NCBI GenBank assembly: GCA_016788565.1
Contig: JAEUSP010000063.1
Coordinates: 71,919-135,918, forward strand
Source of the DNA: Chlorobiota bacterium
GTDB lineage: Bacteria; Bacteroidota; Ignavibacteria; OLB7
Direction of reading: 5' to 3'
DNA length: 64,000 bases
Shown here: one piece after another, positions 1 through 64,000 of the stretch
Layout: every line of letters begins with the position of its first letter
Numbering within the stretch: position 1 is the first letter of the stretch
Notes under the pieces: generated by a model
Database searches by the model: none
What the model saw: the letters and a program-made list of their open reading frames with translations, nothing else
Told to the model about the DNA's origin: nothing
Position numbers and translations under genes: made by a program

Positions 1-1
1 A

Positions 2-184
2 GGGCGGTACTACGTGCAAGCGTGGCGTGGCTACTGCAGTGCGGTGGTGAACACCGGCGGCGATATTGCATCGTTGCAGCCATATCTATCCCAACTAAAA
101 ACCATCAACCACCCCGAACTTCGCGACGACGTGCGGATTGCGCTGGAGTCCATCAACAACCAAATGGTGGAGGGGGTGGAGTAG
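2..184 (+). CDS. 3' end of an unidentified protein-coding gene, truncated by the window start
   Basis: Frame 2 is open from nt 2 to TAG at 182-184 (..RYYVQAWRGYCSAVVNTGGDIASLQPYLSQLKTINHPELRDDVRIALESINNQMVEGVE*). Third positions are G/C-rich, as in real genes here. No domain recognised. The listed ORF 22..270 (frame 1) is Arg-rich and runs through the downstream repeat, so it is not preferred. Confidence 0.3.
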   Translation, partial: GRYYVQAWRGYCSAVVNTGGDIASLQPYLSQLKTINHPELRDDVRIALESINNQMVEGVE

Positions 185-201
185 ATATACTTCGAGCAAA
201 T

Positions 202-317
202 TATACTCCAAACAGAGTGGTTTGCGAAAAACTCAATCACTGTCATTCCCGCGAAAGCGGGAATCCATAGCGAACCTAGCCGAGTAGAGTTTCGCAAACC
301 AATTTGCGCCGAGTATA
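202..317. mobile_element. MITE-like miniature repeat, copy 1 (116 bp). It has terminal inverted repeats tatactccaaacagagtggtttgcgaaa / tttcgcaaaccaatttgcgccgagtata and a central hairpin tcccgcGAAAgcggga.
   Basis: About 95% identical to 44619..44734. Related diverged copies lie at 27049..27200 and 27843..27898. The TIRs and the GNRA-loop hairpin are visible directly. The overlapping six-frame ORFs (..WIPAFAGMTVIEFFANHSVWSI..) recur in both copies and are repeat artefacts. Confidence 0.7.
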
Positions 318-462
318 GTTTGCGAGAATCAGTCGGTGAGGACAAATGGAAGTTTCTGCCAAACTCATCGCCCCGTCATTGCGAGGAGTCTTCGACGAAG
401 CACCGCGAAGCAGCGGCGCAAGCCCATCCCGCGTATTTCTGGGAAGTCATCGGATACCTTCC

Positions 463-1602
463 TCACCCCTCCATCAACTTCCTCACAATCGCTTGCGCGG
501 CGTTTGGCTGCGCAAGCCGTTTGGCGTGTTGGCGCATTGCTGCAAGCCGTGTGGGGTCGTCCAGCAGGCGGTCAATTTTCCAGCCAAGCACCGGAAGGTT
601 GTTGCAGCGGATTGCCACCCCTTGCTCCAGCAAGTGATCGGAGTTCCGTTCCTCCTGCCCGGGGATTGGGTTCACAATCACAAAGCCAAGCCCACGGGCT
701 AACGCCTCGCTGGTGGTTAGCCCCCCCGGCTTCCCCAGCAGAAGGTCGCTGGCGGCCATCAGCTCATCCACCTGTGTGGTGAACCCCAGCGCGTGCACCG
801 CAACGTTCCCGTTTGCTGATCGCGCGGCTTGCTGCTCCACGCGCTCTTTCAGTTCGGGGTTGCGCCCACACAGCACCACAACTTGCGCCCGGTGCCGCAT
901 CGTCCCGATGGACTCAATCATGTGTTCCAGCGGCCCCACGCCAAACCCTCCGGCAGAAACCAGAATGGTGGTGCAATCTGGGGCAAGTCCATGTTTCTGG
1001 CGCATCTGGAGCGGGTCCTTTGGCGTGGCAAACACGGGGTCAATGGGGATTCCCGAAACGGTGATCTTCCCCTGCGGTATCCCAAGCAACCGAAGATGTT
1101 CGGCGGTTTCCTCCAGCGCAACAAAGTACCGCTCGTAATGGTGGCACAGCCACAGCGCGTGGATGTCGAAATCGGTGACAACAATCGCTTGGCGGCTGCT
1201 GATTTTTTCCTTTGCTTTCAGCCAGGAGATAATTTCGGCGGGAAGGAAGTGGGTGCAGACCACAATCTGCGGCTGGTACTGCTTCATCATCCGGATGAAA
1301 CGGCCAGCGTTCAGCTTATCGAACGCCAGCCGTATCCGTTCGTTCTGCCAGGGGCGGTCGGTTTGGTCGTACAGCCAACCAAGCACTTCCGGCGCGTTGT
1401 TGGCCGCCTCCAGATACCCCTGCGAGTAGAGCTTTCGGAAGAGCTTGTTGGTATATTGCAGCGTATCAATGTGGCGCACGTTCTGGGCCGCGCCAAGCTG
1501 GTGAAAGGCCTGCTCAATCGCCTGCGCAGCGCGGATATGCCCGGCCCCAGCCGAGGCCGAAAGGATCAAAACGTTATTGAACTTCATAGTGTTGAACATC
1601 AT
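463..1602 (-). CDS. GT28-family glycosyltransferase: monoglycosyldiacylglycerol (MGDG/UgtP-type) synthase
   Basis: N-terminal NVLILSASAGAGHIRAAQAI is the hallmark of the MGDG synthase / MurG-like GT28 N-domain. Length is 379 aa. A C-terminal GT-B domain (GKPGGLTTSEALARGLGFVIVNPIPGQEE) is present. Confidence 0.75.
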   Translation of the reverse strand: MMFNTMKFNNVLILSASAGAGHIRAAQAIEQAFHQLGAAQNVRHIDTLQYTNKLFRKLYSQGYLEAANNAPEVLGWLYDQTDRPWQNERIRLAFDKLNAGRFIRMMKQYQPQIVVCTHFLPAEIISWLKAKEKISSRQAIVVTDFDIHALWLCHHYERYFVALEETAEHLRLLGIPQGKITVSGIPIDPVFATPKDPLQMRQKHGLAPDCTTILVSAGGFGVGPLEHMIESIGTMRHRAQVVVLCGRNPELKERVEQQAARSANGNVAVHALGFTTQVDELMAASDLLLGKPGGLTTSEALARGLGFVIVNPIPGQEERNSDHLLEQGVAIRCNNLPVLGWKIDRLLDDPTRLAAMRQHAKRLAQPNAAQAIVRKLMEG

Positions 1603-1615
1603 GGGAGCAAGATAG

Positions 1616-2149
1616 ATGAAAAGTGACGCACTCCGGATTGGAATGAGCGTGAAGCATCCGATCTACGGAACCGGAACAGTCCGCGGACTAACAGAACAAA
1701 CCGTTGAAATTCGTTTCCAAGACGGCAACACCCGAACAGTGTCGCCCGAAGCCAGCGCGCTGCAACCCGCCGAACCGGTTGCAAGCGTGGAGGGGCTAGA
1801 GGTTCCGCTGGGGCAGTTTATCCGCCAGACAGCCGAAGCCGTTGTGGGCAGTTTAGGACTGCAGAAACCAGACTCCACGGTCCACAAATTGGGGAGCCGC
1901 TGGAACGGTGGGAAGATGCTGCTGCACCCGGCAGACACCACCTTGCAGCCGAAGGAAATTCCCATCGAGGTCTTCTTCCACAAAATTGTGATGATGCGGA
2001 ACCAGCTGCGGGTGCTGGAGCAAAAAATCAACGCCCACGAAGGGTTGAGCGATGGGGAGAAAGTGGAGTTCCAGCAATACGTCACCCGATGCTACGGCTC
2101 GATGACCACCTTCAACTTGCTGTTCAAGGAGAAAGAGGATTACTTTTAG
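1616..2149 (+). CDS. Hypothetical cytoplasmic protein with an N-terminal UvrD/PcrA C-terminal (Tudor-like) domain motif
   Basis: RIGMSVKHPIYGTGTV resembles the GxRVxHxxFGxGxV motif of the UvrD/Rep C-terminal domain. The remainder is unrecognised. Confidence 0.45.
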   Translation: MKSDALRIGMSVKHPIYGTGTVRGLTEQTVEIRFQDGNTRTVSPEASALQPAEPVASVEGLEVPLGQFIRQTAEAVVGSLGLQKPDSTVHKLGSRWNGGKMLLHPADTTLQPKEIPIEVFFHKIVMMRNQLRVLEQKINAHEGLSDGEKVEFQQYVTRCYGSMTTFNLLFKEKEDYF

Positions 2150-2329
2150 AGTTGGTGGGAAATGGAGTAGCAGAAAATTGCTTGCCGGCAATTCTCCGTT
2201 GCTGACTATCCATTATGTTTGCGCCCGCCTTTGCCGAAGCTATCGCGGTGGCGGTGAAGAAAGCGTGAGCGCAGAGTGCGGGCGATCCTGCAAAGGTTTT
2301 GCAGACGGAGTTCACAACAACACAGAGCA

Positions 2330-4267
2330 ATGAATCATCAATCGGCGCGGCGGCGGTTGTTCAACCGCAAGTTCAAGCTGTGGTTTTACGAGCGGCAGAT
2401 AAAAGAGGTTGAAGGACCTCACGGACAAGAAGGGCAACATCACCAACACCCCTGGTACAAAGTGATGTGCCTGACCGGTGTGGATTACTTCTCAACGCTT
2501 GGCTATCAACCTGGCATTGCGTTCCTTGCTGCTGGGTTCCTTTCGCCAATTGCAACCCTGATCCTAATCCTGCTGACGCTGTTCGGCGCGCTTCCGATTT
2601 ACAAGCGGGTTGCCGCGGCAAGCCCCCATGGCGAAGGCTCCATTTCGATGTTGGAAAACCTGCTTTCCCGCTGGAAGGGGAAGCTGTTTGTGTTGGTGCT
2701 GCTGGGGTTTGTGGCAACGGATTTCATCATCACCATCACCCTTTCGGCAGCCGATGCCACTGCGCACATTATCGAAAACCCGTTTGCCCCGCATTGGCTT
2801 GAGCATCCGGTGATTGTCACGCTGGTGCTGGTAACACTGCTTGGCGCGGTGTTCCTGAAAGGCTTCAAGGAAGCCATTGGAATGGCGGTGTTTCTGGTGG
2901 TGGCGTACCTGTTCCTGAACCTGATTGTGGTCAGCTACGGCATCTACGAAGTTGCCACCCATGCCACCGTGCTAAGCGATTGGACCAGCCACCTGTTTGA
3001 AACTCACGGCAATCCCTGGATGATGATCGGCCTTTCGCTGATCCTGTTCCCAAAACTTGCGCTTGGATTGTCCGGGTTCGAGACCGGCGTGGCGGTGATG
3101 CCACTGGTGAAAGGGGAAGATGGCGACACCTACAAAAAACCAACAGGGCGAATCCACAACACCCACAAACTGCTGATGTACGCAGCGTTGATTATGAGTG
3201 TGATGTTGCTGACCAGCAGCATCGTCACCACAACGCTGATCCCCCCCCAGGAATTCCAAGCTGGCGGCCAAGCCAACGGGCGCGCGCTGGCGTACTTGGC
3301 CCATAAATTTTTTGGCGATGGCTTCGGGACGCTCTACGACGTCAGCACCATTGCCATTCTCTGGTTCGCGGGCGCGTCGGCAATGGCGGGGCTGCTGAAC
3401 ATTGTTCCGCGCTACCTTCCGCGCTACGGCATGGCCCCGGAATGGGCGCGCGCCACCCGCCCGCTGGTGCTGGTTTATACCCTGATCGCTTTTGCCGTTA
3501 CCATCATTTTTAATGCCGACGTGAACGCGCAAGGGGGCGCGTATGCCACCGGCGTGTTGGTGCTGATGAGTTCCGCCGCGATTGCCGTCACGCTCTCCGT
3601 CTGGAAAAAAGGGAAAATCCGTTGGGCGTTTTTTCTGATCTCGCTGGTGTTTGGCTACACCACCATCGTCAATATCATCGAACGCCCCGAAGGCTTGAAA
3701 ATCGCTTCGTTCTTCATTCTTGCAATCGTCCTAAGCTCCCTCGTCTCCCGCGTGTTGCGCTCCACCGAACTTCGTGTTGAAGGGATTGAGCTGGACGATG
3801 CCGCAAGAAAGATCATCGAGGAGCTACGCGATGGTGATATCCGAGTTATCGCCAACCGCCGCGACCGTGGTGACGTTGAGGAATACCGATTTAAGGAGCA
3901 GGAAAAACGCGCCAACAATCATATTCCCGAAGATGACCCCGTGCTGTTTTTCGAGGTGATGCCCGGGGACGCTTCGGAGTTCACCGGAAAAATTAAAGTG
4001 AAAGGGAAGAAGATCGGGGAGTTCTCTGTGCTTCGCTGCCAAGCCCCTGCGGTGCCAAACGCCATTGCTGCGTTCCTGCTGCACGTTCGGAACAAAACCG
4101 GCAAAATCCCTCACGTCTATTTTGGCTGGACCGAAGGGAACCCTTTCAGCTACGTGCTTCGCTACATTGCCTTCGGCGAAGGGGACACCGCGCCAGTAAC
4201 CCACGAAGTGCTGCGCCAAGCCGAACACAACCCAAAACGCCGGCCCGCAGTGCATGTGGGAGGGTGA
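2330..4267 (+). CDS. Polytopic membrane permease (APC-superfamily-like, about 11-12 TM helices) with a C-terminal soluble domain of about 190 aa
   Basis: Long hydrophobic helices, a GFETG motif and an [17 protein letters not shown] segment. The start is uncertain: 2276 and 2330 (MNHQ) both precede the first TM helix, and an ATG at 2465 lies at the first helix. Confidence 0.5.
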
Positions 4268-4269
4268 TG

Positions 4270-4632
4270 GGAATGCCGAATGTCGAATGCCGAATGTCAA
4301 ATGTCAAATGTCAAATGTCAAATGTCAAATGTCAAATGTCAAATTGGTTCTTGCCACTGACCACTGACCATCAGTGAAGGAAATGCCAAATGTCAAATTG
4401 GTTCTTGCCACTGACCACTGACCACTGACCACTGACCATCAGTGAAGGAAATGCCAAATGTCAAATGTCAAATTGGTTCTTGCCACTGGCCACTGACCAC
4501 TGACCACTGACCATCAGTGAAGGAAATGCCAAATGTCAAATTGGTTCTTGCCACTGGCCACTGGCCACTGACCACTGACCACTGGCCACTGGCCACTGAC
4601 CATCAGTGAAGGAAATGCCAAATGCCGAATGA
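4270..4632. repeat. Composite tandem repeat array: a 65-80 bp unit repeated 4x. Each unit is built from heptamer sub-arrays (aatgtca)n and (ccactga/ccactgg)n separated by conserved cores attggttcttgcc and atcagtgaaggaaatgcc.
   Basis: Direct reading of 4261-4640. The heptamer copy number differs between units. The same unit occurs once, inverted, at 11493..11580. Confidence 0.9.
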
Positions 4633-4682
4633 GGAGAGAGGTGGGGAAATCAATAATCAATCATCAGAAGGAGTTCAGACCA

Positions 4683-5117
4683 ATGAAGCGTTTTCTCACG
4701 TTGCTTCCTGCCGTTTTGGCGCTTGCGCTGTTGTTTGGCGCGTGCGAAGAAAGCCCCACCGACAGCCCCGTTGATGGCAGCTTAACCGCAACCGTCGGCG
4801 GCACATCGTTCAGCGCAACCAGCAGCACGGTGACAGCACGGAAGGCTGGCGGATCCATCATCGTCACCGGCGACAGCGGCAATGGTGTCAGCATCAGCTT
4901 GACCTTTGCGGCCACAACCACCGGGTCGGTTACGGGAACAGCAATCTACACCGCTGGCCCCGGTGCCGACTTCACCTACGCCGCACCACTTGCCCAAGTG
5001 AACGTCACCAAATTGGATAACGCTACGGTGGAAGGAACGTTCTCCTTCACCGGGGTGAACTCCGCCGGAGCCAGCAAATCCGTCACCAACGGCAGCTTCT
5101 CAGCGGACTTCCAGTAA
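4683..5117 (+). CDS. Hypothetical lipoprotein (signal peptide plus lipobox ALLFGAC)
   Basis: MKRFLTLLPAVLALALLFGACEE is followed by a Thr/Ser/Gly-rich beta-type domain. The ORF-track start at 4629 is upstream of the signal peptide. Confidence 0.55.
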   Translation: MKRFLTLLPAVLALALLFGACEESPTDSPVDGSLTATVGGTSFSATSSTVTARKAGGSIIVTGDSGNGVSISLTFAATTTGSVTGTAIYTAGPGADFTYAAPLAQVNVTKLDNATVEGTFSFTGVNSAGASKSVTNGSFSADFQ

Positions 5118-5239
5118 GCAGGCATCGCTGACGCTGCGCGAACAAATTGGGGAGCCAGCAGCAGTGCTGGCTTCCTTTTCTTCCTTCTGCGCTTGCTCAC
5201 TCAAAAAAAACTTCACAACGCTATATCCATCCTCTGCAA

Positions 5240-6031
5240 ATGAATCTTGAGTTAAACAATAAAACTGCGGTGATTGCCGCAAGCAGCCACGGGCTGGGCA
5301 AAGCAACCGCAGCGCGGCTTGCCCGCGAAGGTGCCAACGTTGTGATTTGCGCACGCGGCAAGGAAGCGTTAATGAAGACCGCCGAAGAGATCAGCGCGGC
5401 CACGGGCCGGCGTGTGGAGTGGGTCCAGGCGGACCTTACCAAAGCCGATGACATCGAGATGTTGATGGATGCCACACGCATCGCTTTTGGCGGCGTGGAT
5501 ATTCTGGTCACCAACTGTGGCGGGCCACGGCGTGGCAGCTTCATCACCCTTGAAGACAAAGACTGGCGTGAAGCCACCGACCTTGTGTTGATGAGCGCGG
5601 TTCGGCTAATCCGCGCTGCAATCCCACACATGCGGACATCGGGAGGGGGAAGAATTGTGAACTTGATTTCCATTTCCGTGAAGCAACCGATTGAGCATCT
5701 GATGCTCTCCAACTCCTTGCGAAGCGCGGTGGTTGGCTTGGCAAAAACGTTATCTACCGAGCTTGCCCCGTTCGGCATTTTGGTGAACAACGTTGCCGCT
5801 GGCTACGCCCTCACCAACCGTGTGTACGATCTGGCAATCGAGGAAGCGCGCGAGCTTGGAATTTCGCATGAGGAAATTTTGGCCCGCTACCACGAGGACA
5901 TCCCCCTGAACCGAATGGCCCGCCCAGAAGAAATCGCCGACCTGATCGCTTTCCTTGCTTCGGCCCGTGCCAGCTACATCACCGGGGCAACAATCCCCGT
6001 TGATGGTGGCTACCACATGGGGATGATGTAA
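5240..6031 (+). CDS. Short-chain dehydrogenase/reductase (SDR) family oxidoreductase
   Basis: An N-terminal AVIAASSHGLGKATAARLAREGANVVI glycine-rich NAD(P)-binding motif and an NNVAAGY region. Length is about 263 aa from the ATG at 5240. Confidence 0.8.
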   Translation: MNLELNNKTAVIAASSHGLGKATAARLAREGANVVICARGKEALMKTAEEISAATGRRVEWVQADLTKADDIEMLMDATRIAFGGVDILVTNCGGPRRGSFITLEDKDWREATDLVLMSAVRLIRAAIPHMRTSGGGRIVNLISISVKQPIEHLMLSNSLRSAVVGLAKTLSTELAPFGILVNNVAAGYALTNRVYDLAIEEARELGISHEEILARYHEDIPLNRMARPEEIADLIAFLASARASYITGATIPVDGGYHMGMM

Positions 6032-6093
6032 AGAGCCTAGCCTACAACAACACACTGCGTTCTTCTTCGCGCAGTAATCATCATTTCCATCCA

Positions 6094-6136
6094 CCGGTAA
6101 CCGATCACTGGCAACCAATCACCGGCAACCGATTCC
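6094..6136. repeat. 14-nt tandem repeat (ggcaaccgatcacc-like) x3, immediately upstream of the AAC(3) gene
   Basis: ggtaaccgatcact ggcaaccaatcacc ggcaaccgattcc read directly from the sequence. Confidence 0.7.
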
Positions 6137-6141
6137 TTTCC

Positions 6142-6960
6142 ATGTCTGAACTTCCGCTTGTCACCAAAAGCCAGCTTGTCCACGACCTGCGTGCAATGGG
6201 GATTCACCCGGGCGAGCTTCTGATGCTTCATGTTTCGGTGAAGTCGCTTGGGTGGGTGATTGGGGGGCCGGAAGTGGTGCTGCAAGCCTTGTTCGATGTG
6301 CTGATGCCGGGGGGAACGTTGATGATGATCGCCAGCTGGGACAGTGCCGAAACCGCCTACAGCCTTAGTGAACTTCCCCCCGAGCATCGGCAAGCCTACT
6401 ATCAAGAACTTCCCGCCTACGACCCCCTTACTTCCCATGCTGATTGGCGTGGGATGAGCATCCTTGCCGAATACCTGCGGCTGTGGCCCGGAGCGCATCG
6501 CAGCGGCCACCCGTTCTCCTACGTTGCGGTTGGGTCGCTTGCCAAAACCATCACCGAAAAACAGCCGCTGAACTACCGCGACGGCGTTGGTTCGCCGCTG
6601 GCGAAACTTTGCCAGCTTGGCGGGCGCGTCCTTCAGCTTGGCTCTCCGTTGGGGGATATCACCCTGCTGCACCATGCCGAAACAATGGCAAACGTGCCGA
6701 ACAAACGGGTAGTCCGTTACTCCATGCCGCTGCTGCAAGCTGGCAAACGTGTGTGGGTCCAGATCGAAGAGTTCGACACCTTGCGCGGGATTGTTGATTG
6801 GCCAGAAAATTACTTCGAAGCGATTGCCCGCCAGTATCTGACTTCCGGCAGAGGGACGATGGGGAAAGTCGGTTCGGCAACCGCACGGCTGTACAACGCC
6901 GCCGACCTTGCTGCCTTCGGGATTGAATGGATGGAACGCAATTTTGCGAAGGGGGAATGA
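6142..6960 (+). CDS. Aminoglycoside 3-N-acetyltransferase, AAC(3) family
   Basis: LVHDLRAMGIHPGELLMLHVSVKSLGWVIGGPEVVLQALFDVLMPGGTLMM matches the AAC(3) N-terminal pattern (VHSSLxxLG ... GGxxxVxxALxxxLGxxGTLxMP). Length is 272 aa. Confidence 0.7.
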   Translation: MSELPLVTKSQLVHDLRAMGIHPGELLMLHVSVKSLGWVIGGPEVVLQALFDVLMPGGTLMMIASWDSAETAYSLSELPPEHRQAYYQELPAYDPLTSHADWRGMSILAEYLRLWPGAHRSGHPFSYVAVGSLAKTITEKQPLNYRDGVGSPLAKLCQLGGRVLQLGSPLGDITLLHHAETMANVPNKRVVRYSMPLLQAGKRVWVQIEEFDTLRGIVDWPENYFEAIARQYLTSGRGTMGKVGSATARLYNAADLAAFGIEWMERNFAKGE

Positions 6961-7020
6961 GGGGGGCAGGGCAGGGCTGTTACGTGCTCAAAGAAGGAGT
7001 AGCTTGAGGGCAAAAACTCA

Positions 7021-7130
7021 GGCGACGAATGTTAGGCGACGAATGTCAGGCGACGAATGTCAGGCGAAGCCTGACAGAGAAAGAAAAAATTCCCCTCCAG
7101 TGGAGGGGTGGCAGGCGAAGCCTGACGGGG
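7021..7130. repeat. 14-nt tandem repeat (ggcgacgaatgtca x3) followed by three GC-rich hairpins (gtcaggcGAAgcctgac, cccctccAGTggagggg, caggcGAAgcctg)
   Basis: Read directly. It lies between the AAC(3) stop (6960) and the next + gene (7311). The hairpins may act as a terminator or attenuator, but no clear T-tract follows them. Confidence 0.6.
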
Positions 7131-7310
7131 TGGTGGGCCTACGCATGAGGACAACTATGGCCGGAGCACTCTCACCGCCAAAAAAATACCCCGCCCTGGC
7201 GGGCACCCCTCCAAAGGAGGGGAATGGATAGATACCAGGTTTGGAGCAGGGATGATAAGCCGAGTTTCCACCCTGAACCAAGCTCTCCGCTCAATAATTT
7301 TCGCTGAGCC

Positions 7311-8192
7311 ATGATTGCTTCACCATTCCAACAACCTCACATTCTGGAATCGCCAGAGCATTTTCTTGCAAGAATCGGCACCATCTTCGCTCGGTTCGAT
7401 TCCGCCACCCAGGATTCTGGGAACATCTCCTACGGTGTGCAAATCGGCGGCGAACGCTGGTTTGTGAAAACCGCAGGCTTGGCCGATGATCCCGCCCCGT
7501 TGCTTCCTCACAATCAACGTGTTGAGCTTCTTCGCAACGCCGTGCGGCTGCACCGCTCGGTTGGTGAACATCCCACGCTTCCCAAACTCCATCAGGTCAT
7601 TGAATTTCCCGACGGCCCGTTGCTGGTGTATGGGTGGTGCAATGGTGAGCTTCTTTGGGCACCGCGCCACCTTCGCGATGATCCTGCTTCGGCCTTCCAG
7701 CGGTTTCGCCGTTTGCCAGCCGCCGCAATTTTTTCAGCCCTCGACTCACTCTTCAACCTCCATTTGATTGCTTCGCAGCGTGGATGGATTGCGGTTGATC
7801 TGTACGATGGCTCGCTGTTGTACGACTTCGCAACCTCACAACTCCATGTTGTTGATCTGGATCACTATCATCACGAGCCGTTCCGAAACACGATGGGGCG
7901 GATGTTCGGCTCGGCGCGGTTCATGGCTCCGGAAGAATTGCAGCTGGGGGAGATGATTGACCAACGAACAACGCTTTTCACGCTTGGCCGCATCGCACTC
8001 TGGCTGCTTGGCGACGGAGCCATCAATCCCCAAACATTTCGGGGAACATCGGCCATGCTTCAAGTGTTCCGGCAAGCAACCGAGCCGGAACCTGAGTTGA
8101 GATTTCAGAGTGTGGAGAGTTTTTGGAAGGAATGGAGAAAGGCAATTGAGGGATGTCGGATGTTGAATGCCGAATGTCGAATAGAAGAGTGA
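7311..8192 (+). CDS. Protein-kinase-like (ePK/APH fold) protein with an atypical catalytic loop
   Basis: A Gly-rich loop (SYGVQIGGERW), a VAIK-like WFVKT, catalytic-loop-like IAVDLYDGSLLYD (compare HRDLKPxNLL / HGDLHPGNLL), a DFG-like VVDLDH and an APE motif (FMAPEE). Confidence 0.5.
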   Translation: MIASPFQQPHILESPEHFLARIGTIFARFDSATQDSGNISYGVQIGGERWFVKTAGLADDPAPLLPHNQRVELLRNAVRLHRSVGEHPTLPKLHQVIEFPDGPLLVYGWCNGELLWAPRHLRDDPASAFQRFRRLPAAAIFSALDSLFNLHLIASQRGWIAVDLYDGSLLYDFATSQLHVVDLDHYHHEPFRNTMGRMFGSARFMAPEELQLGEMIDQRTTLFTLGRIALWLLGDGAINPQTFRGTSAMLQVFRQATEPEPELRFQSVESFWKEWRKAIEGCRMLNAECRIEE

Positions 8193-8314
8193 AGAAAGTT
8201 GGAGCTTCCGCCGCACACGGCTCGCTGCTCAAGCTGAAGCCTGTCGAAGTGTGGGCGGAGTTACCGGAATGTCGAATGCAGAGTGTCGAGTTGCTTGGGA
8301 AACTTCAACACACC

Positions 8315-9646
8315 CTACCGCAGCAGATGGAACGGGCGAACAAAGCTCACTCCATCAATCACCATCCGAAGAAACAGTAGCCCCGAAGGCTGCTGCCCCA
8401 GTGCCAACGGCAACTGCTGCCAACCTGCCGGAAACTCTTGCTCCGGTTGCACCAACCATTCTTCGCCAGTAACCGAAACAAGGCTTACACGAACACGCGC
8501 ACGCTGCGGAAGTTGGAACGAAACAACAGGAATCGCCCCCCCAACAACTGGGTTTGGGGAAAGCGCAAACGTGCTGGAAATTTGCGGCACATTTGCAACA
8601 CTGGTCGGATGCCCAACATAGCGCAGCACCCGTCCTAACGAGTGAACAATCACCCCATTGCTCCCAGGTTTATACGAAACACGAAGCCTGAAAAAATCAA
8701 CAGTATCCATGAACTCTCGTCGCCAATGTTTTCCGCCGTCGGTGGTGCGAAGAATTTTCTCCGGGCCAACCGCAAGCCCATGCAGCGAATCGGCAAAGGA
8801 AAGATCGCTAAGGCCCCAGCCGGTAGGGATCAAAGAATCAAGCTGAACATGCCACGTTATGCCACCATCGTAGGTGCGGGCAATAATGTCACGTAGCGCG
8901 CTGGTTGCAGTTTTTCCGCCAGTGGACATCCATCCGTTAAGGCTGTCAATAAAATAAAATCGTGCATCTCTTCCACGGGGAGCATTCCACTGATATGTCC
9001 ATGTTTTTCCTCGGTCGGATGACCGCACGATGATTGTGCTATCCTTCCAATACAAGGAGCAAAGAAAGACAGTAGGGGAAGGAGCAAACACATTTTCAAG
9101 ATAGCCAAATTCCCAATTTGGTGGTCTGGAGATACCAATAGAATCCCAGGTAATTCCACTATCAGCAGTAGCTAATAAATATTCAGGGTAGGTGCCATCC
9201 ACCTGAATAATTCCATATTGTGGAGTGGTCATCTGAATTTTCAGGAGTTTTTGCCACTTTGGAGTAATCACAGAAGTTTTCCAAGTTTTGCCACCATCGG
9301 TGGTGCGGACAAAGGTGCCGCTATCGCCGCAAGCCATAATGATATTTTCCGTTGGATAGGCAACGCTGTGGTAAACCGGCAACCCAATTGGAGATGTATC
9401 TTGCTTATGAATATAGTGCCATTGTAGCCCACCATCAGTTGTCTGGAAAACAGTATTGGAAAATCGAATTCCCCACGATTTTACGAAAACACAACGCAGA
9501 GAATCAAGGCAATCAACATCATTCAGAAAACTACCCTCAGGTATGGAATAATTGATAATGGAAATCCAATCAATTTGCTGGGCGCGAAGTGGTGTTCCCA
9601 TCAGATAGATGCAGCAGCAGAAAAGTAGAATATGGTGAAGTCGCAT
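8315..9646 (-). CDS. Secreted BNR/Asp-box (Ycf48/sortilin-like) beta-propeller protein with a T9SS C-terminal sorting-domain-like tail
   Basis: A signal peptide. Repeated [ST]xDGGxTW Asp-box motifs (TTDGGKTW, SSDRGKTW, TYDGGITW, TTDGGKHW). The C-terminal approximately 80 aa ends ..LLFLRMVIDGVSFVRPFHLLR. Confidence 0.6.
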   Translation of the reverse strand: MRLHHILLFCCCIYLMGTPLRAQQIDWISIINYSIPEGSFLNDVDCLDSLRCVFVKSWGIRFSNTVFQTTDGGLQWHYIHKQDTSPIGLPVYHSVAYPTENIIMACGDSGTFVRTTDGGKTWKTSVITPKWQKLLKIQMTTPQYGIIQVDGTYPEYLLATADSGITWDSIGISRPPNWEFGYLENVFAPSPTVFLCSLYWKDSTIIVRSSDRGKTWTYQWNAPRGRDARFYFIDSLNGWMSTGGKTATSALRDIIARTYDGGITWHVQLDSLIPTGWGLSDLSFADSLHGLAVGPEKILRTTDGGKHWRREFMDTVDFFRLRVSYKPGSNGVIVHSLGRVLRYVGHPTSVANVPQISSTFALSPNPVVGGAIPVVSFQLPQRARVRVSLVSVTGEEWLVQPEQEFPAGWQQLPLALGQQPSGLLFLRMVIDGVSFVRPFHLLR

Positions 9647-9786
9647 AGAGGAAATGATGGATTGTGGTTAAGGATGGTTGGCATCGCGTAGCGTGTGGGG
9701 AATCAGGAAAAAAATAAGAAGGGAAGATGGGGAGCAATACCCCCCATCTTCCTTCCTGTCATTTTTATTCACTGATAATGCTCAGC

Positions 9787-10659
9787 TTATTGTACTACCG
9801 TAAACGACCCGGTAGCAATGGCTGTTGTTTCGGCAACGATGCGGTAGTGGTAAGTTCCAGCAGGGAGTTTGGCAACATTGATTTCCAGCTCCACCGTGCG
9901 ATCGGCATTGGGGGTTCCTTTTGTTGTGGCAACCACTCCGCCTTGCAGGTCAATAATTTCTGCTGTCACCTCCGGTGCTTCCACTGCTGTGCAACGGAGC
10001 CTTGTTTTCCCACTTGCTGGATTGGGAATTACCGTAACCCCTGAGCTTTCTGGCAAAGATTGTGAAAGAGCACGCTTGGCAGCTATGGGGTCGTAGAATG
10101 GGATGTATCCACAAAAGGATTCGCATGGTGGTGTGCAGGTAGTGGTCGTTCCTGTTGAGCCAATCTGCTCAAATGTGACGTTGTCGTTACCATCACGGCA
10201 GAAGCGGTATTCAGCAATACAGCAATCAGCCAAAAATGGGGCACCTGGACAGTGCTGATAATATGGAGGTTTTGTGAGAATGTTGATTAACTCATAACAT
10301 CCCCCAATCAATAATCGCCAATTGGTGACACACTCTCCTTTACTAGGTTGGCAATTGCTTGGCAATTGTTGCCAGTAACGAAGGAAAAGATCAGCAATGG
10401 CAGATTTGAACATATCGCCAGGGGCGCATGTGCAGTTGGGATTATCCATGTCGATTTTTTCAACATAAATATCACAACTTCCGTCGCAATTCCGGGTTCT
10501 GACATAAATTTTGCCTGTGCATCCGTTACAGTGGCCGTAAAGATCGAACCGTACTGGGAATACCGAGACAGCACTCCAAGAATTATCTGGGCAATTTGGA
10601 TCAGGACAAGGATTAGTTTGCGCAATAGTGGTTGGCGTTCCAGCAATTGCTAATACCAT
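9787..10659 (-). CDS. Cys-rich secreted protein of unknown function with a T9SS C-terminal sorting-domain-like tail
   Basis: More than 20 Cys in 290 aa. The C-terminus ends ..KLPAGTYHYRIVAETTAIATGSFTVVQ. The reading frame is open upstream of the listed Met (..KHRARWIICYAAFIMVLAIAG), so a non-ATG start giving a proper signal peptide is likely. Confidence 0.5.
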   Translation of the reverse strand: MVLAIAGTPTTIAQTNPCPDPNCPDNSWSAVSVFPVRFDLYGHCNGCTGKIYVRTRNCDGSCDIYVEKIDMDNPNCTCAPGDMFKSAIADLFLRYWQQLPSNCQPSKGECVTNWRLLIGGCYELINILTKPPYYQHCPGAPFLADCCIAEYRFCRDGNDNVTFEQIGSTGTTTTCTPPCESFCGYIPFYDPIAAKRALSQSLPESSGVTVIPNPASGKTRLRCTAVEAPEVTAEIIDLQGGVVATTKGTPNADRTVELEINVAKLPAGTYHYRIVAETTAIATGSFTVVQ

Positions 10660-10944
10660 GATAAAAGCCGCATAGCAAATAATCCACCGTGCTCGATGCT
10701 TTAGTAACGTGCGGCTGTTACTGGGAACTGGGAACTGGATGGTACTGTGAACATTGGTTCCTCCGATGGGAGTAATGATGAGAGAAAAGTGCGAAAACCA
10801 TTACTGGCAATCGCGTTACATGTGCAAGGTTATAGGAATAGGATCATGGATGCCGACACGCAAAAGTACAATGGGTTATTTGCAGTTGCAAGGGGTGAGA
10901 GCTAAAAATATTTTTTATGGTATTCATTGCTATGTTAATGGCAA

Positions 10945-11487
10945 GTGAAGTTTTGCAGAACGATGCTAAAACCAGAAGAAATCATCATCCGCCGCTACCG
11001 CCCCGGCGACTCCATCGGCCAGATCACAACACTGCTGCATGAAGCCTACGGCCAACTTGCACGGATGGGGTTGCGATTCTTGGCCACCCACCAGGACGAA
11101 GCAACAACTCTGGATCGTATAACCAGCGGGGTTTGTACGTTTGTGGCGCAACGGGGGGAAACGATTGTTGGAACGCTGACGTTGTACGGACCGCATCCCA
11201 CTTCTTCCGCGTTGTGGTATCGCCAGCCAACGGTGTTTCATTTTGGGCAATTTGCGGTTCAGCCGGGGCTGCAACGTAATGGCATCGGGCTGCAAATGCT
11301 GCGGATGGCCGAAGCGGAAGCGCGCAGCGTAGGAGCCACCGAGCTTGCTCTGGACACCGCCGAACCAGCCGAGCATCTCTGCCGTTGGTATCAGCAGCTT
11401 GGGTTCCGGTTTGTTGAGTATGTTCAGTGGGATGTGACCAACTACCGAAGCGTGATTCTTTCTAAACGGCTTATCGGGGAGTGTTGA
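10945..11487 (+). CDS. GNAT-family N-acetyltransferase
   Basis: FGQFAVQPGLQRNGIGLQMLRMAEAEARSVGATELALDT matches the acetyl-CoA-binding core (Q/RxxGxG/A). Confidence 0.75.
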   Translation: MKFCRTMLKPEEIIIRRYRPGDSIGQITTLLHEAYGQLARMGLRFLATHQDEATTLDRITSGVCTFVAQRGETIVGTLTLYGPHPTSSALWYRQPTVFHFGQFAVQPGLQRNGIGLQMLRMAEAEARSVGATELALDTAEPAEHLCRWYQQLGFRFVEYVQWDVTNYRSVILSKRLIGEC

Positions 11488-11492
11488 ATGCC

Positions 11493-11580
11493 TTCACTGG
11501 TGGTCATTGGTCATTAGTCATTAGTCATTGGTCATTTGCAAGAACCAATTCGGCATTCGGCATTCGACATTTCGACATTC
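11493..11580. repeat. Single inverted copy of the composite heptamer element seen at 4270-4632
   Basis: The reverse complement reads (gaatgyc)n-attggttcttgc-(aatgacc)n-accagtgaaggca. It shares the cores attggttcttgc and cagtgaagg. The heptamer variant is TTGGTCA. Confidence 0.75.
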
Positions 11581-11591
11581 ACACAAAATCA

Positions 11592-12893
11592 ATGCTTTCA
11601 CAACTTTCTCTCTTCATCGCTCTTCTGGTGGTTGCCTGCGGGGTTGCTGGTGCGCAATCCACCAAGGGGACGTTTGCGCTCACCAACGCCCGTATCCAAA
11701 CTGTGACGAACGGGGTTATCGAGCGTGGCGTGCTGGTGATCCGCGACGGGAAAATTGCTGCAATTGGCCCCGACGTTTCCGCGCCAGCAGATGCCACCAC
11801 GATTGACTGCAACGGCTTGACGCTTTACCCCGGCATGATTGATGCCGGAACCCAGCTTGGCTTGATTGAAATCGGCTCGCTTCCCGAAACCCGCGACAAC
11901 CACGAGCTTGGGCAAATCGCGCCGCAGATGCGCGCACTGACCGCCATTAATCCCAACTCTGTCAGCATTCCCGTCACCCGCGTCAGTGGCGTAACCACCG
12001 TGCTCACCGTCCCGAACGGAGGCTTGTTCCCGGGAACCGCCGCGCTGATTAACCTGAACGGCTACACCCCCGAGCAGATGAGCGTTTCCGGCTGGCAAGC
12101 GGTTGCCATGAACTTCCCTTCAACAGGCCGCCGTGGCTGGTGGGACGACCGCCCCGAAGAGGAGGTGGAGAAAGAAGCAAGAAAGGCCCGCGAGCGGTTG
12201 GATGATGTCTGGAAAAGCGCGCTACTCTACGCCAAAATTGATTCCGCCCGCCGTGCTAATCCCGACCCCAAGCGGCTTCCGGAATATCTTCCCGAAATGG
12301 ATGCGCTGCTGCCAGCCGCCACCCGCCGCGCGCCGCTGCTGATTGAGGTGAACGCTGCGCGCGATATTGATTCAGCAATCGCATGGGTGAAGCAGAACAA
12401 CGTGCTGGCAATTTTCACCGGGGTTGATGAAGGCTGGCGCGTGGCCGATAAACTTGCTGCTGCCAACATCCCCTGCATTGTTGGCCCCGTTCTCAGCATC
12501 CCCAACCGCCCTAGCGACCGCTACGACCGCGCCTACGGAAACGCTGGCTTGCTCCGCGCAGCGGGGGTGAAAGTGGCACTGCGCACCAACGACGAAGCCA
12601 ACGTCCGCAACCTCCCGTTCCACGCCGGTTTTGCGGCGGCCTACGGGATGGGCCGCGAAGAAGCCTTGCGTGCGGTGACGATTGTCCCCGCAGAAATTTT
12701 TGGCGTTAGCAACCAGCTTGGTTCGTTAGAAGTTGGCAAGCAAGCCACACTCTTTGCCGCCGACGGCGATCCCTTCGAGCCAGCAACCAACATCCGCCAC
12801 CTTTTCATTGATGGGTACCAGATACCGATGACCAGCCGCCACACCGAACTCCACAAAGAATTTCTGAACCGCCAACCGGGATTGAAGGAGTAA
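11592..12893 (+). CDS. Secreted amidohydrolase-family metal-dependent hydrolase
   Basis: A signal peptide (MLSQLSLFIALLVVACGVAGAQS). Amidohydrolase N-terminal pattern (VLVIRDGKIAAIGP ... TIDCNGLTLYPGMIDAGTQLG) and a C-terminal beta-sandwich. About 433 aa. Confidence 0.7.
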   Translation: MLSQLSLFIALLVVACGVAGAQSTKGTFALTNARIQTVTNGVIERGVLVIRDGKIAAIGPDVSAPADATTIDCNGLTLYPGMIDAGTQLGLIEIGSLPETRDNHELGQIAPQMRALTAINPNSVSIPVTRVSGVTTVLTVPNGGLFPGTAALINLNGYTPEQMSVSGWQAVAMNFPSTGRRGWWDDRPEEEVEKEARKARERLDDVWKSALLYAKIDSARRANPDPKRLPEYLPEMDALLPAATRRAPLLIEVNAARDIDSAIAWVKQNNVLAIFTGVDEGWRVADKLAAANIPCIVGPVLSIPNRPSDRYDRAYGNAGLLRAAGVKVALRTNDEANVRNLPFHAGFAAAYGMGREEALRAVTIVPAEIFGVSNQLGSLEVGKQATLFAADGDPFEPATNIRHLFIDGYQIPMTSRHTELHKEFLNRQPGLKE

Positions 12894-12899
12894 CGCACA

Positions 12900-13535
12900 A
12901 TGCCACGCCCAGTCCGTTGGACGCTGCTTGCGCTGTTGCTTCTGCTGGTTGTGCTGCTGCCGTTTGGGTTGTTCGGGGAATCGCTGGAGGCTTGGACGGC
13001 CACGTTTATTGCAACAACTCGGAATCAGCCAGTCTTCACCGGCTTGGTGTTGGGCTTGCTGCTGGTGTCGGATATTCTGCTGCCAGTTCCCAGCAGTATT
13101 GTGAGCACGGCCGCTGGATATTTGTTAGGATTTATCGGTGGGTTGCTCACATCATTTCTGGGGATGAGCGTTGGAAGCCTGCTGGGATATTGGCTGGGGA
13201 AACGCGCCGGACGCGGGGCCGCTACTTGGATTGTTGGGGGGCAAGAACTTGAGCGGTTTCGGGTGATCGCACAGCGTTGGGGCGTTTGGGGGATCATCAT
13301 TGCGCGCCCAATTCCGGTGTTGGCCGAAGTCTCCGCGTTTGCTGCGGGAATTGGGGGGATGGATCTGAAGCAATATCTGCTATTAAGCAGCCTTGCCAAT
13401 CTTGGAATTTCGGCAGTCTATGCCGCTACCGGGGCGTTTGCTGCCAGCAGCGATGCCTTCTTTTTTGCATTTGGTGCATCGCTGCTGCTGCCGGGGTTGG
13501 GGATGATAGTCGGAAAAAAGTGGGGAGGGGAATGA
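12900..13535 (+). CDS. DedA/TVP38/TMEM64-family membrane protein
   Basis: LLPVPSSIVSTAAGYLLGFIGGLLTSFLGMSVGSLLGYWLGKRAGR is the DedA-family core motif. Four to five TM helices. Confidence 0.75.
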   Translation: MPRPVRWTLLALLLLLVVLLPFGLFGESLEAWTATFIATTRNQPVFTGLVLGLLLVSDILLPVPSSIVSTAAGYLLGFIGGLLTSFLGMSVGSLLGYWLGKRAGRGAATWIVGGQELERFRVIAQRWGVWGIIIARPIPVLAEVSAFAAGIGGMDLKQYLLLSSLANLGISAVYAATGAFAASSDAFFFAFGASLLLPGLGMIVGKKWGGE

Positions 13536-13634
13536 GCCGTGGTGCTTAACAAATGCTGGCAAGTGCTATTTTATCCAGAAGAACTTCCGTGCTGTGGCTG
13601 ATAGCATATCAATCAATCAACCTTCTCAAGCCCT

Positions 13635-15464
13635 ATGAAGCCTTTCTCCATCATGTTCTGGATACTCCTATCCGTTTGCCTGTTTCATCAATCTTCATTT
13701 TCCCAAGAAGCGGATATTGGGCGAAAGGAGGAGCATTTTTTTTATGTTGGGTATAACGGAATGGAGTTTTACTTAACGTCCAGAAGTACGGTTGAGCAGA
13801 CTTATTATTCAAAACGCTCAACCGAGTACAATACCTTCTATATTCACGAGAATTTTTTTGATAGAGTAAAGTCTATCAAGGGAGAATATGATGATGATGA
13901 TATTAATGAACGTTCAATATCAGCGATAAACCCCGAAAATGAAGATGTCTTTCTATCAGATTACCGCATCCATAAAATTTCTTTTCCTGACAAAATTGAG
14001 GTTGGAAAGTCAGGTTTTTATAGATATGAGAGGGAGTATAAGGATATAGCCTACTTCCCAATAATGTTCGTCCCTAACCTGAATAGAGTTGACAGTTACG
14101 CAATCATTGTCGAGCATCCTGATGGCGTTCAAGTAGATTTTGATATTTATTTCACGGCTAAAAACATCCCCTATACTCTAGATACTACTGATCCCGAACG
14201 AACAATTCTGAACTTTAGTGCCATTGAGCGTTTCGATAAGCTGCCCTACTACCCATTCGATGGGTTTCATGCCGCAATTTTTACTTCTGTACGCTATCAA
14301 GGAAATATCAATCCAGTAACTCCTGCGGATTTTTTGCGGTGGTATTCTAATCTTCTTGACTCCTCGATTTATTCGATAAACTACAGCGACCCTGCGCTAC
14401 ATTCTGCGATTACTACTGCGTCCAGCAACCGCGACAAGGTAAAAATGATCTATGATTACGTGCGAAAAAATGTGCGTTACATTGCCGAGGAGCAAAATTT
14501 CAACGCCATTGTCCCTCGCAGCCCAACAACAGTATTTACACGGAAGTATGGCGATTGCAAAGACAAAGCATTCCTAATTTCGGCATTAGCAAAAAAATAT
14601 GGAGTGACAGTGTACCCGGTTCTGGTGTCAACAACCCCCGAACCTCCGTTTCAAGAAACGCATCCAACGCAGTTTAACCATGTGATCTGTTTGTACGAAG
14701 AAGGGAACGAACGAATATATTTTGATCCAACCAGCATGTATTCTGAGTTTGGAGACTTGCCACAAGGTGATATGCAGGCGCAAGGGTTAATTTTAAACAA
14801 GTTAAAGCCTGAACAGGTGATTGTACCACATCAATTTTCCGATCCTACACTTGAGATCAGTATAGAGGGTGACATAGAACAACCAAAGCAAGCAAAAGCA
14901 CGGGTGATTTTGCGAAACGATTACTTATCAACCGCATTGCGGGCTAAAGCTGAACTTACTGGTATTGAATTAGAAAACACGCTATCTAATTTAGTCACGC
15001 ATCATTTTCAAAAAATATCGTTCGATTACTTTACGTTCGAGTCAGAATCAGATAGCCAGATTGTTTTTACTGCCAACGCTGACATGAAAGACTTTATTAT
15101 TGCTTCCACAGAAAAGCGTTATATCCCCCAAATGCCGTTTTCGATGATAGATAACAGCATCTTGAAACGTGAGGCAGATAGCCAAGCAATTTACCTTGAG
15201 GAGGTTACATCGCTAAAACTCGATGTCTCACTTCGTACGCCTGCCTTGAAAATTCAGTCTAAAACGGCAGAGTTTGGCGATCCATCCGTTGCATCCTTTA
15301 AAGGGGAAGCGAGGCAAGGTGATAATGGGAATATCAACCTTTCTTATTCGCTACAGAATGACAGGAAAACACTAACAGGCAATGCACGCGCTGCCTTTGT
15401 TAGCTTTGCCAAAGATTTTCTCAAAAGCAAAAAAAACATGTTCACTATAACCCAAAACCAATAA
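13635..15464 (+). CDS. Secreted DUF3857/transglutaminase-like cysteine-protease-domain protein (low-GC island gene 1)
   Basis: A signal peptide. Transglutaminase-core-like KYGDCKDKAFLISALAKKYGVTVYPVLV (GxCxDxAxLxxALxRxxGIPAR pattern). AT-rich coding sequence. Confidence 0.6.
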   Translation: MKPFSIMFWILLSVCLFHQSSFSQEADIGRKEEHFFYVGYNGMEFYLTSRSTVEQTYYSKRSTEYNTFYIHENFFDRVKSIKGEYDDDDINERSISAINPENEDVFLSDYRIHKISFPDKIEVGKSGFYRYEREYKDIAYFPIMFVPNLNRVDSYAIIVEHPDGVQVDFDIYFTAKNIPYTLDTTDPERTILNFSAIERFDKLPYYPFDGFHAAIFTSVRYQGNINPVTPADFLRWYSNLLDSSIYSINYSDPALHSAITTASSNRDKVKMIYDYVRKNVRYIAEEQNFNAIVPRSPTTVFTRKYGDCKDKAFLISALAKKYGVTVYPVLVSTTPEPPFQETHPTQFNHVICLYEEGNERIYFDPTSMYSEFGDLPQGDMQAQGLILNKLKPEQVIVPHQFSDPTLEISIEGDIEQPKQAKARVILRNDYLSTALRAKAELTGIELENTLSNLVTHHFQKISFDYFTFESESDSQIVFTANADMKDFIIASTEKRYIPQMPFSMIDNSILKREADSQAIYLEEVTSLKLDVSLRTPALKIQSKTAEFGDPSVASFKGEARQGDNGNINLSYSLQNDRKTLTGNARAAFVSFAKDFLKSKKNMFTITQNQ

Positions 15465-17395
15465 TGAAACGAATCTACCTGCTAATCGCTGCTGCCGCAA
15501 TCTGCCTTGCCGGATGCAATATCTCCTATCGAACAATGTACTTTACCGAGTTCAAACCTGAAGATATAAACGTGGATAGCGTAAATATCCAAGAGTATGA
15601 AAAGAAGTATGGTAAGTATGATGGCGTTATCCTTCATAATGATTATTCGCTTGAACAGGCTTCAACGACCTTGCGTTCTTCTTATACACTTGTAAGAATG
15701 CGGTATATGGTTTTAAATCCTAACGCTCAATGGCTTACTACACTTAATCTGAATGTTGGCAGTGGAAGCCTTAATGAGGCATACGTGTACATTATTTATC
15801 CAAATGGTCAAAGAAAGAAGTTCGGGATTGATGATTTTATTTATGAGGTAAATAATGGAAAAGGAGTATATAAATTTGCTTATCCAGAAATAGTGAAGGG
15901 AACAATTATTGAAGAATCTTATGAAATAGAGCGATCTCTTGATTTCGTTATTAATCATAGCGCGGTGCTGCAATTCTCAATTCCTTGCGAATCAAATCAT
16001 TTTCAATGCGGTTCCCACTCACTTTGGGCTGTAAAATTAAAAACTGATAGCACGAAATTACCAGGACTTACTGTTGTAGATGATGAAGACTACAATAAAC
16101 AGATCGTCGAGTATCGTGGAACTAATATCCCTGCATACGTTGATGAACCATATTCCAGCTTGCAGCAAGAAAATATTCGAAAAATTGAATTTATGTACAC
16201 AACCCTAGCAGCAAGAAGGGCATATTGGTCGTCATCTTCTACTTGGGAAGAAATATCAAACAGATATGCTGAATGGGTGGTGCGTGAAGAACCTGACGAG
16301 GATTTAGCTGAAGAAGTTCAGGAAATTATCAAATCTGCTTCTGATGATGAAGCAAAACTACGTTCTATTGCCTCGCATGTTCAGCAGAACTACAAGCTTG
16401 TTAATTGGAGCAACAATGATATTGATGTCGTTTTTGAAAAAAAACGCGGAAGTGATGATGAGCTTTGCGCGCTAACACGGGAAATGCTTCAGGCCGCCAA
16501 CATCCCAGCAGAAATGGTTCATGTGCACTCTGCTTATGATGGCCAATTTGTTGAGTCCTATGTGAACATTTACGAAATCCGTAATCCTGCTGTATTGGTA
16601 ACCATTAAAGGAAATCAGTACATGGTGTTCCCTTATGTTAAAAATTACCCTGTTGATCTTATTCCACAACATCTTCAGGAACAGAAGGCTTTAGTGGTTC
16701 AGGAAGGTGAAAAGGCCAAATTCGTAACCACGCCAGCGGGCAGTATGGCGAACAACACCGTCACCGAACAGTATAAATTGAATATCAATGATGAAGGAGA
16801 AATTGAGGTGCAGGAAGAGAAAACTCTAACTGGGCAGGGCGCGTATCGGATACGTGAAATGCTAACAGAGATGAAAGCCGATGAGATTGATAAAGTTCTA
16901 AAAGAACTGCTAACCTACTCCGAAGGTGATGTCAAGATCGTCTCCCACGAAATAATTAACCAAAGTGATTACACCAAACCCCTAATCATAAAACTGGTGT
17001 ACAACATTGATAACCTTGTGACAGTGACACCAGATGAGGTGATCTTTCAGACAGGAGGGCTGTTCTCGCCATCCTCAAATGTGAAGACGAAGATTGATAC
17101 CGAGGAACGAGTAAACCCAATACGGATTTATTCGGATGAAAAGTATATTAAAAATATCAGCATTGAGTTCCCCAAAAACTGGGCACTGACCTCTACGCTG
17201 AAAAATCTTGAGAAGGAGAATGAGTTCGGTAAAATCAAGGGAGTTTATACTGTAAATCCTGGGAACATTCAAGTTGCGCAGGAGCGATTGCTACTAAAAT
17301 CCCACAAACCGAAGGAAATGATTGATGAGCTTCTGGAAATCACCGGAAGGAAGTCGCAGCTGTATATCCCTACAATGATTTTTAAGATCAATTAG
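15464..17395 (+). CDS. Lipoprotein paralog with a transglutaminase-like domain (low-GC island gene 2)
   Basis: Lipobox LAGCN. GSDDELCALTREMLQAANIPAEMVHV matches the transglutaminase-like core. The start overlaps the stop of the upstream gene (taATGa). Confidence 0.55.
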   Translation: MKRIYLLIAAAAICLAGCNISYRTMYFTEFKPEDINVDSVNIQEYEKKYGKYDGVILHNDYSLEQASTTLRSSYTLVRMRYMVLNPNAQWLTTLNLNVGSGSLNEAYVYIIYPNGQRKKFGIDDFIYEVNNGKGVYKFAYPEIVKGTIIEESYEIERSLDFVINHSAVLQFSIPCESNHFQCGSHSLWAVKLKTDSTKLPGLTVVDDEDYNKQIVEYRGTNIPAYVDEPYSSLQQENIRKIEFMYTTLAARRAYWSSSSTWEEISNRYAEWVVREEPDEDLAEEVQEIIKSASDDEAKLRSIASHVQQNYKLVNWSNNDIDVVFEKKRGSDDELCALTREMLQAANIPAEMVHVHSAYDGQFVESYVNIYEIRNPAVLVTIKGNQYMVFPYVKNYPVDLIPQHLQEQKALVVQEGEKAKFVTTPAGSMANNTVTEQYKLNINDEGEIEVQEEKTLTGQGAYRIREMLTEMKADEIDKVLKELLTYSEGDVKIVSHEIINQSDYTKPLIIKLVYNIDNLVTVTPDEVIFQTGGLFSPSSNVKTKIDTEERVNPIRIYSDEKYIKNISIEFPKNWALTSTLKNLEKENEFGKIKGVYTVNPGNIQVAQERLLLKSHKPKEMIDELLEITGRKSQLYIPTMIFKIN

Positions 17396-17430
17396 TTGTA
17401 GCGTTATCCAAATCCAGAAAGGATTGCGTA

Positions 17431-17466
17431 ACAGGGGGTGGCAATGGCCACCCCCTGTTGTTTTTC
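17431..17466. terminator. Bidirectional rho-independent terminator between convergent genes
   Basis: The hairpin acagggggtggcAATggccaccccctgt has an 11-bp GC-rich stem. It is followed by tgttttt and preceded by A-rich sequence. Confidence 0.8.
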
Positions 17467-17540
17467 AGGAAACATGAATGGAATCACCAAATAGGAACTT
17501 GCGCTGTTGCTCATGGTGCTTTATCACCAAATCTTCGCAA

Positions 17541-20378
17541 TTACCGCAAATCCAATTTCCTCACCGCTGCTGGCTGCTGCGGGGCGGCGGTTGTTGTGCC
17601 GAATGGGCGAATTGGGAAACGGTGAAACGAAAATGCCCCAACCCCGCGCCGGTTGACTATCCAAGGCCCTTCGTAAACAACGGATGTTCCGGCATACGAC
17701 TGGTCAGGGATGTAGCTGATCCGTGCGCCGGGATAGGAAGCGTTTAAATTCACCAGCACGGTATCGCCCAGCACCTGAACCGAACGAACTGCCTGCACGG
17801 TGTCATTCAGCAGAAATGCGTCACTCATGGTGCGGATGCTTCCGCCGATGGTGGCATCTGGAGTAACCAGCAACCCATGCTGGGCATTGCTAAACACAAG
17901 CGCGATTTGGTTCGATTCAGGAGTGGTGAACAATGCTGCTCGGATATTCGGCGAGCCAATATCCACTGTGTCGGTGGCCCCCAAAAAATCGCGGGCGAAT
18001 AATCGGAATAATTGCACGCCAATGGTGTCGTAGCCGGCGGCGGCGTAGTGGCAGCCATCGTGGCCAACAACGCCCATTGGCGAGTAGGTGACAACATCCG
18101 GGAAGCTGTCGGAAAGTGTGCGCTGAAGCTCGCGTAGTTCGCGGTGCGGCCCGGCAGCGCACCCCGGGCGAATTTGCACCACATACAGCTTCGTCAGTTG
18201 CGGGTAATCCTCCAGCCAATCGTTCCGCAACGCACGGAAGTTTGTGGCATAGTTGTTCACCGTGTTCGACTCACCCTGATACCACATCATTGCCCGCGCG
18301 TGCGCTGCCAGCCCAGATTTTTTTACGCGGTAGAGCATACTGCCGTAGATGGTGGAAAGCGTCTGCGGCGCGGCATCATTCCGTTGGTGCTGCTCGATAG
18401 CCGTTCCCCCAACCCCTCCATTGATAACGCAAAGTGGAACACCAGTTTCCTCCACGTACAGCCGCGCCAGCCGCATTCCCCACGCGCCAATGTTCGGGCC
18501 ACCGCCGGACCCAACTCCGCTTGCTACGGCCCAGAGCGTGTCGCGCTGGTTCTGCGAGAAATTCAAACCGTACGTCCGGCAGAACTCACTTTGCCCGGCA
18601 CCCTGGCCGCCATGCCCAAAAATGGAGTTCGATTGGCCGCAGATCAGCAGCACATCCCCGCAAGTAATGCTGTCGCGTGTGGCGATTACGCTATCTCGAG
18701 CGGCACCTCCATTGCCAGCCGCACGCAGCCTGACGGTAAAATGATATTCGGCAAGGGCCGCGGCAATGCGGGGCGCAAACGCGAACGGCGCGCTTCCGGC
18801 GGCGTACTGCAATGGGGCTGATAATCGCTCCCAACTGCTGTCGGCACGGGCAACTTCAACCACAATCGAATCCCACCCAGCAACGCGAACTATGCCAGTA
18901 ATCGGCACACTTGCCAAATTATCGTCCCCCCGTGGGAACAGTTGAAGCGGTGCGGGAATTGCGGTGAATGTTGAGTCCGGTTTTGGGGGAGCGGGGGGGA
19001 TGGGAATGCCATATTTGCGGAAAAGATACTCCTCGGTTCGCGCCCGCTCGCTGGGGGAAAGCTCACGGCGGTAAAGGATCACTTCGGCAATATCCCCCAC
19101 CAGCACGTTCCCCCCCTGAAATGCTCCCAAGTAGATTATGGAATCCAAGTTTTGCGGAACAGTTGCGCTGTCGGCAGCGTGGCTGTTGATGAAGAACGCG
19201 ACCCTGCGGCGCGCATCCTGATAGGCCATCGTGACAACCGAAAATTCCCCTTGCTGCACCGGAATGGAAGCCACCGCCTGTGCGTTGAAATCGCCATGCA
19301 GCACTTTGGCGTACTCTGCCCCGCCAAACCAGTGGGCGTGGGTGATGCCGGAGACGACGTTGTTGTTTGCGTTCAGGTTGTTCAATCGCACCACAAACGT
19401 CAGGGTGTAATCGGAGCGAGTTGGGAAGACTGAGGTTGCTTGCATGAAATTTCCGGCCCCGGCGAACCGGACTGCGGGAAGGTTAAATCGGGCGTTTGGC
19501 AGCAACACTGGTTGCCACTGAGCCGAGTCTTGCCAGGCGGAATAATTATTTCCGCTGCAATCGTTCCAGCGCGTCACCTTGCCATCGGCGGCTGGGGTGG
19601 TGATGCCGCTATCAGCCTTCAGCCAAAGGAGTGGTTTTTCGGCAGGGGTGGAGTAGGGGAGTGGGACGGGAACGCGATACCGCGCTATCCAGCTTGATTG
19701 CAGGCCCGATACCTCCGTTGGTGTTAGCACACGATCAAAGATGACCGCCTCGGCAATATCGCCGGTTAAAAAATTGGCTTGAGCATAAGCCCCTAAGTAG
19801 ATTGCCGGATCGGTGTTTGCAGGAACTTGGGCTGTGTCGGCAGCAAAACCGTTGATGATGATTGTTGCCGTGCGGGATGATTCGGTGTAGGTCACCACCG
19901 CAACGTTCATTGCACTCGTCACGGCGATGGCAGCGGTTGCTTGCTGGCTGAAGTTTCCGCTGTGCAGCACTTTCAGATATGGCACCCCGCCGAAGTAGTG
20001 CGCACGGTTGTTCCCCGAGATCACGTTGTTTGAGGTCCCGTATGAGTTCACCCGAACAGCAAACGCCACGGTGTAATCGCTCCCAACCGGGAAGACGGCT
20101 GAAGCCGTCATGTACTGTGCCCCGTTGAACCGGATTGCTGGCTGGCCCCCAGCCACATTCTGGATACGCTGCGGTTGCCTTTCGGTTTGGTTCTGCACGG
20201 CATCGTTGTTGTTGCCGCTGATGTCCTTCCATCGGGCAACAGCCCCGCCAACAATCACCACCCCGCTATCGGCACGAAAATGGAGTAACGAGCCGCTGGG
20301 AACTTGAGCAAGAAGCTGGGCCGCAAGCCCCAGAAAAAAGCTAATCAGCAGAATGGAGAAGGTTGTGAATCGCTGCAT
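17541..20378 (-). CDS. Large secreted protein: 3x LamG/concanavalin-like lectin repeats plus a SASA (sialate O-acetylesterase-like, SGNH) domain
   Basis: A signal peptide. The LamG-like motif GDIAEAVIFDRVLTPTEV occurs three times. The SASA motifs LLICGQSNSIFG and MMWYQGESN are present. There is no T9SS C-terminal domain. Confidence 0.55.
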   Translation of the reverse strand: MQRFTTFSILLISFFLGLAAQLLAQVPSGSLLHFRADSGVVIVGGAVARWKDISGNNNDAVQNQTERQPQRIQNVAGGQPAIRFNGAQYMTASAVFPVGSDYTVAFAVRVNSYGTSNNVISGNNRAHYFGGVPYLKVLHSGNFSQQATAAIAVTSAMNVAVVTYTESSRTATIIINGFAADTAQVPANTDPAIYLGAYAQANFLTGDIAEAVIFDRVLTPTEVSGLQSSWIARYRVPVPLPYSTPAEKPLLWLKADSGITTPAADGKVTRWNDCSGNNYSAWQDSAQWQPVLLPNARFNLPAVRFAGAGNFMQATSVFPTRSDYTLTFVVRLNNLNANNNVVSGITHAHWFGGAEYAKVLHGDFNAQAVASIPVQQGEFSVVTMAYQDARRRVAFFINSHAADSATVPQNLDSIIYLGAFQGGNVLVGDIAEVILYRRELSPSERARTEEYLFRKYGIPIPPAPPKPDSTFTAIPAPLQLFPRGDDNLASVPITGIVRVAGWDSIVVEVARADSSWERLSAPLQYAAGSAPFAFAPRIAAALAEYHFTVRLRAAGNGGAARDSVIATRDSITCGDVLLICGQSNSIFGHGGQGAGQSEFCRTYGLNFSQNQRDTLWAVASGVGSGGGPNIGAWGMRLARLYVEETGVPLCVINGGVGGTAIEQHQRNDAAPQTLSTIYGSMLYRVKKSGLAAHARAMMWYQGESNTVNNYATNFRALRNDWLEDYPQLTKLYVVQIRPGCAAGPHRELRELQRTLSDSFPDVVTYSPMGVVGHDGCHYAAAGYDTIGVQLFRLFARDFLGATDTVDIGSPNIRAALFTTPESNQIALVFSNAQHGLLVTPDATIGGSIRTMSDAFLLNDTVQAVRSVQVLGDTVLVNLNASYPGARISYIPDQSYAGTSVVYEGPWIVNRRGVGAFSFHRFPIRPFGTTTAAPQQPAAVRKLDLR

Positions 20379-20542
20379 TGCGTTGGTAAGGCTGTTGCAT
20401 GTGTGTGTGTGTGCGCGGAGTTTCCGGCGGGGTTAGAAGATAGCCAGATACCAGAATCCGCAGCACAGATAGACCCATGCAAAAAAAACGCCCACCTTTC
20501 GGCGGGCGTCCTCTCTGTTCAACGCATCCAGGAGTTTCTTAC

Positions 20543-23500
20543 TCAGTTGGCCACCGTCAAGCCACGACTCACAGCCTCTCCTGTTGCCGTAGCCAAACGG
20601 TAGCGGTATGTCCCACCTGGAAGTTTGCTAACGCTGAAGCTCACTTCGTGTTCTCCAGCCGATTTAAATCCTTCATCAATCCGTGCCACTTCGCGGCCCA
20701 ACGCATCGAACAGCGTCAGGGTAACGGTTGTGGCTGTCGCAATCCGGTAGCTGATGCGTGCTTGGTTGGAAGCCGGGTTCGGCATCGCCTGCGACAGGCT
20801 GATTCCGCCAACACCATCAACCGATTCCACTCCGCTGGTTCCTGATTCACTGCTTCCTCCAATCCCGTTTGCCACCCCGCCCAAATTGATAATCTGCGCC
20901 CCGTTCACGCCGTTGCTGTTAATGGTCAAGGTGGCCGTCGAGGTCCCGCGGTTCAGCGGGCGGAAGGTCACTTGCAGGTACTCCGTTTGCCCAGGGGCAA
21001 GGGTAAGCCGTGGCAGGCGGCCCAGCGTGTAGTCGGTGGCGTTCGGGCCGGTGACGGTGGTTGCCCCAAGCTGTAGCGGAAGCGTGCCGTTGTTGGTAAT
21101 CATCACGCTGCGGCGTGCAATTTTCCCGACGGCAACCGAGACATCGTCGAACAAGGTTGCTGGCCCTGCGGTGATGGTGCGGCTTCCGGCCTCACCGTTC
21201 AGCAGAATTTCCAGCGTGTCGCCATTGTTGGAAATCAGCAGAAGGCTTGCTTCGCGTGGCCCCGGTTGGCTTCCGGCCGCGGGGGTGTGAATCACCGAGA
21301 AACGCATCTGATCCCCCGGCAAGAAATCGAACGGAAGCACTGGCCAGGGGGCGGTTGGGTTCATCCCAAACTCGGCGGCATCGGGGCCAACAATCACTGC
21401 GTTCACAATCGTGACCTTTTCGGTTGCGGTGTTTTCCACGGTTGCGTTGGCAACGGCGTTGTTTGCTGCTGGGCCATCAATCACCGATGGGCCAAGCGTC
21501 ACCTGTTGGGTGTTTAGCCCAATGGTTCCAACGCCAACCACATCCCAGTAGTATGCGCCGGTTTCCATGTTCGGCAGGTGGCGGGCGGAATCGTTGGTTT
21601 GCAGGTACAACCCAGCGCGGCGCGAGCCGGTGCGGATCGGAGTGAAGCGAACGGTGATGGTGGAAGAGCCACCAGCCGGGATGATGTAATCGTTGCTTTG
21701 CGGATCAACGGTTGCGTTGGCAAACGCGCTGATGATCTGGAAATCGCGAACGTCACCATCGGAAATCCGGAAATCATCCTTGCTGATGCGAAGGTCGCAC
21801 GCGCCGGAGTTCCACACCGTGATGGTGGATTCTTGGCTTTGGCGAAGCCGTGTTGGCTGGAACGACAGCGACTGCAATTCCGCGCCCTCGGCGTTGCTTG
21901 CCAACTGCGCCCCCAAGCCTTTCCCGAACATATCCACCGACACCAAACCGTCGGTTCCAACACCCTCGGCATTGGCTGATGCAAAATTCAGTGCGTTGGT
22001 GGGGATGAACAATCGCGCCAAGCGTTTGCCCGGGCGTTGCGGTGCAAAGTTGATGTAGAAGGTGCGCGATTCCCCCGGCTTCAACACCATCGGGAACTCC
22101 GTCAGTGCATTGCTGGCAACTGGGGCAGTGCCTGGGAAATCGGTGATGAAGTAATCGCTTGCCGAAATCGGTTGGTTGTTCTGGTCGCGAAGCAGTGGGT
22201 AGCGCGGAACCCCTTGCCCGTAGATGGAATCGGTGCGGAAGAAATCTGCCGAGCCGATTGTCAGCGTCTGGTTTCCAACGCTGCGGACAGTAATGGCAAT
22301 GGAGTTCGCCGAAACGCCGCTGCACTCGAACACTTTGCTGAACAACGATTCGCCCGAACCAAGGGGCGCGCCGTTGGCGGTGAACTCGCCACCGGCACCC
22401 ACAACGGTTGCTTCCAAGGTGAACGTCCGTTTCTCGCAATCTCCCTCAATCGTTAGGGTTGCCGTCTGTTTGCCAAAGCGGCGCGATACGAAGGTGATGG
22501 TTGGCGTGCTGGTCTCCCCATTCATCAGCGTCGCGCTTGCGGGGCTGATGCGGAACTGTCCGCTGGGGTCGTTCAGCGTGTAGGTCACGTCCACCGCAGC
22601 GGTTTTTTTCGGTTCATCGGATTTCATTTCCGCAAGCATAGTCAGCGGCGTAAAAGTCCGCTGTTGGCCGTAGGTGACAGATGGATTTCCCAACAGCGTT
22701 GCGCCGTTCGGCATTCCATCCACACCACCATCTTCCAAGTTGCCGATCCATTCCAAACGGGAAGCTCCGCTGGCTTCTAACTGGTAGGTTGCGGTAAATC
22801 CGTTTGGCCCAGTGATCGTAAGCGTTGCCGGGCGTGGCCCAGTGCAAGCGGGGGTGAACGTGATTGTTGGCTCGATCATATCATCCGGGCCAACGCCAAT
22901 CTCGGCTGGCTCCACGCTGTACTCGTCGGCATACTGGCCGGTGATTGCAAACCGCACAATTTGCTTGGTGCAGTTCGAAGCAAGGTACATCTGGAATGGG
23001 CGCAGCGAGCGGGAGGTAGTATTCGGGGTTTGGATATTGCTGAGCAGCTTATCACCATCGAACATCTCGGAGGTTCCACCTTCGTCGGGATTCCCAGCAA
23101 ACTTGTAGCCGCAAGGCTGTGGCTGGAAGGTGATAAGGGTGTTTTCGGAGATTGAGTTGCTGGCCAAATCCGTGGCTTGGGTTGAGCTGAAATCAACGTA
23201 AAACTCCCCTCCGCTGAAATAGCCGCTGGCAAAATTTCCGCCGTCGGCAGCCGCGCCGATTTTTGCGTAGGTGTTGGTCCACGTCGCCATGCTTCCGTAC
23301 CAAAACTCGATGGTGTTGGAGTATTCGTACAAGCGAACCTGGAAGTGGTAGGTGTTATCCTTCGATTCCCCTTCGTAGCGGTGAAAGGCTTCCCAATCAA
23401 CAACCAACACACGCCCTTGCTTGCCATCCACCACTTGGTAGCGGACGCCGTTGTTGATGGTGATAAGCTCATCCCAAAACGGAGCAATCACGGGATAGAT

Positions 23501-23848
23501 GTCGGTACCATCGAAGGTCTGCCAGCCGTAGGGGGTGACATCGCTACCACCCAACCCTAACAACCCGTTGGAGTTCACGGAGAATTGGGAGTACATCACG
23601 CCATCGAACTCGAAGTCGAACCCGAGATCAATCACCCCCGAGGTGGCATCGTAAGCATCGGGGTAGATGATCTGTTTCGCGTCGTCCATCGTGAACGGCT
23701 TGCCGCTTCCGGTGGAGTACTTGTAGTCGTATAAGGAAGCTGCCGAAGGAGCAGCCATTGCAATCCAGAGCAGCAGCAGCAGCGGAAGCCGCCGAACCGC
23801 ACCGCCGTATGCCGTGGCGCGGAAACATGGTAACAGTGGTTGTAGCAT
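20543..23848 (-). CDS. Giant cell-surface protein with multiple choice-of-anchor-D / HYDIN-like Ig repeats and a T9SS C-terminal sorting-domain-like tail
   Basis: The signal peptide is taken from MLQPLLPCF..RRLPLLLLLWIAMAAPSAAS (the ORF track extends to 24007). Repeats are of the FDDVSVAVGKIARRSVMITNNGTLPLQL type. The C-terminus ends ..LPGGTYRYRLATATGEAVSRGLTVAN. Confidence 0.55.
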   Translation of the reverse strand: MLQPLLPCFRATAYGGAVRRLPLLLLLWIAMAAPSAASLYDYKYSTGSGKPFTMDDAKQIIYPDAYDATSGVIDLGFDFEFDGVMYSQFSVNSNGLLGLGGSDVTPYGWQTFDGTDIYPVIAPFWDELITINNGVRYQVVDGKQGRVLVVDWEAFHRYEGESKDNTYHFQVRLYEYSNTIEFWYGSMATWTNTYAKIGAAADGGNFASGYFSGGEFYVDFSSTQATDLASNSISENTLITFQPQPCGYKFAGNPDEGGTSEMFDGDKLLSNIQTPNTTSRSLRPFQMYLASNCTKQIVRFAITGQYADEYSVEPAEIGVGPDDMIEPTITFTPACTGPRPATLTITGPNGFTATYQLEASGASRLEWIGNLEDGGVDGMPNGATLLGNPSVTYGQQRTFTPLTMLAEMKSDEPKKTAAVDVTYTLNDPSGQFRISPASATLMNGETSTPTITFVSRRFGKQTATLTIEGDCEKRTFTLEATVVGAGGEFTANGAPLGSGESLFSKVFECSGVSANSIAITVRSVGNQTLTIGSADFFRTDSIYGQGVPRYPLLRDQNNQPISASDYFITDFPGTAPVASNALTEFPMVLKPGESRTFYINFAPQRPGKRLARLFIPTNALNFASANAEGVGTDGLVSVDMFGKGLGAQLASNAEGAELQSLSFQPTRLRQSQESTITVWNSGACDLRISKDDFRISDGDVRDFQIISAFANATVDPQSNDYIIPAGGSSTITVRFTPIRTGSRRAGLYLQTNDSARHLPNMETGAYYWDVVGVGTIGLNTQQVTLGPSVIDGPAANNAVANATVENTATEKVTIVNAVIVGPDAAEFGMNPTAPWPVLPFDFLPGDQMRFSVIHTPAAGSQPGPREASLLLISNNGDTLEILLNGEAGSRTITAGPATLFDDVSVAVGKIARRSVMITNNGTLPLQLGATTVTGPNATDYTLGRLPRLTLAPGQTEYLQVTFRPLNRGTSTATLTINSNGVNGAQIINLGGVANGIGGSSESGTSGVESVDGVGGISLSQAMPNPASNQARISYRIATATTVTLTLFDALGREVARIDEGFKSAGEHEVSFSVSKLPGGTYRYRLATATGEAVSRGLTVAN

Positions 23849-24310
23849 AGTTGTGATTCCGATTAATCGTGTAACGTTGGCATGGCGGCATAGCTGCCGC
23901 ATGGGAATGTGCCGAACAAGGCATCCCAAATGATACTTTTTGCGTGGATTGAAATGGATGAAGTGTGGTACATCCGGCAAAGGCGCGTGGCAGAGAGGTA
24001 TCAGCACGCCATGGGGGGAAGCACAGACTTCATGCAGGGAATGGCTCCCTGCCTATGATTGTGTTTTTGCTTACAAGAGCACAAGAAGCGTGAGCTGCGT
24101 ATTGCTGCGTTTGGTAGCTTCGTGTCGTCATCGCGAACACCAGCATAACGGATCAGCGTAGGCAAACATCACACTCGCCAGAATTGTTCGCGCATCGGTT
24201 GGCGATATTTCTCGGCCTTGATATATAAAAGAACCTTTGAGGTGGGCAAAGGTCACACTCAAGAAGGTTAATTTCTGTTCATCTGTCCACGTACTCACTT
24301 CGCAACAGCG

Positions 24311-24754
24311 ATGCCAATGAAACGAGTTTCAACAACACACACCATCGCCGCACTGCTGATCTCCCTGTTTATTGGGGCTTGCGGTTCATCTCAATCCACA
24401 ATCACGCCAGCGGGAAAACCACCATTCGATGGCGTTCAATCGGTGCGGACCGAGCTGTACTTCGGAATGCGAAAACGGGACAACGGAGTGGTGGGGCTGC
24501 GCGATTGGCGCAAGTTTCTGGATAGCCTTATCACCCCACGATTTCCCAGCGGACTAACCGTGATTGATGCCAACGGCCAATACCAAATGGCCAATGGAAC
24601 CATCAAGCCGGAAATGACCAAAGTTGTTCTGCTACTCCACGACGACACCCCCGCGCAAAGCAACGCCATTGACTCCATCCGAAAGGAGTATTGCGCCATG
24701 TACGACCAGGAGTCGGTGTTGCGCGTAAGCCAGTACGTGACGGTTTCTTTTTGA
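24311..24754 (+). CDS. Small hypothetical lipoprotein
   Basis: A signal peptide plus lipobox (LLISLFIGACGSS). 147 aa. No catalytic motif recognised. Confidence 0.5.
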   Translation: MPMKRVSTTHTIAALLISLFIGACGSSQSTITPAGKPPFDGVQSVRTELYFGMRKRDNGVVGLRDWRKFLDSLITPRFPSGLTVIDANGQYQMANGTIKPEMTKVVLLLHDDTPAQSNAIDSIRKEYCAMYDQESVLRVSQYVTVSF

Positions 24755-24771
24755 TTTTTCAGCCCGCTTTC

Positions 24772-25758
24772 ATGCCGATTTTTCCATCAACGTTTCGCCC
24801 TCCATTGCTCCTCTCCGAAGGGCATCTGCAGACTATCCTTCCAACGTTGCTTCGCCGTGTAACCGGGGTGAAGTATCGCCGCCAGCGTATCGCCACACCC
24901 GATGATGATTTCCTTGATCTTGACTGGGCAACCGTTGGCAGCAACCGGCTGGTGATACTTCAGCACGGGCTGGAAGGGAACAGCACACGCCCATATATTT
25001 TGGGAATGGTTCGCGCTTTTAATGCCGCCGGGTGGGATGCGCTGGCGTGGAATTTCCGTGGGTGCAGCGGCCAGTTGAACCGCCAACTTCGGTTCTATCA
25101 CAGCGGAGCCACCGATGACCTTCACACCGTTATCGCCCACGTGGTGGCGCAACAAACCCACACGCAGATTGGATTGGTGGGATTCAGTTTGGGGGGGAAT
25201 GTGACGCTGAAATATCTGGGGGAGCAGGGGAGGGATACCTTCCCCGAACTTGTTGGTGCCGCCACCTTTTCCGTCCCGTGCGACCTTGCCGGAAGCGCGG
25301 CGCGGCTGGCCGAACCCGCCAACCGCATTTACATGAAACGCTTCATTGACTCGCTGCGAAACAAGGTGCGCCAGAAGATGCAGGCAATGCCCGGAATGCT
25401 GGAAGATCACGGCCTGGATCAAATGCGAACCTTTGCCGAATTTGACGACCGCTACACCGCGCCGCTGCACGGGTTCCGCAACGCCGACGATTACTGGAGC
25501 CGTTGCAGCAGCCGCCAGTTTATCCCGCACATCCAGCTTCCAACACTCCTTGTCAACGCTGCCAACGATCCTTTTTTAAGCCGCTCCTGTTTTCCCCTTC
25601 CTGAAGCAACAGCAAGCAGAACGGTTACTCTCGAGGTTCCTGCCTCAGGGGGGCATGTGGGGTTTATGGGGCTGGGGGGCACCTACTGGTCCGAGCGCCG
25701 AGCGGTGAGTTTTTTGGGGGAGCTTCTGCTTCAGCAACCAGCGGCTGCCCCTTTGTAA
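24772..25758 (+). CDS. YheT-type alpha/beta-fold hydrolase
   Basis: The N-terminus FRPPLLLSEGHLQTILPTLLRR matches the YheT-family start (FxPPxWLxNGHLQT). The nucleophile elbow GFSLGGN is present. Confidence 0.7.
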   Translation: MPIFPSTFRPPLLLSEGHLQTILPTLLRRVTGVKYRRQRIATPDDDFLDLDWATVGSNRLVILQHGLEGNSTRPYILGMVRAFNAAGWDALAWNFRGCSGQLNRQLRFYHSGATDDLHTVIAHVVAQQTHTQIGLVGFSLGGNVTLKYLGEQGRDTFPELVGAATFSVPCDLAGSAARLAEPANRIYMKRFIDSLRNKVRQKMQAMPGMLEDHGLDQMRTFAEFDDRYTAPLHGFRNADDYWSRCSSRQFIPHIQLPTLLVNAANDPFLSRSCFPLPEATASRTVTLEVPASGGHVGFMGLGGTYWSERRAVSFLGELLLQQPAAAPL

Positions 25759-25864
25759 CGCCCTGCTAACCGCCGAAGTGTGGGGGGGCGTTTTGCGTAG
25801 TTTTGCCCCACGTTATTCAATTCGGTCAAGGGGTAGAACTCAGTTCATAATCGCAGGAGCAATC

Positions 25865-26413
25865 ATGTTGGATAGGAACCACACAATGCTGGTTGTTGTT
25901 GATGTCCAGGAGCGAATGATGCCGGTCATCCACCAGGGAGATCAGGTGATTCAGGAAGTTGTTCGGTTGGTGAAGGGATGCCGTGCGTTGGGCTTGCCGA
26001 TCCTTGTCACCGAGCAATATCCACAAGGGCTTGGGGCCACCGTGCCGGAGGTGAAGGAGGCGTTGGGGGAGTGGTATCGCCCTGTGGAAAAGATGACGTT
26101 CTCGGCAGAAGGGAACCTGCGATTCATGCAGCAGTTGGAAGCTGCCGGAAAATCCAAAGTGCTGGTGTGCGGTGTCGAGACTCACATCTGCGTCTATCAA
26201 ACCGCACGCGACCTTCGGAATTTTGGGCATGATGTTGACGTTGTGGCCGATGCCGTTTCTTCGCGGCGGGAAGCCAGCCACACAATCGCCCTGCAACGGC
26301 TAACACGCCACGGCGTTGAACTGACAACCGTTGAGCTGGCACTGTTCGATATGCTGGAAAGTGCCGACACCAAAGAGTTCAAAACCATTTCCGCGATTGT
26401 CAAACCACTGTAG
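25865..26413 (+). CDS. Isochorismatase-family (cysteine) hydrolase
   Basis: MLVVVDVQERMMP ... GLPILVTEQYP ... VLVCGVETHICVYQTARDL is the isochorismatase-like fold signature (catalytic Cys in VCGVETHIC). Confidence 0.75.
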   Translation: MLDRNHTMLVVVDVQERMMPVIHQGDQVIQEVVRLVKGCRALGLPILVTEQYPQGLGATVPEVKEALGEWYRPVEKMTFSAEGNLRFMQQLEAAGKSKVLVCGVETHICVYQTARDLRNFGHDVDVVADAVSSRREASHTIALQRLTRHGVELTTVELALFDMLESADTKEFKTISAIVKPL

Positions 26414-26444
26414 AATAACCTGCTGAACCGAACCTCTCACTTTT

Positions 26445-26966
26445 ATGGTCTCTCCAAAACTTATCCTTGGTCTTATCATCCTGTTGGTTGTTGGTGGCGC
26501 GGGAATGCTGGTGGCGCAGTGGTGGATTGCCGGCGGAATTGTGCTGGCACTTGGCGTTGGTCTCTACTATTTCTGGTGGCGGATGAATCAACTGCTGCAA
26601 GTCACTAACTCACTGCAACGCCAGGACTGGGACGACGCACGCAAACGGCTTGGCGCAATCCGTTCCCCCGAAAAACTGAACCCATATTCCCGAACCTACT
26701 ACTACTTCTTCCAGGGGATTGTGGAGACGCAAGGGCAGAACTGGAAAGCCGCACGGCAAGGTTTCAAAACCGCGCTGGATACCGGATACTTCCGCTCGGT
26801 TGATGAAAAAGCAACCGCGCTGATGTACATGGCACAGTTAGATATGCGTGGCCGCAACACCGAAGGGGCGCGCCGCTACCTTCGCGAAGCCCGCGAGCTT
26901 GACCCCAGCGACCCAATCCGCGAGCAGATTAACATGATTGTGAAGCAATCACGAATCCGGCTGTAA
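26445..26966 (+). CDS. Membrane-anchored TPR-like repeat protein of unknown function
   Basis: Two N-terminal TM helices, then a helical-repeat region (..ARQGFKTALDTGYFRSVDEKATALMYMAQLDMRGRNTEGARRYLREARELDP). Confidence 0.45.
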   Translation: MVSPKLILGLIILLVVGGAGMLVAQWWIAGGIVLALGVGLYYFWWRMNQLLQVTNSLQRQDWDDARKRLGAIRSPEKLNPYSRTYYYFFQGIVETQGQNWKAARQGFKTALDTGYFRSVDEKATALMYMAQLDMRGRNTEGARRYLREARELDPSDPIREQINMIVKQSRIRL

Positions 26967-27000
26967 AAGCGGAAGGGGAAGAACCCAACATCATAGATTC

Positions 27001-27048
27001 CAAAAAACCTTCATATTGACCTTATGTGGTCAGTATGAAGGTTTTTTT
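27001..27048. terminator. Bidirectional rho-independent terminator
   Basis: aaaaaa-ccttcatattgacc-ttatgt-ggtcagtatgaagg-ttttttt. The stem is about 14 bp with one mismatch, with flanking A and T tracts. Confidence 0.7.
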
Positions 27049-27200
27049 GTGATAGATATACTCCAACGAAAGTGGTTTGCGACAAAACCCGCGCTGTCAT
27101 TCCCAGTTTACCCCGACCAGTCGGGGCGAAAGCGGGAGCCATAGGCCTGCGAAGCGCATCCATGCTGTCTATTTCCGCAAACCACTTTGTTCGGAGTAAA
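27049..27200. mobile_element. MITE-like repeat, diverged copy 3 (152 bp)
   Basis: TIRs tatactccaacgaaagtggtttgcg / cgcaaaccactttgttcggagtaaa. The central hairpin motif ..gtcattcc..cgaaagcgggag is interrupted by a 23-bp secondary hairpin (cagtttaccccgaccagtcgggg). Confidence 0.6.
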
Positions 27201-27203
27201 CAA

Positions 27204-27716
27204 TCAGGATTCTGTTGTGGTATCGAAAGGGATAGTTAGCCGAACTCGAAGATTAGGGCTGTTGAACTCCGGAGCGTTATGGTTAAGTAGTCGGATGTTC
27301 CAGCCAATTGCCCCATGGATGTATAGAAACCCAATGGGAATTTCGCCAGTTCCAATTTCTGGACGAATGTAGAAACAACTATTGGCAGAAAAATTTGTGT
27401 AGTATCCAGCATTGATTCCCATTCCAAACAATCCCTCTCCCCAAAGCGAAGCCTCAAAGGCATACATGGTTGTATCACCAAGCTCTATTCGGCTGGTAAG
27501 GGCATAGCTACGGCTTGCCCACCAACCCATATGTGGTAAATCGTAGTACCCATACGTGAAACTCCCTACACCAATTTCAATAGCTGAGTGGTTAAGTCCA
27601 TGCAAGCCAGCATGGGCAGCGATCCCCTGAGTTTTTATCTTATGGATATGGGTAAACATACAGCCAGAAAAAATTGGCAGTAGTAGGCACAAAAGGTAGG
27701 AGTTCTTTTTTCTCAT
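27204..27716 (-). CDS. Hypothetical lipoprotein with reduced GC, flanked by MITE copies
   Basis: MRKKNSYLLCLLLPIFSGC lipobox. Gly/Tyr/Trp-rich beta-type composition. Local GC is clearly lower than the surroundings. Confidence 0.45.
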   Translation of the reverse strand: MRKKNSYLLCLLLPIFSGCMFTHIHKIKTQGIAAHAGLHGLNHSAIEIGVGSFTYGYYDLPHMGWWASRSYALTSRIELGDTTMYAFEASLWGEGLFGMGINAGYYTNFSANSCFYIRPEIGTGEIPIGFLYIHGAIGWNIRLLNHNAPEFNSPNLRVRLTIPFDTTTES

Positions 27717-27842
27717 CTGAAACCTTGTTAGAACATTTTGGATGATTTCTGCAACCGTACAGAATCACCGCCGTGTTGGGTTTGTATGTTGTGACTTCAA
27801 TATGGCCAGGAGAAACAGGGAGTGCAGTGCGAAAGCACTCAT

Positions 27843-27898
27843 ATATTCGGAGCAAATTGGTTTGCGAAATTCTACTTTGTTCGGAGTAAAAACATCAT
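27843..27898. mobile_element. MITE-like repeat, minimal or solo-TIR copy 4 (about 56 bp)
   Basis: tatattcggagcaaattggtttgcgaaa (compare the reverse complement of the copy-1 right TIR) joined to tttgttcggagtaaa (compare the copy-3 right end). Confidence 0.45.
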
Positions 27899-27909
27899 CA
27901 CTTTCCTTT

Positions 27910-28368
27910 ATGAAAACAAATTCCTCACTTCCGCAAAGTCGCCCGGGCGACTTCCTTCCACGGCTTGGTGCCGGCGTGTTGCTGCTGATTGGCGTGCTGA
28001 TTGCCAGCATGGAGCTTGCCCACTTTATCATCCGCTCCGGCGGTGTCTTTGCGTTGATGTTCAACGGGTTGATCGGTGCCGGGTTTGCGGTCTGCGGGGT
28101 ATTTTGGCTTCGTTACATTGCCGCGCTGGAACAAACCCGCAGACGGCTGTACGTGGAGAAAGAGGTTCTGAGTGCCGCTGCTCACCTGGGCGGATATGCC
28201 ACGCTTGCACAAATCGCGCTTGATTCACCGATAACCATCGGCGAGGCGCAAGGGGCTATCGAGGAACTGTGCCGGCATGGCGTGGCGCACCCCGAACTTA
28301 CCGATGATGGAACCGTGGTCTATCGCTTCCACGGATTGCGTGCCGGGAAAAATCTTCCCGGTGGATGA
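27910..28368 (+). CDS. Small two-TM membrane protein with a C-terminal cytoplasmic (possibly winged-helix-like) domain
   Basis: ATG at 27910 (MKTNSS..). The upstream part of listed ORF 27742 is repeat-derived. Two hydrophobic helices, then ..ATLAQIALDSPITIGEAQGAIEELCRHGVAHPELTDDGTVVYRF. Confidence 0.45.
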   Translation: MKTNSSLPQSRPGDFLPRLGAGVLLLIGVLIASMELAHFIIRSGGVFALMFNGLIGAGFAVCGVFWLRYIAALEQTRRRLYVEKEVLSAAAHLGGYATLAQIALDSPITIGEAQGAIEELCRHGVAHPELTDDGTVVYRFHGLRAGKNLPGG

Positions 28369-28401
28369 TAACCTCACTTCTGTTTCGGTGTTCATTGCAA
28401 C

Positions 28402-31400
28402 ATGGCAAGTCATTTCCCCGCCGATTCTTTCACTCACGGATTCTTGCTTCGGTTCCGAACGTTGCTGTTTGGAATGGGAAGCTGCCTGCTGATGCTACTC
28501 CTGATAAGCCAGTGGGGAATTTCTCAACCGATCTTGACGCTTGGCCCGATTGACACGACTGGATTCCCCAACCTAACGCTCCCGTTCTTCCTGTCCGATA
28601 GTTCAGGAACACCTCTTTCCGGCATCACCGCTTCCGACGTTGCCCTGACCGAAAACGGAGAACCCCGAATCGTGACCGGAATTGACTGTCCACCTATCAC
28701 CGCCCCGCGTGACCTCTCCTCGGTGCTTGCCATTGATGTCTCCGGCTCGATGTTCTACGGTGCGCCCGGTATCCTGATTGCTCGGGCGGCGGCCCAGGCT
28801 TGGGTTGAGCTTCTTCCGCTTGGTGGCTCGGAGTGTGCCGTCACCAGCTTCGATCATGCGGCCTACCTCAATCAAGATTTCACCACCGCACGCTGGAAAC
28901 TTCTGGAGGCAATCGAGCAGTTGCAGCCCCAGGGGGGAACCAGCTACGATAGCGCGTTGCTGGCAACCCCGTTCGGCGCGTTGAACATTGCCACCCGGGG
29001 CCAGCACCGCCGCGTGATTGTTCTGCTGACCGATGGCCAATCGGACATTGATGAAGGGGTGGTGATTGCCCGCGCAAACGCCGTTAGCGCAACCATCTAC
29101 TGCGTGACGATTGGCCTTGACGCGCCCCCGCCGCTGCAACGCATTGCCACGCAGACCGGGGGCTTCTGCATCCAAAATGTCAATAACGAAGCCGAAGCCC
29201 GCCAGGCGTACCGGCTGATACTTGGCCACGCGCGGTTTGGTGGGCTTTGCACAATTCGCTGGCGAAGCGGTTCGGCGTGCAGCCCGCAGCGCGATCTCCA
29301 AATTTCCATCCCCAGGCTGAAGGCCAGCGGGCGCGCTTCCTACCGTGCGCCGGCAATCGCGATTACTCAGGCAACCGCAATCCCCACCGGAATCCTTTTT
29401 CCGCCAACTCCACCCGGCCAATTCCGCGACACCACGATTGAGCTTGTTGCTGGCGATGCTCCAATTACTGTAACCGATATTGCAATTGGGAATTCTCAAT
29501 TCAGCGTGGTTGGTGGTGGCGCGCCGCCAGCGTTCACAATCCCTGCGGGCCAACGCCGAACCCTCACTCTCCGCTATCGCCCCACCGATTCGCTGCAAAC
29601 GTTTGCGACCGTTCGGGTGAGCGGAACGCCGTGCGGGGGAACCACAATTTTCCTGAGTGCCGGCTTCCCCGGACGCAACCCCGCAACCCCGTCGGTTCGT
29701 GTGGTGATGCCGAACGGAGGTGAGAAATTGGTGGTGAACGATTCGGTTGAGTTGCGGTGGGAAGGGGTGCTGCCAACCGACCGGGTTCGGTTGGAGTTTA
29801 GCACCGATGCCGGAGCTGCATGGAGCCAGATTACCGACAGTGGGGTTGGGCTGCGCCACGGCTGGCGCGTTCCCGATATGCCTTCGGAACGTTGCCTGCT
29901 GCGCGCCACGCTGCTTAGCCGCGACACAGTGGTGACGCTGCGCGGACACCAGCGTGCGGTGGTGCGTGCTGTCTTCAGCCCCGACGGCAAGCGCGCAGCA
30001 ACCGCCAGCTTGGATAGCACCGTTCGGGTGTGGGATAGCTACACCGGAGCCGAGTTGCTGAAGCTGGAACATCCCGCTCCTGTCCGTTCGGTGGCAATCA
30101 GCCCCAATGGAGCGTTGATTCTTAGCACCGCCACCGATGGCCAGGGGCGGCTGTGGAATGCCAACACTGGCCAGCTTGTTCGCCAGTTGTTCATTCCAAC
30201 GCGCCCGTTTGGTGATGGAACATATGCCAGCTTCAGCCCCGACGGAGCCGTTGCCGCCACCAGCGGAGTTGGAGCCAAGCCGGACAACGATGCCGAACTC
30301 TGGGACGTTGCCACCGGAACTCTGCTCCGCACCCTGAAGGGGCACACCAACTACATCACTCACATTGCCTTCAGCCCCGACGGCTCCCGAATTGCCACCT
30401 CGGGGGGATACGACCGCACGGTCCGAGTGTGGGATCGTTTCACCGGAAACGAACTGCTTCGCCTCACCGGTTTCACCGCCATTGTTCACACGGTGGAATG
30501 GACTCCCGACGGAACAATGCTCATCACCGCCAGCACCAGCGTGCAGCTGTGGAATGCCGCAACCGGCGCGGCCGTTGCACAATTCCCCGAAGGAGGTTTT
30601 TCCGCCAGCGTCAGCCCCACCGGAACTCAGGTTGCTATCAGCACGTTTGGACCGGTAGGAAATGGGGGATATGTGACGCTGTGGGAGCGGCAATCGGGGG
30701 CGTTGGTTGCCACGTTCGGCGGGGCGGATGTGCTTTCGCTCGGCTCCGATTTTAACGGCAACGGCCACCGAATTATCAGTGCCCAGCAGGACAGCACCGC
30801 CCGCATTTGGAATATCTCCCCCGAACCTGTCCAAAGCGATCAATCCGATAGCCTTTGGAGTATCGTCCGCGCCGCGCCGGAGCTTCGGCTGATTGATTTC
30901 GGGAAAGTGTTTGTTGGAAGCCGCCGCGATTCAGTCTTGACCGCGTGGCTCTGCAACCGCTCGGCAGCAACGATTGTGGTGGATTCCATCACCGTTGTGG
31001 CCGGGGATGTGGCTCAATTCTCGGTGGTGTCGGCGCGGTTGCCGGTGGTGTTGCCGCCGGGGGCTTGCCAACAGATTGAGTTCCGGTTTGCCCCGCAAGC
31101 TGTGGGAATCAGAAATGCCACGGTTCAGCTTCGCGGCAATTTTGGCAGTGCCGCCGCCCAGCTTCGGGGGGAAGGAATTTTGCCGGAGCTGACGCTAAAC
31201 GGAAGCATCGTTGATTTCGGAACAGTGCGTTTGGGAACCAGCCAAGATGCCGCTGCCACGGTGATGCTATCCAACAGCAGCCCCGCGCCGGTTCGGCTGG
31301 TCTCCATCAGCGCAATCGGCCCCGACACTCTGCAATTTTCCCGGCTGGCAGGCTGGCTTCCGATCACTCTTCTTCCTGGGCAATCTCACTCCATTCCTCT

Positions 31401-32208
31401 TCGTTTCAGCCCCACGCGGCTTGGGTTAGCAAATGGCCGGATGAACGTGATGGCTTCCCGCGAATCAGGTGAGCCGCTTGATGCCGTCATCATTCCATTA
31501 GTTGGGGAAGGAGTCTGTGCCGATATTGCCGCGGTTGTCACGGTTGCCGTTCCCGACACGCTGAGGGTGAAGGCGGGTGAGGTGGTGGCGGTCCCGGTGG
31601 TTCTGCGGAACGCCAGCAACGTCGCCGAATCTGGAGTTCGCCGTTTCAGAATGGTGTTGCGCTGCAACGCTTCGGTGTTGCTACCGATTGATTCCGGCGC
31701 GGCAAGCAGCATCGCCGACGGCCAACGAACCATCACGGTTCACGGCATCTGGAACGGAGCAAGCGATACGTTGTTGGTTCTGAATATGGTCGCGGGTCTT
31801 GGAAACGCCGAGTGGTCGCAACTCAGCATTGACTCGCTGCGCTGGGATATCGAGTGTCCCGTTGAAGCAACGTTGCAGCCCGGGGAAGTTCAGCTGTTGG
31901 ATTTGTGCAAAGATCAAAACGTCACCCGCCTGTTCAACCCCGATGCCCGGTTGTTCCTGCGCCCAGGATTCCCCAACCCGGCTGGCGATTATGTGGTGGT
32001 GGAGTTCAGCTTGCTGGAACCCGGTAAAACCATCCTGACGCTCTGGAACAGCAACGCCCAGCAGCTTCAAACCGTGTTCAGCCAGCAGATGCAAGCGGGG
32101 GAGCACTCCCTCGTCATCCCGACAGAAGCCTTGCCGAACGGCATCTACTTCTACAAACTGGAAACCCCAACAGCGCGATTGACACGTAAGTTTGCGGTGC
32201 AACGGTAG
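28402..32208 (+). CDS. Giant secreted VWA-domain / WD40 beta-propeller / choice-of-anchor-D repeat protein with a T9SS C-terminal sorting-domain-like tail
   Basis: The signal peptide is probably from MGSCLLMLLLISQ (28474). A VWA domain with MIDAS (LAIDVSGSM ... VIVLLTDGQSD). At least six WD40 repeats (LRGHQRAVVRAVFSPDGKRAATASLDSTVRVWD, LKGHTNYITHIAFSPDGSRIATSGGYDRTVRVWD ..). Three or more CoA-D-type Ig repeats. The C-terminus ends ..LPNGIYFYKLETPTARLTRKFAVQR. Confidence 0.65.
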   Translation: MASHFPADSFTHGFLLRFRTLLFGMGSCLLMLLLISQWGISQPILTLGPIDTTGFPNLTLPFFLSDSSGTPLSGITASDVALTENGEPRIVTGIDCPPITAPRDLSSVLAIDVSGSMFYGAPGILIARAAAQAWVELLPLGGSECAVTSFDHAAYLNQDFTTARWKLLEAIEQLQPQGGTSYDSALLATPFGALNIATRGQHRRVIVLLTDGQSDIDEGVVIARANAVSATIYCVTIGLDAPPPLQRIATQTGGFCIQNVNNEAEARQAYRLILGHARFGGLCTIRWRSGSACSPQRDLQISIPRLKASGRASYRAPAIAITQATAIPTGILFPPTPPGQFRDTTIELVAGDAPITVTDIAIGNSQFSVVGGGAPPAFTIPAGQRRTLTLRYRPTDSLQTFATVRVSGTPCGGTTIFLSAGFPGRNPATPSVRVVMPNGGEKLVVNDSVELRWEGVLPTDRVRLEFSTDAGAAWSQITDSGVGLRHGWRVPDMPSERCLLRATLLSRDTVVTLRGHQRAVVRAVFSPDGKRAATASLDSTVRVWDSYTGAELLKLEHPAPVRSVAISPNGALILSTATDGQGRLWNANTGQLVRQLFIPTRPFGDGTYASFSPDGAVAATSGVGAKPDNDAELWDVATGTLLRTLKGHTNYITHIAFSPDGSRIATSGGYDRTVRVWDRFTGNELLRLTGFTAIVHTVEWTPDGTMLITASTSVQLWNAATGAAVAQFPEGGFSASVSPTGTQVAISTFGPVGNGGYVTLWERQSGALVATFGGADVLSLGSDFNGNGHRIISAQQDSTARIWNISPEPVQSDQSDSLWSIVRAAPELRLIDFGKVFVGSRRDSVLTAWLCNRSAATIVVDSITVVAGDVAQFSVVSARLPVVLPPGACQQIEFRFAPQAVGIRNATVQLRGNFGSAAAQLRGEGILPELTLNGSIVDFGTVRLGTSQDAAATVMLSNSSPAPVRLVSISAIGPDTLQFSRLAGWLPITLLPGQSHSIPLRFSPTRLGLANGRMNVMASRESGEPLDAVIIPLVGEGVCADIAAVVTVAVPDTLRVKAGEVVAVPVVLRNASNVAESGVRRFRMVLRCNASVLLPIDSGAASSIADGQRTITVHGIWNGASDTLLVLNMVAGLGNAEWSQLSIDSLRWDIECPVEATLQPGEVQLLDLCKDQNVTRLFNPDARLFLRPGFPNPAGDYVVVEFSLLEPGKTILTLWNSNAQQLQTVFSQQMQAGEHSLVIPTEALPNGIYFYKLETPTARLTRKFAVQR

Positions 32209-32262
32209 GCAGCCAAGCCCTGTGTTGCCAAGCGGAGGGGAGCTTTAACCAAGAACCAAGGA

Positions 32263-35200
32263 TTGATACCCACAATGGGCCAACATAAATTTCCAACCGT
32301 CGGAATTATTGCGGTGGCATTGCTACTGCTGGTTGCCAACAGCGGCAGTGCGCAGCAGTTCGGCAAAAATAAATTGCAGTACCGCTCATTTGTCTGGAAA
32401 TACATTCAGACTGACCATTTTGATGTTTACTACTACGACGAAGCGGGGCTGAATTTGGCAAAATTCACGGCGAACGTCATCGAGCACGCACTGGCCGAAA
32501 TTCAGGAGCATTGGCGGTACCGCATCAACGCCCGCGTTTCCATCATCCTCTACAATTCCAAAAACGACTTCCAGCAAACCAACGTCATCGGCGAATATCT
32601 TCCCGAAGGAGTGGGAGGGGTGACGGAGCTGTTCAAAAACCGGGTGGTGGTTCCGTTCGAGGGTGACTGGGAGAAATTTCGTCATGTTATCCACCACGAG
32701 CTTGTTCACGCTGTGTTGAACGATAAATTTTATGGTGGATCCATTCAGCAGCTTATCAGCAACAACGTCCAGTTCATGCTTCCAATTTGGATGAACGAAG
32801 GGCTTGCCGAATTCGAGTCGCAAGGTGGGTATGACATCGAAACGGATATGTTCATCCGTGATGCCGTTATCGGGAATTACCTCCCCGATTTGCAGGAGCT
32901 TGGCGGATATTTTGCGTACCGTGGCGGGCAAGCCTTCTACTGGTATGTGGAAAAAAACTACGGTCGCGAAAAAATTGCTGAACTGCTGAACAACTGCAAG
33001 TCAGCCGGAAATCTTGATGAAGCCTTCCGAACATCGTTTGGGAAAGATGTAGAAGAGTTTAACGAGCAGTGGAAACACGACCTAAAAAAACAATACTGGC
33101 CCGACATTGCCGACCGCAAACGCCCTGTTGATTTTGCCAACAAACTGACTAACCACAAAAAAGAAGGTTCCTTTTTCAACACTTCCCCTTCCATTTCTCC
33201 CGATGGTCGCCGATTCGCATTTATCAGCGACCGCGACGGCTTCCGTTCGGTGTATGTTGCCGACATTGACAAGCCAGAAAAAGCGGAACAAATTTTTGAA
33301 GGTGAGAGCGACGTGAATTTTGAGGAGCTTCATCTTCTTACTCCATCCATTGCCTGGTCTCCCGATAGCCGTCGTATTTCGCTATCAGTAAAATCAATAG
33401 GGAGAGACGCAATTTTTATTTTTGACTTAAAGACTAATGATGAGCAAAAGTTGGAGTTTGATATGGATGCCATCTATTCGGTGGCTTGGTCGCCGGATGG
33501 CGAACGTTTGGCATTCCAGGGGATTAAGGGGGATCAGTCGGATATTTACGTCTATGAGCTGAAATCGCGTGATTTGGTCAATATCACCGACGATATTTAC
33601 AGCGACCACGACCCGCAATGGGAGCGCGATAACCGCACGATCTATTTTGTGAGCGACCGCCGCGATAACCCGGTTGGGGCTGCAAACCGCCGCAACATGC
33701 TGATCTGGAACTACGATTATCATTCCAGTGATATTTACTCCATCGGCATTGATGGTCGCGATTTAACGCGCATCACAAACACACCAACAATTATTGAAAA
33801 ATCCCCAACACCCGGGGTTGGTGGAAACTTGCTCTATATTTCCGACCGCAGCGGTATCAACAACATTTATCTGCGTGATTCCAGCGGAGCCACCCGTGTG
33901 CTCACCAACTCCATTTCTGGCATTGACCAGCTTGCGATTGCCAGTGATGATTCAAAATTGCTTTTTAATGCCTGGAACGACGACGGCTACGACATCTTCC
34001 TTCTGCGGCTTCCATTTACGCTGAAATACGAAACCGATACCCTGCCGCAAACAAAATTCTTGGATGAACGGCAAGTGGCTGCCGGGGCAACCAGCATGAA
34101 GGCCGACACTGTCGCTCCGGAAGTTGCTGTCACCACAGTTACATCGGTTGATGGATATGGCTCGGTACGGATTGACCCTGACGATGCTGTTGCCGCTCTT
34201 CCTCCATCGGGCGGTGGAGCATCGGATATTCCAGCAGCGGTGCGAACAAGTGTGGATAAACGGGTGGATTCTGGTGACTTTGCCAGCAAGGACTACAAGG
34301 TAAAATTCAGCTCCGATTTTGTGCAAGCCGGTGGAACCTACGACCCGTTTTATGGCCCGCAGGGGATGATTCAAATGCTGTTCAGCGACGTGCTTGGCGA
34401 CCACCAGATATTTGCAACAATCAACCTGCAAACGGATCTGAAGAACAGTGATTTTTCGGTGAGTTATTTGTATCTGCCAGATAGAATGGATTATGGAGTT
34501 GGCGTTTTTCAAAATTCTGCTTTTGGATATCTGCCGGGGGTGGATGGCTACTATTACCTTACCCGTTTCCGCCAGCTTGGATTGCAAAGCCAAGCCGCAT
34601 ATCCGTTCGACCGATTTACGCGGTTGGATTTAGGACTTTCGGTCATGCACATCAGCCGCGAAGCAATGGAATCAGGCGGCCCACAGGGCAGCCCACAGCC
34701 GGATGAAGGGAAAATGATGTTTATCCCATCATTTAGCTATGTGTTCGATAATTCTTCCCCATGGTTTTTTTCGCCAAATAAAGGCTCACGCTACAATATC
34801 ACTGCCCAGGGCAGCCCGAAATTAGGGAATGCTGGCATTGGATTCTACTCACTGTTGGGTGATTTCCGTCACTACATTCCGTTCGACCGCGACGGCTTTT
34901 CCAGCTTGGCACTTCGCTTTGCTGGCGGGGCAAGTTTTGGCGCAAACCCGCAGAAATTTTTTCTGGGTGGGCAAGAGGGGTGGTTGAATTATCAGTTCAG
35001 CGACCAAGGGTCGTTTGAAAGCCCGGAAGACTTTTTCTTTTTTACACCAGGCTATCCCATGCGTGGCTTCAATTTTAGCGAAGAGGTGGGGAATAAGTAT
35101 GGCTTAGCAAATGCCGAACTTCGGTTCCCGTTGCTGCAAGCGATTGTTGGTGGGGCGGTTCCGTTGTACTTGCAGGGTAATATCTTCACCGATATTGGCG

Positions 35201-35400
35201 CTGCATGGAACTCCACGCTAAATCTTACCAAGCAAGATGCTGCTGGAAACACCATCACCGATGATCTGTTAATCGGCACTGGGTTTGGGTTTCGCACATA
35301 TTTGTTCGGCCTTCCTGCACGGCTTGATGTAGCGTGGAGCTATAATCTGGAATCGTGGAGCCCCCCAAAATATTATTTTTCGTTGGGGTATGATTTTTAG
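32263..35400 (+). CDS. Fusion protein: signal peptide / gluzincin (HExxH...E) peptidase-like domain / TolB-like PD40 beta-propeller / C-terminal Omp85 (bacterial surface antigen) beta-barrel
   Basis: HHELVHAV ... WMNEGLAEF (HExxH then an NEG-type Glu, M1/gluzincin-like). PD40 repeats (FNTSPSISPDGRRFAFISDRDGFRSVYV, WSPDSRRISLS, WSPDGERLAFQG). C-terminal barrel motifs FFLGGQEGW..RGF..GLANAELRFPL..LDVAWSY, ending ..YFSLGYDF. Confidence 0.6.
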   Translation: MIPTMGQHKFPTVGIIAVALLLLVANSGSAQQFGKNKLQYRSFVWKYIQTDHFDVYYYDEAGLNLAKFTANVIEHALAEIQEHWRYRINARVSIILYNSKNDFQQTNVIGEYLPEGVGGVTELFKNRVVVPFEGDWEKFRHVIHHELVHAVLNDKFYGGSIQQLISNNVQFMLPIWMNEGLAEFESQGGYDIETDMFIRDAVIGNYLPDLQELGGYFAYRGGQAFYWYVEKNYGREKIAELLNNCKSAGNLDEAFRTSFGKDVEEFNEQWKHDLKKQYWPDIADRKRPVDFANKLTNHKKEGSFFNTSPSISPDGRRFAFISDRDGFRSVYVADIDKPEKAEQIFEGESDVNFEELHLLTPSIAWSPDSRRISLSVKSIGRDAIFIFDLKTNDEQKLEFDMDAIYSVAWSPDGERLAFQGIKGDQSDIYVYELKSRDLVNITDDIYSDHDPQWERDNRTIYFVSDRRDNPVGAANRRNMLIWNYDYHSSDIYSIGIDGRDLTRITNTPTIIEKSPTPGVGGNLLYISDRSGINNIYLRDSSGATRVLTNSISGIDQLAIASDDSKLLFNAWNDDGYDIFLLRLPFTLKYETDTLPQTKFLDERQVAAGATSMKADTVAPEVAVTTVTSVDGYGSVRIDPDDAVAALPPSGGGASDIPAAVRTSVDKRVDSGDFASKDYKVKFSSDFVQAGGTYDPFYGPQGMIQMLFSDVLGDHQIFATINLQTDLKNSDFSVSYLYLPDRMDYGVGVFQNSAFGYLPGVDGYYYLTRFRQLGLQSQAAYPFDRFTRLDLGLSVMHISREAMESGGPQGSPQPDEGKMMFIPSFSYVFDNSSPWFFSPNKGSRYNITAQGSPKLGNAGIGFYSLLGDFRHYIPFDRDGFSSLALRFAGGASFGANPQKFFLGGQEGWLNYQFSDQGSFESPEDFFFFTPGYPMRGFNFSEEVGNKYGLANAELRFPLLQAIVGGAVPLYLQGNIFTDIGAAWNSTLNLTKQDAAGNTITDDLLIGTGFGFRTYLFGLPARLDVAWSYNLESWSPPKYYFSLGYDF

Positions 35401-35457
35401 TGTGAGTGAGTTTGTTGCTTGGGGACTATTTATGGTTAGCGTGCGAAAATCTCCCTC

Positions 35458-35506
35458 CGCTCATGCTGAGCCCCGTCGAAGTATGAGCGGAGGCCACCGA
35501 ACCTCT
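35458..35506. repeat. Short hairpin repeat element (ccgctcat-N18-atgagcgg plus ggccaccgaacc), also present inverted at 49829..49878
   Basis: cgctcatgctgagccccgtcgaagtatgagcg is nearly identical to the reverse complement of 49841-49878. Confidence 0.6.
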
Positions 35507-35623
35507 AACACTCGCCCCCCTGCTTCGCTCTGGCGAGCTTCGCATCCCCCCAAGTCTGGGGGGAAGATGTAGAGGGAGATGGAATTTCCCCCTTTGCACA
35601 CCAACTACAAATAGGTGAGCCAA

Positions 35624-36226
35624 TTACTCACCTAAATATCCATGCGCTGCCAAACGCTTTCCTGCGTTCACGTAGCTTGCTTCGTCTTCCGGTGCCCATG
35701 TTCCCAGCCCATCAACATAGCGGTTGAACATGCAGAAGGCGGCTGCAATCAGCACGGTATCGTGCAACTCAACATCGCTTGCTCCGGTTGATTTTGCGCG
35801 GTTAATTATTTCTGCTGTCACAGCTTTCCCGGTTTTTTGGACGGCGGCAGCAACGGCCAATAATGCTTTCATTTTTTCCGAAATATCTGCACTCTCTGCG
35901 TCCTGCTTTACTTGCGCCATCAGGGTTCCATCGTCGTTCAGCAGGCATTGCGCTGCGCCGATGTGGCAGCCGGTACAAAAACGGCAGTTATTCAGGTGGG
36001 AGACGTAGCCAGCAATTAGCTCCCGTTCACCCTGCGGTAATGGCGATTCACCCCGAAGCAGTGTTTCTGCAAGGTGATTTAATGGGGCTGCCGTAACTGG
36101 ACGGAACGCTAATAGCCCGGAAATTCCAGGATATGGATTGTTGAGTTCGATGTGAGCCATACGTGATAGATATTTTGTTGATAAGTAAGGTTCGTCGGCT
36201 GCAATATCATAGTATTTTACCGGCAA
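35624..36226 (-). CDS. AhpD-like / carboxymuconolactone-decarboxylase-family peroxidase-related protein
   Basis: [16 protein letters not shown] carries the CxxC-containing signature of the AhpD/CMD 'peroxidase-related enzyme' subfamily. 200 aa. Confidence 0.65.
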
Positions 36227-36285
36227 ACGAAAAGGGAAGGAACGATTTCACCGTAAATCACCAACGCCCAACCCCAAGCTCTAAC

Positions 36286-36340
36286 AACCGATCCCCGACA
36301 ACCGATCCCCGACTCCCGATCCCCGACAACCGACAACCAA
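36286..36340. repeat. 14-nt tandem repeat (caaccgatccccga x3-4) immediately upstream of the aminotransferase start
   Basis: caaccgatccccga caaccgatccccga ctcccgatccccga caaccgacaacc read directly. Confidence 0.7.
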
Positions 36341-36348
36341 TTCCAAAC

Positions 36349-37458
36349 ATGATCGCACAATTCAATCCTCCGCAACGCTTACTTCTTGGCCCCGGCCCCA
36401 GCATGGTTCCGCAGTCGGTGCTTGACGCAATGGGGCTTCCACTGCTTGGCCACCTTGATCCGCTGTTTGTTGGATTGATGGAGGAGGTGAAGGGGATGCT
36501 CCGCACAGTCTTCCAAACAACCAACCCGATGACCTTCCCGGTCAGCGGCACGGGAAGTGCGGGGATGGAGTTCTGTTTTGTGAACCTGATTGAGCCGGGG
36601 GATGAGGTGGTGATTGGCATCAACGGAGTGTTTGGCGGAAGAATGGCCGAGGTTGCCGAGCGGTGCGGGGCAACGGTAATCCGCGTTGAAGCAGAGTGGG
36701 GGCGAATCATTGAGCCAGAACAAATTGCCCAAGCGTTGCGCGGGCGTTCGCCAAAACTGGTTGCGGTTGTCCATGCCGAAACCTCGACCGGGGTGCTAAC
36801 GCCAGTTCAGGAGATTGCCCAGATAGCCCACAATGCCGGAGCACTGATGTTGATTGACACCGTGACCTCGCTGGGGGGCGTGCCAGTCTGCATTGATGAA
36901 TGGGGGATTGACGCGGCTTACAGCGGAACACAAAAATGTTTGAGTTGCCCGCCAGGGCTTGCTCCGGTAACGCTTAGCTCACGGGCGATGGAGGTTGCCA
37001 CAAACCGCCGCACCAAAGTGCAAAGCTGGTACTTGGATGTGAATTTGTTGAACGGATATTGGGGAAGCGATAGGGCCTACCACCACACCGCGCCAATCAG
37101 CATGAACTACGCCCTGCATGAAGCGCTGCGGCTGACGTTGGAAGAAGGGCTGGAATCGCGGTGGTTGCGGCATCAGGAGAACCACCTGCTGTTGGCAGCC
37201 AAGCTGGAGGAAATGGAGATGACCCTAACCGCACAAGCAGGCCACCGGCTTCCGCAGCTCAACTCCGTTGCCGTTCCAGCTGGATATGACGATGCCGAAA
37301 TTCGCCGCCGGCTACTGAACGATTTCAACATTGAAATTGGCGCAGGGCTTGGCCCGCTGAAAGGAAAAACAATGCGGATTGGATTGATGGGGGAGAGTTC
37401 GTCGGCGGAGAATGTGGGAAGGTTGGTGGGGGCATTGAAGGCAATACTTCCTGCCTAA
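36349..37458 (+). CDS. Class-V aminotransferase (alanine-glyoxylate / serine-pyruvate aminotransferase family)
   Basis: N-terminal [19 protein letters not shown] ... GHLDP plus a PLP-lysine region ([15 protein letters not shown]) typical of the AGXT/SgaA family. About 370 aa from the ATG at 36349. Confidence 0.8.
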
Positions 37459-37597
37459 CTCCTTCCGCCTCTGGAACGCCTTGTTGCCCGAAAAACCTTG
37501 CCCGATTTTTCTCGCTGTCGGAATTTGCTGCGCTTGTAGCATTCAATCATGCCTGCAATGGGCTTTTGCAACGCAGTAACGCGGACATTTTTCTCGT

Positions 37598-39448
37598 ATG
37601 AACAAACAACTTGCTTTTAACCCTCGGCTTCGGAACATCGCCATTATCGCTCACGTGGATCATGGCAAAACCACTCTGGTGGATCACCTGTTCCGGCAAA
37701 GCGGGGTGTTCCGTACCGGCCAAAGCGTGGAAAATCGCGTGATGGACAGCATGGACCTTGAACGTGAACGTGGCATTACTATCGCCGCTAAAAATTGCTC
37801 GGTCCATTGGGAGGATGTGAAAATCAACATCCTTGACACCCCCGGCCACGCCGATTTTGGCGGCGAAGTGGAGCGTGCGCTGATGATGGTGGATGGCGCA
37901 ATCCTGCTGGTGGATGCCAGCGAAGGCCCGCTTCCACAAACCCGATTTGTGCTGAAAAAAGCCCTTGAAGGGAAGAAGAAAATCATTGTTGTGGTGAACA
38001 AAATTGATCGCCAAGATGCTCGCCCGCAAGAAGTGCTGAACGAGGTTTATGACCTGTTCATTGACCTTGATGCCACCGATGAACAAATTGATTTCCCCGT
38101 GCTGTACGCCATTGGACGCGACGGCATTGCACAGACGGAGCTGGAGGGAAGCGGCGATTCCTTGAAGCCATTATTCGAGGCCATCGTCCGCGAAATCCCG
38201 GCCCCGATGTACGACCCCGACGAACCCTTCCAGCTTCTGGTAAGCGACCTTAGCTACAGCGATTATGTTGGCCGCTTGGCAATCGGCAAAGTGATTAACG
38301 GCTCGGTGAAATCCAACGAGGAATTGGTCTGCATTGGCGAGGAAGGAACCACCGCCCTGCGGGTTTCCAAGCTGCAAGCCTACGACGGCATTACCATGGC
38401 CGATGCTTCCTTTGTGGAAGCTGGCGACATCGCCATTCTTGCGGGAATTGAGGATGTTCACATTGGCGACACCATCTGCGCCAAATCTGCGCCGAAGGCC
38501 CTGAAACGGATCACCGTGGACGAGCCAACCATCTCCATGATGTTCTCCATCAACACCTCCCCATTTTCTGGCCGCGAGGGGAAGCATGTGCAAAGCGGAA
38601 AAATCCGGGATCGCCTTCAGCGCGAGACGTTGCGGAACGTTGGCATCCAGTTTGAGCAAGCCAGCGACCGCGACAGCTTTATGGTGAAAGGGCGCGGCGA
38701 ATTCCAGATGGCAATCCTGATTGAGACCATGCGCCGCGAGGGCTACGAACTGAGCGTTGGCCGCCCGCAAGTGATCTACCGCCGGAAAGAGGGGAAACTG
38801 ATTGAGCCAATCGAGCACCTGTTCATTGATTGCGATGAAGCCTTCATCGGCGTTGTCAGCGAAAAACTTTCGCGACGGAAAGGGCGGATGATTAACCTGG
38901 TGAACCACGGCACCGGGCGCGTCCGGATGGAGTTTTCCATTCCCTCACGTGGGCTGATTGGATACCGCAATGAGTTCCTGACCGACACCAAAGGGACCGG
39001 AATTATGAACAGCTACTTGCAAGGATATGAGGAGCATCGGGGTGAGTTCGCAACCCGGCTTACGGGGTCGTTGGTAAGCGACCGCCAGGGTGAGGCCACC
39101 GGCTACGCGCTGTTCAATCTGGAACCACGCGGCGTGCTGTTTGCTGTCCCCGGCGAACCGGTGTATGAAGGGATGGTTGTTGGCGAACACAATAGGGATA
39201 ACGACCTGAACGTTAATGTGGTCAAAGCCAAAAAACTGACGAACATGCGTGCCAGCGGGAAGGATGACGGCATCCTTCTGACCCCCGTCACGCCGATGAC
39301 GCTGGAACGCGCCATTGAGTTCATCAAGGATGATGAGTGGGTGGAAGTCACCCCAAAAAGCATCAGGCTGCGCAAGGCAATCCTTTCGGCAACGGCGCGT
39401 GGATCCTACAAACCAGGCAAAGGGGTCGAAGTTGATGATGATGAGTGA
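37598..39448 (+). CDS. typA: Translational GTPase TypA/BipA
   Basis: [17 protein letters not shown] (G1) and DTPGHADF (G3) motifs with EF-G-like domains. 616 aa. Confidence 0.9.
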
Positions 39449-39465
39449 GTAACCAAAAAAATCTG

Positions 39466-39500
39466 CGGTGGGGGGAGTGAACGGTCATTCCCCCACCGCA
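39466..39500. terminator. GC-rich hairpin between typA and the downstream gene (possible terminator or attenuator)
   Basis: aaaaaaa-tctgcggtgggggg-N15-cccccaccgca. A 10-bp stem preceded by an A-tract, but no T-tract on the + strand. The function is uncertain. Confidence 0.35.
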
Positions 39501-39511
39501 ATACATCAGCA

Positions 39512-42004
39512 GTGAACATGGCAAAAAAAACGACCACTGTTTCAGCTATTGTTTCCGATACCGCCTCGGTTCCCCCAGTCTCTTCTGGGGATTGCGACAC
39601 CACCACCACCACCACCACATTCCAATTCCCGTTCAACACGGTTCTCAGCTTCGCACCGCTGATTGAGTACGCCAACCAGAATTTCGGCGGGGAACGCTCC
39701 AGCCTTCGCTCGCTGGTTGCTGAACTGAACCAGCGGTTATCGGCATCGCCGCAGCTGCAAGAACCGATCGAGGACCTTTCACTGCTTGACCAGCACCGCG
39801 AAAGCGTGGATTGGCTGATGTCCATGGTCTTCCCGCCAGCGTTGTGGGATCAAGATTATTCCATGGCGATTGCCCCCTTCAAACTTGCCCCGTTTTACTC
39901 CACCCCAGCGTTTCGGCGGACATTTCTTCAGGGGGGGAACGGTGAAAAATTAGCTCAGGAATTTGCCAACGAAGCCAAGATTCGCTACCGTGCGATTGCT
40001 GCGTATGTGAAAATTGCCCGGCAGTTTTTCAACTTCACGATTGACTTTCCTGGCCTATCGCTAAAGGCTTCTGCATCCGATCCAGAAAGTGGCACAAGTC
40101 GGTACTACCGGTTTACGTTCGATATGCGGTTCATCCGCTTTGTTCCAACCGGACCGCTTCCGGAACTCACCGACCAGCAACGCCAGCAAATCCTCTACAA
40201 TCTTACCGATCTGGAGACTTGGCAGTCCATTATTCCCCCCGACCTGTTCCGGATTGAAGGCTTTGTGCTGATTAACGCCACCGATATCAGCGACAATGAG
40301 TTTGTTGGCGTGCTGGAACGTGAGCTTGTCGAAAGTAGCAGCAGCATCCTGGCGATGGAAGGTTTCCAACGGCTTCAGCAGATTATCCGGGCGTATCTGC
40401 GGCAGAAAGATTTGGTGCTGGGATTGGTGGCAATTGATGGCGATACCATCATGGTGCTGAACTACGGCGCACAGTTGCCAAATGGCCAACCCAAAACTTG
40501 CTTGCTCAATCAATCCTATCACTTCCTCCGCAGCCAGCTTGCCGGATCCACCATCGAGCAGGCGTTGCTGAACGGCAAACCGCAAGTGATTGAAGATGTG
40601 CTTCAGCTTCCCACACCACGCGCAGCCGGCGATGAAGCGCTGATCGGAAAGGGATTCCGCAGCGCGTACTTTGCGCCGCTGAACTACAACGGCGCGTTGA
40701 TTGGCGCTCTGAACATTTACTCACCCAACGCAGGCGACCTGACCGAACTGAACACCCTGAAACTGACCAACCTTCTCCCGCTATTTTCGATGGTGGTTCG
40801 CCGCAGTTTGGCGGATATGGAGAACCAGGTGCAAGCGGTGATTCGCCAGCAGTACACGGCGGTGCATCCGTCGGTGGAGTGGAAGTTCCGCGAAGCCGCA
40901 AAAGGGTTTCTCACCCGCCAGGGAATGGTTGCCGAAAACCAGATTGAGCCGATTGTTTTCCACGATGTTTACCCACTGTTCAGCGTCAGCGATATTCGCG
41001 GGTCATCGGATCACCGCAACCAAGCCATTCAGCAAGATTTAATCGAGCAACTCAGCCTAGCTTGGGGGGTGTTGGATTCCGCACGCGCCGCGCGCCAGCT
41101 TCCAATTCTGGATCACCTTCTGTTCCGGGTTCACGATAAAATTGCCCACATCGAATCAGGGTTGCATTCCGGTGATGAAGCCGGGGTGTTGGATTTTTTG
41201 CGCCACGAAGTTGAGTCGTTGTTTAGCCACATCGGCGATTTTGGCCCAGCCGTTGCCCAGCGGATTGATGACTACAACGCAACGCTGGACCCTGAAATCA
41301 AAGCGGTCTATCAGAAGCGAAAAGAGTTTGAGGAGAGCGTCACGGCAATCAATCGGGTGATTGCTGCATTTGTGGAATCGGAGGAGGAGCGGGCGCAGGG
41401 GATGTTCCCCCACTACTTTGAAAAACACCAAACCGACGGCGTTGATTTTGGCGTGTATGTTGGCCAATCGTTGGTGAACGACCGCCAGTTCAGCGACCTG
41501 TACCTTCGCAATTTGCGGCTGTGGCAACTGCTGGTGATGTGCGGCGCGGCGCGCTTGGCCAACGAAGTAAAATCCACCCTCACCGTCCCGTTGGACACCA
41601 CGCATCTTGTGCTGGTGCAAACCACACCGCTCTCGATCAGCTATCGTTTGGATGAAAAGCAGTTTGATGTTGATGGAGCCTACAACATCCGCTACGCAAT
41701 TATGAAAAAGCGGATTGACAAAGCGGAAATTAAGGGAACGGGGGAGCGGCTAACCCAGCCCGGGAAATTGGCCATCGTCTATTCCCAACCGCGCGAGGCG
41801 CAGGAGTACCGGCAGTATCTGGAATACCTGGTTGCCAGCCGGATGATTGAGCCAGAGATTGAAGACCTTGACCTTGACGACCTGCAAGGCGTTCACGGCC
41901 TGAAGGCGTTACGGGTGAACGTGGTGCTGCAACGTGCCGCCGGTGATGTTGAAGTTCCAGAAGCCATCGAGCGTGCGATTCGGGAGTTTTCGGAAGGGGG
42001 GTGA
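39512..42004 (+). CDS. Large cytoplasmic GAF-domain-containing protein of unknown function
   Basis: A GAF-like segment (..LVLGLVAIDGDTIMVLNYG ... EALIGKGFRSAYFAPLNYNGALIGALNIYSPNAGDL). No kinase, HD or GGDEF motif recognised. The last 12 codons lie in a 62-bp sequence that is duplicated at 44543. Confidence 0.45.
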   Translation: MNMAKKTTTVSAIVSDTASVPPVSSGDCDTTTTTTTFQFPFNTVLSFAPLIEYANQNFGGERSSLRSLVAELNQRLSASPQLQEPIEDLSLLDQHRESVDWLMSMVFPPALWDQDYSMAIAPFKLAPFYSTPAFRRTFLQGGNGEKLAQEFANEAKIRYRAIAAYVKIARQFFNFTIDFPGLSLKASASDPESGTSRYYRFTFDMRFIRFVPTGPLPELTDQQRQQILYNLTDLETWQSIIPPDLFRIEGFVLINATDISDNEFVGVLERELVESSSSILAMEGFQRLQQIIRAYLRQKDLVLGLVAIDGDTIMVLNYGAQLPNGQPKTCLLNQSYHFLRSQLAGSTIEQALLNGKPQVIEDVLQLPTPRAAGDEALIGKGFRSAYFAPLNYNGALIGALNIYSPNAGDLTELNTLKLTNLLPLFSMVVRRSLADMENQVQAVIRQQYTAVHPSVEWKFREAAKGFLTRQGMVAENQIEPIVFHDVYPLFSVSDIRGSSDHRNQAIQQDLIEQLSLAWGVLDSARAARQLPILDHLLFRVHDKIAHIESGLHSGDEAGVLDFLRHEVESLFSHIGDFGPAVAQRIDDYNATLDPEIKAVYQKRKEFEESVTAINRVIAAFVESEEERAQGMFPHYFEKHQTDGVDFGVYVGQSLVNDRQFSDLYLRNLRLWQLLVMCGAARLANEVKSTLTVPLDTTHLVLVQTTPLSISYRLDEKQFDVDGAYNIRYAIMKKRIDKAEIKGTGERLTQPGKLAIVYSQPREAQEYRQYLEYLVASRMIEPEIEDLDLDDLQGVHGLKALRVNVVLQRAAGDVEVPEAIERAIREFSEGG

Positions 42005-42030
42005 GGTGCGGAAAAGTGAGTGAGTGCCGT
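41969..42030. repeat. Left copy of a roughly 62-bp direct repeat bracketing the RM cassette
   Basis: gagcgtgcgattcgggagttttcggaagggggtgaggtgcggaaaagtgagtgagtgccgt compared with 44543..44606 (one SNP and one 4-nt indel). Confidence 0.85.
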
Positions 42031-42106
42031 CTGCCACTTGTTGTTTCGGCAGACAACTGACGGACGCGGAAGAAATTAGGTTAGGATTACAACCGGAGAG
42101 AACGGA

Positions 42107-43591
42107 TTGCAGCCAGACATTGAACAGACCCGGTTGCGGGTATCCAGAGAGACAAACGCCACGAAGAAGGCACAATTCGGCCAATTCCTTACGCCACAAC
42201 GGATTGCGGCTTTTATGGCAAGCCTGTTCCCGCCCGCCGGGGGAATCTGCCGTTTGTTGGATGCGGGGGCTGGCATTGGTTCGCTTTCTGCAGCGTTTCT
42301 GGAGCGGTGGCGTGCTGGCAATTTTCAATTTCAGCGCGTCGAGCTTGACGCATTCGAGGTAGATGATTCCTTGCACGCTGAGTTATCGCGAACATTCTTG
42401 CAGTATCGAAGCGAATCATTCAGCCTGCATCTTCATGGTGATGACTTCATCCACGCCGCAGTGAGCGCGCTTTCCGGCGGACTTTTTTCAAAGGCACTGC
42501 AGGGGTACAGCCACGCCATACTCAATCCGCCGTACAAAAAAATCAATAGCACGTCGGCGCACCGTTTGGTACTGCGTGAGATTGGGATTGAGGCGGTCAA
42601 TCTTTACTCAGCTTTTGTTGCGTTATCGCTGGCACTTGTTATTCCGGGCGGGCATATCGTTGCAATCATTCCACGCAGTTTCTGCAACGGGCCATACTAC
42701 CGTCCATTCCGTGATTCCATTCTTCGCCAATCGGCTATCCGTCACCTCCATTTGTTCAACTCGCGCAGCAAGGCGTTCAAGGATGATGATGTTTTGCAGG
42801 AGAATATCATCATTCTGTTGGAACGTGGTGGCCGCCAGGAATCGGTGACTGTTTCAACTTCGACCGATGATACTTTCGCTGATCTGACCCAGCACAACTA
42901 TCCGTTCAGCCGGATTGTCTCCCCCGATGATTCAGAGCGATTCATTCATGTCCCCACCTCACCTGCACCAACTTCCCTTGAGTTATTGCCGGCGATTCGG
43001 CACACCCTTGCTGATGTTGGCATCAGCGTATCAACCGGGCCCGTGGTTGATTTCCGAGTAAAGGATCACCTGCGCGATATGCCAGGATCAAGCACTGTGC
43101 CGATGCTGTACCCCTGCCACTTCATTGGGCAAAGTATCCGATGGCCGATTGAGGGAATGAAGAAGCCCAACGCAATCGAGCGCAACTCTGCTACTGAAAA
43201 ACTGCTCTATCCAATCGGGTTTTATTGCTTGGTGCGGCGTTTCTCTGCCAAAGAAGAATCACGCCGCATCGTTGCAAGCGTTGTTGAGCCAGCCACGTTT
43301 GGCCAGGCATCCATGCTCGGCTTGGAGAATCACGTGAACGTCTTCCATGAGGATAAACAGGGGTTGCCGGAGCCATTGGCTCGCGGGTTGGCTCTGTTCC
43401 TGAACACAACCGCTGTTGACCAGCAGTTTCGGCAGTTCAATGGCCATACCCAAGTCAATGCCGCCGATCTGAAGTTGATGAAATATCCAAGCCGCAACGC
43501 CCTGATCCAACTTGGCTTGTGGGCAATGCAGCAAAAGGAAGCACCCACGCAAGCCCAGATTGATTCCACGTTAGAAACCCTGGCCGAATGA
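42107..43591 (+). CDS. Gamma-class N6-adenine DNA methyltransferase (Eco57I/M.BsuBI-M.PstI-like) of a type II RM system
   Basis: Motif I LLDAGAGIGSLS and motif IV NPPYKK, in gamma-class order. Length 494 aa is similar to M.BsuBI/M.PstI. A 4-bp ATGA overlap joins it to the downstream endonuclease gene. Confidence 0.75.
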   Translation: MQPDIEQTRLRVSRETNATKKAQFGQFLTPQRIAAFMASLFPPAGGICRLLDAGAGIGSLSAAFLERWRAGNFQFQRVELDAFEVDDSLHAELSRTFLQYRSESFSLHLHGDDFIHAAVSALSGGLFSKALQGYSHAILNPPYKKINSTSAHRLVLREIGIEAVNLYSAFVALSLALVIPGGHIVAIIPRSFCNGPYYRPFRDSILRQSAIRHLHLFNSRSKAFKDDDVLQENIIILLERGGRQESVTVSTSTDDTFADLTQHNYPFSRIVSPDDSERFIHVPTSPAPTSLELLPAIRHTLADVGISVSTGPVVDFRVKDHLRDMPGSSTVPMLYPCHFIGQSIRWPIEGMKKPNAIERNSATEKLLYPIGFYCLVRRFSAKEESRRIVASVVEPATFGQASMLGLENHVNVFHEDKQGLPEPLARGLALFLNTTAVDQQFRQFNGHTQVNAADLKLMKYPSRNALIQLGLWAMQQKEAPTQAQIDSTLETLAE

Positions 43592-44544
43592 GTACCAACA
43601 CAAAGCGCGATCCTCTGAAGGAAGCTGAGCACATCCTTGCTTTGTTAGGGCTGCCTGTGGTGCAGCAGAACGAACGCTCCGCGCTTTGCCTGCTCTCTCT
43701 GTTGGACCTTCGTCCGGGTAAGGCTTGGAACAAGGCAAGGAACCCACTACTGGGGATCACCCCGATGATGGACTGGATGCGCAAGCACTACAACAAGGAT
43801 TACGCGCCAAACACCCGCGAAACAGTGCGTCGCCAGACCATGCACCAGTTTGTGGCTGCTGGGATTGCCCTGTACAATCCCGACAATCCTGACCGTCCGG
43901 TGAACAGCCCAAAAGCTGCTTACCAGATAGAGCCTGCCACACTTGCTTTGCTACGCAGTTTTGGCACCAAGCAATGGCACAGTAATCTGGTAAATTACTT
44001 GGCGATGCGCCAGACGCTGGTTGCCCGTTACGCCAAAGAACGCCAGCAAAGCCGCGTGCCGGTCAAAATTGCACCGGGTAAACAGATTACCCTAAGCCCC
44101 GGTAAACATAGCGAGCTGATTCGGGCAATCATCGAAGACTTCGCCCCACGTTTTGCGCCGGATAGTCTGCTGGTGTATGCCGGTGATACTGGCGACAAAT
44201 GGGGGTACTTCGATGCGGAGCTATTCCAAGAGTTGGGACTTACGGTTGATCCCCACGGCAAAATGCCCGATGTGGTGTTGTATTACGCACACAAAAACTG
44301 GTTGCTACTGGTGGAGTCCGTCACCAGCCACGGGGCAGTTGATGGGAAACGCCATGCAGAGCTTACCAAACTGTTTGCTGGATCACGGGTTGGTTTGGTG
44401 TATGTCACTGCTTTCCCAAACCGAGCTACTCTCAGCCGCTACTTGGGCGAAATTGCATGGGAAACTGAGGTGTGGATTGCTGATGCGCCTTCTCACCTGA
44501 TTCATTTTAATGGATCGCGCTTCTTGGGGCCATATCCTGCATGA
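43588..44544 (+). CDS. Type II restriction endonuclease, BsuBI/PstI family (probable)
   Basis: 318 aa, translationally coupled to the methyltransferase in the same M-then-R order as BsuBI. The family assignment is from overall length and organisation plus remembered similarity, not a search. Confidence 0.55.
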   Translation: MSTNTKRDPLKEAEHILALLGLPVVQQNERSALCLLSLLDLRPGKAWNKARNPLLGITPMMDWMRKHYNKDYAPNTRETVRRQTMHQFVAAGIALYNPDNPDRPVNSPKAAYQIEPATLALLRSFGTKQWHSNLVNYLAMRQTLVARYAKERQQSRVPVKIAPGKQITLSPGKHSELIRAIIEDFAPRFAPDSLLVYAGDTGDKWGYFDAELFQELGLTVDPHGKMPDVVLYYAHKNWLLLVESVTSHGAVDGKRHAELTKLFAGSRVGLVYVTAFPNRATLSRYLGEIAWETEVWIADAPSHLIHFNGSRFLGPYPA

Positions 44545-44606
44545 GCGTGCGATTCGGGAATTTTCGGAAGGGGGATGAGAGGTGCGGAAAAGTGAGTGAG
44601 TGCCGT
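44543..44606. repeat. Right copy of the direct repeat bracketing the RM cassette
   Basis: See 41969..42030. The endonuclease stop codon (44542-44544) sits at the repeat boundary. Confidence 0.85.
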
Positions 44607-44618
44607 TCCCAGATATGT

Positions 44619-44734
44619 TATACTCCAAACAGAGTGGTTTGCGAAAAACTCAATCACTGTCATTCCCGCGAAAGCGGGAATCCATAGCGCACCTGGCTGA
44701 GTAGATTTTCGCAAGTCAATTTGCGCCGAGTATA
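44619..44734. mobile_element. MITE-like repeat, copy 2 (116 bp), immediately after the RM cassette
   Basis: About 95% identical to 202..317, with the same TIRs and GAAA hairpin. Confidence 0.7.
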
Positions 44735-44823
44735 ATCAACAGACAGCCTTCTGCAATTCGTTGAAAAATTGCAGAAGGCTGTGCTCTCTCTCCCTACTCA
44801 CTCTTCCCGTGATTTTTCTCTGT

Positions 44824-46593
44824 CTATTCCCCGTCCTCGGCCAACTCACCGTACCACAGCTGCTGCATCTCATCGCTGCCGGCCAGCAGTTCATCCAGCG
44901 TCCCTTCCGATGCAATGCGGCCATCTTTCAGCAGGATGATGTGGTCGGCACGTTGCAGCGCGGCGCGGCGGTGCGATGCCACAAGGCAGGTTGCCTCTCG
45001 CTGCTGGAAAATCTGCTCCCACAACGTCCGCTCGGTTTCCACATCCAGCGCGCTGGAAAGGTCGTCGAAGACGTACAACTCCGGTTGCAACGCAAACATT
45101 CTTGCGGCTGCGGTTCGCTGCATCTGCCCGCCAGATAGCTTCACCCCGCGTGGACCAACGGTGGTTTGCAGGCCCTGCTCCAGCAACCGCAAGTCGTGCT
45201 CCATCACTGCAAGGTGGATTGCCTCGGCCACTTGGTCGGCAGGCATTGGTTGCCCCAGTGTGATGTTGTCCAGCAACGTATCGCTGAACAATCGCGGGGT
45301 CTGCGGTGTGTATGCCGTCCGTGGCGGCGACATGAAAATGGCTGGGTCCTGCACCGGTTTTCCGTTCCAGTATATCTCCCCGTTGTCGCGCGGGAGCAAC
45401 CCCAGCAGGACTTTCAGCAACGTGGTTTTCCCCGCACCAATCCGCCCGGTGATAACCGTGAAGGAACCACGCCGCACCCGCAAGGAAATATCCTCAATCC
45501 CACGCCCAGTATCTGGATGCTGGTAAGATAGGCCCACCCCTTCCAGCGTGTAGAGCTTGTGCCGTGTGCCACGGGTGATGGGGGTAACGTCCGGCAGCGT
45601 ATCGTGCAGATAGACCGGCGCGTGTTCCATCAACTTCTCTACGGGCGCGTTCTGCATCAGCTCGTTCATCCGCTCCACCGAAACCCCAGCGCGGCGATAT
45701 TCGGAGATCATGTTCCCCACAAACCTCATGCTTCCGCTGATGCGCCCCAGGTAGATCACGAACAACGCAAAATCCCCCACGGTGAACGCTCCCGTCCGCA
45801 TTGTTTGGCTGGCCAGCAGCAGAACAATCCCAATCCCGATGTTCGCCATGTTCTCATTGACGCTGTTGATTAACTCACGCGAGAGGGTGTCCTTCAGTGC
45901 CGCGCCGCGCCGGACCTCGTTCAGTTTTGCGAAGTGATTCATCATCTGCTCTTCTGCCGCCGCCACCTTCACGGTTCCAACGGCGTTGAACGTCTCGCCG
46001 ATGAACGAAGTCACCCTTCCGGTTGCTTGGCGGTGTGCGCGGCGGTATTTGCGGGTGCGCCCACCCATGCGGTAGCTGAAGTAGCTGATCACCGCCAGCG
46101 GGGCCAACGCAACCAGCGTCATCTGGGTGTTGATCGTGGCCATGATGATGATGCTGATGACCAGCGACACAATGAACCCGGTGGCATCGGTTCCCGATTC
46201 CACAAAGCCCATCACATCCTCAACGTCGTCGCGGAAACGGTTGACGGCTTCGCTGGGTGAGTCCTTCAGCCGGCGCGCGCCGGGGCCTTGCACCAACCAC
46301 TCCAACATATTCCGGCGCATCAACGCCTCGATGGTGTACAGAAAGGTGGACCAAGCGTGGATGCCAAGCCGCATCACCCCAAGCCGCGCCCCGGTTGCCA
46401 CCACCAGCAAGGCAAGCAGTGTCCATAAACCAAGCTCGGCTGGGCGTTGCCCGCTTAACGTGTCGAAAATTGCTTTGGTGATAAGCCCAAAGAAAATCGG
46501 GGCACTGTGAAAAAGCCCCCAGCACAGGCAGTTCAGCGCGAACAGCCAGGGGCGGTAGCGGATGAACCCAATGATGTATGTTCCAGTTGTCAT
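44824..46593 (-). CDS. ABC exporter permease/ATPase subunit (type I exporter, canonical site)
   Basis: Six N-terminal TM helices. Walker [10 protein letters not shown], signature LSGGQMQR, Walker [13 protein letters not shown]. Confidence 0.85.
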
Positions 46594-48335
46594 GCTAACT
46601 CCTTTTCTAATCCGGTTTGCAGCAGTGCGTAGTAGCGCGATGTCGTATCTGTTTCCAGCAAGGCGCGCTGGCCATGCTCGCGCAGTCGTCCATCTTCAAG
46701 AATCATAATCTCGTCGGCGCGTGCCACCGTCGAAAGGCGGTGCGCGATGATGATCGCCGTGCGGTTCTCCGTCAGCCGCGCCATTGCTCCTTCCAGAAGC
46801 TGCTCGGTGGCGCGGTCTAATTTGGATGAAGGCTCATCCAGAATCACCAAGCCGGGATCGCGAAGGAACAGCCGCGCAAAACTGAGCAACTGCGCTTCCC
46901 CCGCCGAAAGCCCTCCGCCGCCAGCCGCCAGCACCGTATCCAGTCCCTCGGCAAAACGGCTGAACCAGTCGTGCAGCCCCAGCAGATCCACCACTTCCCA
47001 GATTTTGCTATCGGGGATGGAGTCGTCGAACCAGGTCAGGTTTTGGCGGAGCGTGGCGTGGAAGAGTTGCACATCCTGCGTCACCATTCCAATGCCGCGG
47101 CGAAGGCTGCTGAATCGGATGTCGCGAAGGTCGTTCCCATCAATCAGCACCGCCCCTGATGTTGGATCGTACAGCCGGAAGAGCAATCGTGTCATGGTGG
47201 ATTTTCCGCTTCCGGTTCGCCCCAGCAGCCCAACAACGGTGCCTGGTTTCAGCGTGAAGGCGACTTCCTTCAGCACTGGCCGCTGGCCGTAGGCAAAGGT
47301 GACGTTGTGGAATCGAACCTCCATTGCGCCGTTGTGATGAAGCGGCAGGTGGCCATCCTTCATGCTGGTGGTTTCCCGCATCATCTGCTCCACACGGCCA
47401 ACCGCCGCGCCGGCTTTCTGCAGGTCCTGCATCTGGTGGGTGATATTCTCAATCGGCGTGCGGAGCAGATCGGTGTACTGAAAGATCAGATAGACCGTGC
47501 CGATAAGGATTGTTCCCCCCTGGAACAACCAGATGCCCAAGCCCAGCGCGATGGTGTCGCCAATGGCAAACAAGCCCATCACCGCCACCCACATGATGGA
47601 GCGTTTCAGCCAGGCGTTTTTTCCGGTTTTGGCAACTTCCCCCATCACCCGGTGGAACCGGCGCATGGTGTAGCTTCCGCCGCCGTTTGCGCGGATGTCG
47701 TCAATGCCGGCAAGCCGTTCTTCAAGGAATCCGTACAGGTCGGCGCTGGCCTGGCGTTCTTGGGCAGATGCTTGCACAGCGTAATCACGAAGGCTGTTCA
47801 GAATGAGCGCGGCGCAGATGGTGAACGCGGTCAGTGCCACGCCAACAATCGTGTCCTCGCGGAAGAGCATCACCAGCGCGCCAACCAGAAGCAGCGCGCT
47901 TCCCAGGACTTTCACCACGAATTGGGAGAAGAAGTTGGAAAGGGCGGTGATGTCGCCATCAATCCGCTCGATCATTTCGCCTGGGGTGCGTTCGTTGTGG
48001 TAGCCCATGTCAAGCCGCAGGGCGTGTTCGGCCATATCTTGGCGAAGCATGTTGGTTGCGCGCCAGCCAACATCGGCCCCCACGTAGGTGGCCAGCGTGG
48101 AAAGGACTTGCGTGCCAAGCGCGGCAGCAAGAAACAGCAGGGCGGTGAAGACCAATTCGGTTCCATCCCCCGCTCCGGTTTGAACGGTGTTGATAAAGTG
48201 CCGCAGAATTTGCGGGTTTAGTAGCTGCAAGCCAATTCCGGAAAGAAGCAGTGCAAAAAGGAGCGCAGCTTTTTTCCGTTGTGGGCGCAGATATTTCAGA
48301 AAAATGTCAGCGTATCGCCGTAAGGATATCTTCAT
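46590..48335 (-). CDS. ABC exporter permease/ATPase subunit, heterodimer partner with a degenerate signature motif
   Basis: Walker [10 protein letters not shown], a degenerate signature LSAGEAQ, Walker [14 protein letters not shown] 4-bp overlap with the downstream partner. The start is taken at MKISLRRY (48335); the ORF track extends to 48635 without a plausible N-terminus. Confidence 0.8.
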
Positions 48336-49084
48336 AGAAGCGTCTCTCTTTTCTCCAGATGTTGGTGTGAAAAAAAACAGCGGAGTCGTGCACAGCAATG
48401 GCACAGCCCGTGCCGAAGCGTCACGATGTTCAATCCGGGCAACGTGTGTGTGATGCCGGTTGCGATGGTAGTGGAGTTCCGTCAGTCGGTCGAAGAGAGC
48501 GGCGTTTGTTGGCGGCGAATGCTCAAGCAGAAGAAGGTATGCCAGAAGGCAAGGCCCGCAGCGAAGGGTTGGTGTTCTGCGGCAGGTGTACTGTTGGTAC
48601 AGTTGGGTTGAAGCTGCGGAATGCAGCGGATACAACGCCGTTGTGGCCTGCGAAGAACAGCCCCCCGAACGTTGTAGCCAAAAGAAAAACTGAGTCTTCC
48701 GTTGAACCTACGCCCAGAGCGCCATGACCGAGTTGTGTGGTCGCGAAGCGAATGCAGTGGTAAGAATGTTGGTAAATAACATTGTCGAAGTCCTCCTGTG
48801 AATTTGAACGCGTTCAACGTTCGTGAACAGCCCCGGCTCATGGCGCACTCGCACCCGCCCCGGCAGCGTGATGCACCCCAAACACAAAAATCAGGCCAAA
48901 GTTTCCGGGGGAATAATCAGGTAGTAAGATGCGGAACATCACTTTCCGCTCATGCTACGTGCTGGATGTGTCGAAGCATAAGCAGATGCCACCACGAACG
49001 GCAACGCCTTGCAAGCCAATCCCGCAAGTGGCAGCGTGTCCGATGCTTTCCAAGAAGCGCGCAAGATCGCTTCATCGAAAACCC

Positions 49085-49125
49085 CTCGCGATGACGAGGG
49101 CGCGGTTGCTTCTTATTTTTCCCCT
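49085..49125 (-). terminator. Putative rho-independent terminator downstream of the yjbQ-like gene
   Basis: The minus strand reads ccgcgccctcgtcatcgcgaggggttttcg: a 6-7 bp GC stem, then GTTTTC. Confidence 0.35.
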
Positions 49126-49143
49126 TCTCTTATCTCCTCACTC

Positions 49144-49572
49144 CTATTGCATTGCGCCCATCACCGTTGCCACTACCTTTCGCGTTCCGCCGTGGTTTCT
49201 GTGCTCGCAGAGGTAGATGCCTTGCCATGTTCCAAGCAGCAATCCCCCGTTGGCAATGGGGATGGTTAGCGCGCTTCCAATCAGCACTGCTTTGATGTGT
49301 GCTGGCATATCGTCGGGGCCTTCGTCGGTGTGGCGGTAGTGGCGGGCGTGTTCGGGGGCCAAAATGTTGAAATGCCCCTCAAGGTCGCTACGAACGTCGG
49401 GGCTTGCGTCCTCGTTGATTGCCAACGATGCCGAGGTGTGCTGGATGAAAAGATGCAGCACCCCCACGCTGCAATCCCGAAGCTGGGGCAACGCCGCCAA
49501 CACTTCGTCGGTGATGATGTGGAACCCACGCGAACGCGGGCGCAAGTTGATCTGCTGTTGTGTCCATTCCAT
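49144..49572 (-). CDS. YjbQ/UPF0047-family protein (secondary thiamine-phosphate synthase-like)
   Basis: 142 aa. HIITDEV ... HTSASLAINE ... EGPDDMPAHIKAVL ... LGTWQGIYLCEH matches the UPF0047 pattern. Confidence 0.8.
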   Translation of the reverse strand: MEWTQQQINLRPRSRGFHIITDEVLAALPQLRDCSVGVLHLFIQHTSASLAINEDASPDVRSDLEGHFNILAPEHARHYRHTDEGPDDMPAHIKAVLIGSALTIPIANGGLLLGTWQGIYLCEHRNHGGTRKVVATVMGAMQ

Positions 49573-49589
49573 GATGTGAAAATAGGGGT

Positions 49590-49645
49590 GTGGTGGTGAT
49601 TGGTGATTGGTGATTGGTGATGGTCAGTAGTCAGTAGTCGGTGGG
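49590..49645. repeat. Heptamer tandem array (ggtgatt)x3-(ggtcagta)x2
   Basis: Read directly from the divergent intergenic region. Confidence 0.8.
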
Positions 49646-49690
49646 GGCTTCTGTTTTGTATTACTCCGTGCTTCAGCGCGGAGATTTCGC

Positions 49691-50105
49691 GCCACCTCAC
49701 ATTTCACTCTTCCCACCTCACTCTTCACTCTTCGCTTTGGCCCCCCTCTCCCACTCGACGAATGTGAGGCAACCAGCACTATCACACATTTGGGAGAGGG
49801 CGGGGGGTGAGGGCAGGCGGCGGCGGCTGAGTTCGGTGGCTCACGCTCATACTTCGACGGGGCTCAGCATGAGCCGAGGGCTGGGTTCGCGGTGGTCATT
49901 GGGCAGTGGTCAGTAGTGAGTTTCCGGCTTTGTCTTCATTTCACTCTTCCCACCTCACTCTTCACTCTTCGCTTTGGCCCCCTCTCCCACCCGACGAATG
50001 TGAGGCAACCAGCACTATCACACGCTTGGGAGAGGGCGGGGGGTGAGGGCAGGCAGCGACAGCGGCTGTGTTCGGTGGCTTGGCCGCAATCCGTCGCAAG
50101 GTATT
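49691..50105. repeat. Two direct copies (about 170 bp each, about 240 bp period) of a segment containing the conserved motif tcactcttcccacctcactcttcactcttcg and a long imperfect hairpin (cccctctccca-N40-tgggagaggg)
   Basis: 49691-49850 compared with 49930-50090: nearly identical apart from a few SNPs. Copy 1 additionally carries the 35458-type hairpin element. Confidence 0.8.
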
Positions 50106-50162
50106 GGGCGCGCCCAGAATCCATTGCCACACGGACTGCCCCGTTGTATAATTGCCGCATCT

Positions 50163-52253
50163 ATGACCTTCCTTAATCCTCTGATTCTGATAGCCCTTGC
50201 TGCGGCAGCAATTCCGTTGCTGCTTCATCTGCTCAACCTGCGCAAACTTCGCACGGTTGATTTCTCCTCGCTCCGTTTTTTGAAGGAGCTTCAGAAAAGC
50301 CGCATCCGCCGCCTGAAGCTGAAGCAGTTGTTGCTGCTGCTGCTTCGCATTGGGCTGGTGGTTTTTGCTGTGCTGGCGTTTGCCCGCCCCGCGTTGCGAA
50401 GCTCGTCGGTGCTGCCGGGGGCGCACGCTGCGGCCACCGCTGTTATCCTGATTGACAACTCCTTTTCGATGACCCTGCGCGACGACCAGGGAACCCGATT
50501 CACCCAAGCCAAGCAGGCCGCGTTGGATATTGTGGAGATGCTGGAGGAGAACGACGAAGCCTACATCATCCCGATGACCGACCCGAAAGCCGCCATCAAC
50601 GCCCAGCCGACACGCAACCGCGAGGTGCTGCGGCAGTTGGTGAACGGGCTTGGGCTGAACTTCCGCCGTGCCGATCTGGACGATGCCTTGCGCGCCGCCG
50701 CCACGGTGCTGGATCGCTCCCAAAACATCAATCGCGAACTCTACATCATCACCGATGCCCAACAATCCAACGCCCGTGGGGGAACCGATTCGCTGAAGCT
50801 CTTCACCGGCGATACCCGCATCTACCTTCTTCCCATCGGGGCCAATCATGGGCTGGCCGGAAGCAACCTTGCGCTCGACTCCATCCGTGTGCTTACCTCA
50901 CTGTTTGAACGCGACCGCCCGGTGGAACTTCGCGCTTGGGTGCGCAACTACGGCCAGCGCGATGTTGAAAACGCAACCGTCAGTCTGTATATCGAAGGGA
51001 ATCGTGTGGCGCAATCCGGGGTGGAGGTGAAGGCGGGGGGGAACGCAGTAGTGGAGCTTTCCGCGCCGCCAAAACGGAGCGGGTTGGTGAGCGGACATAT
51101 CCAAGTGGAGGGGGACGATTTTGATTCCGATAACAAACGGTGGTTTGGCTTCCCGGTGGTGGAGCGGATGCGTGTGGCGATTGTTGGAACCCCAGAAAAC
51201 ACCGCCCCGCTTGGGCTGCTGTTCGGCCTGTACGGAACCACACTCACTGCCGACCGCGCCGCCGGAATCGGTGGCTTGGATATGGGCGCGTACTCCACCA
51301 TCATCCTGGCTGACGCGCCCGTGACCCCAGCCGATGCCCGCCGGCTGGGCCAGTTTGTGGAAGAGGGTGGGGGAGTGGTGATCTACGCAGGGCCTTCAAC
51401 CAACCGGGATGCGTTCAACACGGGGTTGGGGGTGAGTTTGGGAATTGGTTTGGGCACGCCAGTAACCGCCACCGACCCATCGGCACCGCTAACGTTTGCT
51501 GCTGTCGAGAAGGAGCATCCGATGTTCAGCGGGGTGTTCGATCCGGCAAACCCGGGCAACATGGTGGAATCCCCCGAACTCACCACAGTTCTTCCCGCAT
51601 CGGGAGGGGAAACCCTGATTCGGCTGACGAACGGAAGCGCGTTTATGAGTGAGTTCCGCAGGGGGCGGGGGCGGGTGGTGTATGTTGGCGCGCCCCCCAG
51701 CGGGGCTTGGGGAAGCCTGGCAACGCGGGGAATTTTTGTGCCGATTGCGTTGCGCAGCGCGCTGTACGTTGGGGCCACCTCCGATCCCTTCCCGCAAGGA
51801 ACCGTTGGCGAAGCAATCACCGTTCCGCTTGCCGCCGCGCAACTGCCAGACCAGGTTCGCGTGACCGGGCCAAACAACCTTGAGCAATTTGTGCCGGTGC
51901 GGAAATATCCATCGGGGGCATCCATCCAAGTGGATAACGCAACCGAGCCGGGAATCTACCGCGTGGATGCTGCGGGAAAGGAGCTGACGTTGTTTGCCGC
52001 CAACATGGGGAGCGGCGAAAGCGACCTAACACCGATGACCGAAAAAGCCTTGCAGCAAGCGATTGGCGTGCGGATGACAAACCCGGCCAACCTCCGCCAG
52101 CTTCAATCCAGCGGAAGCAATTTCGGCGCAGCAATCATCGAATCCCGTTTCGGCCTAGAGTTGTGGAAGTACATGCTTGCGCTGGCCTTACTCTGTGCGT
52201 TTGCCGAGATGTTTGTGGGGAGGGTTCCAAAAAATGCTGAAGCAGGGGGGTGA
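50163..52253 (+). CDS. BatA-N (double-TM aerotolerance-type N-terminal domain) plus VWA-domain membrane protein
   Basis: MTFLNPLILIALAAAAIPLLLHLLNLRKLRTVDFSSLRFL matches the BatA N-terminal double-TM domain. A VWA-like region (AVILIDNSFSM). A C-terminal TM helix. About 697 aa from the ATG at 50163. Confidence 0.6.
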   Translation: MTFLNPLILIALAAAAIPLLLHLLNLRKLRTVDFSSLRFLKELQKSRIRRLKLKQLLLLLLRIGLVVFAVLAFARPALRSSSVLPGAHAAATAVILIDNSFSMTLRDDQGTRFTQAKQAALDIVEMLEENDEAYIIPMTDPKAAINAQPTRNREVLRQLVNGLGLNFRRADLDDALRAAATVLDRSQNINRELYIITDAQQSNARGGTDSLKLFTGDTRIYLLPIGANHGLAGSNLALDSIRVLTSLFERDRPVELRAWVRNYGQRDVENATVSLYIEGNRVAQSGVEVKAGGNAVVELSAPPKRSGLVSGHIQVEGDDFDSDNKRWFGFPVVERMRVAIVGTPENTAPLGLLFGLYGTTLTADRAAGIGGLDMGAYSTIILADAPVTPADARRLGQFVEEGGGVVIYAGPSTNRDAFNTGLGVSLGIGLGTPVTATDPSAPLTFAAVEKEHPMFSGVFDPANPGNMVESPELTTVLPASGGETLIRLTNGSAFMSEFRRGRGRVVYVGAPPSGAWGSLATRGIFVPIALRSALYVGATSDPFPQGTVGEAITVPLAAAQLPDQVRVTGPNNLEQFVPVRKYPSGASIQVDNATEPGIYRVDAAGKELTLFAANMGSGESDLTPMTEKALQQAIGVRMTNPANLRQLQSSGSNFGAAIIESRFGLELWKYMLALALLCAFAEMFVGRVPKNAEAGG

Positions 52254-52263
52254 GATTCTGTGG

Positions 52264-52400
52264 GTGGTCAGTTGTCAGTTGTCAGTTGTCAGTTGTCATT
52301 AGTCAGTTTCCGGCTTTGACTTCATCTCACTCTTCACTCTTCACTCTTCACTTTGGCTTTGGCTTCGTTTCACTCTTCCCAACTCACTCTTCACTCTTCG
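52264..52400. repeat. Heptamer arrays (gtcagtt)x4 and (cactctt)x3 ending in the conserved tail ttcactcttcccaactcactcttcactcttcg, upstream of ubiE
   Basis: Read directly. The tail motif is shared with 49704, 49940 and 54033. Confidence 0.85.
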
Positions 52401-52584
52401 ATGCCGCAGGTGTGTGAGCAGTGAACGCTATAGTTTCTATTTCCTACTTCCTATTTCCTCCCCTCCCCCCACCCGGGATGCAATTTGGAAACCTTCACCC
52501 GTGAAGGATTCGGCAAGTTTGCGGCGGTGTTCGGCAACGGGGTTGCCGCGCCACATCTTCATTCAGGACAATCACAACGCCTTC

Positions 52585-53274
52585 ATGTCCGAGCAAGTTC
52601 GCTTGATGTTCACGGAAATTGCCGAGCGGTACGATGCCGGCAACGACGCGCTCTCCTTTGGCACTCATCGCCTTTGGAAACGCCGATTGATCCGCCGCGC
52701 CGCTGTCCGCCCCGGCGCGCAGGTGCTGGACGTTGCCACCGGAACCGGCGACATCGCGCTCCGGTTTGCCGATGCTGTTGGTCCGCAGGGGAGCGTGGTG
52801 GGGGTTGATTTTTCTGCCAAGATGATCCAGCAAGCCAAGCAACGCCCCAACAACCAAAAGCCCAACCTCAGCTTTGAAGTCGGCGATGCCATGGGCCTCC
52901 GCTTCCCCGATAACAGCTTCGATGCAACCTCCATCTCCTTCGGCATCCGCAACGTTGATGAACCCGTGGTCGCGCTTCGCGAAATGCGCCGCGTTGTGAA
53001 ACCCGGCGGGCGTGTTCTGGTGATGGAGTTCGGCCAGCCGCGTGGATTGTTCGGGGCGTTGTACCGTTTCTACATCAGCAACATCGGTCCGATTATCGGC
53101 GGCATTATCAGCGGCAAACGCTACGCCTACCAGTATCTGGATCGCACCGCGGCTGCGTTCCCCGCCGGCCAAGCGTTTCTGGAGTTGATGAAACAAGCCG
53201 GGTTCCAAAACCCAACAAAAGAAGCGTTGTTCGGGGGGATTGCCTACATCTACATTGGGGTGAAAGAGAATTGA
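52585..53274 (+). CDS. ubiE: Demethylmenaquinone/ubiquinone C-methyltransferase UbiE/MenG
   Basis: MFTEIAERYDAGNDALSFGTHRLWKR ... VLDVATGTGDIA (SAM motif I) ... ending ..GGIAYIYIGVK, typical of UbiE/MenG. Confidence 0.85.
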   Translation: MSEQVRLMFTEIAERYDAGNDALSFGTHRLWKRRLIRRAAVRPGAQVLDVATGTGDIALRFADAVGPQGSVVGVDFSAKMIQQAKQRPNNQKPNLSFEVGDAMGLRFPDNSFDATSISFGIRNVDEPVVALREMRRVVKPGGRVLVMEFGQPRGLFGALYRFYISNIGPIIGGIISGKRYAYQYLDRTAAAFPAGQAFLELMKQAGFQNPTKEALFGGIAYIYIGVKEN

Positions 53275-53290
53275 AAATGGAGAATTGAAA

Positions 53291-53911
53291 ATGGAGACTG
53301 AGTTGATGTTGCGGCATTCCATCACCGTCGGTATTTCTGGCGGAAGCGGCGCGGTGTATGCGGTGCGACTTCTTGAAATACTTCCACGGTACTACCGCCG
53401 TGTGAACATCGTCATGTCGAACGCTGCGCGCCAGGTGCTTGCCCAGGAGGTTGATGTTGTGGCCCCGGCAGCCGGCGCGTGGGGGTTGCCAAACGCCACG
53501 CCGGAAGAAGCCGAACGGGTCCTGATCTGGAACAACCAGAACTACAACGCGCCGTTTGCCAGCGGAAGCAATTGCCCCGACCAGATGGTGATTGTCCCGT
53601 GTTCGATGAGCACCGTTGCAAGCATCGCCCACGGCATTGACCAAAACCTGATGCACCATGCCGCAGCGGTGATGCTGAAGGAGAAAAAACAACTCATTCT
53701 TGTCCCCCGCGAGACTCCGCTGTCGGCCATCCACCTGCGAAATATGCTCACGCTGGCCGAGCTGGGTGTGACGTTGGTTCCGGCAATGCCCGGCTTCTAC
53801 AGCGGCCAATCAACCTTCGATGACCTTATCAACTTCGTCCTGCAGAAAGTGCTGAACCAACTGAACATTGATCTGAAACTTAGCAGGAAATGGGGGGAGG
53901 GAGGGGGGTGA
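53291..53911 (+). CDS. ubiX: UbiX/Pad1-family flavin prenyltransferase (possibly an MqnM-type role in the futalosine pathway)
   Basis: ITVGISGGSGAVYAVRLLE ... LVPRETPLSAIHLRNMLTLAELG is the UbiX signature. The first ATG is at 53291; the ORF track starts at an upstream TTG. Confidence 0.8.
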   Translation: METELMLRHSITVGISGGSGAVYAVRLLEILPRYYRRVNIVMSNAARQVLAQEVDVVAPAAGAWGLPNATPEEAERVLIWNNQNYNAPFASGSNCPDQMVIVPCSMSTVASIAHGIDQNLMHHAAAVMLKEKKQLILVPRETPLSAIHLRNMLTLAELGVTLVPAMPGFYSGQSTFDDLINFVLQKVLNQLNIDLKLSRKWGEGGG

Positions 53912-53924
53912 TGAATGTGGTCAG

Positions 53925-54065
53925 TGGTCAGTGGTCAGTGGTCAGTGGTCAGTGGTCAGTGGTGAGTGGTCAGTGGTGAGTGGTGAGTGGTGAGTGGTGA
54001 GTGGTGAGTGGTGAGTGGTTGGTGTTGGCTCTATCTCACTCTTCCCATCTCACTCTTCACTCTTC
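53925..54065. repeat. Heptamer arrays (gtggtca)x6 and (gtggtga)x7 plus the conserved tail tctcactcttcccatctcactcttcactcttcg, upstream of the MqnC/E-like gene
   Basis: Read directly. Confidence 0.85.
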
Positions 54066-54141
54066 GACATGGGTGAGGGTTGGCAGCGACGGCGAGCAGC
54101 ACAAAAAAGATCAACAACTAAAACAGTTTTTCCAGACCTCC

Positions 54142-55224
54142 ATGTCTTCCAAACTCCTATCCCGCGTTCGCTCCTTGCTTGAACGGCAGGAACGAATCGG
54201 CGTTGATGATTGCCAGGAATTATTCCAGGTGAAGGACCTTGCGGCGATTGCCACGCTTGCCCGCATCCCACGCGAACGCCGCCACGGCCGCAACGCCCAC
54301 TATCGCGCCATTGTCCCGCTAACCGTTGCCACCGTTGATGACCTTGCCCAAGCTGGCGGCCAGTTGGAACCTGAGTCCGGGGCGGTTGGGATTGCGGTTC
54401 GGCCTGATGGCCAGGCTGCCGCCACGCTGGGGGCGTTGATGGAGCTGCAATCCGCCATGCGATTGCTTCCGTTGCCCGCTACTCTCTTCATTTCTGCAGG
54501 AATCATTGCACGCGCTGCCGAAGCCACGGGAAGCTCAATCCCCGAAGCAGTGCAAGCGTTGGCGGGTGGTGGCGGGGTGTTCATCAACGGCGACGAAGCC
54601 GAGCTTTCCGACGCGACGTTCCGCACGGCGCACACCGCCGCTGCAATCCCATTTCCGCAGTGGCTTGCTGTTCACCGCGCCGCCCATGCCGCAGGGCTGA
54701 AAACTGGTGCTTCAATGCTCTACACCGTCCACGATCGCCCAGCGGAATATGCCGCACATCTTCAGGCGATTCGCCAGCTTCAGGATGAAACCAACGGCTT
54801 CGTTCAGTTTGTGCCGATGGGGGTCCAAAACAGGGATGTTGCCGAGTGGTATCTGGTTGCGCCAACCGCAGCGCAATCGCTTCGTGTGGTGGCGGTTGCG
54901 CGGATGTTCTTGGATTCCATCCCCCACATCGCCGTTGCCCCGTCGTTGATTACCAGCGAAGAATCGTTTGTGGCCTTAAGCTACGGAGCCAACATGGTGG
55001 ATTCCACCATCGCCGTTGGCGACGTTTGTTCCGATGAAGGTTTGGGCGTTGCCGCTGCGGAGGGGGCTTCGCTTCCGGTGATTGCCGCATCCACGGCGCG
55101 CCAGCGTGGCGGAATCCTTCCGCGAACTATTCACAGCCGGATTGTTGAATCCCGCCACATCCCGGTTCCGATGGACGCGGCCTTCGGCGAAATTTCATCC
55201 CTGACTATTCTTGCCCAGCAGTAA
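54142..55224 (+). CDS. MqnC/MqnE-family (radical-SAM-fold) paralog that lacks the CxxxCxxC cluster-binding cysteines
   Basis: It aligns along its whole length with the C-terminal half of the next gene (shared GxGAEI..D.VR, WL.VHR, MLY, IRQLQDE motifs). At the cluster-binding site it reads RNAHYRAIVPLTVATVDD where the neighbour has RNINYTNVCNVDCGFCGF. Confidence 0.55.
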   Translation: MSSKLLSRVRSLLERQERIGVDDCQELFQVKDLAAIATLARIPRERRHGRNAHYRAIVPLTVATVDDLAQAGGQLEPESGAVGIAVRPDGQAAATLGALMELQSAMRLLPLPATLFISAGIIARAAEATGSSIPEAVQALAGGGGVFINGDEAELSDATFRTAHTAAAIPFPQWLAVHRAAHAAGLKTGASMLYTVHDRPAEYAAHLQAIRQLQDETNGFVQFVPMGVQNRDVAEWYLVAPTAAQSLRVVAVARMFLDSIPHIAVAPSLITSEESFVALSYGANMVDSTIAVGDVCSDEGLGVAAAEGASLPVIAASTARQRGGILPRTIHSRIVESRHIPVPMDAAFGEISSLTILAQQ

Positions 55225-55247
55225 CAACCCAGAACGGAGAACATTCC

Positions 55248-57245
55248 ATGCCAACACTTGCACCTTCCCGAAAAAAACTGCGCGTGGTCGCGGCGGACTT
55301 CCTGAACTCGCTTCCACTAACCGTGGAAATGGCCGAAGATGAGTTGTTCAATTTCGAATATGTGATCCCCAGCGAAGGGGCGCGCCGAATGATGGAGCAG
55401 GAAGCCGACATCGCTTTGTTGCCGGTGGCGGCCGTGGCCGAGATTGGCGGCTTGGAGGTTGTCCCCGGCCCTTGCATCGGCGCAAACGGAAGGGTGGAGT
55501 CGGTGGTGATTGTCAGCCAGGTTCCGCTGGATAAGGTTCAGCGATTGCTGATTGACAACGCCAGCCGGACCTCGGTGGTGCTGGCAAAAATTTTCATGGA
55601 TTCGGTGGGGAAAGGTGACATCCCATTTATTCGGATGCCGGGCCAAGCGATTCCGGCAAACGTGAAAGGGACTGATGCTGGCCTTCTGATTGCCGACATC
55701 GCTTTCCGCGAATCGAAGCAGTTCAAATATCGCCACGACCTTGCCGATGCGTGGAAACGATTAACTGGCGAACCGTTTGTTTTTGCCGTCTGGGCTGCGC
55801 AGCCCGGGGTGCTTACTCCAGAGTTGGTGGAGCGAATCAACCGCCGGTTTTGGGATGGGATTGCCCGCAAGCATCAGATTATTGAGGAGTGGGCCGCGAA
55901 ACATGGAATGCCAAAAGCTGAGGTGGCCGATTATTTGGATGAGCGCATTCAGTTCAATCTGAACAAATCCGCGTGGTACGGAATGCAGGAATTTTTCCGG
56001 TTGGGAAGCAACATGCGATTGCTTCCCGATGCACGGGTGGAATTTGCCACGCCGCAGGAACCGCAAAACGGCATCAACACCTTCGGCAAATTTGTGCCGG
56101 AGGTTGTCCCCTACAGCCGCAGCTATGGCGTGGATCGAATTTTGGCGCGCGCCGATGCTGGCCGCCGCATCAGCATCCACGATGCCGAACGGCTCTATCT
56201 GGAGGCGGACTTGACCGACATCGGTGAGGTTGCCAACAACATCCGCAATCGGATGAACCCTGGCGGGCGTGTCAGCTACATTATTGCCCGCAACATCAAC
56301 TACACCAACGTCTGCAATGTGGATTGCGGTTTCTGCGGATTCTACCGCAGCGATGACCCCAAGCGCAAAGGCCACAACGAAGGCTACGTCCTGACCCGCC
56401 AGCAGCTCCGCGAAAAAATGGATGAGCTTGCCGACGGCGATGGTGTGCAGGCATTGGTGCAAGGTGGGGTGAACCCAAATTTGCCGCTGGAATACTACAC
56501 CGACTTGCTCCGTTGGATGAAACGTGAGTGGCCGCAAATCCAGCAAAACAGTTTCAGTGCCGACGAGGTTCTGGGGCTGTGTCCGAACACAACTCCGCAA
56601 GAAATTTCCGCCGTGCTGCACGCCTTGCGCGATGCTGGTTTGGACACCTTTGCTGGTGCCGGGGCGGAGATTCTGGTAGATAAAGTTCGCAAGCGGGTAA
56701 GCTACAAGAAGAGCCGCTCGGCGGTGTGGTTAGAGGTGATGCGGCAGGTGGGGATCATGGGGATGAAGGCCTCGGTGACGATGCTGTACGGCATGGGAGA
56801 AACCACCCGTGATAAGTTTGCGCACATGGCAAAAATTCGCCAGTTGCAAGATGAAGTTTCCCCGTTTATGGTGTTTATCACGTGGCCGTACCAGAAAGGC
56901 CCTGAGCAGAAAATTAAATCGTTCGACCAAGCCGGGGCAACGTATTTACGGGTGCAGGGGATTTCGCGAATTTTCTTCGATAATATCCAGCACATCATGT
57001 GCAGTTGGGTGACACAAGGCCCTGACATCGGCCAGACCGCGCTTTATTATGGAGCCGATGATTTTGGGTCGGTGATGTTCGAGGAGAACGTGGTATCGGC
57101 CAGCGGAACCACCTACAAAATGAACGCAAACTCCATGGAGCATTGCATCCGCGAAGCAGGCTTTATTCCATTCCGCCGCAAAGGGGATTTTAGCGAGTGG
57201 GACTTGGTGGAGCATCAGATGCTGCAAAATACTCGCGTACTATGA
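55248..57245 (+). CDS. Fusion of MqnA (chorismate dehydratase, PBP-like fold) with a radical-SAM MqnE/MqnC-type enzyme (futalosine menaquinone pathway)
   Basis: The N-terminal approximately 270 aa are MqnA-like (LRVVAADFLNSLPL..). The C-terminal approximately 380 aa carry NINYTNVCNVDCGFCGF (Cx3Cx2C) and MqnC/E/CofH-like motifs. Which of MqnC or MqnE it is cannot be decided by eye. Confidence 0.65.
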   Translation: MPTLAPSRKKLRVVAADFLNSLPLTVEMAEDELFNFEYVIPSEGARRMMEQEADIALLPVAAVAEIGGLEVVPGPCIGANGRVESVVIVSQVPLDKVQRLLIDNASRTSVVLAKIFMDSVGKGDIPFIRMPGQAIPANVKGTDAGLLIADIAFRESKQFKYRHDLADAWKRLTGEPFVFAVWAAQPGVLTPELVERINRRFWDGIARKHQIIEEWAAKHGMPKAEVADYLDERIQFNLNKSAWYGMQEFFRLGSNMRLLPDARVEFATPQEPQNGINTFGKFVPEVVPYSRSYGVDRILARADAGRRISIHDAERLYLEADLTDIGEVANNIRNRMNPGGRVSYIIARNINYTNVCNVDCGFCGFYRSDDPKRKGHNEGYVLTRQQLREKMDELADGDGVQALVQGGVNPNLPLEYYTDLLRWMKREWPQIQQNSFSADEVLGLCPNTTPQEISAVLHALRDAGLDTFAGAGAEILVDKVRKRVSYKKSRSAVWLEVMRQVGIMGMKASVTMLYGMGETTRDKFAHMAKIRQLQDEVSPFMVFITWPYQKGPEQKIKSFDQAGATYLRVQGISRIFFDNIQHIMCSWVTQGPDIGQTALYYGADDFGSVMFEENVVSASGTTYKMNANSMEHCIREAGFIPFRRKGDFSEWDLVEHQMLQNTRVL

Positions 57246-57377
57246 TTTTAATGATTGAATGAGGACTATGATTTATTTTGATGGGGGTGAGCTGTAGAAG
57301 GCATGCATTTTTTACAGGATAAATTGTTCGTGTATTAAGAAAGAATAGTGGGATAACCAATTTAATGGAGGGATGTT

Positions 57378-57797
57378 GTGATAAAGCCAGAATATCAGGA
57401 TAGCGAGCTGACAGGCAAAATCATTGGCTGTGCTATGGAGGTTCATAAGTATTTGGGCAATGGTTTTCAGGAGGTGATTTATCAGCGGTCATTAGCTATT
57501 GAAATGCGATTGCAGGGGCTATCTTTTGAGCGAGAGTTTGAAATGCCTTTGTTTTATAAAGGTGAGAGTGTAGGTTCAAGGCGTGTGGATTTTTTTGTGG
57601 AAGGGAAAATAATGGTTGAATTAAAAGCCGTTATCCAGTTAGAAGATGTGCATTTGGCACAAGCCATCAATTATCTGGAGGCATATAAAATGAAAATCGG
57701 ACTTCTCATCAATTTTGGCAATAGAAGTCTGCAATTTAAAAGGGTTATGAAGCCAAGCGGAAAAAGTCAAAGCTCATCAAAAAAACAAACACAATAA
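57378..57797 (+). CDS. GxxExxY-family protein (PD-(D/E)xK-like), in an AT-rich islet
   Basis: GKIIGCAMEVHKYLGNGFQEVIYQRSL contains the GxxExxY motif. 139 aa. GC is markedly lower than the flanks. Confidence 0.75.
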   Translation: MIKPEYQDSELTGKIIGCAMEVHKYLGNGFQEVIYQRSLAIEMRLQGLSFEREFEMPLFYKGESVGSRRVDFFVEGKIMVELKAVIQLEDVHLAQAINYLEAYKMKIGLLINFGNRSLQFKRVMKPSGKSQSSSKKQTQ

Positions 57798-57860
57798 GAA
57801 TCGGGCTTCTCATCAACTTTGACAAAAGAAGCCTGCAATTGAAAACGGCTATGAGTCCAA
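57795..57860. pseudogene. Remnant duplicate of the 3' end of a GxxExxY-family gene
   Basis: aatcgggcttctcatcaactttgacaaaagaagcctgcaattgaaaacggctatgagtccaagc is about 80% identical to 57695-57760 (the end of the intact gene). Confidence 0.5.
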
Positions 57861-57978
57861 GCAAAGAAATCATAGCCAATCAAATAATCACATACAATCA
57901 TAGTCAAAGATACAAGGGGGCAACAGCACAACTGTTGCCCCCTTGTTGTTAAAACAATCAAATGCTTGATACTTACCC

Positions 57979-59493
57979 CTACCACAGCTTGCTAAACGCC
58001 GGATAAAAAAGCAATCCAAGCCGTGGCTGGCTTAGGAAAAATTCTGTTTTCCGGCGTGGCAGTACCCGCTCGGACATGATTTTTGAGACGTACCATTCTG
58101 CCGTTGGGGCAACAATGCCGAAGGGTGTTTTGATATTGATAGCAATCCCAAACGCCCCGCTAAGCCCCAAGCCTGTTTCCACAAATTCTTTGTAGTTAGT
58201 GTCGCGCACTTCTTCAACCAGCCATTGCTCCAAGCCATAAGAATTTCGGAAATACGTTAGCCCAAGCGAGGCGTGAAGGTTAATCACCGACATCGGGTTG
58301 CCGGTGAACCGGAAGTTAAACCCAAATTGTTGGTGGTCGTTCGGCGGTGCAAATTCTTTCCCCGTTACGTTGGTGTAGGTGGTGTCGTACAGGATGGTGT
58401 TACGGCTTTGGGTGTAGGTAAGGTCTAACTGCAACCAATGGACATCCAAACTGCGGAGCGGCGTTCCGCTTAGCCAGATGCCGTAGCCAGGAACAGCGTT
58501 GGCATCAGTAAGCGACCCGCTGATGATGGAGGTGGAAGCAAAATGCCCCCCAAAACCAAACCACTTCTCGTATGGCTCCGAAGGTTTTGCCCGGGCAGTA
58601 ACGGAGTCTGCCGGCGATGCCGGAAGGGGAAGGGTGAGCGATGAAATATCAGCAGGCGGCTGCCGATTGCTGGTAGCTGATTGCTGCGCTACGGCTGGCA
58701 CGCAAGCCAACATCATCAGCAGTAACATCAGTTGAAAAAAACGCTTGGCGTTTGCTGTTGTCGTCGTCATAATTTCCTGTAAAGTCGTGCCTCGAAGTTC
58801 GGCCATCTTCTGTGCAACCAATTCCACAAATGCTGGCTCGTTCCGCTTGCCACGGTGTGGGATCGGGGTCATGTAGGGGGCATCGGTCTCAATCATAATG
58901 CGGTCGTCGGGAACAGCGCGCACAACTTCATCCAACGCCCCCTTGCTGAAGGTGATGTTTCCGGTGAAGGAGATCATCCCCCCCAGCCCTACGGCTTGTT
59001 CCAAAACATCCATTCCGCTGCTGAAGCAATGCAGTTGGAATCGCAAGCTGCCATCCTGTTCTTCCTCCAATATCCGCAGCACGTCCTCATCCGATTCCCG
59101 GTTGTGAATCACCGCCGGAAGCCCAACGGCTTTTGCAATCTGAAGTTGCCTGCGGAACACTTCATGCTGCCGAGGCCTGGGGGCGAAGTCGTAATGGTAG
59201 TCCAAGCCAATCTCCCCAACAGCAATTCCGTTCCCCTGTTGCAGCAGCTCCTGAACCTGATCCAGATCGCTGTCGGCAATTTCGGCAGCATGGTGCGGGT
59301 GAACCCCAATGGCAACATGAATCTGCGGAAACCGCTTGGCCAGCTGCAACGCCGGCTGGAATTCCTGTGGCTTGGTGGCCGGTATCACCACCGCTTCCAC
59401 CCCGGCTTCAGCTGCGCGCGCCAGCACCTGCTCGATGTCGTCGGCAAAACGACCAACGTACAGATGGGCGTGGGTATCAATCAGCGAGCGCAT
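57979..59493 (-). CDS. tatD: TatD-family metal-dependent hydrolase fused in-frame to a signal-peptide-bearing beta-barrel-like domain
   Basis: Residues 1-255 are TatD (IDTHAHL, GVHPHH, GEIGLDYH, VIHNRE, METDAPY). At residue 256 an internal Met opens a canonical signal peptide (MLLLMMLACVPAVAQQ). About 245 aa follow, rich in Gly/Tyr/Thr/Phe and ending ..FYPAFSKLW. No stop separates the two parts. Confidence 0.55.
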   Translation of the reverse strand: MRSLIDTHAHLYVGRFADDIEQVLARAAEAGVEAVVIPATKPQEFQPALQLAKRFPQIHVAIGVHPHHAAEIADSDLDQVQELLQQGNGIAVGEIGLDYHYDFAPRPRQHEVFRRQLQIAKAVGLPAVIHNRESDEDVLRILEEEQDGSLRFQLHCFSSGMDVLEQAVGLGGMISFTGNITFSKGALDEVVRAVPDDRIMIETDAPYMTPIPHRGKRNEPAFVELVAQKMAELRGTTLQEIMTTTTANAKRFFQLMLLLMMLACVPAVAQQSATSNRQPPADISSLTLPLPASPADSVTARAKPSEPYEKWFGFGGHFASTSIISGSLTDANAVPGYGIWLSGTPLRSLDVHWLQLDLTYTQSRNTILYDTTYTNVTGKEFAPPNDHQQFGFNFRFTGNPMSVINLHASLGLTYFRNSYGLEQWLVEEVRDTNYKEFVETGLGLSGAFGIAINIKTPFGIVAPTAEWYVSKIMSERVLPRRKTEFFLSQPRLGLLFYPAFSKLW

Positions 59494-59935
59494 TCAAAAC
59501 CTCCTGGACATGGCCTTGTACTTTCACTTTTGGGAAGATATGCTTGATCCGCCCCCGTTTGTCAAGGATAAACGTCGTCCGCTCCACCCCCATGTACTTT
59601 CGCCCGTACATGCTTTTCTCCACCCAGACCCCATACCGGTTCACAAGCTCCTTCTGCGGGTCGGCCAGCAACGGAAAATTCAGCGATTCTTTGTCGGCAA
59701 ATTTTCGGTGGCTTTTCACGGTGTCGGGGCTAACGCCAAGCAGCACCACGTTGCCCGCTGCTAATCGGTTCAAGTTGTCGCGGAAGTCGCAGGCTTGCGT
59801 GGTGCAGCCGCTGGTTAAGTCTTTTGGGTAGAAGTAGAGCACCACCGTTTGGCCACGGTACTGCTTCAGACGGTGTGTGTTTCCGTCTTGGTCTTCTGCG
59901 GTGAAGTCGGGGGCGATGTCGCCAACATTCAGCAT
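59477..59935 (-). CDS. bcp: Peroxiredoxin Bcp (thiol peroxidase, AhpC/TSA family)
   Basis: GDIAPDFTAEDQDGNTHRLKQYRGQTVVLYFYPKDLTSGCTTQACDF with peroxidatic Cys in TSGCT. 152 aa. Confidence 0.85.
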   Translation of the reverse strand: MLNVGDIAPDFTAEDQDGNTHRLKQYRGQTVVLYFYPKDLTSGCTTQACDFRDNLNRLAAGNVVLLGVSPDTVKSHRKFADKESLNFPLLADPQKELVNRYGVWVEKSMYGRKYMGVERTTFILDKRGRIKHIFPKVKVQGHVQEVLNALAD

Positions 59936-59956
59936 AGTGTGGTGTGGTTGATCCGG

Positions 59957-62047
59957 TTATCGTTTGCCGCCAAATTTTTTCCCGCCGCCAGGTCGCCCTC
60001 CGCCAAATCCTTTGTTGAAGTCGCGGCGTGGCCGTTCGCCATCGTTGCGGCGGTCGCCAAACGGGCGGCGGTTGTCATCGCGTTTCCCGAAGCTCCGTTC
60101 GCCAAAATCGTGGCGTGGCCGTTCGCTATCGTTGCGGTCGTTGAAGTTGCGGCGTGGCCGTTCGCCATCGTTGCGGTCGTTGAAGTTGCGACGTGGGCGG
60201 TCGCCGTCGTTGCGGTCGTTGAAATCACGGCGTGGTCGGTCGCCAAATGGGCGGCGGTCGTCATCCCGTTTCCCGAAACTCCGTTCGCCGAAATTGCGGC
60301 GTGGCCGTTCGCCATCGTTGCGGTCGTTAAAGTTGCGGCGTGGCCGTTCGCCATCGTTGCGGTCATTGAAATCACGGCGTGGTCGGTCGCCAAATGGGCG
60401 GCGGTCGTCGTCCCGTTTTCCGAAACTCCGTTCGCCGACATTGCGACGTGGCCGGTCGCCATCATTGCGGTCGTTGCGGTCGTTGAAGTTGCGACGTGGC
60501 CGATCTCCATCGTTGCGGTCGTTGAAATCACGGCGTGGTCGGTCGCCAAACGGGCGGCGGTTGTCATCCCGTTTCCCGAAGCTCCGTTCACCGAAATTGC
60601 GGCGTGGGCGTTCGCCGTCGTTGCGGTCGTTGAAGTTGCGGCGTGGGCGGTCGCCGTAGGGCCGACGGTCGTCGTTTCTTGCTTCCGAGCTGCGGCGTGG
60701 GCGGCTTTGGTCTCCACGTTCTTCAAACTTGCGGCGTGGCCGTTCGCCTTCTTGCTCACCTTGCTCCATCTCCGGTTTCCCCCCTTCATCATCGTGCGCC
60801 ACGAACCGCTCGGCACTCCGTTTCCGAATCGGGCGGTTGCCCCCTGTTTCGGCTCCTGCGTCTTCTTCGGCTTCTTCGGCCACACGCTCTTCTCCCCAAA
60901 TTGTTTTGTACGTTGTTGCGGGTTCGGGCCAAGCGGTATCATCATCTTCCTCCATTTCCAACTCCAACTCTTCTTCATCAAGCTCGGAGTGCGGCCCCAG
61001 CACCACAACAAATTCGCCACGGAATTTTTTCTCAACGAACCGCTCGTTCAGCCCTGCAAGGGTGTCGTGCAGCACTGCTTCGTTCGGCATGGTGAGGTTC
61101 ATGGCCAACGCGGCGGGGCGCAGTGGCATGGCATCGGCAAGGATGGAGAGAAGGGAGCGAAGGCGGTAGGGAGTTTCCAGGATGACCACCGTGCGGGTGC
61201 GGAGGCGCAGTGCTCGTGCGGCAAGTTCCCGTTCGCCAATTTTGCGGGGAAGGAACCCAACCATATCGAATTCATCAATCCCAAAACCGCTGACCATCAG
61301 GGCTGTGGTGATGGAGCTTACGCCCGGGATGACCGTTGGCCGCAACTTGAGTTCGCGCAGTTTCTGGACTAACGTTGCGCCTGGATCCGCCACCAGCGGC
61401 AATCCGGCATCGCTGATAACGGCAACGGTTTTTCCGGCGTTCAGCAGTGCGATCACTTCTTCGGTGGCTTCTTCCTCGTTGTGTTCGTTCATCTCCATCA
61501 GCTTTGCGCTGATGTTGTGAGTTCGCATGATTCGCGCACCAACTTTTGCTTCCTCGCAAACCACAACATCGGCGTTGGCAAGGGTGCGGATTGCCCGCAG
61601 CGTGATGTCGCCATCGTTGCCGATGGGGACCCCAACAAAAAAGATATTCCCGGAGCGTTTGATCCGTACTGCTTCGGTTTCTTCTTCCGTCTCTTCCTCG
61701 CTTGTGGCCTCATCTTCGTTCGGCTGGTCAATCTCCGCAGCATCTGCCAAGCTGGCTTCGGTCTGTTCGGCCTCTTCTTCCTTCGGCTCATCCCGCTCGT
61801 CAGCGTCCGCCATGCTAATTTCTTCCAAGCTGCGTTCGGTCTGCTCGGCTTGTTCTTCCATTGCGGGTTCCTCGGTTCCGGCGTTGCCGGTGGGTGTGTC
61901 GCTCGTTTCTGGGATGAAGGTTGCGTCCTCTATCTGCAGAGGTTGTTGCACCGGCTGTTCGCTTGGTATCGTGGTCTCTTCCGCGTTATCTGGTTGGTTG
62001 GTCATGGATTGCGTTGATGAAAAAAAATCTGAGTCACTCTCGTGCAC
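59957..62047 (-). CDS. rsmI: 16S rRNA 2'-O-methyltransferase RsmI core, with an acidic N-terminal extension and a roughly 330-aa C-terminal Arg/Asp-rich tandem-repeat tail
   Basis: Core: IFFVGVPIGNDGDITLRAIRTLANADVVVCEE ... AGLPLVADPG ... ETPYRL (tetrapyrrole-methylase fold, RsmI). Tail: about 10 copies of the RPRRNFNDRNDGE(R) / FGERSFGKRDDNRRPFGD units. The start is uncertain: the listed start is GTG inside a 14-nt tandem array. Confidence 0.65.
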   Translation of the reverse strand: MHESDSDFFSSTQSMTNQPDNAEETTIPSEQPVQQPLQIEDATFIPETSDTPTGNAGTEEPAMEEQAEQTERSLEEISMADADERDEPKEEEAEQTEASLADAAEIDQPNEDEATSEEETEEETEAVRIKRSGNIFFVGVPIGNDGDITLRAIRTLANADVVVCEEAKVGARIMRTHNISAKLMEMNEHNEEEATEEVIALLNAGKTVAVISDAGLPLVADPGATLVQKLRELKLRPTVIPGVSSITTALMVSGFGIDEFDMVGFLPRKIGERELAARALRLRTRTVVILETPYRLRSLLSILADAMPLRPAALAMNLTMPNEAVLHDTLAGLNERFVEKKFRGEFVVVLGPHSELDEEELELEMEEDDDTAWPEPATTYKTIWGEERVAEEAEEDAGAETGGNRPIRKRSAERFVAHDDEGGKPEMEQGEQEGERPRRKFEERGDQSRPRRSSEARNDDRRPYGDRPRRNFNDRNDGERPRRNFGERSFGKRDDNRRPFGDRPRRDFNDRNDGDRPRRNFNDRNDRNDGDRPRRNVGERSFGKRDDDRRPFGDRPRRDFNDRNDGERPRRNFNDRNDGERPRRNFGERSFGKRDDDRRPFGDRPRRDFNDRNDGDRPRRNFNDRNDGERPRRNFNDRNDSERPRHDFGERSFGKRDDNRRPFGDRRNDGERPRRDFNKGFGGGRPGGGKKFGGKR
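59975..60700. repeat. In-frame DNA tandem repeats (about 105-bp super-unit made of about 30-bp sub-units) encoding the RD-rich tail
   Basis: Repeated ..cgttgcggtcgttgaagttgcggcgtggccgttcgccatcgttgcggtcg.. blocks are visible across 60000-60660. Confidence 0.8.
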
Positions 62048-62104
62048 TCACTCTCGTGCACTCACTCTCGTGCACTCACTCTCGTGCACCCACTCTCTCA
62101 CTCG
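62035..62104. repeat. 14-nt tandem repeat (cactctcgtgcact x4-5) at the 5' end of the rsmI-like gene
   Basis: Read directly. Confidence 0.85.
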
Positions 62105-62165
62105 TACAACAGTTGTGGCCGATGCTGCGTTCCCGCAGGCATTGGCGCGCATGGTTTTGCGGATG

Positions 62166-63512
62166 TCATCCTGAAGAATGGCCGCCGATTGGGTTGTGTT
62201 GCGCCACCGAGCGTTGGTACCATTCGCGCAGAAGCATCATCATCACGGCGGTGATGGGGACGGCAACCACCAGCCCAAAAAATCCAAAGAAGTGAGCAAA
62301 CACAAACAGCGAAGCGATCATCACCACTGGGTGAAGTCCAACGCTTTCGCCGATGATGTTAGGCTCAATCAAGTAGGCGTTCAGCGCGTGCAGCCCGCCA
62401 ATCATTCCGGTAGTGATTAATGTGTGCATCCAGAAATCCCCCGGGGCGAACAGGTAGAACACCATTGCAACCCCCAAGTTCATGAACATCCCGATGGTTG
62501 GGATGAAGTTGCAAACCCCGGTAAGAATCCCGATCACCACGGCGTAGGGGACATCGAACAGCACCAGCGTTGTGGTGGCCAGCACCGCCACAATGGAGCT
62601 GGTGGTAAGAATGCCGCGAAGGTAGCTGCTGATGATGTGGTCGGTGCGGCGAACCAAGTGGACGTACCGCTTGTTGTCGCGCAGCAACACGCGCCGCACA
62701 AACCCCCGCAACCGCTCGAAATCCAGCATTATGTACAACGCCAGCACCGGAATGGCAATCAGGTTGAAGACACCTTCCAGCACGGTTGTTAGGTTTTTCA
62801 CCACTTCGAACAAGGAGTTGGCAAGCCACAGGCCAAGCCCTTTCAGTTGTGGCAATATCTGGTTCACCACAAGTTCTTGCGCCTGCTTTTTGGGGATTCC
62901 CAATCGGGTGAGTTGCTCGGTCAGCCTGTCTTTTTCCAGCAGTTTATTGGCATCCCGCAGCATTGCTTGGGCCGAAACCCACAGGTTGTGGATTTCATCA
63001 ATCACCGGCGGGATCACGTAGAAACCGATCAGCACGTAGCCGCCAATAATCATCAGCACCACGGTGACTGAGGTAATCCACCGGGGAATCCCCCGGCGCT
63101 GGAACCAGAGCACCATCGGCGAAAGGATGTAGGCAATGATAAACGCCGCGATGAACGGAAACAGCACCCCCATCAGCGTGGTGCAAAGCCACAGCAAAAA
63201 AGTGCCAACCCCCAACTGCATCACCCTCCGCGAAACGATCTCGTGGCGGAATGGATAGAGCAAAAACACCAACGCTGCCACCACAAAAAAATCAATCACC
63301 AAGCCGTAGTTGGCACTGATTGTGAACAGCAGCAAGCCATACAACGCAAACCCACCCACCAGCGCAAACATCTCCTGGGGGCGGATTGTGCGGCGCAACG
63401 CAACGTGCGGGCGGCGCACCTTCCGAACATGATACTCTGCTTGCGGTTCTGCCATGTCCGTCCCCTCTGCTGGGGAAGTGGGTTGTGGTGTTTCCTCCTG
63501 CCGGTGTTCCAT
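62166..63512 (-). CDS. AI-2E family (UPF0118, PerM/TqsA-like) transporter
   Basis: Eight TM helices with the family-typical C-terminal region ..GFFGLVVAVPITAVMMMLLREWYQ. The true start may lie downstream of 63512 (a His/Pro-rich N-terminal extension). Confidence 0.7.
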   Translation of the reverse strand: MEHRQEETPQPTSPAEGTDMAEPQAEYHVRKVRRPHVALRRTIRPQEMFALVGGFALYGLLLFTISANYGLVIDFFVVAALVFLLYPFRHEIVSRRVMQLGVGTFLLWLCTTLMGVLFPFIAAFIIAYILSPMVLWFQRRGIPRWITSVTVVLMIIGGYVLIGFYVIPPVIDEIHNLWVSAQAMLRDANKLLEKDRLTEQLTRLGIPKKQAQELVVNQILPQLKGLGLWLANSLFEVVKNLTTVLEGVFNLIAIPVLALYIMLDFERLRGFVRRVLLRDNKRYVHLVRRTDHIISSYLRGILTTSSIVAVLATTTLVLFDVPYAVVIGILTGVCNFIPTIGMFMNLGVAMVFYLFAPGDFWMHTLITTGMIGGLHALNAYLIEPNIIGESVGLHPVVMIASLFVFAHFFGFFGLVVAVPITAVMMMLLREWYQRSVAQHNPIGGHSSG

Positions 63513-63564
63513 CTGCCCTTCGGTTACTCACTCTCTGTGTGTGTTGTTGATCTCTTCGCTTGCC

Positions 63565-64000
63565 TTAGCCAGCGCCGGTGCTTCCAAACCCGCCTGTTCC
63601 GCGTTGGCTTGTTTCAAGCTGGGCCTGCTCATCCCACTCAATCCGTTCGTAGCGTGCAATCACGGCTTGGGCAATGCGGTCGCCACGTTGGATGGTGAAC
63701 GGTTCGTTTCCCAAGTTCACCATCAGCACCTGAAGCTCGCCACGGTAGTCTTCATCAACCGTTCCCGGGGCGTTAATCATGGTGATGCCGTGGCGGATTG
63801 CAAGCCCGCTGCGGGGGCGCACCTGGCACTCGTATCCAGCCGGCAACGCAATGGCAACCCCGGTTGGGATTGCTGCCCGCTCCATCGGCTGAATCGTCAC
63901 CGGGTTGGCGACCGCTGCGCGAAGGTCCATTCCGGCCGCGCCGGCGGTGGCGTAGGTCGGGAGTGGGAGGTCGTCGAACCCCTCCCGAACGCGAAGAATT
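63565..64000 (-). CDS. dut: dUTP diphosphatase (dUTPase); the 5' end runs off the window
   Basis: ..[20 protein letters not shown] ... [46 protein letters not shown] ... [10 protein letters not shown] are the conserved dUTPase motifs. The frame stays open to nt 64000. Confidence 0.85.

Follow-up and report, generated by a model that had tools for sequence, protein, structure and literature searches.

Introduction

MqnA and MqnC catalyze steps 1 and 4 of the futalosine pathway, and UbiX-family proteins supply the cofactor for MqnL/UbiD in the late steps of menaquinone biosynthesis. The nearest sister family of MqnE and MqnC is CofH, which works with a second radical-SAM subunit. The resulting FO synthase, CofG/CofH, is a two-subunit radical-SAM system in which both subunits are active. 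A different kind of partnership occurs in trypanosomatids, where dead paralogues known as "prozymes" partner AdoMetDC and deoxyhypusine synthase. To our knowledge, radical-SAM enzymes are seldom discussed as sources of pseudoenzymes. Literature searches on MqnA-MqnC fusions, on Kapabacteria and the futalosine pathway, and on radical-SAM pseudoenzymes found nothing pertinent; neither a description of a cysteine-less relative of MqnE or MqnC nor an MqnE structure paper with residue-level detail was found.

An "mqnEAC operon" has been described (PMC4746308), and natural MqnE-MqnA-MqnC, MqnE-MqnC, and MqnA-MqnC fusions exist. The locus analyzed here, part of a 64-kb stretch of DNA (the window) from an uncultured bacterium of the Kapaibacteria type, has the same E-A-C gene or domain order. 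Unlike in those operons and fusions, its E component is predicted to be catalytically dead and is a separate polypeptide. The features of the locus, and those of related proteins mentioned below, are listed in Table 1.

Table 1. Features of the menaquinone/futalosine cluster in the window and myxobacterial mini proteins at related loci
Feature	Position	Strand	Evidence or description
UbiE/MenG-family demethylmenaquinone methyltransferase	52582..53274	+	PF01209 211 bits; TIGR01934 239.7 bits (cut-off 158)
UbiX-family flavin prenyltransferase	53285..53911	+	PF02441 142 bits; TIGR00421 172 bits (cut-off 108.9)
Cysteine-less MqnE-derived protein, 360 aa	54142..55224	+	Predicted MqnE-like barrel fold without [4Fe-4S]/SAM site
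MqnA + radical-SAM fusion, 665 aa	55248..57245	+	VitK2_biosynth 12-253; Radical_SAM 350-528; CofH_C 540-654 (Pfam)
MqnA (chorismate dehydratase) domain of the fusion	55248..56120	+	PF02621 134.7 bits (gathering cut-off 26)
Radical-SAM MqnC-type domain of the fusion	56121..57245	+	TIGR03699, PF04055, PF19288; CNVDCGFC present
Myxococcota-type mini protein	L016:8260-8853		182-205 aa, between ubiX and mqnE
Myxococcota-type mini protein	L017:8239-8856		182-205 aa, between ubiX and mqnE
Myxococcota-type mini protein	L022:8308-8856		182-205 aa, between ubiX and mqnE

Results

The UbiE/MenG gene is the first of the cluster and lies upstream of the pair formed by the cysteine-less gene and the fusion in most related loci, and the UbiX gene is also syntenic in these loci. 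Because both are encoded upstream of the pair, the label of menaquinone/futalosine cluster that a sequence-only reading had given to the locus is justified. According to the Pfam annotation, genes for MqnB, MqnD, or a deaminase are not found in the 64-kb window, and there are no other mqn genes among its ~36 further genes. Rfam and promoter/terminator scans yielded nothing useful.

The sequence-only reading had described the 665-aa protein as a fusion of MqnA with a radical-SAM domain of the MqnE/MqnC type and had noted that an MqnA-MqnE fusion would join consecutive pathway steps. The fusion exists, as shown by its three Pfam domains and by the intact CX3CX2C motif in the C-terminal half, which matches the Radical_SAM model with 66.7 bits. 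The best solved relatives of the N-terminal domain are all MqnA proteins (SCO4506, 2NXO/7AHR, E = 2e-19; 6O9A; 2I6E), and its conserved FLN and SRTS motifs line up with theirs; the possibility that it is MqnD was rejected because, besides this, no MqnD structure matched at E ≤ 1. The identity of the second half had to be revised. It scored 387.8 bits with the MqnC model TIGR03699 versus 265.3 with the MqnE model TIGR03700, and 611 versus 297 with HMMs built here, and the orthologous fusion of Polyangiaceae is above the NCBI MqnC cut-off (457.5 compared with 428.1). An MqnE function for this half was rejected on these grounds. MqnC is the best family by 120 bits, but the score of the window protein is below the curated cut-off of 428.1 and, therefore, the Kapaibacteria-type MqnC domain is somewhat atypical. 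Since the radical-SAM half is of the MqnC type, the fusion joins non-consecutive steps. The MqnA-MqnC fusion is itself ordinary, one of a widespread class with hundreds of homologues (846 matches, many of them annotated "cyclic dehypoxanthinyl futalosine synthase"). It is ~80% identical across Kapaibacteria-type genomes, with dN/dS values of 0.01-0.09. We propose that it would be active as a single bifunctional protein, with both chorismate dehydratase and cyclic-DHFL synthase functions.

The gene that immediately precedes the fusion has 361 codons including the stop, and its product carries the RNAHYRAIVPLTVATVDD and IRQLQDE strings quoted in the sequence-only reading. A longer GTG-started open reading frame from position 54001 was rejected, as the N-termini of the orthologues give it no support. 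That the cluster cysteines are gone was borne out: the CX3CX2C loop is replaced and ~15 residues shorter than the canonical one. The motif is absent from the window protein and from every orthologue, in at least 14 independent assemblies, and some family members have no cysteine whatever. A sequencing error or frameshift, named beforehand as a possible refutation, was rejected because of this consistent absence and because an identical 360-aa protein (P0001) is present in an independent ENA assembly. The suggested check of the SAM motifs gave a concordant picture. The GGE-type motif after β2 is replaced by AVRP/AVRC, and only "AE" is left of the GGGAE-type ribose/methionine motif in the core group; the residual GxxAE is lost in a divergent subgroup and deleted in short forms. 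No Pfam model, including Radical_SAM, matched the 360-aa protein at E ≤ 0.01. The MqnE/MqnC/CofH models matched it only at residues ~117-308 (119 and 108 bits, against cut-offs of ~430), and TIGR03700 only at residues 129-299, with 119.1 bits and a cut-off of 434.55 that is not reached. At the level of sequence motifs, the cluster/SAM site was shown to be lost in the cysteine-less family. Since the site is lost, the protein would generate no 5′-deoxyadenosyl radical, and it is very unlikely that it adds one to 3-enolpyruvylbenzoate.

The same reading had called this protein an "MqnC/MqnE paralog" that aligns throughout with the radical-SAM half of the fusion. The homology was confirmed, and the assignment to an unrelated family that had been envisaged as a refutation did not occur. 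The designation was nonetheless too generic: for all 37 family members, the MqnE HMM outscored the MqnC HMM by 22-69 bits, and the gene sits in the mqnE position, indicating that the protein descends from MqnE. The full-length alignment holds at the profile level, where hhalign paired residues 13-350 with canonical MqnE (probability 99.95%), and at the fold level, but not in BLASTP, which aligned 127 residues with the fusion's radical-SAM half at 31% identity. The AF2 model of the 360-aa protein (pLDDT 86, pTM 0.87) had as its best Foldseek match the MqnE structure 6XIG (E = 3e-22, TM 0.77), and the top matches comprised MqnE, HydG, HydE, PylB, BioB, and ThiH. The model thus showed that the predicted (β/α) barrel fold of the superfamily is retained. 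By HMM, by profile-profile comparison, and by fold, the closest characterized relative is MqnE (TIGR03700; 6XI9/6XIG from Pedobacter heparinus). The two genes are placed alike with respect to mqnA and mqnC, and their products have in common the N-terminal helices as well as three C-terminal motifs, LQDETGGF, LDNxxHI, and FGAD/YGAD. Unlike MqnE, the cysteine-less protein has neither the CX3CX2C loop nor a Radical_SAM match, its SAM site is degraded, its evolution is much faster, and relatives can dispense with the middle of the barrel. Several polar residues (E154, R161, H178, H182, H206, R211, D258, and H262) are common to the 360-aa protein and the active enzymes. Because it keeps these and a complete predicted barrel, the 360-aa form may conceivably still bind ligands or have acquired a new activity.

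At each of the 14 loci where the cysteine-less gene occurs, it is strictly adjacent to the fusion, upstream of it and on the same strand, and the spacing between the two ranges from a 17-nt overlap to a gap of ~230 nt. In the known mqnE-A-C order, this is the slot of mqnE. In Polyangiaceae-type operons, arranged as UbiD-UbiE-UbiX-(mini protein)-MqnE-MqnA/MqnC-deaminase-UbiA, the gene directly upstream of the fusion encodes a canonical MqnE (480 bits, above the cut-off). The components are also found as single polypeptides, MqnE+MqnA+MqnC in P0078 and MqnE+MqnC in P0151 and P0153, and P0170 joins a canonical MqnC to a short cysteine-less module that resembles MqnE. The Myxococcota-type mini proteins resemble the Kapaibacteria-type protein in being cysteine-less, MqnE-derived, and composed of an N-terminal helix and a C-terminal part, and they have the same operon position, just upstream of MqnE or MqnA-MqnC. 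Unlike it, they are accompanied by an intact MqnE within their operon. Their profile matched canonical MqnE with a probability of 97% versus 48% for the Kapaibacteria-type family, for which reason their placement in the same clade as the window protein was rejected; judging from these profiles, the two groups are probably of independent origin. Since the mini proteins are nearer canonical MqnE, the presence of a true MqnE beside them offers a parallel rather than direct evidence. There is also one pairwise link from a 246-aa form of the cysteine-less protein to the myxobacterial mini proteins.

In 11 species-level genomes, which are Kapaibacteria-type MAGs, the gene next upstream of the fusion encodes an orthologue of the cysteine-less protein. 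The family comprises ~27 clusters at 50% identity, and the reading frame is intact in at least 14 genomes, with divergence down to ~30% identity. In 10 genome pairs, dN/dS was 0.04-0.26, compared with 0.01-0.09 for the fusion. These values are those of purifying selection, not of the pseudogene-like relaxation that had been named as a refutation. As motif-less orthologues exist and are under purifying selection, the options first put forward, a pseudoenzyme or scaffold on one hand and new chemistry on the other, were the right ones. The two features that define a pseudoenzyme, loss of essential cofactor residues and purifying selection, were both found. Constraint is concentrated at the N-terminal helices and over the C-terminal third: dN/dS is ~0.1 in residues 1-55 and 201-295, 0.2-0.43 in residues 56-150, and up to ~1 in the linker region. 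The conserved segments are LARIPRERRxGR at the N-terminus and HLxAIRxLQD ... PTAAQ(S/T)LR ... ARIFLDNIxHI ... LSYGAD ... EARW in the C-terminal third. Short members, L021/P0172 (246 aa) and P0159 (232 aa), lack residues ~60-190, so that the former SAM/cluster half is deleted (hhalign 99.9% to the family), and the L013 member has a partial internal deletion. Structure prediction for the 246-aa form still gave a folded protein (pLDDT 82, pTM 0.82) whose best match was MqnE. The N-terminal helices and the C-terminal third matter, as they are kept in relatives in which the middle of the barrel is deleted. A 336-aa open reading frame in L021 was considered as another paralogue and rejected. The evolutionary rate of the cysteine-less protein is ~4 times that of the fusion (~45% versus ~80% identity), which is also compatible with a slowly decaying relic.

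Discussion

The explanation that we favor, giving it about even chances of being right, is that the cysteine-less protein is a non-catalytic, MqnE-derived partner of MqnA-MqnC and that the catalytic MqnE is encoded elsewhere. The cluster would be the known mqnE-mqnA-mqnC arrangement in degenerate form, with mqnA and mqnC fused and with a gene in the mqnE position that codes for an MqnE descendant in which the whole cluster/SAM site, CX3CX2C loop included, is lost. Selection has retained this protein despite the loss of the site, and it may be a subunit, adaptor, or stabilizer that binds MqnA-MqnC, possibly together with the true MqnE. We infer both the physical interaction with MqnA-MqnC and the lack of catalysis. 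A non-catalytic role has indirect evidence in its favor, namely the strict adjacency of the genes and the fusion ("Rosetta-stone") proteins of other organisms. The idea is prozyme-like, a catalytically dead paralogue being retained by its pairing with an active enzyme. Unlike in CofG/CofH, where both subunits are active, the cysteine-less protein is predicted to be inactive.

We also infer that a catalytic aminofutalosine synthase is encoded at another locus. Searches with tblastn covered the 64-kb window and 10 kb on either side at 14 related loci; the only matches were the paralogue and the fusion, with no canonical MqnE. A homology search with P0166, the Planctomycetota-type canonical protein that scored best against the cysteine-less profile, had no Kapaibacteria-type match among the 120 matches listed, and a metagenome scan with the profile of the divergent subgroup detected only canonical MqnE/MqnC proteins of 22-37% identity, none of them from the lineage. 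The argument for an MqnE elsewhere comes from three related lineages. L019 and L020 have no cysteine-less gene and L021 has only the 246-aa remnant, and in all three MqnA-MqnC is highly conserved; we know of no fate for the MqnA product without MqnE.

Other explanations were considered. A non-radical chemistry on the old fold, serving another pathway step whose gene is missing from the vicinity, for example in place of a futalosine/aminofutalosine hydrolase, a deaminase, or MqnD, is rather unlikely. It would agree with an operon member that adjoins the mqn genes, with a complete barrel predicted with high confidence, with polar residues invariant among the core 20 sequences, and with a window that lacks MqnB, MqnD, and deaminase genes when the myxobacterial operon has a deaminase. 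However, the invariant residues are those conserved in canonical MqnE/MqnC and thus reveal no novel catalytic constellation peculiar to the family. Furthermore, the 232-246-aa members have lost the half barrel that includes E154, R161, H178, and H182, the divergent subgroup has lost the AE motif, and, of the folded regions, the former active-site half is under the weakest constraint. The short forms also bear on a ligand-binding carrier, whose remnant substrate pocket would bind 3-enolpyruvylbenzoate, aminofutalosine, or DHFL and which would pass intermediates between MqnA, MqnE, and MqnC or serve as a sensor; a closed pocket is impossible in these forms. We regard this reading, a specific sub-case of the non-catalytic role, as unlikely. 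It is in keeping with the conservation of the C-terminal barrel half and CofH_C-like region, with a gene placed between late-step genes and MqnA-MqnC, and with the Arg-rich ARIPRERRxGR segment, more conserved than in active enzymes, that could bind carboxylates.

A decaying relic, an in-operon mqnE made redundant by another copy and with a reading frame that persists for causes unrelated to its product, such as the spacing of the operon, translational coupling, or the short time elapsed, seems to us quite unlikely. The fast evolution, the repeated internal deletions, the absence of the gene from L019 and L020, and the dN/dS of the linker all fit decay, but the frame has stayed intact across the genomes, clusters, and divergence given above, dN/dS is low overall and ~0.1 in the two modules, the deletions are in-frame and always spare those same modules, and a good fold is predicted for the short form. 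That the protein is still an aminofutalosine synthase, with non-canonical ligands for its cluster or with a cluster that the MqnC domain provides in trans, is scarcely credible. This would account for the lack of a second MqnE in the window or around the 14 related loci, for the JGI label of the orthologues, aminodeoxyfutalosine synthase, and for the somewhat atypical Kapaibacteria-type MqnC domain. Nonetheless, the cluster loop is deleted rather than substituted, several members have no cysteine, the GGE-type and GGGAE motifs are degraded, the shortest members lack half the barrel, and 119 bits is far from a cut-off of 434. A split system that makes aminofutalosine with no other MqnE in Kapaibacteria-type bacteria, and in which the site of the MqnC domain makes the 5′-deoxyadenosyl radical and the cysteine-less protein contributes the substrate-binding half, is very doubtful; if true, one cluster would serve two pathway reactions. 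In a milder version, the N- and C-terminal modules of MqnE may be a general, repeatedly re-evolved, obligatory partner of MqnC.

Annotation of the orthologues is conflicting, "aminodeoxyfutalosine synthase" in one pipeline and "hypothetical protein" in another, and pathway reconstructions for this uncultured group may therefore miscount the protein as MqnE or miss it. A non-catalytic partner of MqnA-MqnC would be part of a recurring pattern, since cysteine-less MqnE-like modules have also arisen, it seems independently, both in the operons of myxobacteria and as fusions to MqnC. The conserved dead MqnE derivative, the recurrence of such modules, and the natural MqnE-MqnA-MqnC fusions together point to a complex of the early futalosine enzymes, in which a subunit shaped like MqnE would play a structural part. 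This idea is testable, and it is relevant because the futalosine pathway is an antibiotic target.

Gene Cluster and MqnA-MqnC Fusion

The cluster in the window consists of four genes in one direction (table). The sequence-only reading rightly placed a radical-SAM fusion beside a cysteine-less neighbour: Pfam found VitK2_biosynth (residues 12-253), Radical_SAM (350-528) and CofH_C (540-654) in the 665-aa protein. Its suggestion of an MqnA-MqnE fusion has to be corrected, however. The best NCBIfam family for the radical-SAM half was MqnC (TIGR03699, 387.8 bits, under the cut-off of 428.1 bits) as compared with MqnE (TIGR03700, 265.3 bits), and the protein is best read as an MqnA-MqnC fusion, joining the first and fourth steps of the futalosine pathway. 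The N-terminal domain is MqnA and not the homologous MqnD: the solved relatives found for it were all chorismate dehydratases (SCO4506, 2NXO/7AHR, E=2e-19), and it shares their conserved FLN and SRTS motifs.

A homology search returned 846 fusion homologues at E<=1e-10, many annotated 'cyclic dehypoxanthinyl futalosine synthase'. Among the matches listed, all but two of 120 have the same three-domain architecture, the exceptions (P0076 and P0077) being short, probably partial sequences. The closest matches listed (92-94% identity) belong to 'Chlorobi bacterium' MAGs (CHB2, OLB7 and a 4.35-Mb contig), and additional ones are named 'Candidatus Kapaibacterium/Kapabacteria', a genus that NCBI puts in Bacteroidota. 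Taken alone, the MqnA-MqnC fusion is ordinary and already known. Relative to the conserved ...(V/I)(I/V)AEL(T/E)PGMI tail of its orthologues, the window fusion is 8 residues short. The fusion on the related contig L020, with a GC content of only 26%, is 73% identical in protein to that of the window (~55% GC), an unusually high conservation despite the large compositional shift.

The small nuclease-family gene lies in a lower-GC stretch separating the fusion from tatD. Since tblastn found no counterpart in any related locus, it looks like a local insertion. Elsewhere in the window, the transglutaminase-core region has a markedly lower GC content (0.40-0.45 vs about 0.56 for the window) and is possibly a horizontally acquired island. 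The RsmI-like TP_methylase ends in a long repetitive tail rich in Arg and Asp (RPRRNFNDRNDGE...), and its orthologue in the related locus L015 is ~100 aa shorter.

Features of the window and of related loci (L-numbers)
Feature	Position	Strand	Description
Two adjacent transglutaminase-core proteins	13635-17395	+	about 610-640 aa
Restriction-modification pair	42107-44544	+	Eco57I-type methylase domain protein, then BsuBI/PstI-type restriction endonuclease
UbiE/MenG	52582-53274	+	methyltransferase
UbiX	53285-53911	+	flavin prenyltransferase
Cysteine-less protein	54142-55224	+	360 aa
MqnA-MqnC fusion	55248-57245	+	665 aa
Fusion C-terminus	57222-57245	+	...MLQNTRVL
PD-(D/E)XK_3 nuclease family	57378-57797	+	139 aa; PF13366 at 135 bits
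TP_methylase	59957-62047	-	RsmI-like
TP_methylase tail repeats	60051-60655		147-186-nt tandem repeats, about 3.4 copies
14-nt tandem repeat TCACTCTCGTGCAC	62034-62097		4.6 copies, 98% matches, nearly perfect; at or just upstream of TP_methylase gene start
Mini proteins, ubiX/mqnE interval	L016:8260-8853; L017:8239-8856; L022:8308-8856		182-205 aa; Myxococcota-type operons
ORF between ubiD and ubiE	L021:6926-7936		336 aa; no Pfam match; inserted in related menaquinone operon

A Cysteine-Less Descendant of MqnE

The 360-aa protein is encoded by a real conserved gene. The sequence-only reading had asked for a check on cysteine-less orthologues in related genomes, and they were found: an independent ENA assembly contains an identical copy, another 20 clusters have 40-76% identity, and the gene occurs in 11 GTDB loci (one genome per species). 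In all 11, as well as in loci L001-L003 and L015, the MqnA-MqnC gene is directly downstream on the same strand, and UbiE and UbiX usually precede. It is missing upstream of the fusion in two related lineages, L019 and L020. A profile searched exhaustively against 1.84 billion representatives recovered about 27 cysteine-less family members of 232-382 aa, several with zero cysteines. The CX3CX2C motif is absent from every orthologue compared, and canonical sequences have ~15 more residues in the former cluster loop. The protein cannot be a canonical radical-SAM enzyme, and its public label 'aminodeoxyfutalosine synthase' (elsewhere 'hypothetical') is very probably wrong.

A Pfam scan of the protein gave no family, and NCBIfam covered only residues about 117-308 (119 bits for MqnE, 108 for MqnC). 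Profile-profile alignment matched residues 13-350 to a Polyangiaceae MqnE with 99.95% probability. Using HMMs built from the sequences gathered here, whose controls behaved as expected, MqnE beat MqnC by 22-69 bits for 37/37 family members, which settled the MqnC/MqnE ambiguity of the sequence-only reading. The AlphaFold2 model showed a complete barrel (pLDDT 86, pTM 0.87) with MqnE as best structural match (6XIG/6XI9, E=3e-22, TM 0.77), ahead of HydG, HydE, PylB, BioB and ThiH. The gene also has the position of mqnE in myxobacterial operons and in the 'mqnEAC operon' that Ravcheev and Thiele describe (PMC4746308). These results indicated that the cysteine-less protein descends from MqnE.

Selection and Deletion Variants

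Across ten genome pairs, dN/dS was 0.04-0.26 for the cysteine-less gene, which is therefore under purifying selection, 0.01-0.09 for the fusion and 0.06-0.20 for UbiE and UbiX. The protein evolves ~4 times faster than the neighbouring fusion, with ~45% identity where the fusion has ~80%. Constraint is uneven: dN/dS is about 0.1 for residues 1-55, 0.2-0.43 for residues 56-150 (the former cluster/SAM half), about 0.1 for residues 201-295 and up to about 1 in the linker (residues 296-325). Natural deletion variants confirmed this pattern. At locus L021, upstream of a fusion 74% identical, there is only a 246-aa family protein (aligned with 99.9% probability) in which residues about 60-190 are deleted; P0159 (232 aa) shows a similar deletion and the L013 orthologue a partial one. 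The 336-aa ORF of L021 was rejected as a family member (hhalign probability below 1%). GxxAE, the last vestige of the SAM site, is gone in a divergent subgroup. Even at 246 aa, the short L021 protein is predicted to fold (pLDDT 82, pTM 0.82), with MqnE as best match. Half of the barrel is dispensable in this family; the parts kept are N-terminal helices bearing an Arg-rich motif and the C-terminal third, always encoded beside MqnA-MqnC.

Related Operons and Fusions

Polyangiaceae-type contigs carry the operon UbiD-UbiE-UbiX-(182-205-aa protein)-radical SAM-MqnA/MqnC-amidohydrolase-UbiA. The fusion (457.5 bits) and the stand-alone radical-SAM protein (480 bits) are over the MqnC and MqnE cut-offs, respectively, and for the amidohydrolase the top family is aminofutalosine deaminase (137 bits vs a cut-off of 320). 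The conserved mini proteins, with a weak CofH_C match (24 bits, under the cut-off of 27) and 38 bits for TIGR03700, are cysteine-less MqnE derivatives reduced to the N-terminal helix and C-terminal part. Unlike the window's family, they stand next to a true MqnE; they are nearer to canonical MqnE and apparently of independent origin. Natural fusions include MqnE+MqnA+MqnC in that order (P0078, 1052 aa), MqnE+MqnC (P0151 and P0153; 733-752 aa) and P0170 (locus L024), where a short cysteine-less MqnE-like module is joined to an intact MqnC. Other arrangements were an MqnE+MqnA fusion with a CofH_C remnant (P0205, 906 aa), an intact MqnE joined to an MqnC-like domain without CX3CX2C (P0158), two tandem cysteine-less MqnE/MqnC-like domains with CofH_C as sole Pfam match (P0268, P0289), and many proteins of 705-740 aa in which ~370 aa of unassigned sequence follow an N-terminal MqnE.

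Discussion

The literature searched gave no description of a cysteine-less MqnE/MqnC relative and no discussion of MqnA-MqnC fusions. That the protein is a selected MqnE derivative devoid of radical-SAM capacity is almost certain, and a still-active MqnE, the function its public label implies, is extremely improbable given the absent CX3CX2C. A decaying relic would fit the rapid divergence and the deletions and is quite improbable, the gene being under purifying selection. The sequence-only reading had also considered new chemistry on the old fold. Active MqnE/MqnC share the residues that this family conserves, so there is no sign of a new active site, and such an enzyme is unlikely; a ligand carrier is unlikely too.

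The lack of any apparent new active site, the dispensable half-barrel, the modules kept beside MqnA-MqnC, the fusions and the mini proteins make a non-catalytic role, as an MqnE-shaped partner to the MqnA-MqnC protein, the preferred reading, to which we give an even chance. A catalytic MqnE would then be encoded at another genomic locus, because lineages with the 246-aa remnant or nothing keep MqnA-MqnC strongly conserved and we know of no use for the MqnA product without MqnE; no second mqnE was found in the 64-kb window or the flanks of related loci. The cysteine-less protein is probably a pseudoenzyme derivative of MqnE.

Follow-up and report, generated by a model that had tools for sequence, protein, structure and literature searches.

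In Escherichia coli RsmI, residues E44, D92 and D100 have catalytic, metal-binding and SAM-binding roles, and K200 is called crucial (PMC13037946). The enzyme docks on 16S h23b through a three-helix C-terminal domain of 42-46 amino acids, and removal of this domain, or of its third helix, abolishes activity (PMC13037946). A 2026 cryo-EM study describes the RsmI C-terminal domain as essential for 30S recognition and as probably conserved in the whole family (PMC13037946). Two other RNA-directed enzymes carry long disordered regions. Fibrillarin, an rRNA 2'-O-methyltransferase, bears an Arg-rich, Phe-punctuated, disordered GAR domain, and its catalytic domain is conserved without the GAR domain in other lineages (PMC7194090, PMC9957100). 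In the disordered region (IDR) of Bacteroides thetaiotaomicron Rho, condensation depends on RNA and is driven by basic motifs, while an acidic motif has an autoinhibitory effect, and it is the composition of the region that is conserved and not its length or sequence (PMC13269538).

Here we describe an rsmI-like gene with long charged extensions on both sides of the catalytic core, found in a 64-kb stretch of bacterial DNA (the window; Table 1). The gene and its extensions are confirmed as a real observation. The minus-strand open reading frame runs unbroken over 59957..62047, which gives 696 amino acids when counted from a GTG at 62047 in the ORF list. The first-pass annotation had used this GTG. 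However, the GTG sits within a 14-bp tandem repeat whose copy number depends on the strain (4, 3 or degenerate in the strains compared), and since a 14-bp unit would shift the reading frame with each change in copy number, this stretch cannot be coding. Given that the orthologues likewise begin MTN..., the ATG at 62005 (MTNQPDN...) is almost certainly the true start, and the GTG was rejected. The resulting 682-residue product has a predicted mass of 78.2 kDa, a pI of 5.06 and a net charge of -28. A promoter and terminator scan around the gene returned nothing meaningful; the sole terminator-like match lies inside the coding sequence on the opposite strand, and such matches are rarer than in shuffled sequence. 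Rfam and tRNA scans of the window gave no matches, and the window contains no rRNA gene.

Table 1. Features of the rsmI-like locus in window coordinates; residue numbers count from the ATG.
Feature	Position	Strand	Basis
Full rsmI-like CDS (682 aa plus stop)	59957..62005	-	ORF list; probable ATG start
Acidic Glu/Asp/Thr/Pro-rich N-terminal extension, aa 1-117	61655..62005	-	composition; AF2
RsmI catalytic core, aa 118-341, N-terminal and central RsmI domains	60983..61654	-	Pfam, TIGR00096, PDB, Foldseek, AF2
Acidic linker, aa 342-387, LDEEELELEMEEDDD...	60845..60982	-	composition; no PF23016 match
Conserved short motif GGNRPIRKRSAERF, aa 388-401	60803..60844	-	pattern count
Basic mixed-charge tail, aa 422-682 (261 aa)	59960..60742	-	composition; AF2
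Regular tandem-repeat array, aa 453-657, about 4 super-repeats of RPRRNFNDRNDGE + RPRRNFGERSFGKRDDNRRPFGD	60035..60649	-	TRF; unit parsing
C-terminal cap RPRRDFNKGFGGGRPGGGKKFGGKR, aa 658-682	59960..60034	-	P0009 vs window alignment
14-bp tandem repeat (GTGCACGAGAGTGA x 4.6), 5' intergenic, holds the spurious GTG	62034..62097	-	TRF; strain comparison

The assignment to an RsmI-type enzyme, made in the first-pass annotation, is borne out by both sequence and fold. Pfam TP_methylase (PF00590) matches residues 135-332 in GTG numbering (E 1.5e-37), and the core matches the RsmI structures 3kwp, 9pzg and 5hw4 by sequence (E 1e-34 to 1e-36). The same three structures are the best Foldseek matches of the modelled core (E 1e-20 to 1e-23; AF2 pLDDT 76-95). 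RsmI membership was judged by TIGR00096 / PRK14994, the models of the 16S rRNA C1402 2'-O-methyltransferase. TIGR00096 is the best NCBIfam model for the protein, but its score of 149.9 bits is below the equivalog cutoff of 167.9, with RsmI still the top-scoring family by a wide margin. The alignment spans profile positions 3-229 of 275, and the shortfall corresponds to an absent C-terminal region. Residue mapping places E151 (61553-61555), D199 (61409-61411) and D207 (61385-61387) at E. coli E44, D92 and D100, and the equivalents of the h44-contact residues N23, H68, F144 and R174 are also kept.

What is missing from the protein is the C-terminal helical domain, an absence that the first-pass annotation had overlooked. 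The 46-aa HTH domain RsmI_C (PF23016) has no match in the protein at E<=1 and is present in the canonical matches P0040 and P0041. In addition, the E. coli residues that contact the 3' side of h44 (R196, K200 and W202) map to M302, M306 and N308, and the h44 contacts Y103 and H104 are likewise unconserved. The tail is thus not an add-on to a complete RsmI; the docking domain is gone and two RNA-contact residues of the core have been swapped.

In place of the canonical flexible linker and C-terminal HTH domain, the core is followed by an acidic linker, and the 80 residues directly after the core carry a net charge of -21. The first-pass annotation had described an Arg/Asp repeat tail of about 330 residues; 334 residues with RPRR units do follow the core, but only the last 261 are basic. 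This basic tail is rich in Arg, Asp, Asn, Phe and Gly, with a net charge of +29 (+0.11 per residue), a pI of 11.5 and a charged fraction of 0.55. It contains 15 RPR[RH] clusters, 23 Phe and a single aliphatic residue, and Arg outnumbers Lys by 70 to 8 over residues 442-682. Its repeats can be divided into 14-15 units that each open with RPRR and fall into a 13-aa type, RPRRNFNDRNDGE, and a 23-aa type, RPRRNFGERSFGKRDDNRRPFGD. At the DNA level, Tandem Repeats Finder scores the arrays at 60051-60655 at 577-791, far above chance, and the periods are a 39-bp base unit and a 147/156/186-bp super-repeat B-A-A(-A) with 86-90% matches, which replace the repeat of about 105 bp proposed earlier. The array is followed by a C-terminal cap, and the last 21 residues (NFNKGF...GGKR) are identical in a 61%-identical CHB2 orthologue despite differing repeats. 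AF2 assigns the tail a pLDDT of 34-41, and residues 1-115 and 356-682 fall below 50 with no secondary structure, in keeping with the earlier description of the extensions as IDR-like. The tail has the predicted disorder, the many charges, the Arg dominance and the scarcity of aliphatics that mark mixed-charge or GAR-like tails.

The N-terminal extension is rich in Glu, Asp and Thr, as first described, with 33% D+E, a net charge of -33 and a pI of about 4, but its length is 117 residues and not about 140. Its pLDDT of 33-45 and lack of secondary structure predict disorder. Fourteen tailed representatives, mainly from the closest sub-clade, have acidic N-terminal extensions of 47-200 residues with net charges of -12 to -83. 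Between the acidic linker and the tail lies GGNRPIRKRSAERF, the first basic cluster past the linker. A single copy of the pattern [GW][WNSGH][SAKRH]P[VIF][RK][RK] is present in the tails of 11 of the 15 sub-clade members; shuffled sequences contain 0.02 copies on average, and 1 of the 81 other tailed homologues has the pattern, which was built post hoc from the sequences on which it was scored. GGNRPIRKRSAERF is a candidate short linear motif.

The core-plus-tail architecture is a clade-wide trait in Chlorobi/Bacteroidota-related bacteria and not one confined to the source genome. Among the 149 nearest cluster representatives (clusters at 50% identity), 77 have a long tail without the domain, 41 the domain without a tail and 30 neither. 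None has both, so that tail and C-terminal domain are mutually exclusive in this set, and PF23016 is matched in none of the 77 tailed homologues. Mapped on the core tree, these architectural states cluster and change 11 times over 150 tips. The tails span 80-464 residues, their distal part is net positive in 72 of 77 though the repeat sequences are unrelated, and an acidic-proximal, basic-distal block order is found in 29 of the 77. The equivalents of E44, D92 and D100 are near-invariant across the tailed, domain-bearing and short classes. The domain-bearing homologues keep R196 (39/41) and K200 (41/41), whereas these positions become C, M, L or T in nearly all tailed representatives and in most short ones. 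PGAP names some of the 30 short homologues RsmI. Because these 30 have neither domain nor tail, a tail is not strictly required to offset loss of the domain, which weakens a strict substitution of one by the other. Close relatives are labelled 'hypothetical protein', as the missing domain drops their score below the RsmI cutoff. A contig scan with the core as query found 8 loci, none of them from the window's own genome. One database relative, P0011, is chimeric past residue ~324.

On balance, we favor the explanation that this is the RsmI of its lineage, which has lost the C-terminal domain and carries a charged disordered tail that would tether the enzyme to rRNA or the pre-30S particle. The gene would encode the SAM- and metal-dependent 2'-O-methyltransferase for C1402 of 16S rRNA in a host of the Kapabacteria/Chlorobi group, whose RsmI branch appears to have lost the three-helix domain. 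Past the core, the chain would be a disordered block copolymer in which Arg-rich, mixed-charge, Phe-punctuated repeats come after an acidic linker, with the acidic disordered N-terminus as an addition in the sub-clade of the window. Most likely, the tail would act as a multivalent tether that binds RNA or pre-ribosomes with low specificity and is moderated by the acidic segments. Each chain has about 15 RPRR clusters, which would make about 30 in a dimer should the protein be dimeric like E. coli RsmI, and these could offer many weak RNA-binding sites that retain the enzyme on rRNA or on a late pre-30S particle. In this way, the tail may supply the affinity or local concentration that E. coli RsmI draws from its C-terminal domain, R196 and K200. 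By analogy, we infer that the acidic segments act as dampers, with the Asp/Asn residues of the tail, the acidic linker and the acidic N-terminus curbing non-specific binding and maintaining the solubility of a protein that is net negative as a whole. The repeats would grow or shrink by slippage or unequal recombination, leaving length polymorphic and composition held.

A search with the tail alone retrieved almost solely other rRNA-modifying or ribosome-assembly proteins, which supports, if indirectly, the RNA- or ribosome-related role that had been suggested for it. RluB-type pseudouridine synthases make up about 105 of the 120 matches listed (77 of 84 in another listing), statistics that low-complexity matching inflates, and further matches are SpoU/RlmB methyltransferases, another rRNA methyltransferase, RimP, an S1-domain protein and DEAD-box/DbpA. 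The matches share (D/E)RP(R/K)RxFxD repeats of the DRPRRxFGD type and stem from lineages other than that of the window. Literature searches on IDR tails of bacterial rRNA enzymes found neither such tails nor this RsmI architecture described. This recurrence of one repeat grammar on RluB, RlmB/SpoU, RimP, S1 and DEAD-box proteins also suits a different reading, in which Arg-rich mixed-charge tails would draw rRNA-modifying and assembly enzymes together with nascent rRNA into a nucleolus-like compartment for ribosome biogenesis, and self-association or regulated coacervation would come from the acidic and basic blocks. The acidic/basic block architecture, with more than half of the residues charged, and the RGG/FGG-rich tails of related RsmI proteins, which resemble the fibrillarin GAR domain (PMC7194090, PMC9957100), are consistent with it, and Bacteroides Rho provides a precedent for IDR-driven RNA-dependent condensation (PMC13269538). 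Nevertheless, within the tail the charges are well mixed and not blocky, and the net charge per residue is modest. Moreover, the window holds no other segment rich in R/K plus D/E and no RP[RK]R cluster outside the rsmI-like gene, and the proteins with similar tails belong to other lineages; a search with the tail of the CHB2 orthologue for further CHB2 proteins likewise gave no match labelled CHB2. We regard condensation or localisation as unlikely to be the main role, though it is the alternative that survives best, and it overlaps the tether without excluding it.

Strain comparison gives a view of how the tail evolves. Otherwise near-identical strains carry alleles of 576, 638, 669 and 682 amino acids that differ by whole in-frame repeat units, with in-frame unit indels seen against L009, L011 and L014, and the repeat array is a polymorphic site. 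The tail length is thus variable, as had been anticipated. Substitutions in the tail are mostly synonymous (19, versus 6 non-synonymous, the latter mostly D/E swaps), and together with the in-frame alleles this indicates that the tail is coded, length-variable and under selection. In the N-terminal extension, there are 3 synonymous versus 5 non-synonymous substitutions, which indicates weak constraint on its sequence. These data bear on the possibility of neutral low-complexity expansion, a runaway slippage tolerated as disordered sequence on an enzyme that works like the short domain-less homologues. Varying repeat number among near-identical strains, repeat units unrelated across orthologues, functional-looking short homologues without a tail and a weakly constrained N-terminal extension would all be expected of such a process. 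However, tails persist in 77 clusters with a distal part that is nearly always basic, the tail has accumulated more synonymous than non-synonymous changes, its C-terminal cap is conserved, the short motif recurs in most of the sub-clade, and this type of tail is almost exclusive to RNA enzymes. Neutral expansion is therefore improbable as an account of the tail.

The altered RNA contacts raise the question of the target. With h44-contact residues changed and a score beneath the cutoff, the target or the mode of recognition may differ from that of E. coli RsmI. In the strong form of this argument, the protein is not an RsmI orthologue in function and modifies a different RNA, with the tail giving new substrate recognition; the loss of the docking domain and of the contacts at R196, K200, W202, Y103 and H104 would fit. 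We consider this very unlikely, as no family matches better than RsmI in sequence or in fold, the catalytic residues are kept along with several h44 contacts (N23, H68, F144 and R174), and annotators have named the relatives RsmI.

Seven contigs that were assembled independently, from several samples and studies, show the same core-tail architecture and conserved synteny. No stop codon or frameshift, either of which would have undone the original proposal, separates the core from the tail, and all seven contigs carry one continuous ORF. Exact internal repeats extend to no more than 44-68 bp, below the k values that the contig names carry (k141, k127), and all length differences are in-frame units, so that assembly collapse was rejected as their source. 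In orthologues at 40-61% identity, the DNA that encodes the tail differs, yet the tail itself is equivalent. A search for the exact repeat-unit DNA pattern in JGI metagenome contigs gave 0 matches, a null result of little weight given that the relatives are in ENA. Although GC-rich repetitive DNA leaves several frames open, the relatives come from short-read metagenome assemblies and one database relative is chimeric, an artefactual origin through mis-assembly or expansion of the repeat, through a frameshift that joined rsmI to downstream sequence, or through a wrong frame is largely refuted by the contigs, repeat lengths, alleles and orthologues above and has next to no likelihood left.

The RsmI enzyme family is known; what is new is a variant with disordered charged tails and no docking domain. 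The RsmI C-terminal domain has been judged essential for 30S recognition and probably conserved in the family (PMC13037946); at least 77 natural sequence clusters lack it, have lost two otherwise invariant RNA-contact residues and bear a long basic, disordered tail in its place. The tailed group is a natural experiment in targeting an rRNA methyltransferase without a structured docking module, and it can be used to probe whether bacterial ribosome biogenesis makes real use of disordered Arg-rich tails. The parallel with the fibrillarin GAR domain and the recurring repeat grammar on bacterial rRNA enzymes widen this interest. It is tempting to speculate, as a long shot, that Arg-rich mixed-charge repeat tails could serve Kapabacteria, Ignavibacteria and Bacteroidota-type bacteria as a common 'address label', recruiting RsmI, RluB, RlmB, RimP and DEAD-box helicases to nascent rRNA in a nucleolus-like assembly zone. 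In RsmI, such a label would have replaced the structured, sequence-specific docking domain by fuzzy multivalent binding, in convergence with the GAR domain and with the acidic N-terminus as an autoinhibitor.

Several known systems invite comparison. With E. coli RsmI (YraL; PDB 5HW4, 9PZG), it shares the TP_methylase class III fold, about 30% identity over 230 residues, and E44, D92, D100, N23, H68, F144 and R174. It differs in lacking the 42-46-aa three-helix domain, in the replacement of R196, K200 and W202, and in the gain of IDRs at both ends, 117 aa long and acidic at the N-terminus and 341 aa long at the C-terminus. The short RsmI homologues (220-260 aa; Bacteroidota and Nitrospinota MAGs) also lack the C-terminal domain, have a core 39-48% identical to that of the window protein and, like it, have R196 and K200 replaced in most cases, but they end a few residues past the core, where the window protein continues into its tail, and they have no counterpart of its N-terminal extension. 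The tails of RluB, RlmB/SpoU, RimP and DEAD-box/DbpA follow the same grammar, (D/E)RP(R/K)R-x-(F/Y)-x-D, in tandem units of ~8-13 residues with predicted disorder on an rRNA-directed enzyme. These proteins have other catalytic domains and their tails are often N-terminal, and the likeness is compositional or convergent, with no demonstrable homology. Like the window protein, Rho of Bacteroides is a housekeeping RNA-binding enzyme of the same superphylum that acquired a long IDR; its IDR is inserted within the protein, is K/E-rich and includes a prion-like Q/N segment, and its condensation was shown experimentally. Fibrillarin is a snoRNA-guided Rossmann class I enzyme and RsmI a stand-alone class III enzyme of unrelated fold, and the window tail is C-terminal and R/D/N-rich with about 12% Gly. 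Yet in both cases an Arg-rich, Phe-punctuated disordered domain is appended to an rRNA 2'-O-methyltransferase, and the tails of related Kapabacteria RsmI proteins are true RGG/FGG repeats.

Fold, top-scoring family and catalytic residues all identify the window protein as an RsmI; its score below the equivalog cutoff and the absence of one defining domain make it most aptly classed as a variant architecture of that enzyme. The sole domain detected by Pfam is TP_methylase (E 1.5e-37; aa 135-332 when numbered from the GTG). Among NCBIfam models the RsmI equivalog TIGR00096 comes out best, with 149.9 bits against a cutoff of 167.9, a shortfall that arises because just profile positions 3-229 of 275 align. 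AlphaFold2, run with a 33-sequence alignment, models the core with a pLDDT of 76-95, and Foldseek against the PDB ranks the Lactobacillus RsmI-like structure 3kwp first, followed by the E. coli RsmI-30S complex 9pzg and the E. coli RsmI crystal structure 5hw4, with tetrapyrrole methylases lower in the ranking than these RsmI structures. Of the functionally tested E. coli residues, E44, D92 and D100, which serve in catalysis and in metal and SAM binding, are kept as E151, D199 and D207, and N23, H68, F144, R174, D137 and K148 (E. coli numbering) are likewise present. R196, K200 and W202, which in E. coli grip C1404 and G1405 and of which K200 has been termed crucial (PMC13037946), are replaced by M302, M306 and N308.

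Canonical RsmI ends in a 46-aa helical domain (PF23016, RsmI_C). We detected this domain in the ordinary homologues P0040 and P0041, and a Pfam search of the window protein gave no match to it even at E<=1. In a 2026 cryo-EM study of 30S-bound E. coli RsmI, the C-terminal domain of the auxiliary protomer in the dimer binds 16S helix 23b (U697-A702), and removal of this domain, or of its third helix alone, nearly abolishes methylation (PMC13037946). Structural papers on RsmI take these C-terminal interactions as conserved family-wide (PMC13037946). The first-pass annotation did not mention the loss of the docking domain.

The minus-strand ORF is unbroken from a GTG, and the most likely start, judged from sequence comparison, is the downstream ATG at 62005. 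The GTG lies within a 14-bp tandem repeat (GTGCACGAGAGTGA) present in four copies in the window, three in two near-identical contigs and degenerate form in five others; as a copy-number change of a 14-bp unit would shift the frame, this stretch is not coding. Orthologues, one of them merely 61% identical, start with MTN(Q/E), and together these observations speak against the GTG. The N-extension described in the first-pass annotation is indeed acidic, and from this ATG it measures 117 aa rather than the ~140 aa proposed. AlphaFold2 gives aa 1-115 and 356-682 a pLDDT below 50 with no secondary structure assigned, so that both extensions are predicted to be disordered, as had been suspected for the tail. 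The basic tail has a pI of 11.5 and 55% charged residues, with 23 Phe and one aliphatic residue; overall, the protein is acidic, with a net charge of -28 and a pI of 5.06.

Features of the rsmI locus in window coordinates, with segment boundaries in ATG numbering
Feature	Position	Strand	Residues	Net charge	Remarks
14-bp repeat	62034-62097				intergenic, immediately 5' of rsmI; 4.6 copies, each with the palindrome GTGCAC, then a T8 run
ORF from GTG	62047-59957	-			696 codons
rsmI from probable ATG	62005-59957	-	1-682		682 aa
Acidic N-extension		-	1-117	-33
Core		-	118-341	-3
Acidic linker region		-	342-421	-21
Basic tail		-	422-682	+29
Acidic-to-basic transition motif	60803-60844	-	388-401		GGNRPIRKRSAERF
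Overlapping repeat arrays	60051-60655				periods 39/147/156/186 bp, 86-90% matches, scores <=791 (Tandem Repeats Finder)
bcp/tatD overlap	59477-59493	-			17 nt
TatD-family ORF	57979-59493	-			504 aa; TatD domain covers just aa 5-254
VitK2_biosynth (MqnA-like), radical-SAM and CofH_C ORF	55248-57245	+			665 aa

The tail is encoded by a tandem array whose base unit at the DNA level is 39 bp, and the ~105-bp repeat reported earlier does not appear among the periods found by Tandem Repeats Finder. As protein, the array comprises 14-15 units, each beginning with RPRR, of two kinds (13-aa RPRRNFNDRNDGE and 23-aa RPRRNFGERSFGKRDDNRRPFGD) ordered as B-A-A(-A) super-repeats and closed by the cap RPRRDFNKGFGGGRPGGGKKFGGKR. 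Pfam/NCBIfam searches, Tandem Repeats Finder and this parsing bear out the substance of the first-pass reading, an RsmI enzyme with an acidic N-extension and an Arg/Asp-rich repeat tail.

Seven contigs originating from several samples were compared at the DNA level; their encoded proteins are 91-98% identical to that of the window, and all share the gene order dUTPase, AI-2E transporter, rsmI, bcp, tatD. No stop or frameshift separates core and repeats in the window or these assembled contigs, and the anticipated variability in tail length is seen among them: proteins of 669, 638 and 576 aa from the equivalent ATG, against 682 aa, differ from the window by in-frame losses of whole units and a few point changes, and nothing else. 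The longest exact internal repeat (44-68 bp) is shorter than the k values in the contig names (k141, k127), so assembly collapse is not forced, and identical alleles recur in independent samples. Codon differences between the window and the 638-aa allele number 19 synonymous and 6 non-synonymous in the tail, where most of the amino-acid changes exchange Asp and Glu and part of the synonymous count may arise from alignment of paralogous units; the corresponding counts are 3 and 0 for the core and 3 and 5 for the N-extension. The 61%-identical orthologue from CHB2 uses another, 12-aa unit (DRPRRNFGDRDN, ~15 copies), yet over its last 21 residues it matches the window cap exactly. The in-frame alleles, substitution pattern and conserved cap show purifying selection on tail composition while length is polymorphic, and with the seven-contig synteny they rule out a frameshift or wrong-frame artefact.

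An exhaustive HMMER search of 1.84 billion cluster representatives with the core returned 15,156 relatives, and we assigned architectures to the nearest 149. A tail of at least 80 aa (median 245, maximum 464) without a C-terminal domain follows the core in 77, none with a Pfam match to PF23016; 41 have the domain and no long tail, 30 end directly after the core (220-260 aa) and one is intermediate. On a neighbour-joining tree of cores (150 tips) the three states fall in blocks, with 11 parsimony changes. Domain-bearing relatives keep R196 (39/41) and K200 (41/41), positions occupied by C/M/L/T in nearly all tailed and most short homologues, a pattern indicating that the domain and these contacts are lost together. 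By these comparisons, the tailed, domain-less RsmI is a clade-level architecture, with named members in Kapabacteria, Chlorobi/Chlorobiota, Ignavibacteria and unclassified Bacteroidota MAGs.

Repeat units are unrelated between tails (RGG/FGG-rich, S-rich or K-rich); the distal part is net positive in 72 of the 77, and in 29 of the 77 an acidic stretch comes first. Fourteen tailed representatives, mainly from the window's sub-clade, have an acidic N-extension, which spans 47-200 aa and carries a net charge of -12 to -83. The transition motif, elsewhere GGW(S/A/K)PV(R/K)(R/K), was derived post hoc as a pattern; within the sub-clade 11 of 15 members have it (mean in shuffles 0.02), compared with just 1 of the 81 remaining tailed homologues. 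GGWxPV(R/K)(R/K) is present in most relatives with acidic N-termini and almost never in other tailed RsmI, and the island is a candidate binding motif. One database protein, P0011 (478 aa), matches RsmI to ~aa 324 with unrelated sequence beyond, and is probably the product of a chimeric contig.

Searches with the window tail and the CHB2 tail as separate queries matched 124 and 84 proteins, with E-values that are unreliable for such low-complexity sequence; the informative part is the near-exclusive link to rRNA-directed enzymes. RluB/RsuA-type 23S pseudouridine synthases account for ~105 of the 120 listed matches to the former and 77 of the 84 to the latter, and the remainder include SpoU/RlmB-type methyltransferases, an RlmI/K-like methyltransferase, RimP, an S1-domain protein and DEAD-box or DbpA-domain proteins. 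All bear (D/E)RP(R/K)R-x-(F/Y)-x-D tandem repeats, often N-terminal. Two flavin-reductase-like oddities, P0047 and P0130 (PF01613, the sole annotated non-RNA-directed family among the matches), carry a DRP(R/K)RDF-type repeat tail. No other R-rich mixed-charge segment of this kind occurs in the 64-kb window.

Around rsmI, bcp starts 22 nt past the rsmI stop, and the overlap of the bcp peroxiredoxin 3' end with the tatD start suggests that rsmI, bcp and tatD are transcribed together. The 14-bp repeat might influence rsmI expression. The TatD-family ORF, found in all related contigs, continues for ~250 aa without a Pfam match, from a signal-peptide-like hydrophobic stretch (LMLLLMMLACVPAVAQQ) to ...YPAFSKLW; this may reflect a fusion, or else an in-frame second gene that has gone unrecognised. 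In the 665-aa ORF, two enzymes of menaquinone biosynthesis by the futalosine pathway appear to be fused.

Our analysis shows that the core is of RsmI type and keeps its catalytic residues, that the docking domain is absent and that two RNA contacts have been replaced. As the most likely mechanism, we propose that the ~15 RPRR clusters per chain, Asp/Asn-spaced and Phe-punctuated, would act as many weak RNA-binding sites through which the enzyme is tethered to rRNA or to late pre-30S particles, and would supply the affinity that canonical RsmI takes from its C-terminal domain, R196 and K200. With a combined net charge of -54, the acidic linker and the N-terminus would damp non-specific binding and aid solubility. 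The main weakness of this tether model is the 30 short homologues with neither domain nor tail, some called RsmI by PGAP, which indicate that the tail is not an obligatory replacement for the domain. A condensate or localisation role for the tail, or an altered target or recognition mode, would also be compatible with the sequences.

We found no description in the literature of tailed RsmI without the C-terminal domain; such sequences are already numerous in databases, some auto-annotated as RsmI, and they represent a real variant within a known enzyme family. The locus offers a natural test of 30S recognition by RsmI and of disordered basic tails in bacterial ribosome biogenesis. In composition, the tail has an analogue in the arginine-enriched mixed-charge domains of eukaryotic speckle proteins. 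A precedent for the proposed role of the acidic segments is Bacteroides Rho, in which RNA-dependent condensation is driven by basic IDR motifs and held in check by an autoinhibitory acidic motif (PMC13269538). The closest functional analogy is fibrillarin, a eukaryotic rRNA 2'-O-methyltransferase in which a disordered GAR domain, rich in Arg, Gly and Phe, was added in eukaryotes to the conserved catalytic domain (PMC7194090, PMC9957100); the two folds are unrelated, and any similarity is therefore convergent.
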